A DNA stretch of 64,000 bases from an uncultured Chloroflexia bacterium (GCA_963833225.1 CAWHXD010000005.1:32001-96000); one strand, 5' to 3'; shown: positions 1 through 64,000, numbered from the stretch's first letter. Made by a program: numbers and translations. Notes: generated by a model from the sequence alone, not told the origin.

Positions 1-1119
1 ATGGCCACCGGTACCAACGGCGGCGCCCAGGAGCATGTGTTCAACCTGGTCTCGAGGCTGGACCGCGAGTTCTATGACGTGTCGGTGGTGTCGCTCTCGT
101 CCGGGAGCGCGGTCCGCAAGCTCCAGCGAGCCGGCATCGACACCCTCGTCATCGACGACCCCGACGACGTCATTGCGACCGCCACGCTGGCCGCCTATCT
201 CACCGACGTCCGCGCCGACGTGGTCCACAACCACATGTACCGGGCTGAGATCGTGGGCACCAAGGCCGCGATCGCGCTGGGCGATGCGGGCCACCGGCGC
301 CCGTGGCTGATCTCGACCGTGCATTCCTCGCGGGTCCGCTCGGGCGAGGACCAGGAGCAGGTGCGCCGGCTGACGCCGCAGATGAACCAGCTGATCGCCG
401 TGTCGCGGGCGATTCAGGCCAAGATCGAGCACGAGGGCCGGACCGGCGCCCCCGTCAGCCTGATCTACAACGGCGTCGATCTCGAGCGGTACGACCACCA
501 GGAGCCGTGCTGCACCCTGCGCGACGAGTTCGCCATGGAGCCGAACGCCGCGATCGTGGGCGTGGTGGGCCGTCTCGAGATGGAGAAGGGCCACCCGACG
601 CTGCTCGAGGCCTGGCCGCTGGTGCTGGAGCGGGTGCCCAACGCGTACCTGATCATCGTGGGCGAGGGCAGCCGGCTGGACGCGCTCCACCAGATCGCGA
701 TCGACCAGGGGATCGAGCGCCACGTGATCTTCACCGGCCGCCGCGACGACATCCCGGCGATCACCGCCGCCTTCGATGTCGCCGTCCTGCCCTCCTACCG
801 CGAGGCGCAGGGCCTCACCATCCTCGAGGCCATGGCGCTGGCACGCCCGGTCGTCGCGTCCAACGTGGGCGGCATCCCGGAGATGATCCAGCACGGCGTG
901 AACGGGATGCTGGTGCCGCCCCAGGATCCACCGGCCCTCGCCGGCGCGATCGCGCTCCTGCTCACGGACCACCCGCTCGCGGACATGCTCGGGCGGGCCG
1001 GCCACGACACGGTCCACGACCGCTTCTGCATCCAGCTGATGGTCAACGCGGTCCAGGAGCTCTACGACGAGGGCGCCCGCCTGGTGCGGCCCCGCGAGGT
1101 GGCGATCAGCGCGAGCTGA
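1..1119 (+). CDS. Glycosyltransferase family 4 (GT-B); N-terminus may extend beyond the window
   Basis: GGAQEHV N-terminal motif, IYNGVD, VGRLEMEKG, EAQGLTILEAMA (EX7E), SNVGGIPE. Confidence 0.9.
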   Translation: MATGTNGGAQEHVFNLVSRLDREFYDVSVVSLSSGSAVRKLQRAGIDTLVIDDPDDVIATATLAAYLTDVRADVVHNHMYRAEIVGTKAAIALGDAGHRRPWLISTVHSSRVRSGEDQEQVRRLTPQMNQLIAVSRAIQAKIEHEGRTGAPVSLIYNGVDLERYDHQEPCCTLRDEFAMEPNAAIVGVVGRLEMEKGHPTLLEAWPLVLERVPNAYLIIVGEGSRLDALHQIAIDQGIERHVIFTGRRDDIPAITAAFDVAVLPSYREAQGLTILEAMALARPVVASNVGGIPEMIQHGVNGMLVPPQDPPALAGAIALLLTDHPLADMLGRAGHDTVHDRFCIQLMVNAVQELYDEGARLVRPREVAISAS

Positions 1120-1176
1120 GCGATCTGGTACCACTGGAGGACGGTCGCACGTCCCACGCCGGGCTACCATCGCTCG

Positions 1177-2014
1177 ATGGAGCACGAGGGCGCCCCGCGA
1201 CCGGCCATGGCTGGGAACCTGATCCAGCGAGTGGCTGCCGTAGTCGATTGGCGTTGGCTGCCGTTGCTCCTGGGCCTCGGTTGGCTGGTTGTCATCCTGG
1301 TGACCCGGCCGATGCCGCTGTACGACGCCAAGGCGTACTGGATCGTCGGACGGGTCAGACCCGTATGCAGTCTCGGGCGAGGGCGAGACGCTCGCGTACC
1401 TCTATTCGCCGGCGTTCCTCCAGTTGATCTGGCCCCTGCGGCCTGCTTCCGTACGAAGTGGTTTGGCGTCGCGTGGGTCCTGATCACTGCCGGCACGCTC
1501 GTGGCGATCACGCGCCACTGGCTGCCGATCGCCCTGCTCCTGCCCATGACCATGATCGAGCTCGAGGTGGGCAACATCCACTTCCTGCTCGCCGCGGCGG
1601 TCTATCTCGGCTTTCGGTACCCGGCTGCGTGGGCGTTCGTCCTGCTCACGAAGGTCACGCCTGGGATCGGCCTCATCTGGTTCGCCGTTCGGCGGGAATG
1701 GCGCTCGCTGGGGTCGCGGTCGGCGCAACCGCGCTGGTGGTCGCCGTCTCCTTCGTCCTCGTCCCCGGGCACTGGGTCGAGTGGATCGAGAGCCTTGCCG
1801 GCAACGCAGGCAGCAGTGGCCGTACCCACTGTTTCCCGTTCCACTCTGGATACGGCTGATCGGGGCTGGCATCCTCATCGCCTGGGGGGCGCGGACGGAT
1901 CGCCGGTGGACCATGATCGTTGGCGCCACGCTTGCCCTCCCCACCCTGTGGCTCGCGAACATGGCGATGATCGTCGGGTTGCCGCTGTTCGTGGACCGCA
2001 TGAAGTCTCGCTAG
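1177..2014 (+). CDS. GT87/DUF2029-like polytopic membrane glycosyltransferase, frameshifted
   Basis: DAKAYW, GNIHFLL, TKVTPGIGLIWFAVRREWR motifs; hydrophobic C-terminus continues in the 1781..2014 frame; TACCAT -10 box 6 nt before the ATG. Confidence 0.6.
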
Positions 2015-2031
2015 TCGGGGGCGGCTGAGCC

Positions 2032-3450
2032 TTGACGCTGGATCGTCTCTGGACCTGGATCGCGATCGCCCTGCCGGCGCTGGTCGCCCTGGTGGTCCCG
2101 CTGCCCGCCGTGGATCTCGCCTACCAGGTCCGGGCCGGCAACGAGATCCTCGCGTCCGGTGCCCTGCCCGCCGTGGACACCTGGACGTTCACGATTGCCG
2201 GGACGCCATGGGTGGACCAGCAGTGGCTGGCGCAGGTCTGGCTGGCGGTCGGCCATGCCCTCGGCGGATGGGAGCTGCTCGCGGTGCTGCGAGCGGTCCT
2301 GGTGGCCGCCACAACCGGCCTGCTGATCGCGACCGCCCGGGAGCGCGGGGCGAGCCCGCGCACGTCCGCGATCCTCGCGATGGCGGCCTTCGCCCTCGCC
2401 GCGCCGGCGCTGGCCCTGCGGCCCCAGCTGTTCGGGATCGTGCTGTTCGCGCGCGCTGCTGTGGCTCGTGGCGGGTCGTGAGCGGCGTCCGCGGCTGTAC
2501 CTCCTCGCACCGGTCGTGGTGGCGCTGTGGGCCAATGTCCACGGCAGCTTCGTCCTTGGGCCGGCGCTGCTCGGCTATGCCTGGCTGAGCGACGTTGCTG
2601 CCGGACGACCGTCGCGGGTGTCGCTTGCCGTGCTGGTGGCGGGGACGCTCGCGACGCTGGTCAATCCGTTCCTGGCCGGGGCTTGGGCGTATGCCGTGGG
2701 GATCGGCGCGAACCCGGTGATCGCCGGACAGGTGAGCGAGTGGCAGCGCACGTCTCCGCTGACGATGCCCGGCCTGCTGTTCTACCCGGCGGCGGCCGCG
2801 ACCATCGTGCTGGGTCTCCTCCGGCGATCCTCCATGACGTGGCCCGACTGGGCGCTGCTGCTCGCGATGGCGTTCATCGGCGCGTGGGCGGTGCGGGGCG
2901 TCGCCTGGTGGGCGCCCGTGATGGTGCTCCTGCTGGGACGGATCCTCGCCGGCCGTGCGGCGCCCGCAATGACAACGGAACGCGACGCGGATCCGGGCGC
3001 CAGACGCGTCCGGGGATCGGCCTTCGTCAACGGCACGATGGCCGGCGTGCTCGGTCTCGCGCTCCTGGTCGCGCTGCCGTGGTGGCGGCCGACCGATCCC
3101 CTGGCGGGGCGGGCGGGCCTGCTGACCTATGCCCCAAGCGGCCTCGCGGCGAAGGTCGCGGAGCTCGCGGCCCCGGGACGCGCGTGGTGGTGCCGCAGAC
3201 GTGGGGCTCGTGGTTCGAATGGGCCGCCCCCGACGCTCGCTACTTCATCGACTCGCGGTTCGAGCTCTTCCCGACCGATGTCTGGGCGGACAACGCCAGG
3301 CTGGCTGCCGGCGCGGACGACGCCACCGAGGTGCTGGATCGCCGCGACGTCGGCATCGTGGTGGTTCCGGCAGGGGATCCCCTGCCCACTGGCCCCTGGA
3401 CGGTGGCGTGGCGTGACCCTGACGGCACCATCCTGGTGCGAGCCCAGTGA
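2032..3450 (+). CDS. Conserved polytopic membrane protein (GT-C-like), split over three frames
   Basis: WVDQQWL, ALRPQ, LWANVHGSF, TLVNP, SEW, FIDSRFELFP motifs spread over ORFs 2032/2468/2527; shifts near 2455 and 3175. Confidence 0.6.
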
Positions 3451-3579
3451 CGGGTGGTCCGCCGCTGGTACCTTCGGGCGGTCGGCCGCCGGGGCTCGGC
3501 TTGGTATGGTCGCGGCCCATGGAGAGACGCGCCGCATGACTGATGTTGCCGCCCCGCTCGGCTCTGGGACGCCGTCGCG

Positions 3580-4608
3580 ATGACCGGCGGCATCGATGCT
3601 GCGATCCGGCCCGACGAGGTGAGCCCGCGCGACCGGGCGGCCGAAGGCCGGTACCGCCCCGATCTGGATGGGCTCCGGGCGATTGCTGTCGGGCTGGTGA
3701 TCATCGGCCACACGCAGTGGCCGTGGCGACAGAACGGTGCCGACGCCGGCGTGACCGCGTTCTTCGTCCTGTCTGGCTACCTGATCACCGGGATCCTGGT
3801 CCGCGAGCGGCAGCGCACAGGATCCATCAGACTCCGCAACTTCTATCGCCGGCGGTTCGTCCGCCTCGCCCCCGCGCTCCTGGGCCTCCTGGTGTTCGCG
3901 CTGGTGCTCGGGCTCGCCGGGGACCTCTCCGGTCAATGGCAGCTTGGGCTCGTCTCGTGCCTGCTCTACGTGTCGAACTGGGTGCAGGCTGCCGGGATCG
4001 CCATCCATCCGATAGGCCATACCTGGTCGCTTGCGATCGAGGAGCAGTTCTACCTCCTGTGGCCGCTCGTCCTCCTGGTTGCCTGGCGCCGCGCGTTGCC
4101 GCTCGCCGGCGCCGCGATCGCCATTGCGGTCCTCCTCCGTCTCGGCAGCGCCGGCTACTTCGAGTACTTCTCCACCATCACGCGCATGGATGCGCTCGCG
4201 GTCGGATGCGTTGTCGGACTCCTGCAGCCCAGGTGGCCGTCATGGGTCGCCCTGGCGGGCGTGATCACGCTGATCACCGCGGCCATGCTGTTGAGCGCCG
4301 ACAATCACGATCTCGCGATCCCGATCTCCATCGTGGCCACGACGGCTGTCATCGGTGGCGAGCTCCGCCCGCTCGGGCGCCTCGCCCCAGTCGGCTTGCG
4401 CGCCTACAGCCTGTACCTGTGGAACACCCCAATGAACCTGTTGTTCGGGCCGCTCTCGATCGTCACGCCGGTGCTGACCTTCGCTCTGGGCGAGGTGTCG
4501 TTCCGGCTGTTTGAGGTGCCGGTGCTCCGTCGAGGCGGTGCCCGGCGAGCTCCCCGGATCGCCGGCGACCGGCTGGCGACAGGCACGGCACCGGCTGATG
4601 CCCAATGA
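3580..4608 (+). CDS. Acyltransferase-3 (OafA/OatA-type) membrane O-acyltransferase, copy 1
   Basis: YRPDLDGLRAIAV, FFVLSGYLIT, FYRRRFVRLAP, HTWSLAIEEQFY, AYSLYLW. Confidence 0.9.
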   Translation: MTGGIDAAIRPDEVSPRDRAAEGRYRPDLDGLRAIAVGLVIIGHTQWPWRQNGADAGVTAFFVLSGYLITGILVRERQRTGSIRLRNFYRRRFVRLAPALLGLLVFALVLGLAGDLSGQWQLGLVSCLLYVSNWVQAAGIAIHPIGHTWSLAIEEQFYLLWPLVLLVAWRRALPLAGAAIAIAVLLRLGSAGYFEYFSTITRMDALAVGCVVGLLQPRWPSWVALAGVITLITAAMLLSADNHDLAIPISIVATTAVIGGELRPLGRLAPVGLRAYSLYLWNTPMNLLFGPLSIVTPVLTFALGEVSFRLFEVPVLRRGGARRAPRIAGDRLATGTAPADAQ

Positions 4609-5324
4609 GGCTCCTCTCGCTCGTCCTCGTGGCCGCGACCGCGCTTATTGCCGCCGGCTGCCTGTCCACGGGAAAAGCGCCACCAACGCCGCTTCCTCCC
4701 CAGCCAGCGTGTGGAATCTCGAACGAACCGGAGAGCCTGTGCATCGTCATCCTGGGTGACAGCACGGCTGAGGGCGTGCCGCTGGAAGGCGCCGACCGCT
4801 GGTGGGTGCAGTTGGGGGACCGCCTCCGGGACGCGCTGCCGGGCCGGCCCGTCGAGATCGACTCCTGGGCCGTGCCGGCAAGTCGGATCGACGTCCTCGA
4901 GTCCGCTGCGGTGGATCAGCCCGAGCTGGCGTCCTTCGATATCGCGATCGTGCTGGAGGGGGTGAACGACATCGGGCACACGCCCCTCGATGAGTGGAGC
5001 GCACGGTACAAGGCAGTCGTCGAGCAGCTCGAGAGCAAGGGCGCGACCGTCGTGGTCACCACCCCACTTCCCCACTTCGAGAATGGGGCGTACACGGCGC
5101 GGCACGACGCGCTCGACGATGCGGTCCGAAGCCTGGGTGGCCCGCACAGACCCGTCCTCGAGATCGCCCGGCCCTGGCTCGCCGATGGGCCCGGCGTCGG
5201 CGCCACCTACTACGTGGACACCCTCCACGTCGGGGCAGCCGGGCAGCGGCGCATGGCCGACCTGGCGCTGGACGTGATCCTGAGGGTGGTTGAGCAGTCG
5301 GCTGCAGGGATGAGGCCGCTGTGA
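4605..5324 (+). CDS. SGNH/GDSL hydrolase-fold lipoprotein, copy 1
   Basis: Lipobox AAGC; LGDS, EGVND and DTLH blocks; ATGA overlap with the upstream acyltransferase. Confidence 0.85.
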   Translation: MRLLSLVLVAATALIAAGCLSTGKAPPTPLPPQPACGISNEPESLCIVILGDSTAEGVPLEGADRWWVQLGDRLRDALPGRPVEIDSWAVPASRIDVLESAAVDQPELASFDIAIVLEGVNDIGHTPLDEWSARYKAVVEQLESKGATVVVTTPLPHFENGAYTARHDALDDAVRSLGGPHRPVLEIARPWLADGPGVGATYYVDTLHVGAAGQRRMADLALDVILRVVEQSAAGMRPL

Positions 5325-6328
5325 TCCGGCCCTCGCTGCCCGGTGCCAGGGGCGGGATCGGCTACCGCCCCGACCTCGATGGGCTCCGGGCGATCGCCGT
5401 GGGCCTGGTGATGCTGATGCATGCCCAATGGCCGTGGGAGAACAGCGGTGCGGACGCCGGGGTGACTGCGTTCTTCGTGCTCTCCGGCTTCCTGATCACC
5501 AGCATCCTCCTTCGCGAACGAGACCGCGATGGGCGGATCGACATCGTTCGCTTCTACCGGCGTCGCGTTGTCCGACTGGCGCCCGCATTGCTGGGGCTGC
5601 TGGCATTCACGCTGATCCTCGGCGTCCTCGCGGACCCGCCAACCAACTGGAGACTGGGGATCGTGTCCTGCCTCGCCTACCTGTCCAACTGGGTCCAGGT
5701 GGCCGGCATCAGCATCAATCCGCTTGGCCATACATGGTCCCTCGCCATCGAAGAGCAGTTCTACCTTGTCTGGCCGCTGATCCTGATCGTCGCTCGCGGT
5801 CGGGTCCTGCGACTCGCCGTGGCGGCGATCCTGGTCGCATCGGCGGTCCGTCTCGTGACGTCCGGGACGTTCGAGTACTTCTCCACCATCACGCGGGCCG
5901 ACGCGATCTTGCTTGGGTGCGTGGTCGCGATCGTGCAGCCGCGCTGGCCTGCCTGGGTTGGAGCAGCCGGCGTTGCCGCACTGGTTGGGGCGGCGCTGGC
6001 GCTCCCACCCTCCAGCCACGACATCGCCATTCCCCTTGCGATGGCGGCGACAGTTGCGGTGATCGGTGGAGCGCTGGAGCCGCTGGGTCGGCTGGCTCCG
6101 ATCGGCCTTCGGGCGTACAGCCTGTACCTGTGGAACTGGCCGATGACCATCCTGTTCGGCCCCATGGGGCTGGCGGCTCCTGCCGCGACGGTGATCGCGG
6201 GCGAGATCTCCTTCCGACTTCTTGAGGTTCCCGTGTTGCGGCGTGGACCGGCCAGGCGGGCCACCCCGGCCCCGCCCCCGGTCGCGGTTCGAGCCTCCGT
6301 CACGGTGGACACGGAATCCGGGAGGTGA
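5321..6328 (+). CDS. Acyltransferase-3 membrane O-acyltransferase, copy 2
   Basis: Same motifs as 3580..4608; clear paralog. Confidence 0.9.
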   Translation: MIRPSLPGARGGIGYRPDLDGLRAIAVGLVMLMHAQWPWENSGADAGVTAFFVLSGFLITSILLRERDRDGRIDIVRFYRRRVVRLAPALLGLLAFTLILGVLADPPTNWRLGIVSCLAYLSNWVQVAGISINPLGHTWSLAIEEQFYLVWPLILIVARGRVLRLAVAAILVASAVRLVTSGTFEYFSTITRADAILLGCVVAIVQPRWPAWVGAAGVAALVGAALALPPSSHDIAIPLAMAATVAVIGGALEPLGRLAPIGLRAYSLYLWNWPMTILFGPMGLAAPAATVIAGEISFRLLEVPVLRRGPARRATPAPPPVAVRASVTVDTESGR

Positions 6329-7026
6329 TTGCCCGGGGAGTGCGGGCGACCGCGCTGTGCCTTCTCCTCGCCGCCTGCATGCCCCCTGGCGCCGACGCAC
6401 CGCCGACGCCCCTCCCGCCCCAGCCTGTCTGTCGGGCAGCGGGCGAGCCCAGCGCCCTGTGCGTCATCGTCCTGGGTGACAGCATCGGCGCAGGCGAGCC
6501 CCTCGAGGGCGAGGCTCGGTGGTGGGTCCTGCTCGAGCGGCTGCTCGCGGCCGCGCTGCCGGATCGAGACGTCGCGGTGGACAGTTGGGCAGTGTCCGGC
6601 AGTCGGGTGGACGTTCTCGAGGCGGCGGTGCGCGACCAGCAGGCGCTCGACAGCTACGATGTCGCCATCATCATCGAGGGGGTGAACGACACCTTCTTCA
6701 CCCCGCTCGACGAGTGGGCGGCTCGCTATACCGCGGCGCTTGAAGCCCTTGAGCACCGGGGGATCCGGGTGATCCCGACAACGCCACCCCCGAGCCTCGA
6801 GGACGGCCAGTTCAAGACGCGCTACGACGGGGTGGCCGAGCAAGTGCGACAGATGGTGACACCGGCCCGCCCGATCCTCGATATTGCTGCCCGATGGCAT
6901 GCCGACGGGGCGGAACACGCCGCCGGCTACTACGCGGACCTCATCCACCAGGGACCCGAGGGTCAACGCATCATGGCGGAAATGGCGCAAGAGATGGTGC
7001 TCCAGGTGCTCGGACCGGACGGGTAG
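6325..7026 (+). CDS. SGNH/GDSL hydrolase-fold lipoprotein, copy 2
   Basis: Lipobox LAAC; LGDS, EGVND, DLIH; paralog of 4605..5324. Confidence 0.85.
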   Translation: MIARGVRATALCLLLAACMPPGADAPPTPLPPQPVCRAAGEPSALCVIVLGDSIGAGEPLEGEARWWVLLERLLAAALPDRDVAVDSWAVSGSRVDVLEAAVRDQQALDSYDVAIIIEGVNDTFFTPLDEWAARYTAALEALEHRGIRVIPTTPPPSLEDGQFKTRYDGVAEQVRQMVTPARPILDIAARWHADGAEHAAGYYADLIHQGPEGQRIMAEMAQEMVLQVLGPDG

Positions 7027-7066
7027 CCGCGCCTTGCCGGCTTGAGCGCGGGCCTGGATGTGCCGG

Positions 7067-8341
7067 TCAGCGCGTCGTCGGCCACAGGCTGTGGAGCGGC
7101 TGCCCCACGTCGTCATACCGGACGTGCCGCTCCGCGAGGCCCGTCCACAGCAGCGCCACCACCGTCACCAGCGCGATCACCGCGGACCCCAGGAGGCTGA
7201 TCTCTCGTCCTTCGGGCAGGGTCAGCTCGGGGGCAGGGGCGGCGTAGGCGAGGTTCGCGAGGAACGCCACCGAGAACGCGCCGAACGCCACCACCAGCAC
7301 GCGCCCGTTGGCCGCCATCAGCAGGAACACGAACGCCGGGTAGGCGGCCAGCGCCGGCATCGCCGTGAGGAAGGTGAACGCGACCAGGGTGATCGCCGCC
7401 AGGCCCAGCGCCAGGCCCTGCGGGCTGGGCCGCCGGTAGACGGCCGCGAACACCAGGAGCCCAAGCAGCCCCGCCACCCCGAACCCGACCTGCCGGAAGG
7501 TGAGCGGCCCAAGGACGGCCGTGGAGTCCGCCACGAAGTCCCCGCCCGCGCCAAGCACCTGGACGATCCACCAGGGATTCCACGCCCGCAGCGAGAGCAC
7601 GCTGAGCACGCCGTCCTGGGACTCGCGCAGGTTGGCCAGGTAGTTGAGCGGCCCGTTGGCCGCGATGAACGGAGCCCAGGCCAGGACGCTCACCACGATC
7701 GCGACCAGCGCGCCCTTGAGCGCCCCCCGAACGCCCTGGGTCGAGAGGAACCAGGCGGCGAACGGGACGATGAACGGCAGCGCCTGGGGCTTGGTCATCA
7801 GCGATACCGCCAGGAGGGCAGCCACCAGCGATGGCCGGTTGGCGCGCGCCGCGAGCACCGCCAGCACCGCCGGCAGCACGTAGATCGGCTCGTACTGGCC
7901 CCACCACGCGGACACGTACCAGGTGACCGGCCACAGCAGCACGGCGCCCATGGCCACGACGGCCGCCCAGGCCTTGTCGCGGAACCACCAGCCCATCGCC
8001 ATCGCCAGGCCCAGGTCGGCGATGCTGGCCGGGATCTTCATCAGGGCCGCGATCGCCGGATCGGAGGCGTCGGTGACGGTCCGGAACGCGGGCGCCACCC
8101 ACGCCAGCGCGCCCCACACCCAGGCCATGACGGCCGGGAACGAGAGGTCCTGGTCGTAGGCGTGGTCCAGGCCGCCAACGGCGATGCCGTGGACCCAGAG
8201 CACGAACTGGTCGATGTCCCCGGCCGGCCCGCGCGACGGCCACAGCCACAGCCGGACGGCGATCCCGGCGGCGAACAGCAGCGGCACCGCGATGGCGAGC
8301 AGCAGCGCCGGGATCGGGGAGGACCGCCGGCCGACGATCAC
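7067..8341 (-). CDS. GT-C fold membrane glycosyltransferase (PIG-M/GT87-like)
   Basis: About 11 TM segments; GDIDQF, KIPASIAD, SAWWGQYE, KPQA, AWNPW motifs. Confidence 0.65.
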   Translation of the reverse strand: MIVGRRSSPIPALLLAIAVPLLFAAGIAVRLWLWPSRGPAGDIDQFVLWVHGIAVGGLDHAYDQDLSFPAVMAWVWGALAWVAPAFRTVTDASDPAIAALMKIPASIADLGLAMAMGWWFRDKAWAAVVAMGAVLLWPVTWYVSAWWGQYEPIYVLPAVLAVLAARANRPSLVAALLAVSLMTKPQALPFIVPFAAWFLSTQGVRGALKGALVAIVVSVLAWAPFIAANGPLNYLANLRESQDGVLSVLSLRAWNPWWIVQVLGAGGDFVADSTAVLGPLTFRQVGFGVAGLLGLLVFAAVYRRPSPQGLALGLAAITLVAFTFLTAMPALAAYPAFVFLLMAANGRVLVVAFGAFSVAFLANLAYAAPAPELTLPEGREISLLGSAVIALVTVVALLWTGLAERHVRYDDVGQPLHSLWPTTR

Positions 8342-8390
8342 GAGTCCACCGCCCGCGACGGGATCCCGTGCGCCGAGGCGGTCATCGCGG

Positions 8391-9467
8391 TCAGGCCGGC
8401 GTCGTGACCCAGTAGCGCTCGGCGAGGCCGCCGGGCACCCGGCCGATGTCGGCGGTCCGGGCCGCGTAACCGCGGACGGCGTCGGCCATGGCCTTCGTGC
8501 TGTCGAACAGCCGGTCGATCTGGCTCTCGTACAGCGCGATCGCGCGGATCTTGCGCTCCACCTGGTCGCTGATGTCGGCGAACTCGGCGGCCAGCGAGAT
8601 GCCGGCCGGGAGCGCGTCGAACGAGCCCGGGGGCATGTCCTCGAGCCGGCCGAAGTCCTCCCACCACGCGTAGGGGAAATCCTCGTACAGCACGACGGAG
8701 CCGGTGTAGTCCGGGCCGGGCATCACCCAGCGGCGGGCGTCGCCGAGGAGCGCAAGCCCCGCGTCCCGGGTGAGCTGGTGATCGACGTGGCCGCCGATGC
8801 CCATCGGGAGGTAGACCCGCTGCGGCTCCAGGCGCGCGATCTCGTGGCGCAGCAGGTCCACGGGCGCGCGATCGTCCGCGCGCGGCGTGCCCAGGAGCTG
8901 GTCGTCACCCTCGTAGCCGCGGAAGACGGCATCGGGCAGGTCCATCCAGACCATCGACACCTCGGCGAACGCCGCGAAGCGCTCGTCCTCGAGGCGCCGG
9001 GTGGCCATCGTCTCACCGGCGGCCGCGGCGTCGGTTCGCTCCGTCGTGAGGACGGCACCCTGGGTGCTGACGTCGTCGATCACGGCCTGCCCGGCGAGCG
9101 ACTCGTTGTGGATATGCGCGCGGCGGTACCACGACGAGCGCTGCCAGAAGCGCTTGGCGGCGGCGTCCGCATCGCCCTGGGTGGCGTCCAGCCCTTCCTT
9201 GGTGGCCTGCCACGGCGCGGCCGACGAGTCCTCCGGGAAGTCCGCCTGGAGGTGGGCGCGGTTGAAGGCCTCGGTGACCGGCCAGATCGCCTTGGACCCG
9301 AAGCCAAGCGCCTCGCGCTGGTACGGGGTGAGGCGGTCGACACCCCCGGTGCCCGAGTACAGCGTGAGCACCGTCACGTTCTGGCCGAGCTCGCGCAGGC
9401 TGGCGATGAGGCCGCCGCACGACAGCGCGACGTCGTCCGGGTGGGGGGCAACGAAGACATGGGTCAT
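8391..9467 (-). CDS. PIG-L/LmbE family deacetylase
   Basis: APHPDDVALSCGG, RRLED, GGHVDH, YEDFPY, YESQ. Confidence 0.85.
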   Translation of the reverse strand: MTHVFVAPHPDDVALSCGGLIASLRELGQNVTVLTLYSGTGGVDRLTPYQREALGFGSKAIWPVTEAFNRAHLQADFPEDSSAAPWQATKEGLDATQGDADAAAKRFWQRSSWYRRAHIHNESLAGQAVIDDVSTQGAVLTTERTDAAAAGETMATRRLEDERFAAFAEVSMVWMDLPDAVFRGYEGDDQLLGTPRADDRAPVDLLRHEIARLEPQRVYLPMGIGGHVDHQLTRDAGLALLGDARRWVMPGPDYTGSVVLYEDFPYAWWEDFGRLEDMPPGSFDALPAGISLAAEFADISDQVERKIRAIALYESQIDRLFDSTKAMADAVRGYAARTADIGRVPGGLAERYWVTTPA

Positions 9468-9555
9468 GGCCAGCGGAGTATAGCCAACGGGAGTGGCCGG
9501 TTCGGCACCAGGTCGATCGCCGCTGGACGCGCGACGGCCGCCGGGCCCCTGCCGC

Positions 9556-10215
9556 CTACTCGTGCCAGCCGGCGTCGCCCACGAGCGGCACGAACACGCA
9601 CGCGCCGTCGGATCGCTCCGTCCACTCGTTCCCGTGGCGCTCCACGACCAGCAGCTGCTGCTCGCGGCGGGTGCCCACGGGGATCACCAGCCGGCGCCCA
9701 TCGCCCAGCTGGAGCCGGAGCGGCTCGGGGACGACCGGCGCCGCCGCCCCGACCAGGATCCCGTCCCACGGTGCGGTCTCCGGACGGCCCAGGGTCCCAT
9801 CACCCACCTCCACGGTCACCCGGTCGGCGTAGCCCAGGTCACGCAGCCGCTTCGCTGCCTCGTGCGCCAACGCGGGATCGCGTTCGATGGAGGTCACGTG
9901 GCACCCCAGCTCGGCGAGCACGGCGGCCTGGTACCCGGAGCCCGTCCCGACGTCCAGCACCCGCTCCCCTGGGCCCACTGCCAGCAGCTCCGTCATGCGG
10001 GCGACGATGTACGGCTGGCTGATCGTCTGGCCCGAGCCGATCGGCAGCGGGTGGTCGTTGTACGCCTGGTCCCCGAGGCGCTTGCCGACAAAGGCCTCGC
10101 GCGGCACGGCACCCATGGCGGCAAGCACGCGTGGATCCCGGATATCCCGGCCCCGAAGCTGGTCGGCGACCATCCTCTCCCGGGCGACGCGTCTGCGGGC
10201 CCGAGTGTCGTCCAT
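9556..10215 (-). CDS. pcm: Protein-L-isoaspartate O-methyltransferase
   Basis: VPREAFV, GQTISQPYIVA, VLDVGTGSGYQAA, FVPLV. Confidence 0.95.
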   Translation of the reverse strand: MDDTRARRRVARERMVADQLRGRDIRDPRVLAAMGAVPREAFVGKRLGDQAYNDHPLPIGSGQTISQPYIVARMTELLAVGPGERVLDVGTGSGYQAAVLAELGCHVTSIERDPALAHEAAKRLRDLGYADRVTVEVGDGTLGRPETAPWDGILVGAAAPVVPEPLRLQLGDGRRLVIPVGTRREQQLLVVERHGNEWTERSDGACVFVPLVGDAGWHE

Positions 10216-10226
10216 GTCCGGTGGCG

Positions 10227-10829
10227 TCAGCTCGCCGTGGGGCTGTCCGAGGGGCTCACGGGGCTCGCCGAGGAGCCCGGCGACTCCGGTGCGACCGACG
10301 GGGCCACCGAAGGTGCGACCGAGGGCGCCGTGGACGGTGCGACCGACGGCGCCACCGACGGGATGGCCGTCTCGATCGGGGTCGCGATCGGCTTTGGCGT
10401 GGCGAAGATGTCGCTCATGGGCCCGTTCCGGCCAAGGAGCAGCCCCCAGGCCAGGATCACCACGAACACCCCGACGGTGACGATCACGAAGTAGCTCGAG
10501 ACGCGGTCCTGGATGTGGACGGCATCATCGGCGGCCGTCGGCGCGGGCGCGGCCTTGGGGGCGCTTCCCTTCGTCCTGGGGTGGCCGGCACCGGCCCGGG
10601 CAGACGCACCGGCCGCGATCTCCGGCCCCGCATCCGCGGCGTCCTCGTCGTCGAGCTCCACCTCATCGTCCGTGGTGGGCTCCCCGTCATCGTCGCCGTC
10701 GTCGGTCGTATCCGCGGCGTCGGCGGTCTCGATGTCGTCGGCCCCGGGGCCCGTGGCGTCGGCCTCGGGCTCGGGATCCGTCGCGCCCTCGGGGCCCTCG
10801 GCCTCCGGGTCGCGTTCCTCGTCGGTCAT
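10227..10829 (-). CDS. Hypothetical single-TM protein with acidic N-terminus and S/P/T-rich tail
   Basis: AAGGAG RBS; D/E-rich N-terminal half, one TM helix, SVAP repeats. Confidence 0.7.
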   Translation of the reverse strand: MTDEERDPEAEGPEGATDPEPEADATGPGADDIETADAADTTDDGDDDGEPTTDDEVELDDEDAADAGPEIAAGASARAGAGHPRTKGSAPKAAPAPTAADDAVHIQDRVSSYFVIVTVGVFVVILAWGLLLGRNGPMSDIFATPKPIATPIETAIPSVAPSVAPSTAPSVAPSVAPSVAPESPGSSASPVSPSDSPTAS

Positions 10830-10927
10830 CCGGGTGTTGGTCTCCTTGTCGTGGGCGGACCCAGCGGGTCCTGCCCTACGCGGCCGTCAGTGTACCGAGC
10901 CTGCCGTCCTCGGGGCCGGATCCGCCG

Positions 10928-13126
10928 TCACGCGTCCCGGACAGCGCGCACAAACGTGCCGCCGACACCCGCCGCAATCGAGATCACCCCCGCCCCGATG
11001 ATCACCGGAGCGGCCGTGAACAGCTCCACCAGGACGCCGCCCGCCGCCATCGCCAGGCTCATCCCACCGAACACCAGCGCGAACCGGAAGCTCACCACGC
11101 GTCCCATCAGCTCCGGCGGCGTGCGCTCCTGGAACAGCGTCTGGCTGGGGATCACGAAGGCCATGTTCGCGACGCCCATCCCGAACAGGATCCCGAGCAC
11201 CGCGGTCACGTTGCCCACCAGCCCCAGCGCCACCCCGCCCACCCCGAACGCGATGTACGCCACGATGATCAGCCGCCCCTTGCGAGCCCGGCCGGCGACC
11301 GCGCCCAGCAGGAACCCGCCGATCAGGCTGCCCGCGCCGATCGCCGTCTCCATGAACGCGTAGGTCGCGCGCCAGGCCGGCTCCGGTGCCGTGGTGATCT
11401 CGCGAGCGAGGATCACCGTGGCCACCAGCAGCATGCCCAGCGAGAACTGGCCCGCGGCGCCCTGGAGCGTGTTCGCGAGGAGCACCGTCTCGTTGCGCAG
11501 GAAGCCCCAGCCGGCCCGGAGATCCTCGCCAACCGACGTGCGTCCCTCGTCCGTGCGCGGTGTCTCGCCCGCCGTCTCGCCGGCGGTCTCGGCGTCGCCC
11601 GGCCTCGCCGCTGCGGCGGCACGGCGGATCAGCGGCGGCACCACGATCGTGGCGATCAGGCCCGCGGACGCGAGATACGTCACCGAGTCGAACCAGAAGG
11701 CGAGCGCCAGGGAGTCCCGGAGGAAGACCACGAACAGGCCCGCCAGCGGGTAGTTGATGACGTCCGCGATCGTCTCCGCCACCCACATCGCGGAGTTGGC
11801 CGAAAGCAGGTCCTCCTCGTCCACGATGCGCGGCAGGATCGCCTGCCTGGCCGGCCGGAAGAAGATCGAGATCGTGGTCAGCAGGAACACCAGCGGGTAG
11901 GCGACCCAGACGTTGAGCAGGATCGCGACCGGCACCAGCAGCACCACCGCCGCTCGCAGGATGTCCGACACCACCAGGACCTGCTTCTGGTCCCAGCGGT
12001 CGACGAAGGTGCCCGCGATCGGCGACAGGAACAGGTTGGGGACCGTGGCCACAAAGAACATCAGCGCCGTGAGCAGCGCGGAGTCGGTCAGCTCGTACAC
12101 GAACGCTGCCAGCGCGATCTGGTTCACGCGATCGCCGAACAGGCTGATGATCTGGCCCACCCACAGGGCCGAGAACGACGGATTGAGCGCGAGGCGGACG
12201 TAGGGGTGGCTCCGGACGCGCTCGGCCAGCGAGGGCAGGCCCGGAACCCCGAGCCTGACCAGGTCTCCTGGGGCAATCGTGTTCTCGCGGACCACCGCCG
12301 CGGCGTGCTGGCCGCGGGAGGTCAGCTCCACGGCTCGCGCCTCCGCCTCCTCGAGGGGGAATGGCGCCAGCGCTGGCGACGCGAGACCGATGCCACCGGC
12401 GCCCATCATCAGCGGCCGCTCGAGCGCCAGGGCTTCGTCGAAGGCCGAGTTCAGGCCCGAGCCCGCCCGGACCGCATTGCCTTCCTCGTCGACCGGCGCC
12501 AGGGTCCCCGGCAGGCGCAGCGTGCCCGCCAGGCCCTCGTATCGGCCCGCACGGGCGTCGTCAACCGCTTGCTGGGCCTGCTCCGGGCGCCGGAGCAGCG
12601 TCGCGAACAGGAAGAAGCCAAGACCCGCCGTGAGGAACACGTCGCCAAGCGAGGCAACGTTCTGGATCGGCGGGAAGGGGATCGGGATGATGTCGCCCAG
12701 CGGTCCGAGGCGGAACAGGAACTCTGGCCCGATCTGCGCGGGCAGCGTGAAGTGCAGGACCGAGTCCAGCGGCGGCGTCAGCCCCGACGCCTCGAACGCC
12801 GGCAGCCACACCGGCATCCGGCCGCCGTTGGCCGTGATCGCGAGGGCGTTGGCCGCCACGCCCACGAACGCCAGAGCCAGGCCCGGGTACCAACGGTTGT
12901 GCCACAGCGTGAACAGCAGGAGCCCGTAGGCAGATCCCAGGAGTGGGGCGCGCAGCGTCTCGACCAGGGGGATGTTCCAGCCCAGTGCGAGCTCCGTCGC
13001 GAACCGGATGATGACCGCGAGGAACAGCAGCGGCAGGAACCGCAGTCGGATCGTCGCGAGGTGCTCGAGCTTGCCGCCGAGCAAGAGGCCGAGGACCAGC
13101 CCGAGGATGATCCCGATGGTCAGCAA
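10928..13126 (-). CDS. DUF5317-like membrane domain fused to an MFS exporter (MFS_3/DHA3-like)
   Basis: N-terminal ~180 aa with ANGGRMPV...LGDIIP...SLGD; ~125-aa linker; MFS from LWVGQIISLFGD with DRWDQK and GRVVS motifs. Confidence 0.8.
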   Translation of the reverse strand: MLTIGIILGLVLGLLLGGKLEHLATIRLRFLPLLFLAVIIRFATELALGWNIPLVETLRAPLLGSAYGLLLFTLWHNRWYPGLALAFVGVAANALAITANGGRMPVWLPAFEASGLTPPLDSVLHFTLPAQIGPEFLFRLGPLGDIIPIPFPPIQNVASLGDVFLTAGLGFFLFATLLRRPEQAQQAVDDARAGRYEGLAGTLRLPGTLAPVDEEGNAVRAGSGLNSAFDEALALERPLMMGAGGIGLASPALAPFPLEEAEARAVELTSRGQHAAAVVRENTIAPGDLVRLGVPGLPSLAERVRSHPYVRLALNPSFSALWVGQIISLFGDRVNQIALAAFVYELTDSALLTALMFFVATVPNLFLSPIAGTFVDRWDQKQVLVVSDILRAAVVLLVPVAILLNVWVAYPLVFLLTTISIFFRPARQAILPRIVDEEDLLSANSAMWVAETIADVINYPLAGLFVVFLRDSLALAFWFDSVTYLASAGLIATIVVPPLIRRAAAAARPGDAETAGETAGETPRTDEGRTSVGEDLRAGWGFLRNETVLLANTLQGAAGQFSLGMLLVATVILAREITTAPEPAWRATYAFMETAIGAGSLIGGFLLGAVAGRARKGRLIIVAYIAFGVGGVALGLVGNVTAVLGILFGMGVANMAFVIPSQTLFQERTPPELMGRVVSFRFALVFGGMSLAMAAGGVLVELFTAAPVIIGAGVISIAAGVGGTFVRAVRDA

Positions 13127-13160
13127 GGCTCAGCCCCGGGGTGGGAGAGGGACCGCGGGG

Positions 13161-14657
13161 TCAGCGTGGCTCAGCCGGGCGGGCCGCCCGTGCCGTCGGC
13201 GGCACGACGTTCACGGATCCCGGGCTCGCCGCGGGCGCCGCTCCTGGGCCTGGCGCCACGCCCGCGGGCTGCCCCGTGCCCGAGGCCAGCGCGGCCCCCG
13301 GGTTGGGGTGCTGTCCGATGAGGGGGATCGGTTGCGGCTGGATCGTGCGACCCGGGTCCGCCACACCTTCTGCCCAGTGCGTCTGGACGAAGGCGTCCAC
13401 GATCCTCGGGTCGAACTGGATCCCTGCGAACTTGCGCAGCTCGGCGATCGCCTGCTCAGGCGTGAGCGGCGTCATGCGGTATGGGCGTGCCGCCGTCATC
13501 GCCTCGAACGAGTCCGCCACGTGGAGGATCCGCGCCAGCAGCGGGATCTCGTCGCCGATCAGGCGGTCCGGGTAGCCCGAGCCGTTGTACCACTCGTGGT
13601 GGTGCCGGATGATCGGCAACTCCCGGGACAGCCGGTTCACCTTCTCGATGATCTGGGCACCCAGGACTGGGTGCGAGTTCATCATGATCCGCTCCTCCTT
13701 GGTCAAGCGGTCCTGCTTGAGGAGCACGGCGTCTGGCACCCCGATCTTGCCGACATCGTGGAGGAGACCACCCCATTCAAGCGCCTCGAGGTCCGCCGCG
13801 CCCAGCCGCATCACCCGCCCGATGTCGCCGCCGATCTCCTTCACCCGCCAGGAGTGGCGGCTCGTGTACGGGTCGCGCTTGTCAACGGCCTCTGCCAGGG
13901 CCGTGATCGTCTGGGTGAACATCTCGCGCATCTCGGTGTAGTTCCGGTACGCGAGGCGGGTCATGTAGAGCGGCAGGGCGAACAGCAGGCTCGCCCACGC
14001 GGCGATCACATAGATCTGGGCCATCAGCCAGCCGATCGGCGCGAGGCTCACGATGCTCGTGGCAACGGAGCGCGACTCGGCCCGAATGATGCTCGCGGCG
14101 CTCTCCTCGGTCCTCAGGGAAACGCTGAACGCCACCAAACCGGCGTTCACCGCGAGGAACACGGCCCCGCCCGCCAGTGCCACCAGGAAGATCGTCGGCG
14201 AACCTAGAGCCTGACTCCAGGCTGCCGGGTCTTGCGGCGGGACGCCAAGGGCCATCATGAAGAGTCCCGCCACGACGGCCGGCACGATGATCTCAGCGTG
14301 GTTGGACAGGGTTCCGTACCAAGGCACGCGGCCCCGAAGCTCGCGAACTTCTGTGGTCCCGAGGAGGCCGACCCATGCCCCTGCCGTCGGCCCGCCGACG
14401 ATGGTCGCCGCCGTGATCGTCGACACGGAGACGGCAAACATGGCACCCCGAGGCATCTTGACGGGCAAGGAAGATGCGACGAGGGTCACCAAGATCCAGA
14501 ACGCTAGCCCGGCGACGGGGGCGAGGTCCCCAAACTCCACGAAGCCTGCCGCGATCGGTGAGGTGGCACGCAGGGGAAATAGAAGAGTCGTGGCGACAAG
14601 CGCGACTGCGCTCGTTGCCACGACCCCTGCGATGTAGAGCTTCAGTTTCCTCGGCAT
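13161..14657 (-). CDS. Membrane-anchored HD-GYP c-di-GMP phosphodiesterase
   Basis: About 6-7 N-terminal TM helices; DPYTSRHS, LLHDVGK, HHHEWYNGSGYPDRL, ADSFEAMT..RPYR. Confidence 0.9.
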   Translation of the reverse strand: MPRKLKLYIAGVVATSAVALVATTLLFPLRATSPIAAGFVEFGDLAPVAGLAFWILVTLVASSLPVKMPRGAMFAVSVSTITAATIVGGPTAGAWVGLLGTTEVRELRGRVPWYGTLSNHAEIIVPAVVAGLFMMALGVPPQDPAAWSQALGSPTIFLVALAGGAVFLAVNAGLVAFSVSLRTEESAASIIRAESRSVATSIVSLAPIGWLMAQIYVIAAWASLLFALPLYMTRLAYRNYTEMREMFTQTITALAEAVDKRDPYTSRHSWRVKEIGGDIGRVMRLGAADLEALEWGGLLHDVGKIGVPDAVLLKQDRLTKEERIMMNSHPVLGAQIIEKVNRLSRELPIIRHHHEWYNGSGYPDRLIGDEIPLLARILHVADSFEAMTAARPYRMTPLTPEQAIAELRKFAGIQFDPRIVDAFVQTHWAEGVADPGRTIQPQPIPLIGQHPNPGAALASGTGQPAGVAPGPGAAPAASPGSVNVVPPTARAARPAEPR

Positions 14658-14745
14658 CCGTCCCCAGTTCCCGATGTACTTCGGGACTCTAGCCCGTCCG
14701 CCCTATCTCAGTGAACAGGACTTGAGTACTGAGGTGGAGTTGAGG

Positions 14746-14835
14746 CTAGAAGCCCCGAAGTGACGCTCCCCCGGCGAGTGCCACGGCGGCAACAGCGCTC
14801 AGGGCAACCAGGACACGCAGAAGGCGATCCTTCAT
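14746..14835 (-). CDS. 29-aa signal-peptide-like precursor MKDRLLRVLVALSAVAAVALAGGASLRGF (not in the ORF track)
   Basis: Hand-translated ATG..TAG; GGAGG 8 nt upstream; basic n-region, hydrophobic h-region, short polar/aromatic tail. Confidence 0.8.
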   Translation of the reverse strand: MKDRLLRVLVALSAVAAVALAGGASLRGF

Positions 14836-14857
14836 CGGTCGATCCTCCGCGCCCCTT

Positions 14858-14890
14858 CTACCAGGACTTGAAAGCCTTGGTCGGTCCCAC
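14858..14890 (-). CDS. Putative 10-aa micro-ORF MGPTKAFKSW
   Basis: GTG..TAG preceded by a strong GAGGAGG RBS; shares the GGAGGATCGA leader with the 29-aa ORF. Confidence 0.4.
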   Translation of the reverse strand: MGPTKAFKSW

Positions 14891-14927
14891 GCTCGATCCT
14901 CCTCGCGGCTCCCGTGTCCCTTCCAGG

Positions 14928-14963
14928 AACACGAAAACCGACCTGACTCGAAAGTCGGTCGGT
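14928..14963 (-). terminator. Intrinsic terminator forming the riboswitch expression platform
   Basis: ACCGACC-GACU-UUCG-AGUC-A-GGUCGGU followed by UUUCGUGUU; the 5' arm overlaps the 3' strand of aptamer P1. Confidence 0.75.
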
Positions 14964-15030
14964 TGCACTACTCGCTCCACCCTCACCCTAAGTGCCCAGT
15001 TCAGGTGAGGGCATCTGCGCGTCCGAGCGT
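14957..15030 (-). ncRNA. c-di-GMP-II riboswitch
   Basis: UCGG-ACGC-GCAGAUG-CCCUCACC-UGAACU-GGGCAC-UUAG-GGUGAGGG-UGGAGCG-AGUAGUGCAACCGACC; matches the class II consensus (GGGCAC/GUGC pseudoknot, kink-turn GA/GA, AGUAGUGCAACCG). Confidence 0.9.
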
Positions 15031-15068
15031 TCTTTGTGGCCCAGTACGTTCGTACTAGTACGGGCCGG

Positions 15069-15098
15069 ACTATAGGTAGCCCGGACACCACCGGTCAA
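15069..15098 (-). promoter_or_regulatory. Sigma70-type promoter of the riboswitch/peptide operon
   Basis: TTGACC-N18-TATAGT about 40 nt upstream of the aptamer. Confidence 0.7.
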
Positions 15099-15173
15099 TA
15101 CGCAACCCTACCTATGTCCACCGATCCAGATCGGCTCACTTCCGCCCGACACTTGGCACAGGCGGCGCGGAGA

Positions 15174-18100
15174 CTAGATGTCCTCGTAGGAGGGAGGCTC
15201 CGCGGCCAGTTCGCTCCGGACATACGCTGCGTAGTGGGCGTACTGCTCGGCCGCAGCGGCCCGTCGCCCACTCCGCTTGTATGCTCGCAACAACTCAAGC
15301 TCTATTGCATCGGCTTGCGGATCCACCGCAAGGACGGCTTGGCCGACGCGGATCGCCGCATCGTAGTCGGCTCGCTGTTGGCTACGGGTCATCTCCGCTT
15401 CAGAGGCCGCCAAGACCGCGGCATGAAGATTCTCACGGTAGGTCGACGCCCATTCCTCGTAGGCGAATGTGAGCGCATAGCGGCCGCGGTAGTTGCGCAG
15501 CAACTCGAAGAGGGCCTGGTCATCACCTTCCTTCGCGCTGTCGATCAGAAGCCAGCACTTACGACTCACCACGTTGACGAGTCCGTCGTTCAGGCTCACG
15601 ACGTCACCGTCGAACTGGATGTAGCCGGCGCTCATGCCCTCGCGGTAGTCGGGTTCGAGCACTCTGCGAAGGAAGTAGATGGCCTGGTGTAAGGAGTTAC
15701 CCCCCGCCTCAACCCCTAGTTCGGGCCACAGTGCTTCGATCACTTCTTCCCTGTTGGCGGACATCCGAGGTCGCGATGCAAGGAAGCAGACGAGCGAGAG
15801 GACCTTCCGCCTCAGGTATCGGGGCTGATCCTCGCCCTCGAGGAACACCTCGACGGCCCCCAAATCCGAGACTGTCACTGCGCCTGCAAGCCTCTTCGTG
15901 ATCGCCAGCGCGCTGGGTCGAAGGGACTTGTTCGTACTCGCAGCCTTGCGCAGCAGGGCGGCATCCTCGGCAGACCCGACCTCCGCCAAGATTGCGCTGG
16001 CGAACACGGCTGCTTCCAGGTTCCCTCGGATCGCTTGCACCACCGGGGAACGCCAACGATCGGGCCGAAGCTTGGCTTCACGTTCGAGCATGGCCCGACT
16101 TTCAGCCGAGAGCAGGTGAAGCCTCACGACCAGTTCCTCGGCCAGCAGCGACCAGCAATAGGCCCCGGAGGCACTCCGTGAGAGGGCCTCATCAAGTGGC
16201 ACCCCAGTTGCCGCATCGACGAGCAGAGCGGCAAGGTATGAGCCGCGGCGCGTGTTCTGAGCACCCGCGACACGAGAGGCCTCCTCGGCCGCGGCCTTTG
16301 CCGCCGGATCGCCCTTGTGGAGAGCAACACGTGTCGCGAGGATCTGTGTTCTCAACTTGCCGGCGGCGTCGGCGCATCGATCTTGGCCAAGGCGCGTCAG
16401 GCTCGCTAGGGCCGCCGAGGTGTCCCCTTGGCGAAGGGCGGTCTCGCCGACAAGGAGGTTGTAAATGCCCACATGCCCTCGGGACAGCAGCGTCGGGTCA
16501 AGGTGCTGGAGCCACACACTCGCCTCGTCCGCCGATCCGAACTCGGTCTCTATCCGCGCCGCCTCGAGGCAGACTTCGGCGTTCGCGAGCAGGCTTCCCG
16601 CAGGTGCTGCGCAAGACGTGATCGCGCGCGACTCGGCCAGCCGCCCCAATTGGGCCTCTGCGGCAGCCACCATCATCGTCGCGGACACTCGCTCCACCGA
16701 TCCGTGCGCGCGGCCACCTAGGAGTGTTTCCGCCAGCGAGGCTTCCCTGAGCGCGTCTGCCGCGTCACCCAGCCAGAGAAGTACGCCGGAGAGGTTCAGC
16801 CGCGACACGCCCGCATACCGACTGCGCCCCTCCCTCTCCTGGTCGGCGGCCAACCTCCGAAGCGACTCGGCAATCTCGAGCAGATCCCCTTCTTGACTGG
16901 CCTGCATCAGGGTCAGATTGGCGAGGGCGACATAGCGCTGCGGTGGAGTGAGCGCCTCCCTAAGGGCCCGGGCGTTGGCCTCGGCAGCCTCGTCAGCGAC
17001 GCCGAACACCCCGAGGGTTGAGGCCAGCGTCAGAAGCGAGAGTCCGCTGAGTGTGCCGCCTGCGCTTTGCTCGACTGCCACTCGCGCCCATCGGACGGCC
17101 GTCGGGAAGTCTCCGCGCTGCAGTTCCAACCTCGAGCGAAGGATGAGGGCAGTAGGGCGGTCTGGGTCTCCGGCACCAGCGTCCAGAAACCCCCTTGCGA
17201 GTTCGAATTCCCCGGCGGCGATGATCTCCTCGAGCGAGCTGTCCACGACCGACGCACAGGCTTGGATGTCACCCGCCATCAGGTAGTGCCATGCGCTCAC
17301 GTTCCATCCGAACGCCCTGAGCTCCACGGCCAACGATCGATGCAAGTCCCTGACTGCCTGCCCGCCAATGCTCGCGGCAAGCCGTGTTTGGAGGAACTCC
17401 TGAACCAGCGGATGAAACCGATGTGGTGACACACGGTCCGGCTTCGTCAGCAGGCCAAGGCGCTCCGCATCCGCAATCGCCCGGCGCGCATGCTCGTCGT
17501 CAACTTGGCCGACAGAGATTGCAGACGCCACATCAACCGTCGTCAGAACCGATGCTCGCATGAGGAAGTCGGTCAGGTCACTTGGCAAGGAGGCAAGCAC
17601 CTCCTCGGCAAGGAAGTCGTACATGTCGCTCGCCGATGCCCTGAGGTGAGCTACAAAATCACGCGGGTCTTGTCGCTCCGCGAGTCGGGCGTTTACTAGG
17701 GTCAGGAGGGCTGGCCAGCCGTCGGTTCGCTCGCAGAGATCGGAGACAAGGTCCTGGTCCAGGGGGTGCCGGTAGGCGTCACGGAACAGGCTTGATGTCT
17801 CGGCGACGTCAAAACGGAGGTCCTGTCCGCTCAGGGCCATGACCCCACCGCGAGCCCGGAGGCGGCCGACGGCGAGCGAGGGCTTCGACCGCGACGCGAG
17901 GATCACGGAGAACCCTGGCCCGGTGCGGTCGAGCAGGGCACGGACGATGGGCTCGGTCTCGTCGAACCCGTCGACGAGGTGGTAGTCGTCAATGATCAGG
18001 GTCAGGCCGCGCTCGCTGCGAGTGCCGAACTCTGCCATCTCGCGCGCGATGGTGAGCACGAGGTCCTTCTGCGTTGGACCCCCGGTGCCCAGGGCGAGCA

Positions 18101-18686
18101 GCATAGCGAAGGTGGTCGGCGCGAAGCCCGGCTGGAGTTCGCGCCCGGAGGCGACGAGGTGACGCACGAACGTCAGCCAGTCGCGGTCGTCCGCCTCCAG
18201 GCGGTACCAGGCGGTCATCCGCCGCGTGTGCCGGGCCCAGTCGCCCAGGAGCGTGGTCTTGCCGAAGCCGGCCTCGGCGATGATCAGGCCGAGACGGCCC
18301 GCCGCAGCCTGTTCCAGCCACGAGTTCAGACGAGGTCGCGAGAGCGTGTCGCTGCGCTTGAGAGGGCAGTGGATCTTGGCCGGCTGGACGGGCAGCGGAT
18401 TCATGCCGTACGCACCGGACCCCAGGATCGGCCCGGCGAACCCAGGCCCGACGGCGACCAACCCATGCCCGTCGTGTGCACTCCTCCCGGGCGACGCGGG
18501 CCGCGCTTCCGCGGACGGGGTGGCGCCGCTGTTGGTGCCTGACGATACGGCAGGTTGTGGCGCGGAGGTCGGCTCCCCATGCACCCGGGGATGCACCCGG
18601 GCGGATTGCCCGCCGGATGAGGCGCGGTCGCTGATGGGCTGGCTGGTCGTCGGGGGCATGGCGACATCGTGCCGTGTGCCACTCAA
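15174..18686 (-). CDS. MalT-like STAND ATPase-TPR regulator with C-terminal wHTH-BTAD (SARP-type); true start probably 18404-18659
   Basis: KIHCP..SRPRL, Walker A AEAGFGKTT, WYRLE, IIDDYH, TDGWPA, RFHPLVQEF; C-terminal VIEALWPE..LHQAIYFLRR and YRGRY..YEEW. Confidence 0.85.
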   Translation of the reverse strand: MSGTRHDVAMPPTTSQPISDRASSGGQSARVHPRVHGEPTSAPQPAVSSGTNSGATPSAEARPASPGRSAHDGHGLVAVGPGFAGPILGSGAYGMNPLPVQPAKIHCPLKRSDTLSRPRLNSWLEQAAAGRLGLIIAEAGFGKTTLLGDWARHTRRMTAWYRLEADDRDWLTFVRHLVASGRELQPGFAPTTFAMLLALGTGGPTQKDLVLTIAREMAEFGTRSERGLTLIIDDYHLVDGFDETEPIVRALLDRTGPGFSVILASRSKPSLAVGRLRARGGVMALSGQDLRFDVAETSSLFRDAYRHPLDQDLVSDLCERTDGWPALLTLVNARLAERQDPRDFVAHLRASASDMYDFLAEEVLASLPSDLTDFLMRASVLTTVDVASAISVGQVDDEHARRAIADAERLGLLTKPDRVSPHRFHPLVQEFLQTRLAASIGGQAVRDLHRSLAVELRAFGWNVSAWHYLMAGDIQACASVVDSSLEEIIAAGEFELARGFLDAGAGDPDRPTALILRSRLELQRGDFPTAVRWARVAVEQSAGGTLSGLSLLTLASTLGVFGVADEAAEANARALREALTPPQRYVALANLTLMQASQEGDLLEIAESLRRLAADQEREGRSRYAGVSRLNLSGVLLWLGDAADALREASLAETLLGGRAHGSVERVSATMMVAAAEAQLGRLAESRAITSCAAPAGSLLANAEVCLEAARIETEFGSADEASVWLQHLDPTLLSRGHVGIYNLLVGETALRQGDTSAALASLTRLGQDRCADAAGKLRTQILATRVALHKGDPAAKAAAEEASRVAGAQNTRRGSYLAALLVDAATGVPLDEALSRSASGAYCWSLLAEELVVRLHLLSAESRAMLEREAKLRPDRWRSPVVQAIRGNLEAAVFASAILAEVGSAEDAALLRKAASTNKSLRPSALAITKRLAGAVTVSDLGAVEVFLEGEDQPRYLRRKVLSLVCFLASRPRMSANREEVIEALWPELGVEAGGNSLHQAIYFLRRVLEPDYREGMSAGYIQFDGDVVSLNDGLVNVVSRKCWLLIDSAKEGDDQALFELLRNYRGRYALTFAYEEWASTYRENLHAAVLAASEAEMTRSQQRADYDAAIRVGQAVLAVDPQADAIELELLRAYKRSGRRAAAAEQYAHYAAYVRSELAAEPPSYEDI

Positions 18687-18750
18687 CGCCCGCTTATGTC
18701 CAGCCGATCCCGCGGGACCCGCTCGCTCGTGTCAGGCGGTCAGCCCGAGG

Positions 18751-18954
18751 TCAGCCCTCGTACTCGAACCCGATCTTGAGCTGGACCTGGTACTCGACGA
18801 TCTCGCCGTCCTCGATCCGCGCCGACGATTTCACGACGTCGACGGTCCGGATGTTTCGGACGGTCTTGCTCGCGGTCGCGACGGCCTGCCGAGCGGCGTC
18901 ACTCCACGAGTTCGGGCTCGTGCCCACCATCTCGCGAACGATGATCACGCCCAC
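18751..18954 (-). CDS. Dodecin family flavin-binding protein
   Basis: AGGAGG RBS then GTG; EMVGTSPNSWSDAARQAV..ASKTVRNI..EYQVQLKIGF. Confidence 0.9.
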   Translation of the reverse strand: MGVIIVREMVGTSPNSWSDAARQAVATASKTVRNIRTVDVVKSSARIEDGEIVEYQVQLKIGFEYEG

Positions 18955-19017
18955 TCCGATCCTCCTGCTGGTGTCGCGGCCCAGCATAGGCCAGCGTGGG
19001 GTTGGTAGGGTTCGACC

Positions 19018-19962
19018 ATGACGACACCTCGCCGCAAGTTCCTCATCGATACCGACACGGCCTCCGACGACGCCGTTGCCCTGGTCATGGCGCTGCGCGA
19101 TCCGGGCGTGGAGGTGCTGGCCATCACGGTGGTCGCGGGCAACGTTCCACTCGACCAGGCGGTGCAGAACGCCCTGTACACGGTGGAGCTGGTGGGGGCG
19201 AAGGTGCCGGTGCACGCGGGGGCGGCCGCGCCGCTGATCCAGCCCCTCCACACCGCCCAGGTGGTCCACGGACAGGACGGGATGGGCGACATCGGGCTGC
19301 CGGTCCGGGGTCGATCGCCGGCGCCGGGCCACGCCGTGGACCGTCTTGCCGAGCTGATCGAGGCTCATGCGCCGGGGGAGCTCACCCTGGTGACGCTGGG
19401 TCCGCTCACGAACATCGCGCTGCTGTTCGCGCGCCACCCGGAGTACGCGACCCGGCTGCGCGAGGTCGTCGTGATGGGCGGGACGGGTGACGGGATGGGG
19501 AACATCACCGCGGCCGCCGAGTTCAACATCTGGGTGGACCCCGAGGCCGCTGCGGTCGTCTACGGCGCTGGTGCCCGCCTCGTCCAGGTGGGCTGGGACA
19601 TCTCGCGCAAGTACGCGACGTTCGACGCGACGCAAGCGTCGGACCTGCGCGCGGTGGGCCGGCTGGGCGCGTTCTGCGTTGACATCCAGGCGGTGCTCAC
19701 GGCGTTTGCCCTGGAAGGGACGCACCTCGCTGGCTTCGACCTGCCGGACCCGATCGCGATGGCGGTCGCGCTTGATCCGACGATCGCCACGGACATGCCG
19801 TTCCTCAACGTCGTGGTCGAGACGCGGGGCGAGTACACCCGGGGCGAAACGGTGGTGGACCACACCGGGTACACGGGGCGGCCCGCCAACGCGCACGTGG
19901 TGCTGGAAGCCTCACGGGAGCGCTTCGTGGCTCTCCTGAAGGACCGGCTGCGCGAGGACTGA
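19018..19962 (+). CDS. Inosine/uridine-preferring nucleoside hydrolase
   Basis: DTDTASDD, VAGNV, VHGQDGMG, LGPLTNIA, AEFNIWVDPEAA. Confidence 0.92.
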   Translation: MTTPRRKFLIDTDTASDDAVALVMALRDPGVEVLAITVVAGNVPLDQAVQNALYTVELVGAKVPVHAGAAAPLIQPLHTAQVVHGQDGMGDIGLPVRGRSPAPGHAVDRLAELIEAHAPGELTLVTLGPLTNIALLFARHPEYATRLREVVVMGGTGDGMGNITAAAEFNIWVDPEAAAVVYGAGARLVQVGWDISRKYATFDATQASDLRAVGRLGAFCVDIQAVLTAFALEGTHLAGFDLPDPIAMAVALDPTIATDMPFLNVVVETRGEYTRGETVVDHTGYTGRPANAHVVLEASRERFVALLKDRLRED

Positions 19963-19976
19963 ACGGTTCGGCGCGA

Positions 19977-20282
19977 TCAGGCCGGGCCGGACGCTTCCGC
20001 GCGCACCTTGTCAAAACAGCTGGAGCAGTAGACGGGACGGTCGCTGCGGGGCTCGAACGGGACCACCGCCTGTCCCCCACAGCTGTTGCACACCGCGGCG
20101 TGGTATTCGCGGCTGCCGGTGGCTGTTCCGCTCGACCGGGCGCGCTTCGCCGCGGCTCGACAGGAGGGACAGCGCTGCGGGTCGTTCACGAGACCCTTGG
20201 TGGAGAAGAACTGCTGCTCGCCCGCGGAGAAGACGAAGCCGTCCCCGCAGTCACGGCACGTCAACGCGCGGTCGCTGAACAC
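19977..20282 (-). CDS. Double zinc-ribbon protein (zf-trcl / CxxC-x17-CxxC)
   Basis: CRDCG..FSAGEQQFF..PQRCPSCR; CNSCG..VPFEP..RPVYCSSCF. Confidence 0.85.
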   Translation of the reverse strand: MFSDRALTCRDCGDGFVFSAGEQQFFSTKGLVNDPQRCPSCRAAAKRARSSGTATGSREYHAAVCNSCGGQAVVPFEPRSDRPVYCSSCFDKVRAEASGPA

Positions 20283-20453
20283 CGGCCAACCCTCCCGTGT
20301 CCCATCGCCGCCGGCCCCAAGCGTCCTGCACGGGCGTCGATGGGACGCGGCGCTCGGGCGGCGATACCGGGGGGCCGGTGGCTTTGGGCGGAGAATACGT
20401 CTCGCGTCAAGCGCGGCGGGAACTGCCGGGTCGGTGGGGGCGTCGAGTGGCCC

Positions 20454-21368
20454 ATGTCGAAGCGCGTGCTGTTCCCGACGACCCTTCTTCTCGTCACTCT
20501 TGGCGTCACCGCCTGCTCCACGGGAGGAGTGCCGGTGGCGTCACCGCCCCTGGGGGCGACGGGATCCCCGGGCGTTCCGACCGCCGCCCCGAGCGACCTT
20601 GGGACGGGGATCATCCACCCGACGGGGGCCAACGAGGTCGTGCTCCGCTTCGATGAGGCGGGCGGATTCGTCCCCATCGAGTGGCTCGCGGCGCGCCTGC
20701 CGTACTTCACCCTCTATGGCGACGGACGGGTCGTCTTCGTGCAGACGTCGGCCGAGTTCCCCAATCGGGCGGACAGCATCTCGGTCGGCTATCCGCTCCG
20801 GACGGCCGTGCTGCCCGAGGAGCAGGTCCAGGGTCTCCTCGAGTACGCGCTGAGCGACGGGGGACTCGCCATCGCCAAGACCGACTACCAGAACCCGATG
20901 ATCGCCGATGCGCCGACGGCCGTGTTCACGATCAACGCCGAGAACGACACCAAGACGGTGTCGGTCAACGCGCTCGGCATGGAGGGGCAGCCGGGGCCGG
21001 ACACCCGGGTCCTGGCCCAGCTGGCGGCGCTCGGCGAGCGGTTGCGCGACTTTGACCAGGGCGGCTCGCTCGCGAGCGAGCCGTACGAAGCGCCTGCGTA
21101 CCGCGGGGTGATCCTCGAGCAGCAGGGGCTGCAGGGCGTCCAGCTCCGCGACTGGCCGTGGGCCGACATCACGCCGGCGGACTTCAAGGTGCCCGTCGAT
21201 CCGAATGCGCTGCCGCAGGGGACACGAACGCTCACCGCGGCGGAGGCCGCCGCCGTTGGTGTGGACGGGTTCCAGAGCGGGATCTCCGGAGGCCTGTTCC
21301 TCACGGGCCCCGACGGCAAGACCTACTCGCTGGTCATCCGGCCGCTGCTGCCCGACGAGCAGGCATAG
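20454..21368 (+). CDS. Hypothetical lipoprotein
   Basis: MSKRVLFPTTLLLVTLGVTAC lipobox; S/P/T linker; GGFVP, LYGDGRVV, IADAPT, RPLLPDE. Confidence 0.75.
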   Translation: MSKRVLFPTTLLLVTLGVTACSTGGVPVASPPLGATGSPGVPTAAPSDLGTGIIHPTGANEVVLRFDEAGGFVPIEWLAARLPYFTLYGDGRVVFVQTSAEFPNRADSISVGYPLRTAVLPEEQVQGLLEYALSDGGLAIAKTDYQNPMIADAPTAVFTINAENDTKTVSVNALGMEGQPGPDTRVLAQLAALGERLRDFDQGGSLASEPYEAPAYRGVILEQQGLQGVQLRDWPWADITPADFKVPVDPNALPQGTRTLTAAEAAAVGVDGFQSGISGGLFLTGPDGKTYSLVIRPLLPDEQA

Positions 21369-21437
21369 CCGGCCGACGGGCCGACCGGGTGGCCGGCGGG
21401 CCGAGCTGGCGCCCCCGTCCTGACTGCACCGCTGGCG

Positions 21438-22787
21438 TCAGCTGACGTCCGCGAACCGGTCCCCGGCGTAGTTCACGAATCGCGTCTGCGCCTTCTTGAA
21501 CCACAGGTCGATCTCGCCGGTTGGGCCGTTGCGGTGCTTGGACAGCTTGAGCTTGACGACCTCACCGTCCGTCACCTGGTCGTCCGAGCCACGTTCCTTC
21601 TCGCGCCACAGGAACATCACGAGATCCGCATCCTGCTCGATGGAGCCGGACTCCCGGAGGTCCGACAGCCGGGGCTCCTTGGACTCGCGCATCTCGGGCT
21701 GCCGGGAGAGCTGGGAGAGCGCGAGCACGGGCACCTTGAGCTCACGGGCCAGCGCCTTGAGGCCGCGGCTGATCTCGGAGACCTCCTGGACCCGGTTCGC
21801 ATCCCGCGTCGTGATCGACGACTGCATCAGCTGCAGGTAGTCCACGATCACGAGGTCCAGCCCGACCTCCGCCTGGAGGCGGCGGGCCTTGGTCCTGAGC
21901 TCCATCGTCGTGATGTTGGGCGTGTCATCGATGTAGATGGGCGCCTCCGAGAGGGTGTTCATCGCCGGCGCGATACGGGTGAAGTCCAGCTCGTCCAGGA
22001 AGCCCGTACGGAGGCGCTGGGAGTCGATGTTGGCGACCGACGACAGGAGGCGGAGCACCAGCTGCTCCTTGCTCATCTCGAGGCTGAACAGCCCCACGCT
22101 CTTGCCGTCCCGCGCCGCGGCGTGCTCCGCGATGTTGAGCGCGAAGCTCGTCTTGCCCACCGACGGTCGCGCCGCGAGGATCACGAGGTCGCTCTTCTGG
22201 AGGCCGGTGGTCAGCGTGTCCAGGTCCCCGAACCCGGTCCGGATCCCGCTGATCTCACCCCTGTGCTCATGGAGGTAATCCAGCCGGTCGTAGGCGTCGT
22301 GGAGCAGGCTCTTGAGCGCCGAGAACCCGACCGCGACCCGCCGCTGGCTGACCGCGAACAGCTCCGACTCCGCCCGATCGATGGCCTCCTGGACCTCCGC
22401 GGGATCCTCGTAGCCGATGCCGGCGATCTTGCCCGCCGCCGCGATCAGGTTCCGGAGCAGTGCCTTGCGCTCGACGATGCGCGCGTACTGGGCCGCGTGG
22501 ACAGCGGTGGGCGTCTGGTTGGACAGCTCGCCGAGATAGGCGCGCCCGCCGATCGCCTCCAGGTCGCCCGTGCGGTCCAGCGCCTCGGTGACGGTGACGA
22601 CGTCGACTGGCTCGCGCCGCTCCGACAGGTCCAGCATGACGGCGAAGATGCGGCCGTGGGCCTGCCGGTAGAAGTCTTCCGGCTTGAGGAAGTCGGCGAC
22701 CTCGATGATCGCGTCCCGGTCGATCAGGATCGACCCCAGGACGGACTGTTCAGCTTCGATGGATTGCGGCGGCAGGCGATCGATCAC
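21438..22787 (-). CDS. dnaB: Replicative DNA helicase
   Basis: PPQSIEAEQSVLG, ARPSVGKT, FSLEM, DYLQLM, LSQLSR, DLRESGSIEQDAD, KHRNGPTG; no intein. Confidence 0.98.
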   Translation of the reverse strand: MIDRLPPQSIEAEQSVLGSILIDRDAIIEVADFLKPEDFYRQAHGRIFAVMLDLSERREPVDVVTVTEALDRTGDLEAIGGRAYLGELSNQTPTAVHAAQYARIVERKALLRNLIAAAGKIAGIGYEDPAEVQEAIDRAESELFAVSQRRVAVGFSALKSLLHDAYDRLDYLHEHRGEISGIRTGFGDLDTLTTGLQKSDLVILAARPSVGKTSFALNIAEHAAARDGKSVGLFSLEMSKEQLVLRLLSSVANIDSQRLRTGFLDELDFTRIAPAMNTLSEAPIYIDDTPNITTMELRTKARRLQAEVGLDLVIVDYLQLMQSSITTRDANRVQEVSEISRGLKALARELKVPVLALSQLSRQPEMRESKEPRLSDLRESGSIEQDADLVMFLWREKERGSDDQVTDGEVVKLKLSKHRNGPTGEIDLWFKKAQTRFVNYAGDRFADVS

Positions 22788-22894
22788 GCGCGACGAAACT
22801 CCACGGACGTGGCGGGGCCATCCGAAGGTCGCCGGTGGGGGCCGGCCGGCGATAGGGGGTTATGAACGAGTAGTCGGGCTGCGGGCCCCGACCC

Positions 22895-22935
22895 TGTGGA
22901 CGTGTGTCCAATTCCTGTGGACAGCCTGTGGACGG
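22895..22935. promoter_or_regulatory. Three DnaA-box-like direct repeats (cTGTGGAC) upstream of dnaB
   Basis: TGTGGACGT 22895, TGTGGACAG 22916, TGTGGACGG 22927; similar to TGTGGA(T/C)AA. Confidence 0.5.
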
Positions 22936-22957
22936 AGCGCGCCGAGTTGGCTGGCGG

Positions 22958-23608
22958 TCAGTCCAGGCGGCGGATGACGCCGATGAGCTTTCCCTGGATG
23001 CGCACCGAGGGGTAAAACTGCGGCGGGTACTCCGGGTTGGCGGGCTGCAGGCGGACGCGGTCCTTCTCGCGGAAGAAGCGCTTGAGGGTGACGGCGTTCT
23101 CCTCCACCTGGGCGACCACGATGTCTCCGTCACTGGCCGTATCCTGCTGGCGGATGACCACGAAGTCCCCGTCCGTGATGTGCGCCTCGATCATCGAGTC
23201 GCCGCGGACGCGGAGCACGTAGGCCTCCCCGGCAGGGGCGAGGATGTCCGGGACGGCGAGCGTCTCCGAGACCTCCTGGTAGGCCTCGATGGGGCCGCCG
23301 GCCGCGATCTCGCCGATCACCGGCAACGCGAATGACTCGCTGGGAATGGACTGGGGCATGAGCTCCGGCCCGAGGCCCATCATCAGGGCGGCGGTGGGCG
23401 TGAGGCGGATGGCCCGCGACTGGGCCGCCCCGCGCTCCAGGTACCCGTCCTTCTCCAGGATCTGCAGGTGGTGGTGCACCGCGGACGTGGATGCGAGACC
23501 GACCGCCTTGGCGATCTCCCGCACGGACGGGGGATAGCCGCGCGCCCGGATGGTCGCCGCGATCACGTCCATGATCTTCCGCTTGCGTTCCGCGTCGTGA
23601 CGGGTCAC
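22958..23608 (-). CDS. lexA: SOS repressor LexA
   Basis: GYPPSVREI HTH, IAAG cleavage site, GDSM Ser, TLKRF Lys; AGGAG RBS before the GTG at 23608. Confidence 0.96.
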   Translation of the reverse strand: MTRHDAERKRKIMDVIAATIRARGYPPSVREIAKAVGLASTSAVHHHLQILEKDGYLERGAAQSRAIRLTPTAALMMGLGPELMPQSIPSESFALPVIGEIAAGGPIEAYQEVSETLAVPDILAPAGEAYVLRVRGDSMIEAHITDGDFVVIRQQDTASDGDIVVAQVEENAVTLKRFFREKDRVRLQPANPEYPPQFYPSVRIQGKLIGVIRRLD

Positions 23609-23633
23609 GGGGGGTCTCCTTGTGGTTGGCATC

Positions 23634-23661
23634 ATGATACCGAACGGACGTTCGATGTCAA
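23634..23661 (-). promoter_or_regulatory. lexA promoter with SOS box
   Basis: TTGACA-N16-TATCAT with CGAAC-N4-GTTCG (23641..23654) inside the spacer. Confidence 0.85.
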
Positions 23662-23807
23662 TGCTGGACTCGGCCGGAGCGGCCACCCGGGGCCAAGGCC
23701 CGTGCGATGGGCGGTGCTACCATCGCCCTCCCCGGCTCGCAGCGACCGTGGGTCATAGGGTGAGGAGCAGGGTGGCTCGAGCATCGCGGCGGCGCCGCGA
23801 GGACCAC

Positions 23808-24302
23808 ATGACAGGCACACCAGTGCATCGCAAACAGCGGATTGGCCTCCGGCGCCTGTTCGGACTGGCGGCCTTCCTGCCGCTCGCGAGCCGGGCTCCG
23901 ATGTACGGACGCCTGTTCTGGGAGCTGGTCCGCGACGACCGGACGCCGGTCGGTCGCAAGGCCCTGCTGGCTGGAGCTCTGGGCTACCTTGCCCTGGGTC
24001 GGGACCTGGTCCCGGACAACCTGCCGATCGTCGGTGGCCTGGACGACCTCGTGGTCGTGGTGCTGGCCGTGGACCTGTTCCTCGATGGCGTCCCGGAGGA
24101 TGTCCTGGACGAGAAATTGGACGAGCTGGGCATCGACATTCGTTCGTTCCGCGAGGACGTCGCGCGGATCCGGCGCTTCACGCCGGGCTCGGTTCGACGC
24201 ATCATTCGCCGGGCGCCCGCCGCGGTGGGCCTCGCCGGCGACACGCTGCGCAACAGCGGGCTTGGACCGAGGGTCCGGGCCTGGATCAACGACCAGGTAT
24301 GA
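23808..24302 (+). CDS. YkvA/DUF1232 family protein
   Basis: DDRTPVGRKALL..GYL...DLVPDNLPIVGGLDD; GAGG RBS. Confidence 0.85.
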   Translation: MTGTPVHRKQRIGLRRLFGLAAFLPLASRAPMYGRLFWELVRDDRTPVGRKALLAGALGYLALGRDLVPDNLPIVGGLDDLVVVVLAVDLFLDGVPEDVLDEKLDELGIDIRSFREDVARIRRFTPGSVRRIIRRAPAAVGLAGDTLRNSGLGPRVRAWINDQV

Positions 24303-24330
24303 ATTGACACATCCAGGAGGGTGCAAGCGC

Positions 24331-24777
24331 GTGAAGGTGATCCTGACCAAGGACGTCCCGAAGCTCGGCAAGAGCGGGGAGATGAAGACGGTCGCGGACG
24401 GCTACGCCCAGAACTTCCTCATCCCGCAGAAGCTTGCCGTCGTCGCGTCCGGGGGCGCCTATCGCGCGTACCAGCACGACATCGCGAGCCGCGAGGACAA
24501 GCGGAAGCGCGAGCGCGAGGATGCCGAGATTGCGGCCACCCGCATCGCGAGCACCACCCTGACGATGGGCGTCAAGGTGGGCGAGGGCGGCAAGCTGTAC
24601 GGCTCGATCAACAACCAGGACATCGCGGAGGCCCTCGGTCGCCGTGGCATCGTGGTCGACAAGCACAAGATCGAGCTGGAGCAGCCGATCAAGTCCCTCG
24701 GCACCTACAAGGTGGCGATCAAGGTCCTCGCGGGCATGACGCCCGAGGTGACGATCGTCGTCGAGCCCAAGGGCTGA
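24331..24777 (+). CDS. rplI: 50S ribosomal protein L9
   Basis: MKVILTKDVPKLGKSGE..VADGYAQNFLIP, GKLYGSI, PIKSLG; AGGAGG RBS. Confidence 0.97.
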   Translation: MKVILTKDVPKLGKSGEMKTVADGYAQNFLIPQKLAVVASGGAYRAYQHDIASREDKRKREREDAEIAATRIASTTLTMGVKVGEGGKLYGSINNQDIAEALGRRGIVVDKHKIELEQPIKSLGTYKVAIKVLAGMTPEVTIVVEPKG

Positions 24778-24805
24778 CGCTCCACGGCCTGCGCGAGTCG
24801 CGGGC

Positions 24806-26359
24806 TCAGGGTGCCGGCACCGAGCCGGCCGGCCCCGTGATCCGGTAGGCGGTGACGCCGCAGTACGTGACCTCGTCCATCGGGTAGCCGGCCGCCCGCG
24901 CCAGCTCGACCTCCCCGTCGAGCTGGATGATCAGGACGGGCCTGCCCGCGTCCCGGAAGCGCTCGATCTCGTTCACGACGGTTGAGCCGGCGCTGACCGC
25001 CGTGAGGTCCGGCCGGGCACCCTCGACAGCCTGCGCGTACCAGATCGGCGTCGTCATGCTCCACCAGGCCACGATGCCGGCGTCCTGTGGCGCGCCGGCG
25101 AGGAGCTCGTCCAGGTAGCAGCGGGCGTCGGCCACCTTGACCCGGTCCTGGTTGATCCCGAGCAGGGCGAGCGGGACGGCGAGGGCGACGGCCGGCAGCA
25201 CCCGGGTGAGCGTCATCGGTCTGGCCGAGGCCCGCCGGCCCTCGGTCACAGGCTCTCCGCGATGGTCCCCGGTGGCCGCCCGCCACAACCGCTGCGCTCC
25301 GACGGCAGCCAGGATCCCCGCGACCGCGACGGGGAACAGCGCGTACCGCTCAATGTCGCCGTTCTGGTACGTCAGCCTCGCGTACAGCGTCAGCCCTCCG
25401 GTCGAGGCCAGGAGCCACGCGGTCCGCCACGCCCGCCGCGCCACCAGGTCGGCAAACCCCGCACCCGCGAGCACGACCAGTGCCATGGCTACGGGCGGCG
25501 TGAACGAATCACCGAGCTGCGCCAGGAACGTGCCCAGCTGCCCAAACGCCACACCTGGCCCGGACAGGCTGAAGAACGCCATCTGCCCCCCGAAGTCCTG
25601 GCCCAGGACGTAGCGCAGGAACAGCTCAAGGGTCGTGGGGGCGTAGTCGTACTGGATCGGCGGGTTGGCCGCCGCGCGCAGGGGCACGTAGAGGTACACG
25701 CTGAGTCCCGCCACGAGCGCGAGGACGCTGGCGGCGATCGTGCGCGGCTCGCGCAGGACCGAGGGACGGGTGGCGAGGAGGTACACGGCGATGCCCGGCG
25801 CGAGCAGCGCCATCAGCATGTGATTGCCAACGCCCAGCCCGAACACCAACGCAGCCAGGGCAAGCCATCGGGGCCGGCGACCGCGATCCCATACGAGGAG
25901 CAGCGCGACGACGGTCAGCGCGAGCAGCACGTGAAGCGGGTGCGGGTCGGCTCGCCCGGCCGTCCGCCAGTACGCCGTCATCAGGCCGCACGCGAGGGCC
26001 GTGGCCGCCGCCAGCTCGCGTCCGGCTCCGAGCTGGCGCGCGATCGCGAACAGCACCCCGATCGCCAGGGCGGCCGTGACGGCGGTCAGCAGGTTCATCT
26101 CGTAGGCAGGCCCGCCGAGCGAAAGCAGGGTCGTCCACAGCCAGCCGAGGATGTTGAAGGTCGGGAACCCCGTCGGGTGGGTGAGCCCCAGGGTGGGCGG
26201 CGCCGCCTGGAAGATCGCGGTGTCCCAGAACCCGACGTCCGGCAGCAGGCGCCAGGTGTAGGCGGCCAGCGCGACGAACACGACCGCCGCGGCCTCGAGG
26301 AGCAGCGTGAGGCGGTCGGGTCGAGCCCGGGTCCCGCTGTCCGTCGCGTCCTCGCTCAC
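24806..26359 (-). CDS. DUF2723/TMEM260-like GT-C glycosyltransferase
   Basis: FWDTAIFQ, LGLTHPTGFP, GLGVGNH, YLYVPLRA motifs; multiple TM segments. Confidence 0.8.
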   Translation of the reverse strand: MSEDATDSGTRARPDRLTLLLEAAAVVFVALAAYTWRLLPDVGFWDTAIFQAAPPTLGLTHPTGFPTFNILGWLWTTLLSLGGPAYEMNLLTAVTAALAIGVLFAIARQLGAGRELAAATALACGLMTAYWRTAGRADPHPLHVLLALTVVALLLVWDRGRRPRWLALAALVFGLGVGNHMLMALLAPGIAVYLLATRPSVLREPRTIAASVLALVAGLSVYLYVPLRAAANPPIQYDYAPTTLELFLRYVLGQDFGGQMAFFSLSGPGVAFGQLGTFLAQLGDSFTPPVAMALVVLAGAGFADLVARRAWRTAWLLASTGGLTLYARLTYQNGDIERYALFPVAVAGILAAVGAQRLWRAATGDHRGEPVTEGRRASARPMTLTRVLPAVALAVPLALLGINQDRVKVADARCYLDELLAGAPQDAGIVAWWSMTTPIWYAQAVEGARPDLTAVSAGSTVVNEIERFRDAGRPVLIIQLDGEVELARAAGYPMDEVTYCGVTAYRITGPAGSVPAP

Positions 26360-26363
26360 GACG

Positions 26364-27665
26364 TCAGAACGCCACGAAGCCGATCGAGATCGCCCAGATC
26401 CCGTACGCGCAGATCACGACCGAGCCCACGGCCGCCAGCTTCATCAGGCGTGTCCAGCCACGCGCGACCACGGTGGCCAGGATCGCGAACAGGAGCAGCT
26501 GGAAGTCGAGGCTGAACCGGTACCCGAACTGGGTGATGCCGACATTGCCGTGGGTGATGATCGGGAGCGAGACGATCACGACGCCCAGCAGCGACCAGCC
26601 AACCATCGGGGTTCGGATCCGGGCCTTGAGCAGCCACAGGAAGAGCGGAGTGGTCAGGAAGATCCCGAGCCCCCACCACGAGGGCTGGAGGAACGGGAAC
26701 TCGTCCACGTAGTTCCAGCTCCGGAACAGGATCGCGAACAGGTTCCGCGGGATGTACCACAGCGACAGGATGCCGTGCTCCACGTAGATCGGGTCCTCGA
26801 GCACCCCCGGGATCCGCGTGTAGGCCTGGTCGGTGAGGGTGCCCCAGCGGAGCAGGTTGAAGCCGATGTAGATCGCGGCGGGGACGGCGAGCCCGAGGCC
26901 GAACACGACCGTCGTTCGCAGCAGGCGTCCCTTGTCCATCGACCGCAGGGCGGACCAGCCCGGGAAGCCCAGCTGCGCCGCGAGCACGAACGGCAGCGCG
27001 AGGCCGGTCGGGAGCCGGGACAGGGCCGCCAGGCCGAGCAGGAGCCCGGCGATCCAGGCCGGCTTCCGGGTCAGGGCGCTCAGGGTGGCCATCGCGAGCA
27101 GCAGCACCGCGGAGACGTGGGCGAAGTACCAGGACGAGCCGCTGATGGCCACGTACCAGAAGCAGGTCCCGAAGGCGAACACCGTGCTCAGCGCCAGGCG
27201 GTCCCGGACGCGCAGGGCGAGCCCCAGCCGGCCCAGGACGAGGTACACGACGCCGGTGGCCAGGCCGGCATAGAGCGAGCTGTAGACCTGGGCCGGGAAC
27301 TCGCGACCGAAGATGGCGACGAACGGGAGGGCGAGCACGGCCGGCATCGGCGGATAGGCGACGTACCAGCGTCCGTCGCCGGCCGGGATCAGCTCGTTGA
27401 GCCACGACGGGGCCTCGTCCAGCCAGTAGCGGCCATGGAGGAAGGCATCGGCGAGGCGGTTGAAGTAGTCAAGCGCCTGTGGCTCGGCGGCGGCGGTCCC
27501 GAGGAAGACCGCCACGCCGAGGATCGTCATGGCGAGGAAGCCCCAGAGCTCGGGGCGGCGGCCGGCCCGCTCGACGAGGAGTGCCCCCAGGGTGCCGTCG
27601 AGGTAGGCGCGCACCCGGGCCGTGAAGCCCTGGTCCAGCGGGTCCATCGCCTGTCCGTGTGCCAC
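26364..27665 (-). CDS. Conserved polytopic membrane protein (GT-C-like)
   Basis: LADAFLHG, YVAYPPMPA, FAFGT, SWYFAH, QFGYRFSLDF; multiple TM segments. Confidence 0.65.
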   Translation of the reverse strand: MAHGQAMDPLDQGFTARVRAYLDGTLGALLVERAGRRPELWGFLAMTILGVAVFLGTAAAEPQALDYFNRLADAFLHGRYWLDEAPSWLNELIPAGDGRWYVAYPPMPAVLALPFVAIFGREFPAQVYSSLYAGLATGVVYLVLGRLGLALRVRDRLALSTVFAFGTCFWYVAISGSSWYFAHVSAVLLLAMATLSALTRKPAWIAGLLLGLAALSRLPTGLALPFVLAAQLGFPGWSALRSMDKGRLLRTTVVFGLGLAVPAAIYIGFNLLRWGTLTDQAYTRIPGVLEDPIYVEHGILSLWYIPRNLFAILFRSWNYVDEFPFLQPSWWGLGIFLTTPLFLWLLKARIRTPMVGWSLLGVVIVSLPIITHGNVGITQFGYRFSLDFQLLLFAILATVVARGWTRLMKLAAVGSVVICAYGIWAISIGFVAF

Positions 27666-27778
27666 GTGTCGCCCTCAGCGGCTGCCCAGCGCGCAGAGCG
27701 TAGCAACCGGCGGGCTCGGCGTCGCCACCCCGGGAGCTCCGGGCTGCGCCGGGGACCTCGGCGGCGCAGAATCCGCGC

Positions 27779-29110
27779 GTGAGCGAGCGGACGATCCTGC
27801 ATGTCGACCTCGACGCGTTCTTCGCGGCGGTCGAGCAGCGCGACCGGCCCGAGCTGCGAGGCCGGCCGGTGATCGTGGGCGGTGCCGATCCGACGCAGCG
27901 CGGGGTCGTGTCTGCCGCCAGCTACGAGGCGCGCAGGTTCGGCGTCCACTCGGCGATGCCGCTGCGGACGGCCTACCGGCTCTGCCCGCACGGCGTGTAC
28001 CTGCCGGTGGACGGGCGGCGCTACCAGGCAGCGAGCCGGGACGTGATGGCGATCCTGCGCCGGTTCACGCCCCAGGTGCAGCCGCTCTCGATCGATGAGG
28101 CGTTCCTCGACGTGACCGGGTCGCGGGCGCTGTTCGGGAACGGCGAGACGATCGGGCGGACGATCAAGGCCGTCGTTCACGACGAGGTGGGGCTCACCGC
28201 GTCGGTCGGCGTCGCGGCCACCAAGCTGGTGGCCAAGATCGGCTCGGACCTGCGCAAGCCCGACGGGCTTGTGGTCGTGCCGCCCGGCGAGGAGGCTGCG
28301 TTCCTCGCCCCGCTGCCGATCTCCCGGCTGTGGGGCGTGGGCGAGAAGACGGCCGCCGTGCTGCGCGAGTTCGGGGTCGTGACCATCGGCGACCTGGCGG
28401 CGCTGCCGCGTGAGGCGCTGGAGCGGCGGTTCGGGAAGCACGGTGCCTCGCTGGTGGATCGGGCGCACGGGCTGGATCCCGACCCCGTCGCGACCGGGGA
28501 GCCGGCGAAGTCGATCGGGCACGAGCACACGTTCGGGCACGACACCTCCGATCGCGACGTGATCGAGCGCACGCTGCTGGGAATGGCCGACGGCGTCGCC
28601 TGGCGGCTCCGGGCGGCAGGTCTGCGGGCAGCCACGATCACCCTCAAGCTGCGCGACTCCTCGTTCACGACCATCACCCGGCAGACGACGCTCGAGGTGC
28701 CGGCTGACCTCACCGAGCCGATCTTCGACGCGGCGCTCGGGCTCCTGCGCCGCGAGCTCCATGGGCAGCGGATCCGGCTGGTGGGGGTCACGGCGTCGAA
28801 CTTCCGCGACCCGAGGCAGCTTGGGCTATTCGAGGGCCCGAAGGGGGAGGCGGGGCCGGCCGACCCGCGACGGCACCGGGCGGCCGAGGCGATGGACACG
28901 ATCCGGCGCCGGTATGGCGAGCGGGCCGTGACCCGGGGCCGGCTCGTCCGGGCGGGCGTGCCGACCGTCTTCGAGCGGGACCCGAACGCCGCGATCGAGG
29001 GGCGACCCGGGGTTCCGGGGACGCCGACGGGGCGCACTCGGAGGCACGAGCCGGCTCCGGCCGGCGACGACGCGGACGAGGGGGTCGATCCGCCCACACC
29101 GGAGGAGTAG
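27779..29110 (+). CDS. dinB: DNA polymerase IV
   Basis: HVDLDAFFAAVEQ, ASYEARRFGVHSAMP, SIDEAFLD, AKIGSDLRKPDG, IRLVGV. Confidence 0.95.
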   Translation: MSERTILHVDLDAFFAAVEQRDRPELRGRPVIVGGADPTQRGVVSAASYEARRFGVHSAMPLRTAYRLCPHGVYLPVDGRRYQAASRDVMAILRRFTPQVQPLSIDEAFLDVTGSRALFGNGETIGRTIKAVVHDEVGLTASVGVAATKLVAKIGSDLRKPDGLVVVPPGEEAAFLAPLPISRLWGVGEKTAAVLREFGVVTIGDLAALPREALERRFGKHGASLVDRAHGLDPDPVATGEPAKSIGHEHTFGHDTSDRDVIERTLLGMADGVAWRLRAAGLRAATITLKLRDSSFTTITRQTTLEVPADLTEPIFDAALGLLRRELHGQRIRLVGVTASNFRDPRQLGLFEGPKGEAGPADPRRHRAAEAMDTIRRRYGERAVTRGRLVRAGVPTVFERDPNAAIEGRPGVPGTPTGRTRRHEPAPAGDDADEGVDPPTPEE

Positions 29111-29196
29111 GCGAGCGCGCCTCCATTGCCAGAACGCCCGTGCGGTTTGTGACACCAGAGCTGTCACAGCGTTCGGCGACGCTTCGCTCACGACGC

Positions 29197-29251
29197 TTGA
29201 CATCGAACACCTGTTCGGTCTAGTGTCGCGGCAGAAACGAACAAGCGTTCG
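29197..29251 (+). promoter_or_regulatory. Promoter with two SOS boxes
   Basis: TTGACA-N18-TAGTGT; CGAAC-ACCT-GTTCG 29204..29217 and CGAAC-AAGC-GTTCG 29238..29251. Confidence 0.85.
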
Positions 29252-29304
29252 CATCCGGAGTGCCCCCGGCTGACGACGACACCCGCCGCGTGAAGGAGAA
29301 CACC

Positions 29305-29574
29305 ATGGCGATGGTTCGCGTCGCACCGGTCAGCGTCCGGGTTCGGACGGACTGGCTACGGGGCATTCCCCGCGAGATCACCTGGGGTGAGGACCGGATC
29401 CCGGTCATGCGTCTCGTCTCGGTCCGCGACGAGGGCCGCGCGTACCCGGCCATCACCGGGCCGCGCACCCTGTTCGAGGTGGACACCCCCGGGTACCGCG
29501 TCGCGCTCACCTTCCAGCATCGGTCGCGCCGCTGGACGATCGACGGGCTGGACGGCCTGGACGCAGCCGCCTGA
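29305..29574 (+). CDS. Small LexA-regulated protein (89 aa, possibly DUF6504-like)
   Basis: AAGGAG RBS; beta-rich P.EITW...V...RTLFEV...RRWTIDGLD pattern; directly downstream of two SOS boxes. Confidence 0.7.
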   Translation: MAMVRVAPVSVRVRTDWLRGIPREITWGEDRIPVMRLVSVRDEGRAYPAITGPRTLFEVDTPGYRVALTFQHRSRRWTIDGLDGLDAAA

Positions 29575-29687
29575 GGCCTGCCATCACCCTCGGGAGCCAC
29601 GGCTCCTCCCCGTCGGCTCCCATGACTGGCTGCGGGGCGGGCGCGATCGCGCTCGCCCCGCGGACCGCTTCGCGAACAGCCCGGTAA

Positions 29688-31040
29688 CTACTGGCGGAAC
29701 GCGACCTCCTGGACGACGAACTGCAGCCGACACCAGGTGATCGCCAGGTCCTTCGGGACCAGGATCGCGCCGGTCTCGGCGTCTCGAGCGCGGCAGGTCT
29801 GGGCTTCCGGGCTGTCCATCGAGACCGTGAGGAAGAGGCTCTGGTGTCGGGGCAGCCTGGCAAGGGCCGACGCGAGGTCTGGAGGCATGGCCACCACGAG
29901 GTCCCGCATCCCGCCGTCCCCGGTCTGCACCCGGATCCTCGTTGAGGCCAGCAGCAGCCAGGCAGCGTCAACATCGCACCCGTCCCGCTTGCGCACCCAC
30001 CCGCAGTCGCCCTTGACCTCCCGGACCTCCCACAGCGCGGCGGCTTCCGCCTGGATCCGGACCTCGGTGTTGCCGTGGCAGGCCAGGAAGTCGATGTGGG
30101 TGAGGCCGGTCACGGCGTCCGCGTCGGGGGCGCCGTAGCAGCGCGGTGCCGTGGGCGTGATCCAGGTCTTCGCGCCGTCGGCGTCCGCCACCCAGCCGAA
30201 CAGGTCGAGGACCTCGCTGTCTGTCTGGATCTCCCACCAGGTGTGGCCATCGCTTTCAACGGGGCCGCCCACGACCAGCATCCGGGTTCCGGCCGGCAGC
30301 AGTGGCTTGAAGCGCTTTGAGGCGTCGCCCACGCTGGGTGCACTGCGGACCCGCAGGTTGTCGCCGTCGAGCGTGACGATGGCGATGGACCCGACATGGA
30401 GACCCTCGTCCGCGGGCAGGGTGGGTGAGGGTGTCGGCGCCTCCGTAGCCCCGCCCGACGCGGTTGCCGAGGGCGTCCAGGCGGCAGATGGCGAGGCGAG
30501 CGGGTCCACGCCGGCGCCGCCGCGGTTCGCGACGAGCCGCGGGACGACGAGCGCCGCCGCGGCAACGCCCAGGACGGTGATCAGGGCCACGACGGCGATG
30601 ATCCGGGCACCGCCACCTCGCCCGCCGCCCGCATGCCCAGTCGCGCGGGCCGTGCCGACGGGCCGGGGTGGCGACGCACGCACGGCGGCCATGGCCGAAT
30701 CGAGCAGGTTGGGTGGCATCGTTCCCGCGACGTCGGGCCTCCCAGCGCCGCTCAGGCGCATCCGGCATTCGCTGATGAGGATCCGGTCCAGCCAGCCGTC
30801 GAACCGCTCCAGATCCTCGAGGCGCGGCAGCTCCCGCCAGGCAGCCAGCAGCGCGTTGGTCACGGCATCGGATGCCTCGACGTCGGAGCCGAGGATGGCC
30901 CGCGCCAGTCGCCATCCTCCGGCCAGCCGGGCAGCCGCCACCGCTTCGAAGGCGCCGATGTCGCCGTCCCGCGCCCGCGCGAGCAGCGCGGCGTCCTGGG
31001 GCGCGGACGGAGCGTTGGGTGCTCGACCAGCTTCCGACAT
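29688..31040 (-). CDS. ECF sigma region-2-like domain fused to a TM helix and an extracytoplasmic SH3b-like/Cys-rich domain
   Basis: RARDGDIGAFEAV..RLARAILG..ASDAV..AWRELPRLED.ERFDGWLDRI; TM helix; NLRVRSAPS..GPVESDGHTWWEI..GWVA. Confidence 0.65.
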   Translation of the reverse strand: MSEAGRAPNAPSAPQDAALLARARDGDIGAFEAVAAARLAGGWRLARAILGSDVEASDAVTNALLAAWRELPRLEDLERFDGWLDRILISECRMRLSGAGRPDVAGTMPPNLLDSAMAAVRASPPRPVGTARATGHAGGGRGGGARIIAVVALITVLGVAAAALVVPRLVANRGGAGVDPLASPSAAWTPSATASGGATEAPTPSPTLPADEGLHVGSIAIVTLDGDNLRVRSAPSVGDASKRFKPLLPAGTRMLVVGGPVESDGHTWWEIQTDSEVLDLFGWVADADGAKTWITPTAPRCYGAPDADAVTGLTHIDFLACHGNTEVRIQAEAAALWEVREVKGDCGWVRKRDGCDVDAAWLLLASTRIRVQTGDGGMRDLVVAMPPDLASALARLPRHQSLFLTVSMDSPEAQTCRARDAETGAILVPKDLAITWCRLQFVVQEVAFRQ

Positions 31041-31168
31041 GACTCCCCCTCTGGAGCGCAAGCATGCCACGTCGTGGGCGGCTGGCCGGCATGTTGGGCC
31101 GATCGGCCCGGGACCGTCGGACGCACCGGCCTGCGATGGGCGACCCGGGCCCTGTCTACAATCGACGG

Positions 31169-31837
31169 GTGGAACCGAGAAGCCGCTTTCGCGACCTGAC
31201 GGTCGCCGAGTTCGTCCAGCAGCTCGCGTCGGGCGAGCCAGTCCCGGGCGGCGGAGCCGCCGCCGCCATCGCCGGCAGCCTGGGCGCTGCCCTGGTCGCG
31301 ATGGTGGCCAACCTGTCGGAGGGGCGTCCAAAGTACGCGGAGCACGCGGATCTGCACGCCCGAGCGATCCCGGCCGCCGCTGAGCTCGTCGAGCGCCTGC
31401 TCGCTCTCGCCGACGAGGATGCCGAAGCATTCGCGGGGTATGGCGCGGCGCTCAGGATGCCGCGTGAGACGGATGAGGAGAAGACCGTCCGGACGGCCGC
31501 GATCCAGGAGGCAGCGCTCGCCGCCACGCTCTCGCCGCTGCAGGTGGTCGAGGCGTCGCTGGAGATCGTCACCCTGGCCGAGGAGCTGGCCGGGCGCAGC
31601 AACAAGAACGCGTCGTCGGACCTCGAGGTCTCGGCGCTGATGTCGGTGGCGGCCTGCCGGTCCGCGGCCGCGAACGTGTACATCAACCTGCCGTCGCTGG
31701 GCGACGAGTCCCGTGCCAAGGACATCCTCGAGCGGACGGTGGGGCTCGCGGATGCGGTCGAGCGCCTGGCCTCCAGGACACGCGAGGTGGTGCGCAGCGG
31801 CGAGGCCCGGGGCGTGCTCCCGGTGGAGGGCGAATGA
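31169..31837 (+). CDS. Formiminotetrahydrofolate cyclodeaminase/cyclohydrolase (FTCD_C family)
   Basis: LASGEPVPGGGAAAA, LVAMVANLS, DEDAEAF, NKNASSD, NVYINL. Confidence 0.9.
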   Translation: MEPRSRFRDLTVAEFVQQLASGEPVPGGGAAAAIAGSLGAALVAMVANLSEGRPKYAEHADLHARAIPAAAELVERLLALADEDAEAFAGYGAALRMPRETDEEKTVRTAAIQEAALAATLSPLQVVEASLEIVTLAEELAGRSNKNASSDLEVSALMSVAACRSAAANVYINLPSLGDESRAKDILERTVGLADAVERLASRTREVVRSGEARGVLPVEGE

Positions 31838-32762
31838 CCGCCTTCGCCGCCGACGACGGCCCCCGCCTCCTGCGCGGCGGGCCGATCGCCACCACCATCC
31901 GCGAGCAGGTCGCCACGGACGTCGCGAGCTTCAAGGCGGAGTACGGCCACGCGCCGGCCCTGGCCGTCGTGGTCGTGGGCAAGGACGCGCCGTCAGCGGT
32001 CTACCTCCACAAGATCCTCGACGGCTGCCGCCTGGTGGGGATCAAGGACCGGCTGGTGGAGCTGCCGGCCAACACCGACGAGCAGGGGATCGGCGACGCG
32101 CTGCGCGACCTCCAGGCCGACCCGCACGTGGCCGGGATCATCACCCAGATGCCGCTCCCGCCCGGGATTCCGCTCCGTGCGGTCATCGATGTCCTGGATC
32201 CGCAGCGTGACATCGATGGCATCCACCCGCTCAACGCGGGCCTCCTGTCGCTCGGCTATGACGGGTTCCTGCCGGCAACCGCCCACGCGAGCATCGAGAT
32301 CCTCAAGCAGTCCGGGATCGAGATCTCGGGCAAGCGGGCGGTGGTGGTCGGCCGGTCGAACGTGATCGGCAAGCCCGCGGCGCTGCTCGCTGGTCCGCGA
32401 GAACGCCACGGTCACGATCTGCCACAGCAAGACCCAGGATCTTCCCGCCGTGATCCGCAGCGCCGACATCGTGGTCGTCGCGATCGGCAGGGCGAACTTC
32501 GTGACCGGCGACATGCTGAAGGCTGGCGCCGTCGTCGTCGACGTCGGGATCAACGTGGTCGAGGGGCAGCTCGTCGGCGATGTCCACTTCGGTTCCGCCA
32601 GTCCGCGTCGCGTCCGCCATCACCCCCGTGCCCGGCGGCGTCGGGCCACTCACCAACGCGATCCTGCTCACCCATCTCGTGCAGGCCGCCCGCAGCCAGG
32701 CCAGAGGCCTGGTCCCACTGGGCGCCCACTCCCTCGCCGTCGCCACCCCGGAGGCCAGCTAG
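31834..32762 (+). CDS. folD: Methylene-THF dehydrogenase/cyclohydrolase, frameshifted
   Basis: [40 protein letters not shown] across three frames; shifts near 32390 and 32600. Confidence 0.9.
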
Positions 32763-34471
32763 ATGTCGTTCCCGTCCGATCTCGAGATCGCCCGCTCGGT
32801 CACCCCCCGCCCGATCGCCGACGTGGCCCACGACATGGGCTTCCGCGACGACGAGATCGAGCTGTACGGAGCCAGCAAGGCCAAGGTCACGATCGAGGGC
32901 ATCGAGCGCGCGGAGCGCGAGCGTCCGCGCGGCAAGTACGTCCTGGTGACGGCGATCAGCCCGACCCCCCTGGGCGAGGGCAAGAGCACCACCACGGTCG
33001 GTCTCGCCCAGGGTCTCCAGCGGATCGGCAAGCAGGCCACGGTCGCCCTGCGCCAGCCGTCGCTGGGCCCGGTGTTCGGGATCAAGGGCGGCGCCGCGGG
33101 CGGCGGCTACTCCCAGGTCATCCCGATGGAGGACTTCAACCTCCACCTCACCGGCGACACGCACGCGATCGGCGCGGCGCACAACCTCGCCGCGGCGTTC
33201 ATCGACAACCACATCCACCACGGCAACCAGCTCGGCATCGACGCCAACAACGTGCTCTGGCCCCGGGTCGTCGACATCAGCGACCGCGCCCTGCGCGACG
33301 TCGTGGTCGGCCTCGGCGGCAAGGAGAACGGCTATCCCCGCCAGAGCCAGTTCGTGATCACCGTCGCGTCCGAGGTGATGGCCATCCTCGCCCTCGCCGA
33401 GCGACCTCAAGGACCTCCGCGCCCGCCTGGGCCAGATCGTCCTCGCGACCAAGAAGGACGGCACCCCGATCACGGCCGAGGACCTTCAGGTCGCGGGCTC
33501 GATGACCGTGCTGCTCAAGGACGCCCTCAAGCCCAACCTGATGCAGACCCTCGAGGGCGGCCCCGCCTTCGTCCACTGCGGCCCGTTCGCCAACATCGCC
33601 CACGGCAACAACAGCATCATCGCCGACCGGGCCGCGCTCGCGGGCTCCGACATCCTGGTCACCGAGGCCGGCTTCGGGGCCGACATGGGGGCCGAGAAGT
33701 TCTTCGACATCAAGTGCCGCGCGTCGGGTCTGGCGCTGCGACGCCGCGGTCATCGTGGCCACCGTCCGGGCGCTCAAGATGCACGGCGGCGTGGGCCGGA
33801 TCGTGGCCGGCAAGCCGCTCGACCCGGTGCTGCTCGAGAGCAACCCGGAGGGGGTCCGCCGGGGCGGCGCCAACCTCGCCAAGCAGATCGAGAACGTCAA
33901 GGCGTTCGGGGTCCCGGTCGTGGTCGCGATCAACGTGTTCCCGACCGACACCGCCGAGGAGATCGCGGTGATCCGGGAGGTCGCCCTCGCCGCGGGTGCC
34001 CGCGACGCGGTGGTCGCCCGCCACTTCACCGACGGCGGGGCCGGGGCGGAGGACCTCGCCCGCGCGGTCTGGGCCGCGGCGGAGGAGGGCAGCCCCGACT
34101 TCCGGCTGCTGTACCCCGACGAGATGCCGCTGCGCGAGAAGATCGAGACGATCGCCACCCGGATCTACGGCGCCGACGGCGTGGACTACAGCCCCGCCGC
34201 GGCCAAGAGCCTCGCGCTCTACGAGGACCTCGGCTACGGCCACCTGCCGGTGTGCATGGCCAAGACCCAGTACAGCCTGAGCCACGACGCCAAGCTCCTC
34301 GGCCGGCCCACCGGCTACCGGCTGCCGATCCGGGAGGTGCGCCTGAGCGCCGGCGCCGGGTTCATCACCCCCCTGTGCGGCGACATGCGCACCATGCCCG
34401 GGCTCAACTCCCGCCCGGGCGGCGAGCGGATCGACATCGACGCCGACGGCAACGTGGTCGGCCTGTTCTAG
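32763..34471 (+). CDS. fhs: Formate-tetrahydrofolate ligase, frameshifted
   Basis: [55 protein letters not shown]; shifts near 33400 and 33735. Confidence 0.93.
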
Positions 34472-34485
34472 CGGTCGCGCCCCAC

Positions 34486-34510
34486 CGGCCCGGGTGAGCC
34501 ACCCGGGCCG
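34486..34510. terminator. GC-rich hairpin after fhs
   Basis: CGGCCCGGGT-N5-ACCCGGGCCG. Confidence 0.45.
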
Positions 34511-34571
34511 CGTTCTCGGTCGTCGCGGCCGCGTTCACCATCTAGCGGCCCGGCGCCGGTATGCTCCGGCG

Positions 34572-35696
34572 ATGATCCTCCAGCTGATCGTTGCCATCCT
34601 GGGCCTGCTCGTGATCGGGAGGACGGTGCTGAGCGCTGTCCGGACCTTCGTGGTGCCGCGCGGCGTCAACGACCGGCTGACCTGGGTCGCGTTCCGCATC
34701 ATCCGCAAGGGGTTCGACCTGGCGGCGCCTCCGTCGAGGCCGTACGCGGTCCGCGACCGGATCCTCGCGTACTACGGCCCGATCGCGCTGATCCTGCTGC
34801 CGGCCTGGTGGCTGGTTCTCCTGGTGGTCGGGTTCGGAGCGGTCTTCTGGGCGCTGGGCCTGCCCGCGCAGGAGGCGCTGGTGGCGTCCGGCTCATCGCT
34901 GCTGACGCTGGGGTTCCTCGAGCCACGCGTGCCGTTGGGTGACATCCTCGCGTTCATCGAGGCGGCAATCGGCCTGGCGATGGTCGCCCTCCTGATCTCG
35001 TACCTGCCCACGATCTACGGTGCGTTCTCCCGCCGGGAGCTGCTGGTCAGCATGCTCGAGGTCCGCGCGGACACGCCGCCATCGCCGGTGGTGATGATCA
35101 CGCGCATGCACCGGCTCCACGGGCTCGACGCGCTGCACGCGATGTGGGAGCGCTGGGAGCAGTGGTTCGCTGAGGTCGAGGAATCGCACAGCTCGCTGCC
35201 CGTTCTCGTCTTCTACCGGAGCCAGCAGGCCTCCCAATCGTGGGTGAACGCGGCGGGGGCCATCATGGATGCGGCTGCCCTGGTTCGCTCGTCGGTGGCC
35301 ATCCCGATGGATGTCCAGGCCGACCTGGTGATCCGCTCCGGATACCTGGCCCTGCGCCGCATCAGCGACTTCTTTCGCTTCCCGTATGACCCCGACCCCA
35401 AGCCGACGGATGCCACGTCGATCGACCGCGGGAAGTTCGATGCGGCGCTCGAGGTGCTCGCCCAGGCCGGCGTCCCGCTCGTGGACGACCGCGACCAGGC
35501 GTGGCGGGACTTCAACGGCTGGCGCGTGAACTACGACGTGGTGCTTCGCCGGCTGGAGCGGTTGACCGTGGCCCCGGTCCCGTGGTGGGAGCGTCCGATG
35601 CGGTCCGCGTGGGTCACCGACGAGCCGATGGTGGCGTCCGCCGAGCTGGAGACGGAGCCCGCCGGGCTGGAGACGGAGCCCGCCGCGGGCGCCTGA
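34572..35696 (+). CDS. Membrane protein with a potassium-channel-like pore segment
   Basis: TM-SGSSLLTLGF-TM, ISYLPTIYGAFSRRE, WEQWFAEVEESH. Confidence 0.7.
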   Translation: MILQLIVAILGLLVIGRTVLSAVRTFVVPRGVNDRLTWVAFRIIRKGFDLAAPPSRPYAVRDRILAYYGPIALILLPAWWLVLLVVGFGAVFWALGLPAQEALVASGSSLLTLGFLEPRVPLGDILAFIEAAIGLAMVALLISYLPTIYGAFSRRELLVSMLEVRADTPPSPVVMITRMHRLHGLDALHAMWERWEQWFAEVEESHSSLPVLVFYRSQQASQSWVNAAGAIMDAAALVRSSVAIPMDVQADLVIRSGYLALRRISDFFRFPYDPDPKPTDATSIDRGKFDAALEVLAQAGVPLVDDRDQAWRDFNGWRVNYDVVLRRLERLTVAPVPWWERPMRSAWVTDEPMVASAELETEPAGLETEPAAGA

Positions 35697-35708
35697 CGCC
35701 GGCGAGGA

Positions 35709-35936
35709 TCAGGCCAGCTGGTCGAAGAACACGAAGCCGGTGGCGATCACCCACGCCGCGGCAACGGCCAGCGCCGCGACGACACCCAGGGCGCCGATGC
35801 CCCACATCCGCCAGTCGATGGGTCCCAGCGTGTCGGCTTCGTGGTCATCGTGGCCCGCGGCGTGGTCGTCCGCGTGGTGGATCGGGTCCGGGGCGTGGGC
35901 CGCCGCGTCGGCGTCGCCCATGTCGTGGTCGGTCAT
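35709..35936 (-). CDS. Small single-TM protein with His/Asp-rich N-terminus
   Basis: GGAGG RBS; MTDHDMG..HHADDHAAGHDDHE, LGPIDW, TM helix. Confidence 0.6.
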   Translation of the reverse strand: MTDHDMGDADAAAHAPDPIHHADDHAAGHDDHEADTLGPIDWRMWGIGALGVVAALAVAAAWVIATGFVFFDQLA

Positions 35937-35998
35937 CGTGGTCTCGGTCGTACCTCCACGGACAGTCTGCCACGGGTGGCACACCCTAGACTGGGCGC

Positions 35999-36709
35999 GT
36001 GCTCACCGTCGTCCTCACCCGCCATGGTCTGACCGACCGCTCGGAGCCCGAGCAGCACCTCGGCCAGCACATCGACATCTCCCTTTCGGATGCCGGTCGT
36101 CGCCAGGCGGAAGCCCTCGGCCGGCGGCTGGCGGGCGTTCCCTTCTCCCGGGTGATCAGCAGCCCGCTGTTCCGGTCCCAGGAGACCGCCGGGATCATCG
36201 CGCCCATGGGCGTCCGCGTCGAGACCGACCCCCGGCTCAAGGAGATGGACTACGGCGGCTGGGAGGGGCTGACCTACCGGCAGATCGAGGCCCGCGATGG
36301 CGCCGCGCGCCGCGAATGGGAGCTGGCGCCGGACCGGCTCGCCTGCCCGGGCGGCGAGTCCGGCAACGACGTCGCGATCCGGGTCCGCTCGTTCCTCACC
36401 GACCTGCTCGCCGAGCACAAGGCGTGGCACGCCCGCGCCTCCTTCCGCGCGGCGACCGCGCAGGGTGGCCCGGGCGGTGCCCCAGGGGAGCGCCCGATCC
36501 TGGTCGCGGCTCACAGCTCCACGAACCGGGTGCTGATGTGCGTCGCGCTGGGCACCGACGTGCGCGACTACCGTCGGCGGTTCGTGCAGGCCCAGGCGAA
36601 CCTCACGGTGCTGCGCTGGGAGATTGGCGACGGACCCGAGGACGCGAAGCTGCTGGTCGCCAACGACCTGGGGCATGTGCGCGCGGCCGGCGAGCTGCCC
36701 TGGGCCTAG
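35999..36709 (+). CDS. Histidine phosphatase (phosphoglycerate mutase) family
   Basis: RHG motif, SSPLFRSQETA, EMDYGGWEG, PGGES. Confidence 0.9.
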   Translation: MLTVVLTRHGLTDRSEPEQHLGQHIDISLSDAGRRQAEALGRRLAGVPFSRVISSPLFRSQETAGIIAPMGVRVETDPRLKEMDYGGWEGLTYRQIEARDGAARREWELAPDRLACPGGESGNDVAIRVRSFLTDLLAEHKAWHARASFRAATAQGGPGGAPGERPILVAAHSSTNRVLMCVALGTDVRDYRRRFVQAQANLTVLRWEIGDGPEDAKLLVANDLGHVRAAGELPWA

Positions 36710-37404
36710 GAGCCGGGCTCGGACTCTGGGGGATCCACGACGGGTTTCGGGCTCCGCTTCGGCTTGCCGGGCATGCCCAGGCGCCACCACAGCAGCCCGA
36801 CGAACAGCACGATCACCGCGACCGCGATGGCCAGGTCGAACGGCTTGAGCATCTCGCGGATCTGGACCCAGTTGTCGCCCAGCAGGACGCCCGCCCAGAC
36901 CAGCGCGATCGACCATGGCAGGGCCCCGGCCGTCGAGTAGGCGATGAACTTGCCGAGGGGCATCCGCGTGACGCCCGCCGGGAACGAGATGAACGTCCGG
37001 ACGATGGGCAGCAGGCGCCCGAAGAAGACCGTGGCGGCGCCGTACTGCTCGAAGAACCGGTCCGCGGCCTCGATCTCGTGGTCCCGGATCAGCAGGTACT
37101 TCCCGTAGCGCTCGAGGAACGGTCGCCCGCCGTAGGCACCGATCGCGTACGCGATCAGCGAGCCGAGCGTGTTGCCCAGCGTGGCCACGATCACCACGAT
37201 CCAGAAGCTCCAGGGCTGCCCGGTCAGCGGCTCGACCTGGCTGGAGCTGGACACCATGAAGCCCGCGAACGGGAGGATCAGCTCCGACGGCAGGGGCACC
37301 ATGGCGGACTCGATCCCCATGGCCAGCAGGACGCCGACGTAGCCAACCGCCCCGTAGAGCGACTGGAGGAAGGGGAGAGCGATCTCGTCGATGAAGGCGA
37401 TCAC
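36706..37404 (-). CDS. DedA family membrane protein
   Basis: IESAMVPLPSELILPFAGF, FFGRLLPIVRTFISFPAG. Confidence 0.92.
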   Translation of the reverse strand: MIAFIDEIALPFLQSLYGAVGYVGVLLAMGIESAMVPLPSELILPFAGFMVSSSSQVEPLTGQPWSFWIVVIVATLGNTLGSLIAYAIGAYGGRPFLERYGKYLLIRDHEIEAADRFFEQYGAATVFFGRLLPIVRTFISFPAGVTRMPLGKFIAYSTAGALPWSIALVWAGVLLGDNWVQIREMLKPFDLAIAVAVIVLFVGLLWWRLGMPGKPKRSPKPVVDPPESEPGS

Positions 37405-37433
37405 GGGCCGAAGGGTAGCCTATGCTCGCTCCC

Positions 37434-39067
37434 GTGACCGATGCCCATTTCGTCCCAGAGCGCTCACCCGGACCCCGGAGCCCGGACCACATCGTCCTGA
37501 CCGGCGCCGATCTCGATATCGGCGACGTGGAGGCGGTCGCGCGGCGCGGGGCCTCGGCATCCCTTGACGTGCATGCGCGCGACCGGATGCAGGAGGCACG
37601 GGACGTCATCGAGGCGCTCGTCGACCGCGGCGACGTCGTCTACGGAGTGACCACGGGCTTCGGTGATCTCGCGACCACCTCGATCCCGCCCGCCGGTGCC
37701 GCCCAGCTCCAGGAGAACCTGCTCGTCTCCCACGCCGCTGGCGTGGGGCCGGCGTTCCCGCGCGAGGTGGTCAGGGCGATGCTGCTGCTGCGGGCAAACA
37801 CCCTGGCGCTCGGCCACTCGGGGTGCCGGCCGCTGCTGGTCGACCGGATCTGCCGGTTCCTCGAGCTGGGGATCCACCCGGTGGTCCCGGAGCAGGGAAG
37901 CGTGGGCGCGTCGGGGGATCTCGCGCCGCTTGCCCACCTCGCGCTGCCACTGATCGGGCGGGGGCAGGTGGAGCTGCGCGGCCAGGTGGTACCGGCGATG
38001 GTGGCCCTCCGCGAGTGCGACCTGGAGCCGCTGGCGCTCCAGGCCAAGGAGGGCCTCGCGCTCCTCAACGGCACCCAGCTGATGAGCGCGCTCGGCGCGC
38101 TACTGCTCGCCGATGCGGACCGGCTCGCGCGCACGGCCTCGGTGGCGGCCGCGATGTCCGTCGAGGCGCTCCTGGGCACCGAGGTGGCCTATGCGGCGCC
38201 GTACCAGCTCGCCCGGCCGCACCCGGGCCAGGTCAGCGGTGGCTGGAGAGCTCCGGCACCTGCTGCGCGGCTCCGGGCTGCAGACGGCGCACCACGAGTC
38301 GGCCCACAAGGTCCAGGACCCGTACTCGCTCCGCTGCGTCCCCCAGGTGCACGGCGCGGTGCGGGACGCGCTGGACTACCTGCGCCGGGTGCTCGATATC
38401 GAGCTCAACTCCGCGACGGACAACCCGCTCGTGTTCCCGGCGGGCGGTTCCGTGCCCACCGAGGCGCTCGCGACCGGCGGCGGGCTGGTCATCAGCGGCG
38501 GCAACTTCCACGGCGAGCCGATCGCGCTCGCGCTCGACTTCGCGAAGCTGGCGATCTCGGAGCTGGGAGCCATCTCGGAGCGGCGGACGGCGCTGCTCCT
38601 GGACCCGCGGCTCAACGGCGGGCTGCCGGCGTTCCTCTCGCCCGATCCGGGCCGGAACAGCGGGCTGATGATCGCCCAGTACACGGCGGCGGCCCTGGCG
38701 TCGGAGAACAAGGTGCTACGCCCACCCGTCGTCGGCCGACTCGATCCCCACCTCCGCCAACCAGGAGGACCACGTGTCGATGGGCGCGGCGTCTGCCCGG
38801 CATGCCCGGACGGTGCTGGGGCACGTCGAGCAGATCCTCGCGATCGAGCTGCTGTGCGCCGCCCAGGCGCTGGACCTGCGGCTGGCCCGGATGACGGCCG
38901 GCGAGGACGGCGCGGTCCCGGCGCCGGGGGCGGGCGTCGTGGAGGCGCATCGCCGGCTGCGCGAGCGGATCCCGTTCCTCGCCGAGGACCGGGAGCCGGG
39001 CCCGGACCTGGCGGCGGCGCTGGCGCTGGTCCATGAGGGGGCGCTGGCGGACCTCGTCGCGGGCTGA
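37434..39067 (+). CDS. hutH: Histidine ammonia-lyase, frameshifted
   Basis: [22 protein letters not shown] (MIO), [32 protein letters not shown]; shifts near 38235 and 38720. Confidence 0.93.
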
Positions 39068-39165
39068 CGCCGCGCGCAGCCGTCGCGACGAACCCTCGAT
39101 GCCGAGGGAGGACGCCGCGGATCTGCGGCCGTGACGGGATCGCCGCACATCGTAGACTCCAGACC

Positions 39166-39927
39166 ATGGCCATCCGCATCGTCGACGTCACCGACGACGC
39201 CACCTTCGCCCTGCTCCCGCCGTGCGCGGATCCCGGGTTCGACCACCGGTCCTGCGACTACTGGGAGGATGCGGACCGCGGCTCCCGTGCGGCCCGCCTG
39301 TCCTGGTTGAGCGCGGCACCGCCGGCCCCCGTCGCGAAGGCCCGGCCCCGCAACCCGTTCGGGGACGACGAGGGCGACGAGCCGGCCGTCAACCCCTTTG
39401 CCCCTCCCTCCCGTGGTCCGGCGCTCAACCCGTTTGCCGCCGACGATGAACCGGCCTTCAACCCGTTCGCGCCGGCGCCAAGGGCGAGGCCCACCGTGCC
39501 CGACGGCGCGCTCCCCAAGCTGCGGCTGCTCGCCCGGGGCCTCGCGGTGTTCGGGTCGTACGCGAAGGTGCTGCTCGCCGAGGATGCGCCCGCCGCGTAC
39601 GCGCAGTTCGGGCCACTGTCCGCCTACCCACGCGCGCTGCGCACGCGCGACCTGTACCCGCGCCTCCCGGCCTCGCCGCTGCCCGCGGTGATCACGTGCA
39701 TCGCCACGACGGCTGCCGCCCGGGAGCTCGGGTATGCCGCGATGCTCGTCGAGGCGGTCTGCGACGACCTCGCCGGCCGCGGGTTCGCGGCCGTGGAGAC
39801 GTATCCGGAGGTGGGGGCACGAGCCAACGCCACCAGCGCGGCCGCTCCGGCGTTCTGGGAGCACCTCGGCTTCGTGGTGGCGGCGCCCGACGAGCGCTTC
39901 CCGGTCATGCGCCGCGAGCTCGCGTGA
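39166..39927 (+). CDS. GNAT-like protein with an NPF-repeat insertion
   Basis: CDYWE, AYAQFGP, AVITCI, GFAAVETYP, HLGF, VMRREL. Confidence 0.65.
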   Translation: MAIRIVDVTDDATFALLPPCADPGFDHRSCDYWEDADRGSRAARLSWLSAAPPAPVAKARPRNPFGDDEGDEPAVNPFAPPSRGPALNPFAADDEPAFNPFAPAPRARPTVPDGALPKLRLLARGLAVFGSYAKVLLAEDAPAAYAQFGPLSAYPRALRTRDLYPRLPASPLPAVITCIATTAAARELGYAAMLVEAVCDDLAGRGFAAVETYPEVGARANATSAAAPAFWEHLGFVVAAPDERFPVMRRELA

Positions 39928-40561
39928 GGCGCCTCGGACCACTGGTGGTCGTGGCGCTCGCCGCTGGCATGCTGGGCGCCGGCTGCGGTGGCCCGGCGCC
40001 GTCGACCGCCCCAGCCCACTCGATGCCGCACCCTCCCCGACGCCCGCCACGACGGCGAGCCCGACGCGTCCGTCGTCGGCGCCCTCCTCCCCGTCGCCCT
40101 CGTCGTCCATCGCCGCCGGTGCCGTGGAGGACCCCGCGCTGATCGCCGTCCTCCCCGCGGATCTCGATGGCAACCAGGTCATGCTCGAGTCGCAGGCCTT
40201 CTCGGAAGCGATGGCCGACAGCGGCTTTGCCATGAACATCGAGGCCGCCGCCTTCGGTGTCGTGGTGGCCGGCAACGACCTCGCGTCCGCGGTGGTCGCG
40301 AAGCCCGTCGACGGCGTGTTCTCCGACGCCTGGTTCCGCGACTGGCGCGACTCATACAACCAGGGTGCGTGCGCCCAGGCGGGAGGCATCGTCGGCAACG
40401 CAGAGGCGGAGCTCGGCGGGCGGACCGTCTACATCGGGACATGCTCGGGGGGCCTGCGCACCTACCACGCGTGGCTCGAGGACCGGGGCCTGCTGGTGTC
40501 GGCGTTCTCGACCGGCGAGGGCCGATTCGGCGAGCGGCTGATGGCTGGCCTGCGTCCCTGA
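39924..40561 (+). CDS. Hypothetical lipoprotein, frameshifted near 40020
   Basis: GTG overlapping the upstream stop; MRRLGPLVVVALAAGMLGAGC; S/P/T linker; WRDSYNQGACAQAGG. Confidence 0.65.
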
Positions 40562-40579
40562 CGGCGTAGACTCGCGACC

Positions 40580-42265
40580 ATGACCACCGTGACTGCCGGC
40601 GCGATGCCTTCGGGCCCGCGCCCCGTTCGCGCCCCTCGCGGCACGACCCTGTCCACCAAGGGCTGGCAGCAGGAGGCGGTCCTGCGGATGCTCATGAACA
40701 ACCTCGACCCGGACGTGGCCGAGAACCCCGACGAGCTAGTGGTCTACGGGGGGACCGGGCGGGCGGCGCGCAGCTGGGAAGCGTTCGACGCCATCGTCCG
40801 CGAGCTGGTCCGCCTGGAGGACGATGAGACGCTCCTGGTCCAGAGTGGCAAGCCGGTCGCGGTCTTCCGGACCCACGAATGGGCACCGCGGGTCCTGATC
40901 GCGAACTCGAATCTCGTTGGCAAGTGGGCGACCTGGGACCACTTCCGCGATCTCGAGCGACAAGGCCTCATGATGTATGGCCAGATGACCGCCGGGTCCT
41001 GGATCTACATCGGCACCCAGGGGATCCTGCAGGGCACCTACGAGACCTTCGGCGAGCTCGCCCGCCAGCACCACAGCGGATCGCTGCGCGGGACCGTGAC
41101 CCTGACCGCGGGCCTCGGCGGGATGGGCGGTGCGCAGCCCCTTGCCGTGACCATGAACGAGGGTGTCTGCCTCGCGATCGAGGTCGACGAGCACCGGGCC
41201 CAGCGGCGCCTCGAGATCGGCTACGTCGACCGGCTCACCCATTCGCCCCAGGAGGCGCTGGCGATGGCCCGCCAGGCGGCCTCGGCAGGAGAGGCGATCT
41301 CGATCGCCCTCGTCGGCAACGCCGCCGAGATCGAGCCGATGTGGGCAACGGCCGGCGAGCGGTTCGACGTGGTGACGGACCAGACGTCCGCACACGATGC
41401 GCTGGCCGGCTATGTGCCCGCTGAGATCTCGCTCCACGATGCGCACGTGCTCCGGATCTCGCAGCCGGACGTCTACATGCAGCGCTCGATGCGTTCGATG
41501 GCGGACCACGTCCGGGCAATGCTCGCCTTCCAGGCGGCGGGCGCCGTGGTGTTCGACTACGGCAACAACCTCCGGGCGCAGGCCCAGGAGGCGGGCGTCG
41601 AGAACGCGTTCGACTACCCGGGGTTTGTCCCGGCGTTCATCCGCCCGCAGTTCTGCGAGGGTCGTGGGCCGTTCCGCTGGGTGGCGCTGTCCGGCGATCC
41701 GGCGGACATCCGGCGCACCGACCGGGCGCTGCTCGAGCTGTTCCCGCACGACCGGGGCCTGCGCCGCTGGCTGGAGCTGGCCGAGGCAAAGGTGCCGTTC
41801 CAGGGCCTGCCGGCACGGATCTGCTGGCTGGGCTACGGCGAGCGGGCGAAGGCCGGCCTGGAGTTCAACCGGCTGGTCGCCTCAGGCGAGGTCGGTGCCC
41901 CCATCGTCATCGGGCGCGATCACCTGGACTCCGGGTCTGTTGCCTCGCCCAACCGCGAGACCGAGGCGATGCTTGACGGCACCGACGCTGTCGCCGATTG
42001 GCCGCTGCTCAACGCGCTGGTCAACACCGCCGCCGGTGCGACCTGGGTCTCGATCCACCATGGTGGCGGGACCGGGATCGGGTACTCGCAGCATGCCGGC
42101 ATGGTGGTCGTGGCCGACGGTACCGAGCTCGCCGCTCGCAAGCTGGAGCGGGTGCTCACCAGCGATCCGGGGATGGGGGTCGTGCGCCACGTGGACGCGG
42201 GCTACGAACGGGCAATCGAGGTCGCGCGGGAACGCGGCGTGCGCATCCCGATGCTCGACGGGTAG
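40580..42265 (+). CDS. hutU: Urocanate hydratase
   Basis: [47 protein letters not shown]. Confidence 0.97.
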
Positions 42266-42307
42266 ACGGCGCCGGGGCGGCCGCGGCCGGCTCGCGGTCG
42301 CTCGCGG

Positions 42308-43615
42308 TCAGCTCGCGATGACCGGCGCGGCGATGATCTCCTCGCCGTCCTCGACCGGGTCCGGCATCACGCGGAGCTGGCGGACCGGCGACAGCGCCAC
42401 GGGCAGGAACGCAATGAGCCCGCCGACGGCGCCGATCACGATCGTGGAATGCAGCCCGATGAGGCTGCCGAGCGCCCCGCCCAGGATGGACCCGACGGGC
42501 ATCGTCCCCCACACGATGAACCGCATCGTGGCATTCATGCGCCCCTGCATCCGGGCCGGGGTGATCGACTGGCGCAGCGACACCTGGTTGATGTTCCAGC
42601 TGACGCCGCAGAACCCGCTGACGAATCCGGACAGCGCAACGGCCGGCCAGATCAGCGAATCGGGCGCGAAGGCCACAGGGAGCCCAGCCACGCTGAACCC
42701 GATCGCGGTCGCGACCAGCATCGGCCCCACGCCCACCCCCCGGGTGATCCGACCGGCGGTGAATGCCGCTACGAGCACACCGACGGAACCCACCGAGAAC
42801 GCGAACCCGATCGCTTCGGCGCCGAGACCCCGCTCGCGGACGAGATACAAGATCAGGATCGAGCCCATGACGTTGGTGAAGAAGTTGGTGATCCCGGTTG
42901 TGGCAGCGATCGAGCGTAGCCAGCGATGGCCGATCACGTATCGCAGCCCGTCGGCGATCTCGGCGCGCATCGAGGGTCGCGGCCCGTCAACAGGGGTGCC
43001 TTGGGGTACCGCCCGGGGCTCCGGCCTCCGGATCCAGGCCAGGAGCACGGCCGAGACCAGGTACGAGGCGGCATCGATCGCCATCGCGAACGGGGCTCGC
43101 AGCAGCCCGATCAGGATGCCAGCTCCGCCTGGCCCGAGGATCTGCGACGCCGACCGGGTGATCTCGAGCTTGGAGTTGCCATCCACTAGCTGGCCGCGGC
43201 CAACGACGGTCGGCAGGTAGCTCTGGTACGCGACGTCGAAGAAGACCGTGAGGCAGCCGTTCACGAAGCCGACGAGGTACAGCTGCCAGATCGTCAGCGC
43301 GTCGAAGGCGAAGGCGACCGGAATGGACGCGATGGCGATGGCTCGTCCGATGTCGCCGACGATCAGGATCGGACGGCGCCGCAGCCGGTCGACCCACACG
43401 CCTGCGGGGAGGCTGAGCAGGATGAACGGCAGGAACTCGATGGTCGTGAGCAGCCCGAACTCGAATGCTCCGACCTGGAGGACGGTCGCGGCGATCAGGG
43501 GCAGCGCGAGCTGCGTGATCGCGGATCCGAACACGGAAACGGTCTGCGCGCTCCACAGGCGCAGGAAGTCCGGGTGGCGCAAGAGGCTGCGGGAAGTCCG
43601 CGCTTCGCTGCTCAT
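42308..43615 (-). CDS. MFS transporter (MFS_3/DHA3-like)
   Basis: FLRLWSAQTVS, GVWVDRLRRR, QGRMNA; 12 TM segments. Confidence 0.9.
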   Translation of the reverse strand: MSSEARTSRSLLRHPDFLRLWSAQTVSVFGSAITQLALPLIAATVLQVGAFEFGLLTTIEFLPFILLSLPAGVWVDRLRRRPILIVGDIGRAIAIASIPVAFAFDALTIWQLYLVGFVNGCLTVFFDVAYQSYLPTVVGRGQLVDGNSKLEITRSASQILGPGGAGILIGLLRAPFAMAIDAASYLVSAVLLAWIRRPEPRAVPQGTPVDGPRPSMRAEIADGLRYVIGHRWLRSIAATTGITNFFTNVMGSILILYLVRERGLGAEAIGFAFSVGSVGVLVAAFTAGRITRGVGVGPMLVATAIGFSVAGLPVAFAPDSLIWPAVALSGFVSGFCGVSWNINQVSLRQSITPARMQGRMNATMRFIVWGTMPVGSILGGALGSLIGLHSTIVIGAVGGLIAFLPVALSPVRQLRVMPDPVEDGEEIIAAPVIAS

Positions 43616-43691
43616 CGGCGGCAGAGTCTACGCGAGCCGGTATGCGCCTGCCGGGCCCTCCTGCGAGCGCCCATGCCTGTAGATTGGGGTC

Positions 43692-44675
43692 GTGCTCGTC
43701 GAAAGCGTGCCCAATGTCTCCGAAGGCCGGCGTCTCGACGTCATCGAGCGCCTCGCGAACGCGCTGACCTCCGCCCCCGGCGTGTTCCTGCTGGATCGCA
43801 CCTCGGACGCGAGCCACAATCGGTCCGTGTTCACGGTCGCCGGCGAGCACGAAGCCGTCTCGGAAGGGCTGGAGCGGCTGGTGGACCAGGCCATCGCCGA
43901 CATCGACATGGACGTCCACAGCGGCGAGCACCCGCGGATTGGCGCCGTCGACGTGATCCCGTTCATCCCGCTCGGCGACACGACGATGGAGGCCTGCGTG
44001 GACCTGGCCCGGTCGTTCGGCGCCCGGATCGCCCACCGCTACGACCTCCCCGTGTACCTCTACGCCGGGGCGACGAGCCGCGCCGACCGGGTCAAGCTCG
44101 CCGACGTGCGCCGCGGCCAGTACGAGGGCCTCAAGGCGGAGATCACCCACAACGGACGCCAGCCGGATTTCGGGCCGGCGCAGATGCATCCGCGGTTTGG
44201 CGCGGTCGCGGTGGGTGCCCGGCCGTTCCTCATCGCCTGGAACATCAACCTCGACTCGGACGACGTGGAGCTGGCGAAGCGGATCGCCAGGCGCGTCCGG
44301 GAGTCGGGCGGCGGGCTGCCCCGGCTCCAGGCAAACGGGTTCCGCGTCGAGGAACCGGAACGAGGCCACCCCGTGCGCGCCCAGGTGTCGATGAACCTGC
44401 TCGATTTCTCGGTGACGCCGCTGTGGCTCGCCTGGGCGACGGTGCGTGAGCTGGCGGCCGAGGATGGCGTGTCGCTTGCCGAGTCGGAGCTGATCGGGCT
44501 GGCGCCGGTGGCGGCGCTGCTGGACGTTGCCGATCACGCCGGAGCGCCGCTGGATGCCGACGTGGAGACCCGACTGCGGGCCGCCGCCGAGGCGATCTCG
44601 CTCCGGGACTTCACGCCGCTGATGGCCCTCGAGCTGCGCCTCGCGGCGGCACGCAAGACCGGCCGGAATCCCGGA
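43692..44675 (+). CDS. ftcD: Glutamate formimidoyltransferase (in frame with hutI in this assembly)
   Basis: ESVPNVSEGR, DASHNRSV, HSGEHPRIGAVDVIPF, RRGQYEG, QVSMNL, SELIGL. Confidence 0.88.
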
Positions 44676-46043
44676 GTGACGCTCCGTCTGATCGAGGGCG
44701 GGCGTGCCTCGGCCGATGCGCCGGGGCTGCTGATCCACGGCGCGAGCCAGGTGGCGACGCTCGCCGGCGGGATTCGCCGGGGTGCGGCGCAGGACGATCC
44801 CGGTCTCCTCGACGCGGAGGTCGTCGGCGGGCCGGGGTCCGCAGCCGCCCCCGTCATCGCCTGCTGGGAGGGCCGGATCGTCGCGGTCGGCCCGAGGGAC
44901 CTGGTGGAGCAGGGTCTCGAAGCCAACGGGCTGCCGCTGGCGCGGTTCGTCCGGATCGACGCCGACGGTGGGGTCGTCACGCCCGGCCTGGTGGACCCTC
45001 ACACGCACCTGCTGTTCGCAGGTTCCCGCGAGGAGGAGCTCGTCCTTCGCCAGAAGGGTGCGAGCTATCTCGACATCCTCGCGGCGGGCGGTGGGATCCT
45101 GTCCACCGTGGCGGCAACCCGGGCCGCGACGCCGGAGCAGCTGGCAGCCCATGGGCGACGCTGGCTGGACGAGATGGTCCGCCACGGCGTCACCACGGTC
45201 GAGGCGAAGTCTGGGTACGGCCTGGACCTGCAGACGGAGCTGCGGCTGCTCGAGATCGCCTTCGAGCTTGGAAAGGAGGGACCCGTCGACGTGGTCCCGA
45301 CGTTCCTCGGCGCCCACGCCGTCCCGTCCGAGTACCGGTCGCGGCCGGACGGCACCGAGGCGTACGTCCGCCACGTGATCGAGGAACAGCTTCCCGGTGT
45401 GGCGGCGCAGGGCCGAGCGCGGTCGTGCGACGTGTTCTGCGAGCAGGGCGTGTTCACCGCGGAGCAGAGCCGCCGCATCCTGCAGGCTGCGGCCGCGTAC
45501 GGCATGGCGATCCGTTTGCATGCCGATGAGCTGGCGCCATCCGGCGGCGCGGAGCTGGCCGCCGAGCTTGGCGCGCTCTCGGCCGACCACCTCCACGTGC
45601 CATCGGACGAGGGGCTGGCGGCGCTGGCCGAGGCCGCGAACGGCGAGCGGCCAACGGTGGCGACCCTGCTCCCGGCGACGACCTGGTTCCTGATGGCCGA
45701 TGAGCCCGCTCCCGCGCGCCGGTTCATCGACGCCGGCGTCCCGGTTGCGCTGGGCACCGACTTCAACCCGGGCACGTCGCCCACGGCGTCGCTGCCGCTG
45801 GTGATGACCGTGGCCTGCCTCGCGATGAAGCTGTCGCCGGCCGAGGCGCTGGCGGCGGTCACGGTCAATGCCGCTCACGCAGTCGGGGCTGCGGACGAGG
45901 TCGGGTCGATCGAGCCCGGCAAGGCGGCTGACCTCGTGATCTGGCGCGCGACGGCCGTTGACCAGCTGCCCTACTGGGTCGGCGCCGACCTCGCCGAGAC
46001 GGTCATCAAGCGGGGTCGCGTGATCTACCGCCGGCCCGCCTGA
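44676..46043 (+). CDS. hutI: Imidazolonepropionase
   Basis: PGLVDPHTH, GGGILSTV, EAKSGYGL, DVFCE, HADEL, SADHL, TDFNPG. Confidence 0.93.
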   Translation: MTLRLIEGGRASADAPGLLIHGASQVATLAGGIRRGAAQDDPGLLDAEVVGGPGSAAAPVIACWEGRIVAVGPRDLVEQGLEANGLPLARFVRIDADGGVVTPGLVDPHTHLLFAGSREEELVLRQKGASYLDILAAGGGILSTVAATRAATPEQLAAHGRRWLDEMVRHGVTTVEAKSGYGLDLQTELRLLEIAFELGKEGPVDVVPTFLGAHAVPSEYRSRPDGTEAYVRHVIEEQLPGVAAQGRARSCDVFCEQGVFTAEQSRRILQAAAAYGMAIRLHADELAPSGGAELAAELGALSADHLHVPSDEGLAALAEAANGERPTVATLLPATTWFLMADEPAPARRFIDAGVPVALGTDFNPGTSPTASLPLVMTVACLAMKLSPAEALAAVTVNAAHAVGAADEVGSIEPGKAADLVIWRATAVDQLPYWVGADLAETVIKRGRVIYRRPA

Positions 46044-46068
46044 GCGTCGCCATCCTGGTCATCCCAGG

Positions 46069-46759
46069 TCAGGTGATCAACGCCGCCAGGATCAGCCCCT
46101 GGGCGACGTGATACGTCACCATCACCCCGGTGCCCAACACCCGCCCGTCGCTCCGCGGTCGGCCTGGCGCCGGTTCCCGGAACCGGCCCCAGCCCAGCAG
46201 CGCGTCCGAGGCCACGAACAGCCATGCCCCGGCGATCGCGGCGGGCTCGCCGGTCCGCGTCGCCGCCACCGCCATCAGCGTGATCACCGCCAGGTAGGCG
46301 GCGACCGGCGCGCCCAGTCCCGCGGCGCGTGCGGCACGGAGCAGGACGCGGCCGACGGTGGCCAGGACGGCCGCACCGGCCAGGAGCCCCACGGCCAGCC
46401 ACGCCGTCTCACCGCCCACCAGGAGGAACGCCGCGAGGTACGCGATGTGCGCCGCGAGGAAGGCCACGAGCCCGGGCACGAACCGCCCCGGCGGGAGCAA
46501 CAGGATGTCGCCGGCCAGTGACGCGACGAGCCCGGCCAGCAGCCATGGCCGCACGCTTGCGGCCAGCGCGGTGGGCCCAGGGATGACGAGGGCCGCGCCG
46601 ATGAGCGCCAACAGGACGAGGGGTTTCGCCACCCGCTCGACGAGCGAGCCCGTCGCGACCGCCGGTCCAGACGGCCACCCAATTCGCGACGGCCGCGACG
46701 GCGGCGACCGCGAGTGGAGCCCACGGCCCGATGGCCAGTCCTACACCGGCCTCGCTCAC
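46069..46759 (-). CDS. Lysoplasmalogenase/YhhN family, frameshifted near 46640
   Basis: AKPL, SLAGDILL, FLAAHIAY, LFVASD, TYHVAQ. Confidence 0.85.
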
Positions 46760-46762
46760 GCC

Positions 46763-47434
46763 TCAGACCTTCCCGCGCGACTCCAGGAGCACGGTCGTGG
46801 TCTCGGGCGGCAGGCTTGACGCCGTCACCGAGAGCTTGGCCTGCGGCACGGGCTCAGCGCCCATCTCGTGCAGGAACTGCTTCATTGCCTCGTCGCAGTC
46901 CGCCTCGTCCTCGCAGACCGGCATCGGCACCACGATCTTGGGGTCCAGCTGGGCGATCAGCGCCGCCGCGTGGGTGGCCGTGAGCGCTCCGCCGATGGGC
47001 ACGCAGGCGATATCGACCCGTCCGAGATCGGAGAGCTTCTCCTCGGTCAGCTCGTGCCCGATGTCGCCGAGGTGGATCGTGTGCAGCCCGTCGAGCTCCG
47101 TCACGAACGCCGTCTGGCGGCCACGGCTGGCGCCCTTCTCGTTGTCGCGGAACGTCCGGACACCCGTCAGCAGCACCTCGTGGACCTCGTACTCGCCGGG
47201 ACCATCCAGCACGAACGCAGCCTCGAGGCTTGACGGGATCGCCGTTGTTCCGTCCCGGGAATGCCTGCCGGCCTTCTTCGCGAGCGGCGCGTCGTCCGGG
47301 TGGCTATAGGTCAGCACATCAGCGGTGATGCCGCGGCCGGTGGGCCCGACGATCGCCGGATACGCGTCGTTGACAACCACGGCGTCCTTGCCGCGCAGCC
47401 GGATGCAGGTTCGTCCGTACCAGGTGAGCTCCAT
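46763..47434 (-). CDS. MBL-fold metallo-hydrolase (Lactamase_B_3-like)
   Basis: MELTWYG.TC, GPGEYEV, HLGDIG, PIGG, PKIVVPM. Confidence 0.85.
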   Translation of the reverse strand: MELTWYGRTCIRLRGKDAVVVNDAYPAIVGPTGRGITADVLTYSHPDDAPLAKKAGRHSRDGTTAIPSSLEAAFVLDGPGEYEVHEVLLTGVRTFRDNEKGASRGRQTAFVTELDGLHTIHLGDIGHELTEEKLSDLGRVDIACVPIGGALTATHAAALIAQLDPKIVVPMPVCEDEADCDEAMKQFLHEMGAEPVPQAKLSVTASSLPPETTTVLLESRGKV

Positions 47435-47715
47435 GTGCCGATCATTGCACACGGGGCTTGCTCCGGGCTCTCCTCCGCAGCACCTGCGGCCATCCGGGGC
47501 GAATCCGGCCTTAACGGGAGGGACCGGAAGCGCCTGCCCAATCGGCACTCCCGGTCCGAGGGAGGGAGGATGGAACCTGAGGGGTGTTCCGGCACGAACA
47601 ATAGACGCGGCTGGATTCAAGCCCGGCGGGGCGAACGGTTAAGAAACGGACATCTCGCGGCCGGAACAGATGGTCTCGAGGGGGTCGCCGCGACGCCATG
47701 GCACAATCGCGCTTC

Positions 47716-49078
47716 ATGACTGCCCGTACACGCCGTTCACGGGGACTGGTCGCGCTGGTCGCGGCCCTGGTCGTCGCCGCCTGCGGCCCCGCCGCCCCAA
47801 GCCCCTCGCCAGCGACCACGGCGCCCGCCAGCACGGCTCGGCCCACCTCGACGGTTCCGGCGACCGAGCGTCCATCCGCCTCGGCGACCAGCTCGGTGTG
47901 CGACGACAGCGTGGTGGGGTCGCCGACGGCCACCTCGGACGCGAACGATCCCAACGCGGGCACCTACGCGGACATCGAGTCGCAGGTGGAGGAGCTGCGC
48001 GGGCTGACCGCGACCACGCCGGTCGAGCGCGGCCTGTTCGACACCGCCGGGCTGTGCGCCTACCTCCGCGAGAGCTTCCGCAAGGACAACCCCGAGGACC
48101 TCGTCCGCAGCACGGAGGTGCTGTACAAGGAGCTTGGCCTGCTGCCGCAGGACGCGTCGCTCGAGCAGCTCTACCTCGACCTCCTCACCAGCCAGGTGGC
48201 AGGCCTCTACGACGACGACACCAAGCACATGTACGTCGTGAGCCAGTCGGGCGCGATTGGACCGACCGAGGAGATCACCTACGCGCACGAGTACACCCAC
48301 GCCCTCCAGGATCAGCGTTTCGTGCTCAAGGACGTCATCGGCGATGCCACCGACCAGGGGGATCGCACGATGGCCAAGCTCACGGTGGTCGAGGGCGACG
48401 CCACCCTGGTCATGACCCTGTGGGCCCAGCGCTATCTGACCCCAGCCGAGCTGTCGCAGATCGCCGGCAGCGTGGATCCCGCCTCACAGGCCATCCTCGA
48501 CGGGATGCCCTCGATCCTGCGGGACCCCCTCGAGTTCCCCTATTTGCAGGGTCTCCAGCTGACGCTCGGAGCCTTCTCGAGCGGCGGCTTCGACGCCGTC
48601 AACGACCTGTTCACCAACCCGCCCGACTCCACGGAGCAGATCCTCCATCCCGCCAAGCTCCAGGCTCGCGAGCAGCCGGTCGATGTCACCTTCCCGGACG
48701 ACCTCGCCACGCGCCTCGGCGCTGGCTGGAAGGTCGCGGCCCAGGACACGTTCGGTGAGCTCCTGCTCGGGATCCTCCTCCGCAACGCCGACGGCGCCGA
48801 CCGGGACCTCCGACGCCGCCGCGGGCTGGGGTGGTGACCGCGTCGCGCTCATCGAGGGTCCAGACGGGCAGGTCGCCGTGGTCCTCGACACGGTCTGGGA
48901 CACGGACGCCGATGCTGCCGAGTTCGAGACGGCACTCGGGCCCACCGTCACGGAGCTGACCGGCCTGGGCCGCACGCCGGCCGTCCTGCGTCCTGCCCCT
49001 GACCGGGTCGTGCTGATCAGCGCCGAAGCCGCGGACACCATGGGTCGAGTTGCCAACGTCCTCGGCCTCGCCGAGTAG
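47716..49078 (+). CDS. Lipoprotein with a zincin HExxH motif, frameshifted near 48800
   Basis: VAAC lipobox; S/P/T linker; AHEYTHALQDQ, EGDA, PPDSTEQILHP, AGWGGD. Confidence 0.75.
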
Positions 49079-49087
49079 CTGCCCGGG

Positions 49088-50785
49088 CTACATCGTCTCG
49101 GGGGCGGAGATTCCCAGCAGCGCCAGGGCGTTGGCCAGCGTCGTCTTGGTGGCCAGGGCGAGGGCAAGCCGCCGCGCGGACCGCTCCGGCTGCCCGGCGT
49201 CCACGACCCGCGCGTCGCGGTAGAACGCGTGGAACTGGGTGGCCAGCTCCGTCGCGTACGCCGTCACACCCTGGGTCTCCTCGCCGAGGACGGCATCCTC
49301 AACCACCTCTGGCAGCCGCGAGACCGCCCGCGCGAGCGCCGCCTCCGGTTCGCCGTCGAGCACGCCGGCCGTCGACGCGGCGGGCGCCAGCCCGGTGTCC
49401 GCGGCCTTGCGGACGATCGAGCTGATGCGTGCGTGCGCGTACTGGACGTAGTAGACGGGGTTGTCGGCTGACTGCTGACGGGCCTGCTCGATGTCGAAGT
49501 CGAAGGCGACATGGGCCGACCGGGAGGCGAAGAACCACCGGGCCGCGTCGGTGCCGACAGCATCGAGCAGGTCGTCGAGCGTGACAAACGTCCCGGCTCG
49601 CTTGGACATCGACACCTCGACCCCGTCCACCACGAACCGGACCCAGCCGATGAGCAGCACCTGGTAGTGGTCCGGGTCGTAGCCCATCGCCTGGGCCGCG
49701 TTCTTGTTGCGGGCGACCGTTCCGTGGTGATCCACGCCCCAGATGTAGATCAGGTGGTCGAAGCCCCGGCTGAACTTCTCGGTCACGTAGCCAATGTCGG
49801 CCGCAAAGTAGGTCGGCCGGCCATCCGAGCGGTAGATCACCCGGTCCTTGTCGTCGCCGTACGCCGTGGACCGGAACCAGGTTGCGCCGTCCTGTTCGTA
49901 GACCTCGCCAGCCGCCCGCAGCCGCTCGACTGCCCGCTCGACCCAGCCCTCCTCGTGGAGTGATGCCTCGCTCTTCCAGACGTCGAAGTGGACGCCCAGC
50001 CGGGCGAGGCTGGCCTCGATCATGCCCCGGACCCGCTTCGAGGCCCAGCCGCCGAGGACGGCGGCCGGATCGGCGCCATCAGCGTTCGCTGCTGCCCACA
50101 CGTCATCCGGGACCTCGCGGGCGAGCTGATCGACGTAGGCGCCCTTGTAGCCGTCATCGGGGACAGGCTCTCCGCGCCGCACCGCGGCAACCGAGGCGCC
50201 CAGGTGGTTGATCTGGGCTCCGGAGTCGTTGAAGTAGTACTCGCGGGTGACGGTCTGCCCACCTGCCTCGAGGATCCGGCACAGCAGATCGCCGACGAAG
50301 GCGCCCCTGGCATTCCCCACCGTCAGCGGGCCGGTGGGGTTGGCTGACACGAACTCCACGTTCACGGCCCGCGGGTTCACGGCCGGGATGCGGCCCCACG
50401 CCGCCGGCGCCGCAAGGATCCCAGCGAGGAGCGCCTCGTAGGCGGCGCTGGAGATCCGCAGGTTGAGGAACCCCGGTTTCGCGACCTCGGCCGATTCGAT
50501 GAGCCCCGCCCCAGCCGCGCCCCGCAGCTGCTCCGCGAGCGCTTCGGCGATCTCCAGCGGCGAGCGGCGGAGCGGCCGGGCAAGCTTCATGGCGAGATTG
50601 GTGGCGAAGTCGCCGAAGGCCGCATTGCCCGGCCGCTCGACCTCCACGGCGGGCGCGCCGGTCATGTCATCGAGCCCCGGCAGGCGCCCCGAAGCCACGG
50701 CGTCCGCCCACGCGCGCTCGACTGCGGCGCGGACCCGGGCACGGATGGCCAGGGGCGCAGCGACGGCATGGGTGCGGGTGGACAC
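49088..50785 (-). CDS. argS: Arginyl-tRNA synthetase
   Basis: GDFATN, PGFLN, VEFVSANPTGPL, EYYFND, MSKRAG, NPVYYVQYAHARI; AGGAGG RBS. Confidence 0.97.
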   Translation of the reverse strand: MSTRTHAVAAPLAIRARVRAAVERAWADAVASGRLPGLDDMTGAPAVEVERPGNAAFGDFATNLAMKLARPLRRSPLEIAEALAEQLRGAAGAGLIESAEVAKPGFLNLRISSAAYEALLAGILAAPAAWGRIPAVNPRAVNVEFVSANPTGPLTVGNARGAFVGDLLCRILEAGGQTVTREYYFNDSGAQINHLGASVAAVRRGEPVPDDGYKGAYVDQLAREVPDDVWAAANADGADPAAVLGGWASKRVRGMIEASLARLGVHFDVWKSEASLHEEGWVERAVERLRAAGEVYEQDGATWFRSTAYGDDKDRVIYRSDGRPTYFAADIGYVTEKFSRGFDHLIYIWGVDHHGTVARNKNAAQAMGYDPDHYQVLLIGWVRFVVDGVEVSMSKRAGTFVTLDDLLDAVGTDAARWFFASRSAHVAFDFDIEQARQQSADNPVYYVQYAHARISSIVRKAADTGLAPAASTAGVLDGEPEAALARAVSRLPEVVEDAVLGEETQGVTAYATELATQFHAFYRDARVVDAGQPERSARRLALALATKTTLANALALLGISAPETM

Positions 50786-51544
50786 AGACGGCCTCCTGTC
50801 GACTTGGCGGGATGCGGCGCCAATCCTACCGGTCGGGGACCGCCAGACGTCATGGGACTCACTGGTGCGATGACGCACCGGATCGGCGCGGCTCGGGGAG
50901 GCGCTGCGCAGACCGGGGACGTCCGGTGCGGTTGGCGGCAGTACCCTTGGGGGGCTGCCCCCTAGTACCTTGCCCATCTCGGGTGGTCCGGTCTTGCCGG
51001 TCGGCCCGGGGGAGGACGCCTTTCAGGTGCACCGGCGATCCCTCCCGCCACGGATTCATCGGCGTCATTGGACGCCACCAGGGTCACGTTCCAACCCACG
51101 TCAATACCGGGGACCCCGAACGGCGCCGGCAACGGCCTGCTCCCGGTCCCCCTCGCCCTCGCCGGGATCATGCTTGGCCTGGGACACCGAGTCCCAGGCC
51201 CGGCGCGACCCCGCCGGCGGAACCATCGGGGTCGAACGCCCCGCGGGACCGAGGCCGGTCATCAACCGGTCCCGGACACTCCGCCGCCCGACCTTTGGGT
51301 CCCCGAGACCCGGACGGGACGCACAAGCCTGAGTGCGTCCCGTCCGTCAACCTCCAGGCGGTGCCGCAAGTCACCGCGAACCTGTCAAACACCCGACGCG
51401 CGGGTGCAAGGGCCTATGCAAGCAGGCCGCCGGACAGTACCTTTCGTCATATACGAGTAGTACTCATGGGGTAACGGCGCCAAATCGCCCAACGGGCGCC
51501 CGGACCGTAGGCACCCGGTGAGCAGACGGGAGTCAGGTATCGAG

Positions 51545-52321
51545 ATGAACACGAAGATCAAGATCGCTGGGCGGCTGGCCGCGGCCGCCATCCTCGGCGC
51601 GGCGCTCATTGCGCCTGCGGCCGTCCTCGCCCAGTCGGGCAACCAGGAGAACGTCAGCTCCGAGGGTCGGAGCTCCGACTGCACCGGCGGGCCAGGCGGC
51701 TCGGACATCACGCCCGGTGAAGGCCAGGTCGCGTGGCTGTTCGTCCACGCGAGCACGAACGCCACGTCCGGGACGCTGACGGCCAACTTCGACGGTGCGG
51801 GCGCCGTCCAGGCCAGCAGCTACATCCAGGGCGGGATCAAGTACCTGATCGTGACCAGCCGTCCGGAGACGCTGCTCACCTTCTCGGACACGATCGAGGA
51901 CGGCGTCCTCAATCTGAGCCACACCTGCTACGGCCCGACATCGACACCGGCGCCGACGCCGACCGAGTCACCGACCGAGTCGCCGACCGAGTCACCGCTC
52001 GAGACCCCGACTGAGTCACCGCTCGAGACCCCGACCGCGACGCCGACGGAGACCCCGACGGAGACCCCGACGGCGACGCCGACCGGAACCCCGGACACCG
52101 AGCAGACGCCGACTCCCACCCCGACAGCGGACCCGACTCCGACCCCGACCGGCACGGTCGAGGCCGAGACCGGCAAGCCCCATGTCACCCCGCCGTCCAC
52201 GGACGCCGGGATCGCGGGCGGGTCCAGCTCGTCCGGCGGGCTGCCGATCGTCCTCGTGGCGATCGCCGGCATCCTGGCCACGAGCCTGGCGCTGCTGCCG
52301 CGGCGACGCTCCACCCGCTAG
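51545..52321 (+). CDS. Secreted Pro/Thr-rich surface protein with a C-terminal PPSTD-TM-RRR anchor
   Basis: Signal peptide (AVLA), PT(E/S) repeat stalk 51945..52150, TPPSTD, hydrophobic helix, PRRRSTR. Confidence 0.8.
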   Translation: MNTKIKIAGRLAAAAILGAALIAPAAVLAQSGNQENVSSEGRSSDCTGGPGGSDITPGEGQVAWLFVHASTNATSGTLTANFDGAGAVQASSYIQGGIKYLIVTSRPETLLTFSDTIEDGVLNLSHTCYGPTSTPAPTPTESPTESPTESPLETPTESPLETPTATPTETPTETPTATPTGTPDTEQTPTPTPTADPTPTPTGTVEAETGKPHVTPPSTDAGIAGGSSSSGGLPIVLVAIAGILATSLALLPRRRSTR

Positions 52322-52345
52322 TCACTCGCATCCCGACCCGACTCC

Positions 52346-52374
52346 AGGCCGGGGCCGCAAGGCCCCGGCCTTTC
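52346..52374 (+). terminator. Intrinsic terminator
   Basis: AGGCCGGGGCC-GCAA-GGCCCCGGCCT-TTC. Confidence 0.7.
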
Positions 52375-52466
52375 CATGCCCCGGCCCCAGGCCCCCGGTG
52401 CCCCGTACCCCTGTCATGGGACCTGCGTTGACCCGACGCACCGAAGTCTGCTGACCGGTAGGTCGA

Positions 52467-52850
52467 TTGGTGGGGTTCCATGGGGTTGGGGGCCGAACAG
52501 AGGTACTGGACCCGGCAGGACCGGTAGGCGACGATGGCTGCCTCGCTGTTCAGGCCAGCGAGCGGGTGATCGCCACCCGGCCACCGCCCTCCCCGCCGGC
52601 AACCCGGCACCTCTCGGGGACCAGGACATGCCGGCCGCTAGCTGTCCAGGCGATCGGATCTCGAGCTCCAGGTCCCGAAGGCGACGTGGCTGGCACCACG
52701 GGGCGGCCCGTCCTGACACCGCCACCCACCGATTCCATCTCCGCCGCGACCACGCCGGGCACCAGCCTGCAGGTGCTCCTCGTCCTCGGGGTCGTCGGAT
52801 CGTTGCTCGCGCTGCTGGTGTCCAGGGAGCCAGCTGCGCGAGGGCGCTAG
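52467..52850 (+). CDS. Short or degenerate paralogous anchor-bearing ORF; start uncertain
   Basis: GDVAGTTGRPVLTPPPTDS-hydrophobic-basic tail parallels GTVEAETGKPHVTPPSTDA of the upstream gene. Confidence 0.45.
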   Translation: MVGFHGVGGRTEVLDPAGPVGDDGCLAVQASERVIATRPPPSPPATRHLSGTRTCRPLAVQAIGSRAPGPEGDVAGTTGRPVLTPPPTDSISAATTPGTSLQVLLVLGVVGSLLALLVSREPAARGR

Positions 52851-52974
52851 ACCGTCGCTGTCCCCGACAGGCCCACACGGCCGGGGATTGCGGATCCGTC
52901 CGCAGTCCCCGGCCGGTGCGTGTCCGGGACAGAGATGGATGGTGAGTGGGGCAAGCGCGACGCCTGACGGACCC

Positions 52975-53739
52975 TCAGAGATTCAGGTCCGTGCCCGGCC
53001 AGACCATCTCTACCGGTCCGGCGTACGCGGCCCGGCACGAATCGACGGTGGCGCCCGGGTCGTTCCCCATCTGGAGGTGGGTCAGGAGCGCCCGTGAGAC
53101 CCCCGTGGATGCCGCCAGCCGCCCAACAGATGGCCCGTCGAGGTGCTGGGCGCCGGGCGGCACCGGTCCAGTCCCGAACGACACCTCGGCCAGGAGGATG
53201 TCACCCGGGCGGACGAGCGGCGCGATGTCCTCGGCCCGGCCGCAGTCGCCGCTGTACACGAGTCCGGACCCGTCGCCGGCCACCGGCCCCACCCGGATGG
53301 CGTAGCTCTCGTTCGTGTGCGTCACGAGTCGCCCCTGCACCGTCAGGTCACCGATCCGGTGCGGCTGGTCGCCGAGCGATGCGATGTCCAGCGCTTCGGC
53401 GCAGAACCCGGGCCAGGCGTGGAGCGCGTCCAGCCGTTGGGCCAGCTCGGATGGCCCCAGGACACGCATCCTGCGCGGCGGGGAGAACTCGTACCGCAGG
53501 TAGTGCCGGAAGGGCACCAGATCGATGTAGTGGTCCGGGTGCAGGTGGCTGATCGCCACGGCGTCGAGGTCCTCGGCGCGCAGGTGCTCGAAGATCCGCG
53601 GGAACGACCCCTGGCCAAGGTCGACCAGGACGCGAGTCGAGCCGAGGGTGACGAGGTAGCACGCGCCGGTGGCACCGGGTCGATCGGTGTACGCGGGTCC
53701 GGCGCCCAGCACCGACAGCTGCAACGGCAGGTGGTTCAC
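52975..53739 (-). CDS. MBL-fold hydrolase (RNase Z/AtsA/ElaC-like)
   Basis: VDLGQG, SHLHPDH, YSGDCG, LLTHL. Confidence 0.85.
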   Translation of the reverse strand: MNHLPLQLSVLGAGPAYTDRPGATGACYLVTLGSTRVLVDLGQGSFPRIFEHLRAEDLDAVAISHLHPDHYIDLVPFRHYLRYEFSPPRRMRVLGPSELAQRLDALHAWPGFCAEALDIASLGDQPHRIGDLTVQGRLVTHTNESYAIRVGPVAGDGSGLVYSGDCGRAEDIAPLVRPGDILLAEVSFGTGPVPPGAQHLDGPSVGRLAASTGVSRALLTHLQMGNDPGATVDSCRAAYAGPVEMVWPGTDLNL

Positions 53740-53775
53740 GCAGTGCAGGGTAGCGTGCCGCGGCTGCGGCGGTGC

Positions 53776-54658
53776 CTACGGCGCGTCGCCCGGCTTTGGC
53801 GTGGGGTGGGGCTTCTTGGTCTTGTCCGGCTTGCCGCCCGGGTGGTCGGTCACGCGTGGCTCGGGCGTTGGGTGCGGGCCCTTCGTCGCGGCCGGTTGGG
53901 GCTTGTCGGTGGCAGCGGGTTTGCCACCCGGCGTCCCGTTGCCGTTGCCGTTCCCATTCCCATTCCCGTTGCCGTTGGACCCCGGCTCGCCGCTCGACCC
54001 GATGGCGGACTGCAGCCGATCGATGACGCGCTCGCTGTTGCCGAGCGCACGCGTGATCCCGCTTGCCGCCGCATCAGGGGCGTTGCCGGCGATCTCGAGC
54101 AGGACGGCGTGGTGGAACTGGACCGCCACGAGGGCGCGTTCTGCCGACGATCCATCTGCCGCGAGCAGCTCGTCGATGGCCCGGTCGTAGGCGTCCAGGG
54201 CTGCCGCTGTCGCCGCGGGATCGTGACGGCCGGAGGCCTCGACCGCCTCGGCGAGGCGCGCCTGCGCCGCCTCGATCCGGGCATCGATGCGGGCATCCGC
54301 TCCCGACGGGAGGACGAGGGTCTCGAGCGCCAGGCGCGTCTCGTACAGCGGTCCGCCGGCGCGAGAGGCCGCAAACGCCGAGGATCCGATCACCAGACCC
54401 GCCAGCACGGCGGCTGTCAGCGAGAGGCTGAGGCGGCGGCTGTCCCAGCGGGAGAACAGGCGACGCCCACCGGAGGGACGCGCCCGCACCCGCGGCGAGC
54501 CTGCGGCGCCAGGCATGTTCCATGACCGCCGCGCGGGCGCGCCCCACCCGGGCCGGGCCGGGATCCAGCCTGACCCTTGCGTAGCGCGCCAGCATCCGCT
54601 CGAGCTCATCGCCCGCGAGCGGCTCGGCAACGGTCATCCGGTCTGTGTCCTCGTTCAT
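53776..54658 (-). CDS. Putative anti-sigma factor (TM plus DUF5667-like helical domain), frameshifted
   Basis: Overlaps the ECF sigma stop; ELERMLARYA, TM helix, GGPLYETRLALE, RLAEA; (NG)n repeat near 53936..53977. Confidence 0.6.
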
Positions 54659-55242
54659 CGGGTCGTTCCTGAGACCCGGGGCAGTGCGTCTGCGGGATCC
54701 TCGATCGCCAACTCCCGGCGAAGCGCGGCGATGGCCCGGAACTGGAGACCGCGGATGGTCCCTTCCTGGCGGCCCATGGCCTCGGCAGCCTCCCGCGCGG
54801 AGAGCCCCGCGAAGAAACGCAGCTCGATGGCCTCGCGCTGCTCCGGGGTCAGCCGGCGCAGCGCAGCGGTGACGCTGTCCATCTCCTGGCGAATCTGCGC
54901 CAGGTCGTCGGGTCCGACCCCGCTGTCGACGCGCTCGGCGACGATATCGAGGGTGGCGTGATCCCGGCGTGTTCGCATGTGGTCGATGACGACGTTCCTG
55001 GCCAGCCGGAACAGCCAGCCCCCGAAGGGGATGCCCCGCGACTCGTAGCGCGGCAGGGCCTCCAGGGCCTTGACGAAGACGAGCTGCGCCAGGTCCTCCG
55101 CGTCGCTCGGGCGTCCGACGCGGGCCGCGACGTAGCGGTAGACCGGCCCGTAGTAGTGGTCGAACAGGGACCCGAAGGCTTCGGGGTCACCCTGCTGCGC
55201 CGCTGCTACGAGGCGGTCGATCGCCCCGTCGTCGCTGGTCAT
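54655..55242 (-). CDS. ECF RNA polymerase sigma factor
   Basis: GDPEAFGSLFD, DAEDLAQLVF, WLFRLARNVVIDH, LTPEQREAIELRF, GLSAREAAEAMG. Confidence 0.93.
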   Translation of the reverse strand: MTSDDGAIDRLVAAAQQGDPEAFGSLFDHYYGPVYRYVAARVGRPSDAEDLAQLVFVKALEALPRYESRGIPFGGWLFRLARNVVIDHMRTRRDHATLDIVAERVDSGVGPDDLAQIRQEMDSVTAALRRLTPEQREAIELRFFAGLSAREAAEAMGRQEGTIRGLQFRAIAALRRELAIEDPADALPRVSGTTR

Positions 55243-55282
55243 AACGATGCCGTTGCCCCCGCGTTAGGTCCCGGTCGCTACA

Positions 55283-56220
55283 TCACAGCCCTGTCGGCAG
55301 GGCGACGTCCACTCGCGTGCCCCCGCGCCGGAACGCCAGCGCCTCGAATCCGGCGCCGGCAACCGCACCATACGCTCTCGAGAGGCCGTAGGTGAACCAC
55401 TCGGTTCGGTGGGCGTCGCTGCCAATGGTCACGTGTCGGCCCCCCAGCTCCCGGTATCGGGTGACGATCGCTGGGGCCGGGTACGTCTCGCGGGGCAGCT
55501 GTCGCAGGCCCGAGGCGTTGACCTCCAGGGCCGTGCCGGACTCGACGAGTGCGGCGAGGACGGGCTCGTACAGCTCCGGGGCGGCCGCGAGCTGGGAAGG
55601 CAGCACGTGGGGAATGAGGTAGCGCTTGACGAAGTCCAGGTGGCCGATGGTGTCGAACAGGCCCGACCGGGCAGCGCCGATCACCTCGTCGAAGTAGGGT
55701 TCGACGATCTCGGGCAGCGGAGTGGCCGGCCACGAACGACGCCACGTTGGAGGCCTTGTACGGGGACTCGGCGCTGACGTGGACCGACCCGATGACGTAG
55801 TCGTGCGGGTGCCGCGAGCAGCCAGCCGCGGATGTCCTCCTCGTACCGCCGCTCGTACGTCACTTCCACGCCAAACGAGATCGCGAGGCCACGGTCCGCC
55901 CAGCGTGCCGCCGCCTCCCGCACGTCCCGCTCGCGGTCCGCGAACGAGGCGAACCCGTAGGCGGGCATGGTGGGATCGAAGTCCACGTGGTCCGTGATCG
56001 CGAGCTCGGCGATCCCGCGCTCCACCGCCAGCACGCAGTACGCCTCGAGCATCGCGTTCGCGTCGGGCGAGCGGATCGTGTGCAGATGCGAGTCCAGCGG
56101 CAGGTCGCGCGAGTCGCCGAGCCCGGCGCCGAGCCCGGCGAGGAACACCTCGCGCTCGACCTCCGCCCGAGGGCGGGTGTCGGCGGGGTCGGGTGCGCCG
56201 ACGGGATGGGCCCGGCTCAC
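55283..56220 (-). CDS. PHP-family histidinol-phosphatase-like (HisJ), frameshifted
   Basis: DSHLHT, AITDH, GVE, GHLDFVKR, EVNASG, GSDAH. Confidence 0.85.
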
Positions 56221-57443
56221 CCGCTGATCACACCCAGCTCGCGCCCGACACGGTCGAACGCGCCCACCGCCTGCTCGAGCAGATCGCGGGAATGTGCCGC
56301 GGTCACGATCGTCCGGATCCGCGCCCGGTCCAGGGCCACGGTCGGGAACACGACCGACGTGCCGAACACGCCCTCCTCGAACAGCCGGTTCGAGAAGCGG
56401 ATCGTCGTCTCGCTGTCGCCCAGGATCACCGGCGTGATCGGTGTCTCGCTGGTGCCGGTGTCGAACCCGAGCCGGCCAAGCTCCGCCTTGAGGAAGCGGG
56501 TGTTGGCCCACAGCCGCTCGAGCAGCTCCGGCTCCTGCTGCATGATCGCGATCGCCTCGCGGCAGGCCGCGGCGACCGCGGGCGGGTGGCTGGTGGAGAA
56601 CAGGAACGGGCGCGCGCGCTGGACCAGGATGTCGCGCAGGGCCTGTGACCCCGCCACGTAGCCGCCCAGGACGCCCACGGCCTTGGACAGGGTTCCGACC
56701 TGGACGGCGACCCGTCCATCGAGGCCGAAATGGTTGACCGTCCCGCGGCCGTCCGCGCCGAGCACGCCCGAGGCGTGGGCATCGTCCACCATCACCGCGG
56801 CCCCGAACGCCTCCGCGACCTCCACGATGCCCGGCAGGGGCGCGATGTCGCCGTCCATCGAGAACACGCCGTCGGTGACCACCAGGATCAGCCGCCACGG
56901 CGTGCCCTGGCCGTCACGACCCTGCTCGGTGGCATCGGCGAGGACCTCGCGGAGCGAGTCGATGTCGGCGTGGCGGTAGATCTTCCGGGGCGCCTTGGAC
57001 AATCGCATGCCGTCGATGATCGAGGCGTGGTTCAGCTCGTCCGACACGATCAGGTCGGTCTCGCCGGTGATCGTGGGGATGACGCCCGTGTTGGCGCTGA
57101 AGCCCGACTGGAAGGTCAGGACCGCATCGGTGTGCTTGAAGGCCGCGAGGTCCGCCTCGAGCGCCTCGTGAAGGGTCATCGTGCCGGCGATCGTCCGCAC
57201 GGCGCCGGAGCCCGCGCCGTACAGCTCCACGGCGGCAATCGCCGCGCGCTTCATGCGCGGGTGGTTCGACAGTCCCAGGTAGTCGTTGGACGAGAGGCTG
57301 ATGACGCGGCGGTCGTCGAGCGACACGATCGGCCCCTGGGCGGATGACATGACCCGCAGCGGGCGGTACAGGTGGCGCTCCCGCATCGCGGCCAGCTCGT
57401 CGTCGATGAAGGCCAGGGGGTTGGGGCGCGACGCCGTGTCCAT
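56217..57443 (-). CDS. kbl: Glycine C-acetyltransferase (2-amino-3-ketobutyrate CoA ligase)
   Basis: SSNDYLGL, SDELNHASIIDG, DGVFSMDG, VDDAH, GTLSKA; adjacent to tdh. Confidence 0.85.
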   Translation of the reverse strand: MDTASRPNPLAFIDDELAAMRERHLYRPLRVMSSAQGPIVSLDDRRVISLSSNDYLGLSNHPRMKRAAIAAVELYGAGSGAVRTIAGTMTLHEALEADLAAFKHTDAVLTFQSGFSANTGVIPTITGETDLIVSDELNHASIIDGMRLSKAPRKIYRHADIDSLREVLADATEQGRDGQGTPWRLILVVTDGVFSMDGDIAPLPGIVEVAEAFGAAVMVDDAHASGVLGADGRGTVNHFGLDGRVAVQVGTLSKAVGVLGGYVAGSQALRDILVQRARPFLFSTSHPPAVAAACREAIAIMQQEPELLERLWANTRFLKAELGRLGFDTGTSETPITPVILGDSETTIRFSNRLFEEGVFGTSVVFPTVALDRARIRTIVTAAHSRDLLEQAVGAFDRVGRELGVISG

Positions 57444-57464
57444 GGATGCCTCCTTCGCCACCGG

Positions 57465-58493
57465 CTAGTCCGTCCAGTCCAGGATGACCTTGCCCGAGTC
57501 GCCGGACCGCGCCGCCTCGAACGCGGCCTCGTGGTCCCGGAACCCGAACCGGTGGGTGATGGCGGGACGGATGTCCAGTCCCGACTGGAGCATCACCGTC
57601 ATCTTGTACCAGGTCTCGTACATCTCGCGGCCGTAGATGCCGCGGATCGTCAGCAGCTTGAACACGATCTCGTTGACGTCGATCCGGATGTCCTGGGTGG
57701 GGATGCCGAGGATCGCGATCGACCCGCCGTGGGCCATGCTGTCCATGGCGCTCCGGATGGCGGCTGGGGCGCCGGACATCTCCAGGGCCACGTCGAACCC
57801 CTCCACCATCCCCAGCTCCTCCTGGACGTCGGCGACATCCTCGTGGACCGGGTCCACGACCCTCGTCGCCCCCATCCGGAGGGCAAGCTCGCGTCGGGTG
57901 GGGTTGGGCTCGGAGACGACCACGAACCGCGCGCCGGCGTGACGGACGACCGCGGTGGCCATCAGGCCGATGGGGCCCGCGCCCGTGATCAGCACATCCT
58001 CGCCCAGGACCGGGAAGGCGAGCGCCGTATGGACCGCGTTCCCGAACGGATCGAAGATCGCCGCCACCTCATCGTCGATGCCGGGCCAGTGGTGCCAGAT
58101 GTTGGTCATCGGGAGCACCACGTACTCGGCGAAGGCGCCAGCCCGTCCCACGCCCAGTCCGACCGTGTTGGCGCACAGGTGGCGGCGTCCGGCGAGGCAG
58201 TGGCGGCAGCGACCGCAGGTGACGTGCCCCTCACCGCTGACGACGTCGCCCGGGTGGTAGTCCATCACGTTGGAGCCCACCGACACGATCTCGCCCACGA
58301 ACTCGTGACCGGCGATGAGCGGGGGCTCGATCGTCCGCGCGGCCCACGGGTCCCAGGACTCGATGTGGAGGTCCGTGCCGCAGATGCCGGTCTTGCGGAC
58401 GCGGATGAGGACGTCGTTGATGCCCGGGACCGGGTCCGGGACGTGCTCCAGGCTGAGGCCCGGGCCGGGTGCGGTCTTCACCAGGGCAAGCAT
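57465..58493 (-). CDS. tdh: L-threonine 3-dehydrogenase
   Basis: GICGTDLHI, GHEF, CGRCRHC, DPFGNAVHT, GIYGREMYETWYKM. Confidence 0.96.
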   Translation of the reverse strand: MLALVKTAPGPGLSLEHVPDPVPGINDVLIRVRKTGICGTDLHIESWDPWAARTIEPPLIAGHEFVGEIVSVGSNVMDYHPGDVVSGEGHVTCGRCRHCLAGRRHLCANTVGLGVGRAGAFAEYVVLPMTNIWHHWPGIDDEVAAIFDPFGNAVHTALAFPVLGEDVLITGAGPIGLMATAVVRHAGARFVVVSEPNPTRRELALRMGATRVVDPVHEDVADVQEELGMVEGFDVALEMSGAPAAIRSAMDSMAHGGSIAILGIPTQDIRIDVNEIVFKLLTIRGIYGREMYETWYKMTVMLQSGLDIRPAITHRFGFRDHEAAFEAARSGDSGKVILDWTD

Positions 58494-58532
58494 GGGCGGC
58501 TCCTGCCTGTTCGACCCCTCGGGGCCCTGCGC

Positions 58533-59513
58533 TCAGGGCGCCGGACGGGGGTCCTCGTTCCAGTCGACGATCGGATTCTCCACCATGCCGATGCCCTCGA
58601 TCTCGCACCGGACGCGGTCACCGGGCTCCAGGAAGACGGGCGGCTCGCGGAACACCCCGACGCCCGCCGGCGTGCCCGTGGCGATCACGTCGCCGGGCTC
58701 GAGCGTGATCTGCCGGCTGATGAAGCTCACCAGCGAGGGCACATCCTGGAGCATGTCGGCCGTGTTCCCGTCCTGCATCAGGACCAGGGTGCCCGCGTCG
58801 CTCCCGGTGCCCGGGATCCGCCAGCTCCGGAGCGCGAGGCCCGCTCCAGGGTCCACCTCGTCCGGGGTCACGAACGCGGGACCCATCGGCAGGAAGGTGT
58901 CCGAGCCCTTGGCGCGCAGCCACTGGCCGTCGCCCTTCTCGCCGTCGCGTAGCGCCTGCGGGTTGCCCTGCCAGTCGCGGGCGCTGACGTCGTTGACCAC
59001 GACGTACCCGGCAACGTGCTCGCGCGCCTCCTCCGGGGTGACCCGGCGGGCGGCACGCCCGATCACGACCCCAAGCTCCACCTCGAGGTCCAGGGCCCGC
59101 GTCCCCTCGGGCCGGACGATGGCGTCCCCGTCGCCCACGATCGTGTTCTGGAACTTGCTGAACAGCATCGGCCGGTCCGGTGGCGTGCGTCCACCCTCCG
59201 TCGCGTGGTCGCCATAGTTGAGGCCGACGCAGATGATCTTGCCCGTGACGACCTCATTGAGAGCGGGTGCGGGGCGCCGTGCCTCCAGCTCGATCAGGGG
59301 CGCCCCGGCCTTCAGCGCCCGCCGGGCCGCGCGCCGGAGCTCACCGATCCAGTCATCGTCAAACCCCAGCTGGAAGCCGACCCCGAGGTGGGTGTCGATC
59401 GACGGGTCGAGCCGCCCGCGCTTCTCCAGCTGCGAGCCCGTCAGGAGGCGGCCCATGATGACGACGCCGAATCGCTCGTCGTCGTAGCGGTCGTAGTACG
59501 CGTGGAGGTGCAT
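58533..59513 (-). CDS. Fumarylacetoacetate hydrolase family protein
   Basis: KIICVGLNY, EVELGVVIG, NDVSARD, AKGSDTFLPMGP, TGTPAGVG. Confidence 0.9.
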   Translation of the reverse strand: MHLHAYYDRYDDERFGVVIMGRLLTGSQLEKRGRLDPSIDTHLGVGFQLGFDDDWIGELRRAARRALKAGAPLIELEARRPAPALNEVVTGKIICVGLNYGDHATEGGRTPPDRPMLFSKFQNTIVGDGDAIVRPEGTRALDLEVELGVVIGRAARRVTPEEAREHVAGYVVVNDVSARDWQGNPQALRDGEKGDGQWLRAKGSDTFLPMGPAFVTPDEVDPGAGLALRSWRIPGTGSDAGTLVLMQDGNTADMLQDVPSLVSFISRQITLEPGDVIATGTPAGVGVFREPPVFLEPGDRVRCEIEGIGMVENPIVDWNEDPRPAP

Positions 59514-59523
59514 CGGCTCCCCG

Positions 59524-60339
59524 TCAGCTGGCGGCCTGGCTGGATGACACCGACGAGCCGGCCGAGGGGCTCGCGGAGGGGACCGCGCACTGTGGCTCCG
59601 GCGGCGCCACGAAGCGACCCCCGGAGACCCGTTCACCGTACCGGAGGAAGAAATCGTAGACCTGGGCGTCGTCGAGCGTGTCGAGGTAGAGCACTCGGTC
59701 CCAGATCAGCGCGGCGTAGCGCGTCGGCATCTGCTCGAAGCGCGCGACGACGGGACCCACCACGCCCGGAGGGAGGTTGCACAGCGCGCTGCTGGGGAAG
59801 CCCTGGTCGAACGCCTGCAGGGCCGCGAGGCCGGCGTCGTCGCAGGCTCCCTTGTCGCAGGAGTAGAGCAGCACCAGGCCACCGTGCTCGAGGTTGTGGA
59901 CCCAGCCATTGGGGACGCTGTCATCGTTGGGCCCGTACACCTTTGGCGTCAGTGGCCCGAACCCAGCCTTGTTGACGTGCTTTCCCGATGCCGGCGGGCA
60001 CACCGTGTAGGTGACCTTGTCGCCGGTCTGCACGTGGTCGTTGCCCTGGTCCGGCTGGACCTGGCCGAGCTCGCCCTGCGCGGGCGGCTGGACAGTATCG
60101 ATCGTCGAGCAGGCGTAGACGGGCGCCGCGGCACCCGCGAACACGTAGAAGCCGACGCCGACGAGCGCGACGATCACCACGATCGCGAGAATCGGGGTGC
60201 GCAGGCGCTGCTGGGCGGTCTGCTCCGGCGGGCGGTGGCGAGCGGCATCGCGTCGCCCGGCACGGGGCGTGCCGGTCGGGCTGCTGTTCCTGGGTCGCTG
60301 GCCGGTGCCCTTGCTAGAGGGCCGGCGAGAGTCGGTCAC
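59524..60339 (-). CDS. DUF3105 domain membrane-anchored protein
   Basis: TM helix; PPASGKH, WVHNLEHGGLVLLYSC, ALIWD. Confidence 0.8.
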   Translation of the reverse strand: MTDSRRPSSKGTGQRPRNSSPTGTPRAGRRDAARHRPPEQTAQQRLRTPILAIVVIVALVGVGFYVFAGAAAPVYACSTIDTVQPPAQGELGQVQPDQGNDHVQTGDKVTYTVCPPASGKHVNKAGFGPLTPKVYGPNDDSVPNGWVHNLEHGGLVLLYSCDKGACDDAGLAALQAFDQGFPSSALCNLPPGVVGPVVARFEQMPTRYAALIWDRVLYLDTLDDAQVYDFFLRYGERVSGGRFVAPPEPQCAVPSASPSAGSSVSSSQAAS

Positions 60340-60484
60340 GGCTGGACAGCTCCGGTCGGTAGGAATCGACGTGGCGGGACGCCGCCGGCTGGCGCATCGC
60401 GACGGTTCGGCGGTGCTGCGAGGAAGGGTAGCGTCCCAGGCTGTCGCGCGCGCGAGACGACACGCCGCCCGACGGCGCCCGCAA

Positions 60485-60856
60485 CTACGGCTCGTTCAGC
60501 CAGGCGCGGACGTTGGGGCGGGTGAGACCAAAGAACAGCAGCGCCGCGAGTCCGGCGACGATGACCGCCGCGATGGGCAGCCCCGCAAGGATGGCCAGGA
60601 GGATCGCCGGCAGCGTCAGCGAGGACAGGCCCAGCGCCAGGGCCCGGCCCGCCTCCTTGCGCTGGAGGACGAGCGTGGTGGTGAAGATCGTGTAGGCGAG
60701 CAGGACCATGACCACGACACCCGGCAGCGAGATCGGCGCGCTGATCGCCTGGTCCACCACCCATCGGAGCGACACGCCGATGAGCCCCAGGACGAGGAAC
60801 GCGTAGCCGAGGAAGATCCGGATGCCGCCGGGCATCGCAAGGAGCTGGCGGAGCAT
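60485..60856 (-). CDS. Small 4-TM hypothetical protein
   Basis: MLRQLL.. with four hydrophobic segments, ending VRAWLNEP. Confidence 0.65.
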   Translation of the reverse strand: MLRQLLAMPGGIRIFLGYAFLVLGLIGVSLRWVVDQAISAPISLPGVVVMVLLAYTIFTTTLVLQRKEAGRALALGLSSLTLPAILLAILAGLPIAAVIVAGLAALLFFGLTRPNVRAWLNEP

Positions 60857-60949
60857 GGACCGATGATGCCACCCGAGATTGGGTTCCGTTCTGGAGCTTG
60901 GTCGTGCCAGGCCCCGTGACGGCCCTGTCGATACCCGCAGGCTCGTCTC

Positions 60950-61005
60950 TTGACACCGTACCGCTGCCCGACTATCCTCCCTAAACCGGTTTGCTGAACC
61001 GGTTG
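60950..61005 (+). promoter_or_regulatory. Promoter with tandem LacI-type operators
   Basis: TTGACA-N17-TATCCT followed by AAACCGGTTT (60983) and GAACCGGTTG (60996). Confidence 0.75.
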
Positions 61006-61031
61006 CGTCGCACTCAACCGACGAGGAGACC

Positions 61032-62113
61032 GTGGAGGAGCGGACCCCGCGACGGACGCGCATCGCCGACGTCGCCCGCGTGGCGGGCGTGTCCAAGACG
61101 GCCGTGTCCTTCGCCTTCAACAGCCCTGGCCGGCTGGCGCCGCGAGACGGCGACCCGGATCCGGGATGTTGCCGATTCCCTGGGCTATCGTCCGAACCCG
61201 GTCGCCCGGATGCTCACCCAGCGCCAGACGCACACCCTCGGCGTGCTGACCCCGCAGGCGCTGTCGGTGATCTTCTCCAACCCGTTCTTCGGTGCCTTCA
61301 GCGAGGGGGTCGGCCTGGCCGCGGAAGAGGCGGGGTACGCGCTCCACTTCATCTCGCCGCTGCATGGCTCGCTGGCACGGGCGCTGGCCCGGGCGACGGT
61401 CGACGGGGTCGTCGTCATCGGTCTCGCCGCCGGCCACCCCGAGGTCGAGCAGATCCGTGCCGCCGGGGTGCCGCTGGTCATGGTCGACTCGAGCGCGCTT
61501 CCCGACCAGCCGTGCATCGAGATCGACGATGAGGGCGGGCGCGCGGTGCCGCTGCCGAACACCTCCTGGGCCTGGGCCACCGTGACATCCTGATCGTCGG
61601 GATCGAGTCGCCGATCCCGGGAGCCAGCCCGGAGCCGGAGAGCGTGATGGCGCGCCGGATGGGCGGCTATCTCGCGGCCGCTGGCCACGGAAGGGGTGGA
61701 GCTGCCCGACAGCGCTGTCGTCGAGGGGTCCAGCGACCATCGAGGGCGGGATCGCTGCGCTGCGAAGGGCGTGGGAAGACGGCCTCCGCCCGACGGGGGT
61801 GCTCGCGATGTCGGACGCGATGGCGATCGGCGTCCTGCGGGCTGCGCGCGAGCTCGGTGTGCGGGTCCCCGACGACTTCTCGGTCGTGGGCTTCGACGAC
61901 ATCGATATCAGCCAGCACACCAACCCGCCGCTCACGACGGTGCACCAGCCGATCCGCCAGAAGGGCGAGAGCGCGGTGCGCCTTCTGCTGTCCGTCGTCG
62001 AACGACGGGATCAAGCTCCCGAACAGCTCCGGCTCGAGACGCGGCTCATCGTCCGCGGCTCGACCGGACCGGTGCCGCGCCTGCGGCAGGAGGTGGACCG
62101 GGCTCGAGGCTGA
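61032..62113 (+). CDS. LacI family transcriptional regulator, frameshifted
   Basis: IADVARVAGVSKTAVSFAFN, LGYRPN, SDAMAIG, SVVGFDDI, LTTVHQP. Confidence 0.9.
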
Positions 62114-62255
62114 GATCGAGGGGCGGCGCGCGAACGATTGTTCGTCCGGCCGACCCACCGCTCGAGGGCCGGACCCGGCCCGCAACACGACCGGCTCCGT
62201 CGGTCGAGCACATCGGCATCAACTCAACGGTATCTCTTGGAGGAGAGCAACAGCA

Positions 62256-63539
62256 GTGAATACCAAGCTCCGGTTCGTCTCGCTCCTTGCGGGCGCGTCG
62301 CGATCCTTGCCGCCGCCTGTAGCGGCGGTTCGGCCACCCCCGCCCCGACCACGGCCCCCGAGTCCACGGCCCCTGAGTCGATGGCCCCCGAGTCGATGGC
62401 CCCCGAGTCGATGGCCCCGACGGGTCTCAGCGGCTCGCTCACGATCTGGCATTCGTACGGCTCCGGCGCCGGCACCGAGGCCACAGCCCTCAAGACCGTG
62501 ACCGACAAGATCATGGCCGCCAACCCGGATCTCAAGCTGACCGATCCAGGACGTCAAGTTCGACGACCTGTTCAAGAAGTTCGAGCTCGAAGCCGCCAGC
62601 GGCGGCGGGCCCGACCTGTTCATCGCCCCCAACGACAGCCTGGGCAAGGAGGCCCGCGCGGGCCTGTTCCTCGACGTCACCTCGATGCTCGAAGGCAAGC
62701 TGGGCAACGACTCCCAGGTCTCGATCGACGGCAGCAAGGTCGACGGCGAGCTGTACATGGTCCCCGAGTCCCTCAAGGCCGTGGCGATGTACTACGACAA
62801 GTCGAAGATCGCGACCCCGCCGGCAACGACCGACGAGCTCCTCGCCGGCGTCACCGACGGCAGCATCCAGGCCGGGTTTCGACGCACACAGCTCCTACCA
62901 CAGCTTCGGCTGGTGGGCGGCCTTCGGCGGCCAGCTCGATGGACGCCACCGGCAAGTGCGTCGCCGACACGAACGGGCGTCGCCGACGCGTACGCCTACT
63001 TCCAGGCAGCTCCAGGCGGCGGGCGCGCAACGTGGTACGACAAGTACGACGACCTGCCAGAGCGACTTCAAGACGGGCAAGATCGACCTCATCGTCGATG
63101 GCCCGTGGGCGTCCGGTGGCTACAAGGAGGCCCTCGGCGACAACCTCGGCGTCGCCCCGATGCCCGGCCGGCCCCAAGGGCCCGTCCAAGCCGCTGACCG
63201 GCGTCGACGGCTGGTACATCAACACCAACACGGCCGACTCCCGACGCTCGCCGTCGCGTTCGCGCTCGAGATGGTCAAGCCCGAGAACGAGCAGGTCTTC
63301 GTCGATACCGGCGGGCCACATCCCGGCCGACACGACCATCCACGATCAGCGATCCGATCACGCAGAAGTTCGCCGAAGCGGTCGCCACGGGCTTCCCGCG
63401 CCCGCAGGTGCCCGAGCTCGACAACTTCTGGGGCAACTTCGACAACGCGTTGAATCGTCGTCATCCAGACAGGGCAACGATCCGCCAGAAGGCCGCGACC
63501 GACGCCTGCGACGCGATGAACAAGGCCAACGGCAAGTAG
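62256..63539 (+). CDS. Sugar (maltodextrin-type) ABC transporter substrate-binding lipoprotein, heavily frameshifted
   Basis: LAAAC lipobox, APESM repeats, GPDLFI, VDGELYMVP, DGPW fragments. Confidence 0.8.
62352..62419 (+). repeat. 15-bp tandem repeat (about 4 copies) encoding the APES(T/M) linker
   Basis: GGCCCCCGAGTCGAT-like units. Confidence 0.8.
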
Positions 63540-63648
63540 CCGCAGTCCAGGGGCTTCGGGCGACGGACCCATCGGCGTCGTCGACTCCGACCGCCCGACC
63601 AAGAGCCCGACGCCATCGGCAGCACGCGAGCGAGGAGGGCCAAGCGAG

Positions 63649-64000
63649 ATGACCGCCGATCCACGGCCGGTGCGACCCGGGCCCCAGGCGGCGGCGATGG
63701 TTCTCGCCGGACGCGCAGAACGCGCGATTGCTCTACCTGCATGCCCGGCATTCCTGGTGATGGGGATCATCACGTTCTACCCGCTGCTGTTCCAGGCCTG
63801 GATGTCGTTCACGGACTTCGGGCTAGAAGAACCTGAGCGGCAAGCACGCCGCCGAACTACGTGGGCGTGCAGCAACTACATCGAGATCTTAACGAACGAC
63901 ATAGCTCAGCATCCCGAACTTCGACTTCGTGCGGCTGCTGTCGTTCAACCTGTTCTGGGCATTCAGCAACGTCATCATCCACGTGGTGCCTCGGCGTCGC
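63649..64000 (+). CDS. Sugar ABC transporter permease, partial and frameshifted
   Basis: PAFLVMGIITFYPLLFQAWMSFTDF..YVG..NY motifs; runs off the end of the window. Confidence 0.75.
   Translation, partial: MTADPRPVRPGPQAAAMVLAGRAERAIALPACPAFLVMGIITFYPLLFQAWMSFTDFGLEEPERQARRRTTWACSNYIEILTNDIAQHPELRLRAAAVVQPVLGIQQRHHPRGASAS

What the first reader, a model, noticed from the sequence alone, without database searches (positions are those of the whole stretch)
10928..18686. Candidate undescribed peptide-signalling system coupled to c-di-GMP: riboswitch, peptide precursor(s), membrane HD-GYP receptor, DUF5317-MFS processor/exporter, STAND-BTAD regulator
Seen: one co-oriented minus-strand unit comprising a promoter (15098-15069), a c-di-GMP-II aptamer plus terminator, 10-aa and 29-aa micro-ORFs with strong RBSs, a multi-TM HD-GYP protein and a DUF5317-like/MFS fusion, preceded by a MalT-like TPR/BTAD regulator. 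Established: HD-GYP domains hydrolyse c-di-GMP, class II riboswitches sense it, and agr-type cassettes pair a tiny precursor with a membrane peptidase and a membrane receptor. Inference: high c-di-GMP switches the operon on. The peptide is then cut and exported by the fusion protein and sensed by the TM domain of the HD-GYP enzyme, giving a quorum-sensing-like feedback loop whose output is c-di-GMP degradation rather than histidine-kinase phosphorylation.
Basis: partly seen in the sequence, partly recalled or inferred. Interest (0 to 1): 0.92.

Follow-up and report, generated by a model that had tools for sequence, protein, structure and literature searches.

The report
Riboswitch-controlled micro-proteins beside membrane c-di-GMP phosphodiesterase
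An uncultured soil and freshwater bacterium carries a conserved operon in which a c-di-GMP-sensing RNA switch controls two tiny genes, a membrane enzyme of a family that degrades c-di-GMP, and a membrane protein of unknown function fused to a transporter; the parts are real, but how they work together is not known.

Summary
Window 10928-18686 (minus strand) carries these parts in order:
- a MalT-like/BTAD regulator
- a sigma-70-type promoter
- a c-di-GMP-II aptamer (66.6 bits) whose 3' end forms the 5' arm of a terminator
- a 10-codon ORF
- a 29-codon ORF
- a multi-TM HD-GYP enzyme
- a DUF5317-MFS fusion

The organism is an uncultured Chloroflexota of class Ca. Limnocylindria, judging by the record titles of related loci.

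The cassette is conserved across the class. Among 80 related loci:
- The aptamer was found in 74. The 6 misses all lack upstream sequence.
- The regulator was found in 64 of 65 loci with enough flank.
- DUF5317 and MFS were each found in 68 of 68.

Across 91 loci (the window, these 80 and 10 more), the 29-aa ORF was found in 81 and the 10-aa ORF in 77.

The 29-aa ORF is protein-coding: pN/pS is 0.40 in frame and 1.1-2.1 out of frame. Similar micro-ORFs (hydrophobic stretch, AGGA[S/N/D], short tail) precede TM-HD-GYP plus DUF5317 in three other Chloroflexota families.

DUF5317 folds confidently (pLDDT 94.7) but matches no solved structure. It also sits beside a peptide-less GGDEF-EAL gene.

My reading is a c-di-GMP feedback module whose phosphodiesterase is modulated by a membrane micro-protein. 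The agr-like model of a cut, exported and sensed peptide is neither supported nor excluded. The module appears undescribed in the literature I could search.

The parts
15174..18686 (-). STAND-type regulator (1170 aa). The N-terminal NTPase resembles MalT, the middle region is helical, and the C-terminus carries a winged-helix domain plus BTAD.
   Evidence: BTAD 36.8 bits (cut-off 22.1). AAA_16 28.3 bits (below 32.6). Trans_reg_C 20.5 bits (below 26.2). MalT NF003420 7.2e-56 over aa 102-496. A co-oriented homologue ends within 1.2 kb upstream in 64 of 65 related loci with enough flank. It is not linked to the module outside Limnocylindria.
15069..15098 (-). Promoter P1: TTGACC, 18 nt, TATAGT.
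   Evidence: 10 of 12 consensus matches; the only hit in 14500-15300. Conserved in 11 genus-level sequences.
15044..15061 (-). Conserved ACTAGTAC-nnnn-GTAC element between the -10 box and the aptamer. It could be an operator or a 5' hairpin.
   Evidence: Conserved columns in the 11-sequence alignment. Function not tested.
14949..15033 (-). c-di-GMP-II riboswitch aptamer.
   Evidence: RF01786, 66.6 bits, E 1e-12. My own covariance model finds it in 74 of 80 related loci. 95.8% of cells are paired and 4 pairs show compensatory changes.
14926..14960 (-). Intrinsic terminator whose 5' arm is the 3' end of the aptamer (the expression platform).
   Evidence: Terminator scan. In the RNAfold MFE of the leader the hairpin uses aptamer positions. 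Nearly invariant within the genus.
14858..14890 (-). uORF1, 10 codons (GTG start, peptide ending K-S-W, TAG stop), with a GAGGAGGA ribosome-binding site.
   Evidence: Read. Found in 77 of 91 loci. Length is 10 codons in 61, 9 in 15 and 12 in 1. C-terminus is [K]-[G/S/P/A]-[W/F/Y]. Stops are TAG 63, TAA 14, TGA 0. pN/pS is 0.82 in family f1 and 0.54 in f4.
14746..14835 (-). ORF2, a 29-aa micro-protein: basic N-terminus, a 14-residue hydrophobic stretch, A-L-A, then GGASLRGF.
   Evidence: Found in 81 of 91 loci. pN/pS is 0.40 in frame against 1.14 and 1.68 out of frame. The AGGAS codons vary only at third positions. G22 and G23 are invariant in 79 sequences.
14686..14691 (-). TAGAGT, a candidate -10 box of an internal promoter (P2) ahead of the HD-GYP gene.
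   Evidence: TAGA[GC]T occurs in 47 of 75 loci, in 44 of them 21-36 nt before the HD-GYP start codon (3 at 58-71 nt), against 2.3% of shuffles. The promoter scanner does not call it. Unproven.
13161..14657 (-). Membrane HD-GYP phosphodiesterase (498 aa): a MASE9-like multi-TM N-terminal domain (about aa 1-240) and an HD-GYP catalytic domain.
   Evidence: HD_5 7.8e-40. MASE9 only E 0.0054, below cut-off. The H/HD/H/HH/D and GYP residues are invariant in 69 sequences. AF2 pLDDT 85.6. Closest solved structures are 5z7c and 4mcw.
10928..13126 (-). DUF5317 (aa 1 to about 195) fused to a DHA3-type MFS transporter (aa about 316-720).
   Evidence: PF17248 82.5 bits and MFS_1 90.6 bits. TIGR00900 2.6e-53. 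Both domains found downstream in 68 of 68 loci. D145, G161 and D162 are invariant in 51 DUF5317 sequences.

Best explanation
This is a conserved c-di-GMP feedback operon of Ca. Limnocylindria. Its core is a three-part membrane module: a roughly 29-aa micro-protein, a MASE9-like HD-GYP phosphodiesterase, and DUF5317 (here fused to an MFS transporter).

Proposed sequence of events:
1. When c-di-GMP is high, the aptamer folds and holds the sequence that would otherwise form the terminator's 5' arm.
2. Transcription then runs on into two translated micro-ORFs and, by read-through, into the enzyme genes. The enzyme genes may also have a promoter of their own.
3. The 29-aa product inserts into the membrane with its N-terminus inside and its invariant AGGAS-L-[K/R]-G-[F/W] end at the outer face.
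4. There it joins the phosphodiesterase's membrane sensor domain and/or DUF5317-MFS and changes phosphodiesterase activity. c-di-GMP then falls back.

Shown: the parts, their conservation, selection on the 29-aa protein, and the wide genomic linkage of micro-ORF, HD-GYP and DUF5317.

Inferred: the ON direction of the switch, the membrane topology, any physical contact, and the effect on enzyme activity.

The role of the 10-aa ORF is not explained.
For: - Aptamer above Rfam's gathering score. It is present in 74 of 80 related loci, and the 6 misses have less than 310 nt upstream. Covariation: 95.8% of cells paired against 28-42% when partners are slid.
- The terminator arm overlaps the aptamer.
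- ORF2 was found in 81 of 91 loci and uORF1 in 77 of 91.
- ORF2 pN/pS is 0.40 in frame and 1.14/1.68 out of frame in family f1, and 0.41 against 1.04/2.10 in f4.
- A class-level profile search found the peptide in 52 of 91 f1 genomes and 28 of 103 f4 genomes, with one match in nearly every genome (one genome had its match split in two). The genus it missed carries diverged versions.
- Synteny: STAND 64 of 65, DUF5317 68 of 68, MFS 68 of 68.
- Outside the class, AGGA-type micro-ORFs precede TM-HD-GYP plus DUF5317 in 7 of 19 extended loci from three other families (5 of them f19 loci with near-identical AGGAN peptides). One of these has a c-di-GMP-II-GAG aptamer and two tandem copies of the micro-ORF.
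- HD-GYP lies within 1.5 kb of DUF5317 in about 19 of 30 other Chloroflexota loci. One family has HD-GYP, MFS and DUF5317 as separate genes. That is the unfused counterpart of the fusion seen here.
- The HD-GYP catalytic residues are invariant.
- Contigs from 4 RNA-library runs (4 studies) lie on the leader. Three of them bridge the aptamer's 3' end, the terminator and both micro-ORFs. This is a weak hint only, because these are contigs rather than reads.
Against: - No experiment exists, and the organism is uncultured.
- No binding is shown between any of the proteins.
- The hydrophobic stretch of ORF2 is only 14-17 residues and is followed by A-x-A in 77 of 81 sequences. That looks more like a cleavable signal peptide than a stable membrane anchor.
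- The conserved C-terminal K-G-W of the cytoplasmic 10-aa ORF resembles ORF2's tail, and this model does not explain it.
- DUF5317 also occurs next to a GGDEF-EAL gene; the peptide profile's only match in this genome lies in the window, and that locus was not scanned for micro-ORFs. Its role may therefore be independent of the peptide.
- Solved HD-GYP relatives include a cGAMP-specific enzyme (5z7c), so the substrate is inferred from context.
- Internal promoter P2 is only a motif. Whether the riboswitch governs the enzyme genes is therefore open.
Confidence: 0.5

Rival explanations
1. ORF2 is the precursor of a diffusible peptide (about GGASLRGF). It is cut by signal peptidase or DUF5317, exported with help from the MFS part, and sensed from outside by the HD-GYP membrane domain. 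This would be a quorum-like loop whose output is c-di-GMP degradation.
For: - ORF2 has the signal-peptide shape: about 2.7 basic residues in the first 8 positions, a 14-17 aa hydrophobic run, and A-x-A before GG in 77 of 81 sequences.
- The tail is under strong amino-acid selection.
- The MFS belongs to an exporter-rich group: TIGR00900, with matches to MefA and EntS.
- DUF5317 has two invariant Asp residues and a conserved lobe that I place outside the membrane. The placement is my inference from the positive-inside rule.
- From recall: short hydrophobic precursors with a C-terminal mature peptide are known in streptococcal SHP-type and enterococcal systems.
Against: - The tail is almost invariant across more than 80 genomes in two families, unlike the rapidly diverging pherotypes of known peptide signals (recall).
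- The outer loops of the HD-GYP membrane domain are its least conserved parts.
- DUF5317 has no detectable likeness to any solved fold, peptidases included.
- DUF5317 also accompanies a GGDEF-EAL gene at a locus where the peptide profile found no match.
- In three other families the tails differ (ITV, INV, DSRWA) while AGGA is kept. The conserved core is therefore the membrane boundary, not the tail.
Confidence: 0.2
2. The peptides act inside the cell on the adjacent STAND regulator. The 10-mer, and a re-imported tail of ORF2, share a C-terminal [K/R]-G-[W/F] motif that binds the regulator's repeat region. This would resemble peptide binding by the TPR domains of RRNPP regulators. The regulator would then activate P1 or P2.
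For: - The shared C-terminal motif of the two ORFs. Position -3 is K in 77 of 77 uORF1 and K/R in 74 of 77 ORF2. Position -2 is G in 63 and 75 of 77. The last residue is aromatic in all.
- The regulator is adjacent in 64 of 65 loci.
- MalT-type STAND proteins are switched by small ligands (recall).
Against: - TPR matches in the regulator are only faint (E 0.24-0.3).
- The regulator is not linked to the module outside Limnocylindria. One family has a histidine kinase and a NarL-type regulator there instead.
- No peptide importer was seen in the locus.
- No binding test was possible.
Confidence: 0.08
3. The micro-ORFs are only cis-acting leader ORFs. Their translation serves coupling, mRNA stability or attenuation, and their products have no function of their own.
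For: - uORF1 shows weak amino-acid selection overall (pN/pS 0.82 in f1).
- In many loci only 8-13 nt separate uORF1's stop from ORF2's start, which suits termination-reinitiation coupling.
- uORF1 never ends in TGA (0 of 77).
Against: - ORF2 has a clear protein-level signature: pN/pS 0.40, and invariant residues with saturated third positions.
- In family f19 the ORF2-type gene has its own terminator and so is a separate gene.
- In L169 it is duplicated in tandem, each copy with its own ribosome-binding site.
Confidence: 0.1
4. ORF2 is a small membrane-damaging peptide, like a type I toxin or a holin. It is made when c-di-GMP is high, and the neighbouring membrane proteins are unrelated to it.
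For: Its size and hydrophobicity resemble known small membrane toxins (recall only).
Against: - There is a tight one-to-one linkage with TM-HD-GYP and DUF5317 across five families.
- No antisense RNA or antitoxin feature was seen.
- The invariant AGGAS motif and the short hydrophobic run point to specific packing or processing.
Confidence: 0.04

Closest known systems
Riboswitch-controlled c-di-GMP turnover genes (class I and II c-di-GMP riboswitches upstream of GGDEF, EAL or HD-GYP genes)
   Same: A c-di-GMP-II aptamer sits in the 5' leader of an operon that encodes a c-di-GMP phosphodiesterase, giving a feedback circuit.
   Different: Here two conserved translated micro-ORFs lie between the switch and the enzyme. 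The enzyme may also have its own promoter, and the operon ends in a DUF5317-MFS fusion. My searches found no paper describing this arrangement. 'DUF5317' gave 0 papers. 'Limnocylindria' with 'c-di-GMP' gave 0. The 7 papers holding 'c-di-GMP-II', 'HD-GYP' and 'riboswitch' (6 listed) were seen as a listing only.
MASE9-HD-GYP proteins (T. maritima TM1467, S. venezuelae HdgA), as defined in bioRxiv 10.1101/2021.11.05.467447 (passages read)
   Same: A multi-TM N-terminal domain fused to HD-GYP, with poorly conserved outer loops. That paper proposes that ligand is sensed within the membrane.
   Different: The Pfam MASE9 match is below cut-off (17.1 against 24.3 bits), so membership is not established. 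That paper mentions neither DUF5317 nor riboswitches (0 occurrences of each); no micro-ORF term was searched in it.
Small membrane proteins that modulate sensors or transporters (MgrB-PhoQ, AcrZ-AcrB and the like; recalled, not tested)
   Same: A single-span protein of about 30 aa encoded next to, and probably acting on, a larger membrane signalling protein.
   Different: There is no sequence relation. The partner is a c-di-GMP phosphodiesterase. Expression is under a c-di-GMP riboswitch. The hydrophobic run is short and is followed by a signal-peptidase-like A-x-A.
agr-type and SHP/Rgg-type peptide signalling (recalled)
   Same: A very short precursor with a basic N-terminus, a hydrophobic body and a conserved C-terminal stretch, next to membrane proteins and a regulator.
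   Different: No AgrB or AgrC family domain, no Cys for a thiolactone, no histidine kinase and no Opp importer in the locus. The peptide is nearly invariant across families instead of diversified.

Membership tests
c-di-GMP-II riboswitch (RF01786) | Score at or above Rfam's gathering threshold over the full model | tested here: met
   66.6 bits against 53.5, model positions 1-84 of 84.
c-di-GMP-II riboswitch (RF01786) | Conserved secondary structure supported by covariation in relatives | tested here: met
   74 sequences, 95.8% of cells paired and 4 pairs with changes on both sides. Slid controls give 28-42%. The alignment was fitted to the model, which favours the structure.
c-di-GMP-II riboswitch (RF01786) | Binds c-di-GMP and changes expression | not testable with these tools
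   Only the overlap of terminator and aptamer is shown.
HD-GYP phosphodiesterase | HD_5/HD domain above the Pfam cut-off | tested here: met
   HD_5 136.8 bits (cut-off 27.2); HD 76 bits.
HD-GYP phosphodiesterase | Metal-binding H, HD, H, HH, D residues and the GYP motif | tested here: met
   H268, H300-D301, H329, H353-H354, D382 and G361-Y362-P363 are invariant in 69 sequences. Assignment of each residue's role is from recall.
HD-GYP phosphodiesterase | Hydrolyses c-di-GMP rather than cGAMP | not testable with these tools
   The best solved relative by sequence is a cGAMP-specific enzyme (5z7c, 5.8e-32).
MASE9 (PF20972) | Match above the Pfam gathering score | tested here: not met
   E 0.0054, 17.1 bits against 24.3, and only aa 156-235.
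DUF5317 (PF17248) | Match above the Pfam gathering score | tested here: met
   82.5 bits against 25, profile positions 2-150 of 151.
MFS, DHA3-like | MFS_1 above cut-off; subfamily model TIGR00900 above cut-off | tested here: inconclusive
   MFS_1 90.6 bits against 33.4 is met. TIGR00900 181.7 bits against 319.6 is not met.
STAND/MalT-like regulator with BTAD | NTPase domain, repeat sensor region, DNA-binding output | tested here: inconclusive
   BTAD is above cut-off. AAA_16 (28.3 against 32.6) and Trans_reg_C (20.5 against 26.2) are below. MalT model 189.7 bits against 537. TPR matches only E 0.24-0.3.
agr-type quorum sensing | AgrB-family membrane peptidase | tested here: not met
   The Pfam and NCBIfam scans of the fusion list only DUF5317 and MFS-type families. 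The DUF5317 model matches no solved fold.
agr-type quorum sensing | Precursor with a Cys (or Ser) that forms the thiolactone ring; histidine-kinase receptor | tested here: not met
   ORF2 has no Cys. The membrane receptor candidate is an HD-GYP enzyme, not a kinase.
Sec-type cleavable signal peptide | Basic n-region, hydrophobic h-region, small residues at -3 and -1 | tested here: met
   A-x-A before GG in 77 of 81 sequences; a mean of 2.7 K/R in the first 8 residues. No signal-peptide predictor was available, and cleavage itself is not testable here.

The most novel reading that the evidence does not exclude
c-di-GMP directly gates a two-peptide signal.
- The riboswitch turns on a leaderless cytoplasmic decapeptide and a signal-peptide-borne octapeptide (GGAS-L-[K/R]-G-[F/W]).
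- The two share a C-terminal basic-Gly-aromatic motif.
- DUF5317 is a new kind of membrane enzyme or receptor, with an Asp pair (D145, D162) on an outward-facing lobe. It processes or binds the tail, and the fused MFS moves a peptide or lipid.
- The result sets the activity of the HD-GYP phosphodiesterase.

This would be the first link between peptide signalling and c-di-GMP turnover, and the first function for DUF5317.
Probability: 0.15. Interest if true: 0.9.

Novelty: new variant of a known kind. Interest (0 to 1): 0.72.

Why it matters
- It gives DUF5317, a widespread family with no known function and no solved fold, a first concrete context. In Chloroflexota it is a steady partner of membrane-bound c-di-GMP enzymes.
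- It defines a micro-protein family that gene callers may miss (I could not check this) and that always sits next to a MASE9-like HD-GYP.
- It suggests that a riboswitch may control not the enzyme itself but a tiny modulator of that enzyme.
- How membrane sensor domains of c-di-GMP enzymes are regulated is largely unknown. This module offers a small, testable set of parts: one RNA, two peptides and two membrane proteins.
- It also adds regulatory biology for Ca. Limnocylindria, a class known from my related loci only as metagenome-derived genomes.

Tried and rejected
- Co-folding. The verdict was 'no answer'. The complex scored 0.43 (median of three runs). Two controls with the partner replaced scored 0.00. 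A control with chain 1 replaced scored 0.59. The tool says this is evidence neither for nor against binding. The peptide is below the 30-residue size for which the tool was calibrated.
- Fold search of the DUF5317 model against the PDB: 6 matches, the best at E 4.7, none meaningful.
- ESM Atlas look-alikes for DUF5317, leaving out its own family: no usable hit.
- I considered DUF5317 as a GxGD-type aspartyl protease because of the invariant D145 and G161-D162. That idea rests on recall and found no structural support, so I dropped it as a claim.
- Co-variation of the last residues of uORF1 and ORF2. The counts are W/F 51, F/F 9, W/W 14 and Y/F 3. W is simply the default for uORF1, so this is no real co-variation. 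The two loci where both ORFs end in K-S-W are close relatives, so this is anecdote only.
- Public runs. No run holds more than 0.17 of the sampled words, so no habitat claim is made.
- Parts of the stretch without RNA contig cover prove nothing. The runs were found through the conserved leader, and relatives diverge in the coding region.
- Searching the 29-aa family in the large protein collection was not possible. I therefore cannot say whether any database already lists these peptides.
- Supplementary files of the MASE9 preprint (its Figure S5) were not seen. They may show whether this protein falls within MASE9.

Full report
**What is there.** All parts lie on the minus strand of the window.
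- A 1170-aa regulator gene occupies 15174-18686. Its BTAD domain is above the Pfam cut-off. A winged-helix match and an AAA_16 match are just below theirs. The N-terminal 400 aa resemble MalT.
- Then comes a promoter, TTGACC-18-TATAGT, at 15098-15069.
- Then comes a c-di-GMP-II aptamer at 14949-15033 (RF01786, 66.6 bits against 53.5).
- A terminator follows, with its stem at 14960-14936.
- In the minimum-free-energy fold of the leader, the terminator hairpin uses the last 15 nt of the aptamer. Aptamer and terminator therefore exclude each other. This is the layout of an ON switch, and it is an inference from structure, not an assay.
- Downstream lie a 10-codon ORF (14858-14890, GTG start, GAGGAGGA upstream) and a 29-codon ORF (14746-14835, ATG start, GGAGGA upstream).
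- Next is a 498-aa HD-GYP protein with a multi-TM N-terminal half (13161-14657).
- Last is a 732-aa fusion of DUF5317 and an MFS transporter (10928-13126).

**Whose genome.** The window is contig 5 of a 3.89-Mb genome that is 86% complete. The best 80 of 316 related loci in public genomes are nearly all titled Chloroflexota, uncultured Chloroflexia or Candidatus Limnocylindria/Limnocylindrales (a few carry other names), and all but two are labelled MAGs. I take the organism to be an uncultured member of Ca. Limnocylindria.

**Conservation of the cassette.**
- In the first 24 loci from other genera and from a second family (f4), every locus showed regulator, leader and TM-HD-GYP in the same order and orientation. 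All 9 f4 loci with enough downstream flank also had DUF5317 and MFS.
- In the 80 public loci, a co-oriented regulator ends within 1.2 kb upstream in 64 of the 65 with enough flank. DUF5317 and MFS each follow in 68 of 68.
- Rfam found the aptamer at its gathering score in 10 of 13 same-genus loci, with the other three at 49-51 bits. It found it in 13 of 14 loci of other genera, and in 7 of 7 f4 loci at 43.6-59.3 bits.
- A covariance model built from 29 of these aptamers found one copy in 74 of the 80 public loci. The six misses all have less than 310 nt of sequence upstream of the HD-GYP gene.
- On those 74 sequences, 95.8% of cells form standard pairs and four pairs change on both sides. Slid controls give 28-42%.

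**The micro-ORFs are real.** I examined 91 loci: the window, the 80 public loci and 10 f4 loci.
- An ORF ending in ...AGGAS-[L/F/I/V]-[K/R/Q]-G-[F/W] was found in 81 of them. The 10 without it include three with no upstream sequence and several with a disrupted N-terminal part.
- A 9-10-codon ORF ending in K-[G/S/P/A]-[W/F/Y] just upstream was found in 77.
- For the longer ORF, pN/pS is 0.40 in frame and 1.14 and 1.68 in the other two frames (68 distinct f1 sequences). In f4 the figures are 0.41 against 1.04 and 2.10. The codons for A-G-G-A-S are fixed at positions 1 and 2 and nearly random at position 3. This is selection on a protein.
- The short ORF is less clear. pN/pS is 0.82 in f1 and 0.54 in f4. 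Its length is fixed: 10 codons in 61 loci, 9 in 15 and 12 in 1. Pro3, the acidic fourth residue and the K-G-W end are kept. Its stop codon is TAG in 63 loci, TAA in 14 and never TGA.
- A profile of the 29-aa protein found one match in nearly every matching genome: 52 of 91 f1 genomes and 28 of 103 f4 genomes in a draw of 301 from the class.
- The one genus it missed completely carries diverged versions of both ORFs and a weak aptamer of 37.3 bits.

**Shape of the 29-aa protein.**
- It has about 2.7 basic residues in the first eight positions and a hydrophobic run of 14 residues (17 in f4).
- A-x-A stands directly before GG in 77 of 81 sequences. The tail GGAS-L-[K/R]-G-[F/W] follows.
- By the positive-inside rule, the N-terminus is inside and the tail outside. 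This is my inference.
- The run is short for a stable anchor, and A-x-A is the classical signal-peptidase motif. Cleavage to an octapeptide is therefore a live possibility. I had no predictor or experiment to decide it.

**The module reaches beyond the class.**
- DUF5317 occurs in 92 of 301 Chloroflexota genomes sampled (the tally includes one unpublished genome). It is fused to MFS only in the two Limnocylindria families and stands alone elsewhere.
- In 30 loci from other families, an HD-GYP domain lies within 1.5 kb in about 19. In one family (f19) the order is HD-GYP, MFS, DUF5317 as separate genes.
- I then fetched 19 extended loci. Micro-ORFs of the same build (basic start, hydrophobic run, AGGA[S/N/D], tail of 3-5 residues) precede the TM-HD-GYP gene in 7 of them, from three families.
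  - In L169 a c-di-GMP-II-GAG aptamer (40.9 bits) and a terminator are followed by two identical tandem copies, each with its own ribosome-binding site.
  - In f19 the micro-ORF has its own terminator. It lies after a histidine kinase and a NarL-type regulator instead of the STAND protein.
- The constant core is therefore micro-protein, TM-HD-GYP and DUF5317. The regulators vary.
- In the window's own genome, a second, free-standing DUF5317 gene starts 5 nt after a TM-GAF-GGDEF-EAL gene. The peptide profile's only match in this genome lies in the window; that locus was not scanned for micro-ORFs.

**What the proteins look like.**
- The HD-GYP catalytic residues and the GYP motif are invariant in 69 sequences.
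- The nearest solved relatives by sequence are V. cholerae cGAMP phosphodiesterase 3 (5z7c, 5.8e-32) and PmGH (4mcw). The substrate is therefore inferred from the riboswitch context.
- The N-terminal membrane half matches Pfam MASE9 only below cut-off. The paper that defined MASE9 proposes ligand binding within the membrane (passages read).
- In the 69-sequence alignment, the stretches I assign to the outer face (about aa 28-49 and 137-153) are the least conserved. A charged loop (G100-T-T-E-x-R-E-L-R-G-R-x-P-W-Y-G-T-x-x-N-H120), which I place inside, is nearly invariant. The AF2 model has pLDDT 85.6.
- DUF5317 (51 sequences) has D145, G161 and D162 invariant. N100, G102, M104 and P105 are nearly so.
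- Its AF2 model is confident (pLDDT 94.7). It shows five long helices and a beta-rich lobe (aa 104-159) that carries those residues. By charge distribution I place that lobe outside, on the same side as the peptide tail.
- No solved structure resembles the model (best E 4.7).

**How it most likely works.**
- The safest reading is negative feedback on c-di-GMP. High c-di-GMP opens the switch.
- The first products are the micro-proteins.
- The phosphodiesterase genes follow by read-through, and may also have their own promoter. A TAGA[GC]T box occurs in 47 of 75 loci against 2.3% of shuffles; in 44 of those 47 it lies 21-36 nt before the HD-GYP start codon. The scanner does not call it a promoter.
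- If that internal promoter is real, the riboswitch mainly controls the micro-proteins. These would then act on a phosphodiesterase that is already present. That would also explain why the micro-ORF is a separate gene in f19.
- I put 0.5 on this module reading, with the mode of action of the 29-aa protein left open.
- Smaller weights go to an intracellular ligand of the STAND regulator, purely cis-acting leader ORFs, and a small toxin.
- The resemblance between the C-termini of the two ORFs is unexplained by my main model.

**Expression.** Contigs from four RNA-library runs of four studies lie on 14629-15052 at 85% identity or more. Three of them bridge the aptamer's 3' end, the terminator and both micro-ORFs. 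These are contigs of relatives and may contain DNA. They show presence in RNA libraries, not transcript ends or levels.

**Novelty.**
- Full-text searches found no paper with 'DUF5317' and none with 'Limnocylindria' and 'c-di-GMP' together.
- For 'MASE9', the search found two papers: the defining preprint and one unrelated paper.
- The listings for 'c-di-GMP-II' + 'HD-GYP' + 'riboswitch' and for 'small membrane protein' + 'c-di-GMP' + 'phosphodiesterase' + 'riboswitch' showed nothing of this kind (listings only).
- Subscription journals are outside that library.
- I rate this as a new variant of a known kind. Riboswitch feedback on c-di-GMP enzymes is known. The micro-protein/DUF5317 module and its place behind the switch appear new.

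Noticed in passing
G000 contig C19:273755-277169 (locus L136 3256-6670): A second, free-standing DUF5317 gene (193 aa) starts 5 nt after a gene of about 860-940 aa for a TM-GAF-GGDEF-EAL protein. DUF5317 therefore also accompanies a different membrane c-di-GMP enzyme, at a locus where the peptide profile found no match (no micro-ORF scan was run there).
   Followed up: partly
G000 C19:492964-493048 and C6:331733-331818 (L004, L005): Two further weak matches to the c-di-GMP-II model (34.9 and 34 bits, below the gathering score) elsewhere in the same genome. Their neighbours were not examined.
   Followed up: no
window 15044-15061 (-): A conserved ACTAGTAC-nnnn-GTAC element lies between the -10 box and the aptamer in all 11 genus-level sequences. 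It could be an operator or a hairpin at the 5' end of the transcript.
   Followed up: no
window 14909-14935 (-): A second hairpin directly after the terminator pairs the T-tract (TTCGTGTTCC) with GGGACACGGGA. Other genera keep a hairpin there with changed letters on both sides (for example CGCG/CGCG in L038). I judged this by eye and did not count it.
   Followed up: partly
window 14858-14860 and related loci: Stop-codon bias. uORF1 ends in TAG (63) or TAA (14) and never in TGA (0 of 77). ORF2 ends in TAG in 62 of 81 loci. This is unusual for a G+C-rich genome (my expectation, from recall). It may point to release-factor-1-specific termination or to an RNA constraint.
   Followed up: no
L169 3128-3641 (-): In another Chloroflexota family, a c-di-GMP-II-GAG-type aptamer (40.9 bits) with a terminator is followed by two identical tandem 31-codon micro-ORFs, then TM-HD-GYP and a free-standing DUF5317.
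   Followed up: partly
L179 466-2567 (+), L184: In family f19, a histidine kinase and a NarL-type response regulator stand where the STAND regulator is in Limnocylindria. The 24-codon micro-ORF there is followed by its own strong terminator before the HD-GYP gene.
   Followed up: partly
L018, L059, L099, L121, L127, L129: In six related loci the N-terminal part of the 29-aa ORF is out of frame or replaced, while the C-terminal AGGAS... part is kept. In L018 the HD-GYP gene also has stops. This may be assembly error or decay; I could not tell which.
   Followed up: no
f4 loci L046-L053, leader just before uORF1: In family f4, the ribosome-binding region of uORF1 lies in a hairpin (CAGAAG-AGGGCAC-CTTCTG directly before the ATG), and no clear T-tract terminator follows the aptamer. 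The switch there may act on translation rather than termination.
   Followed up: no
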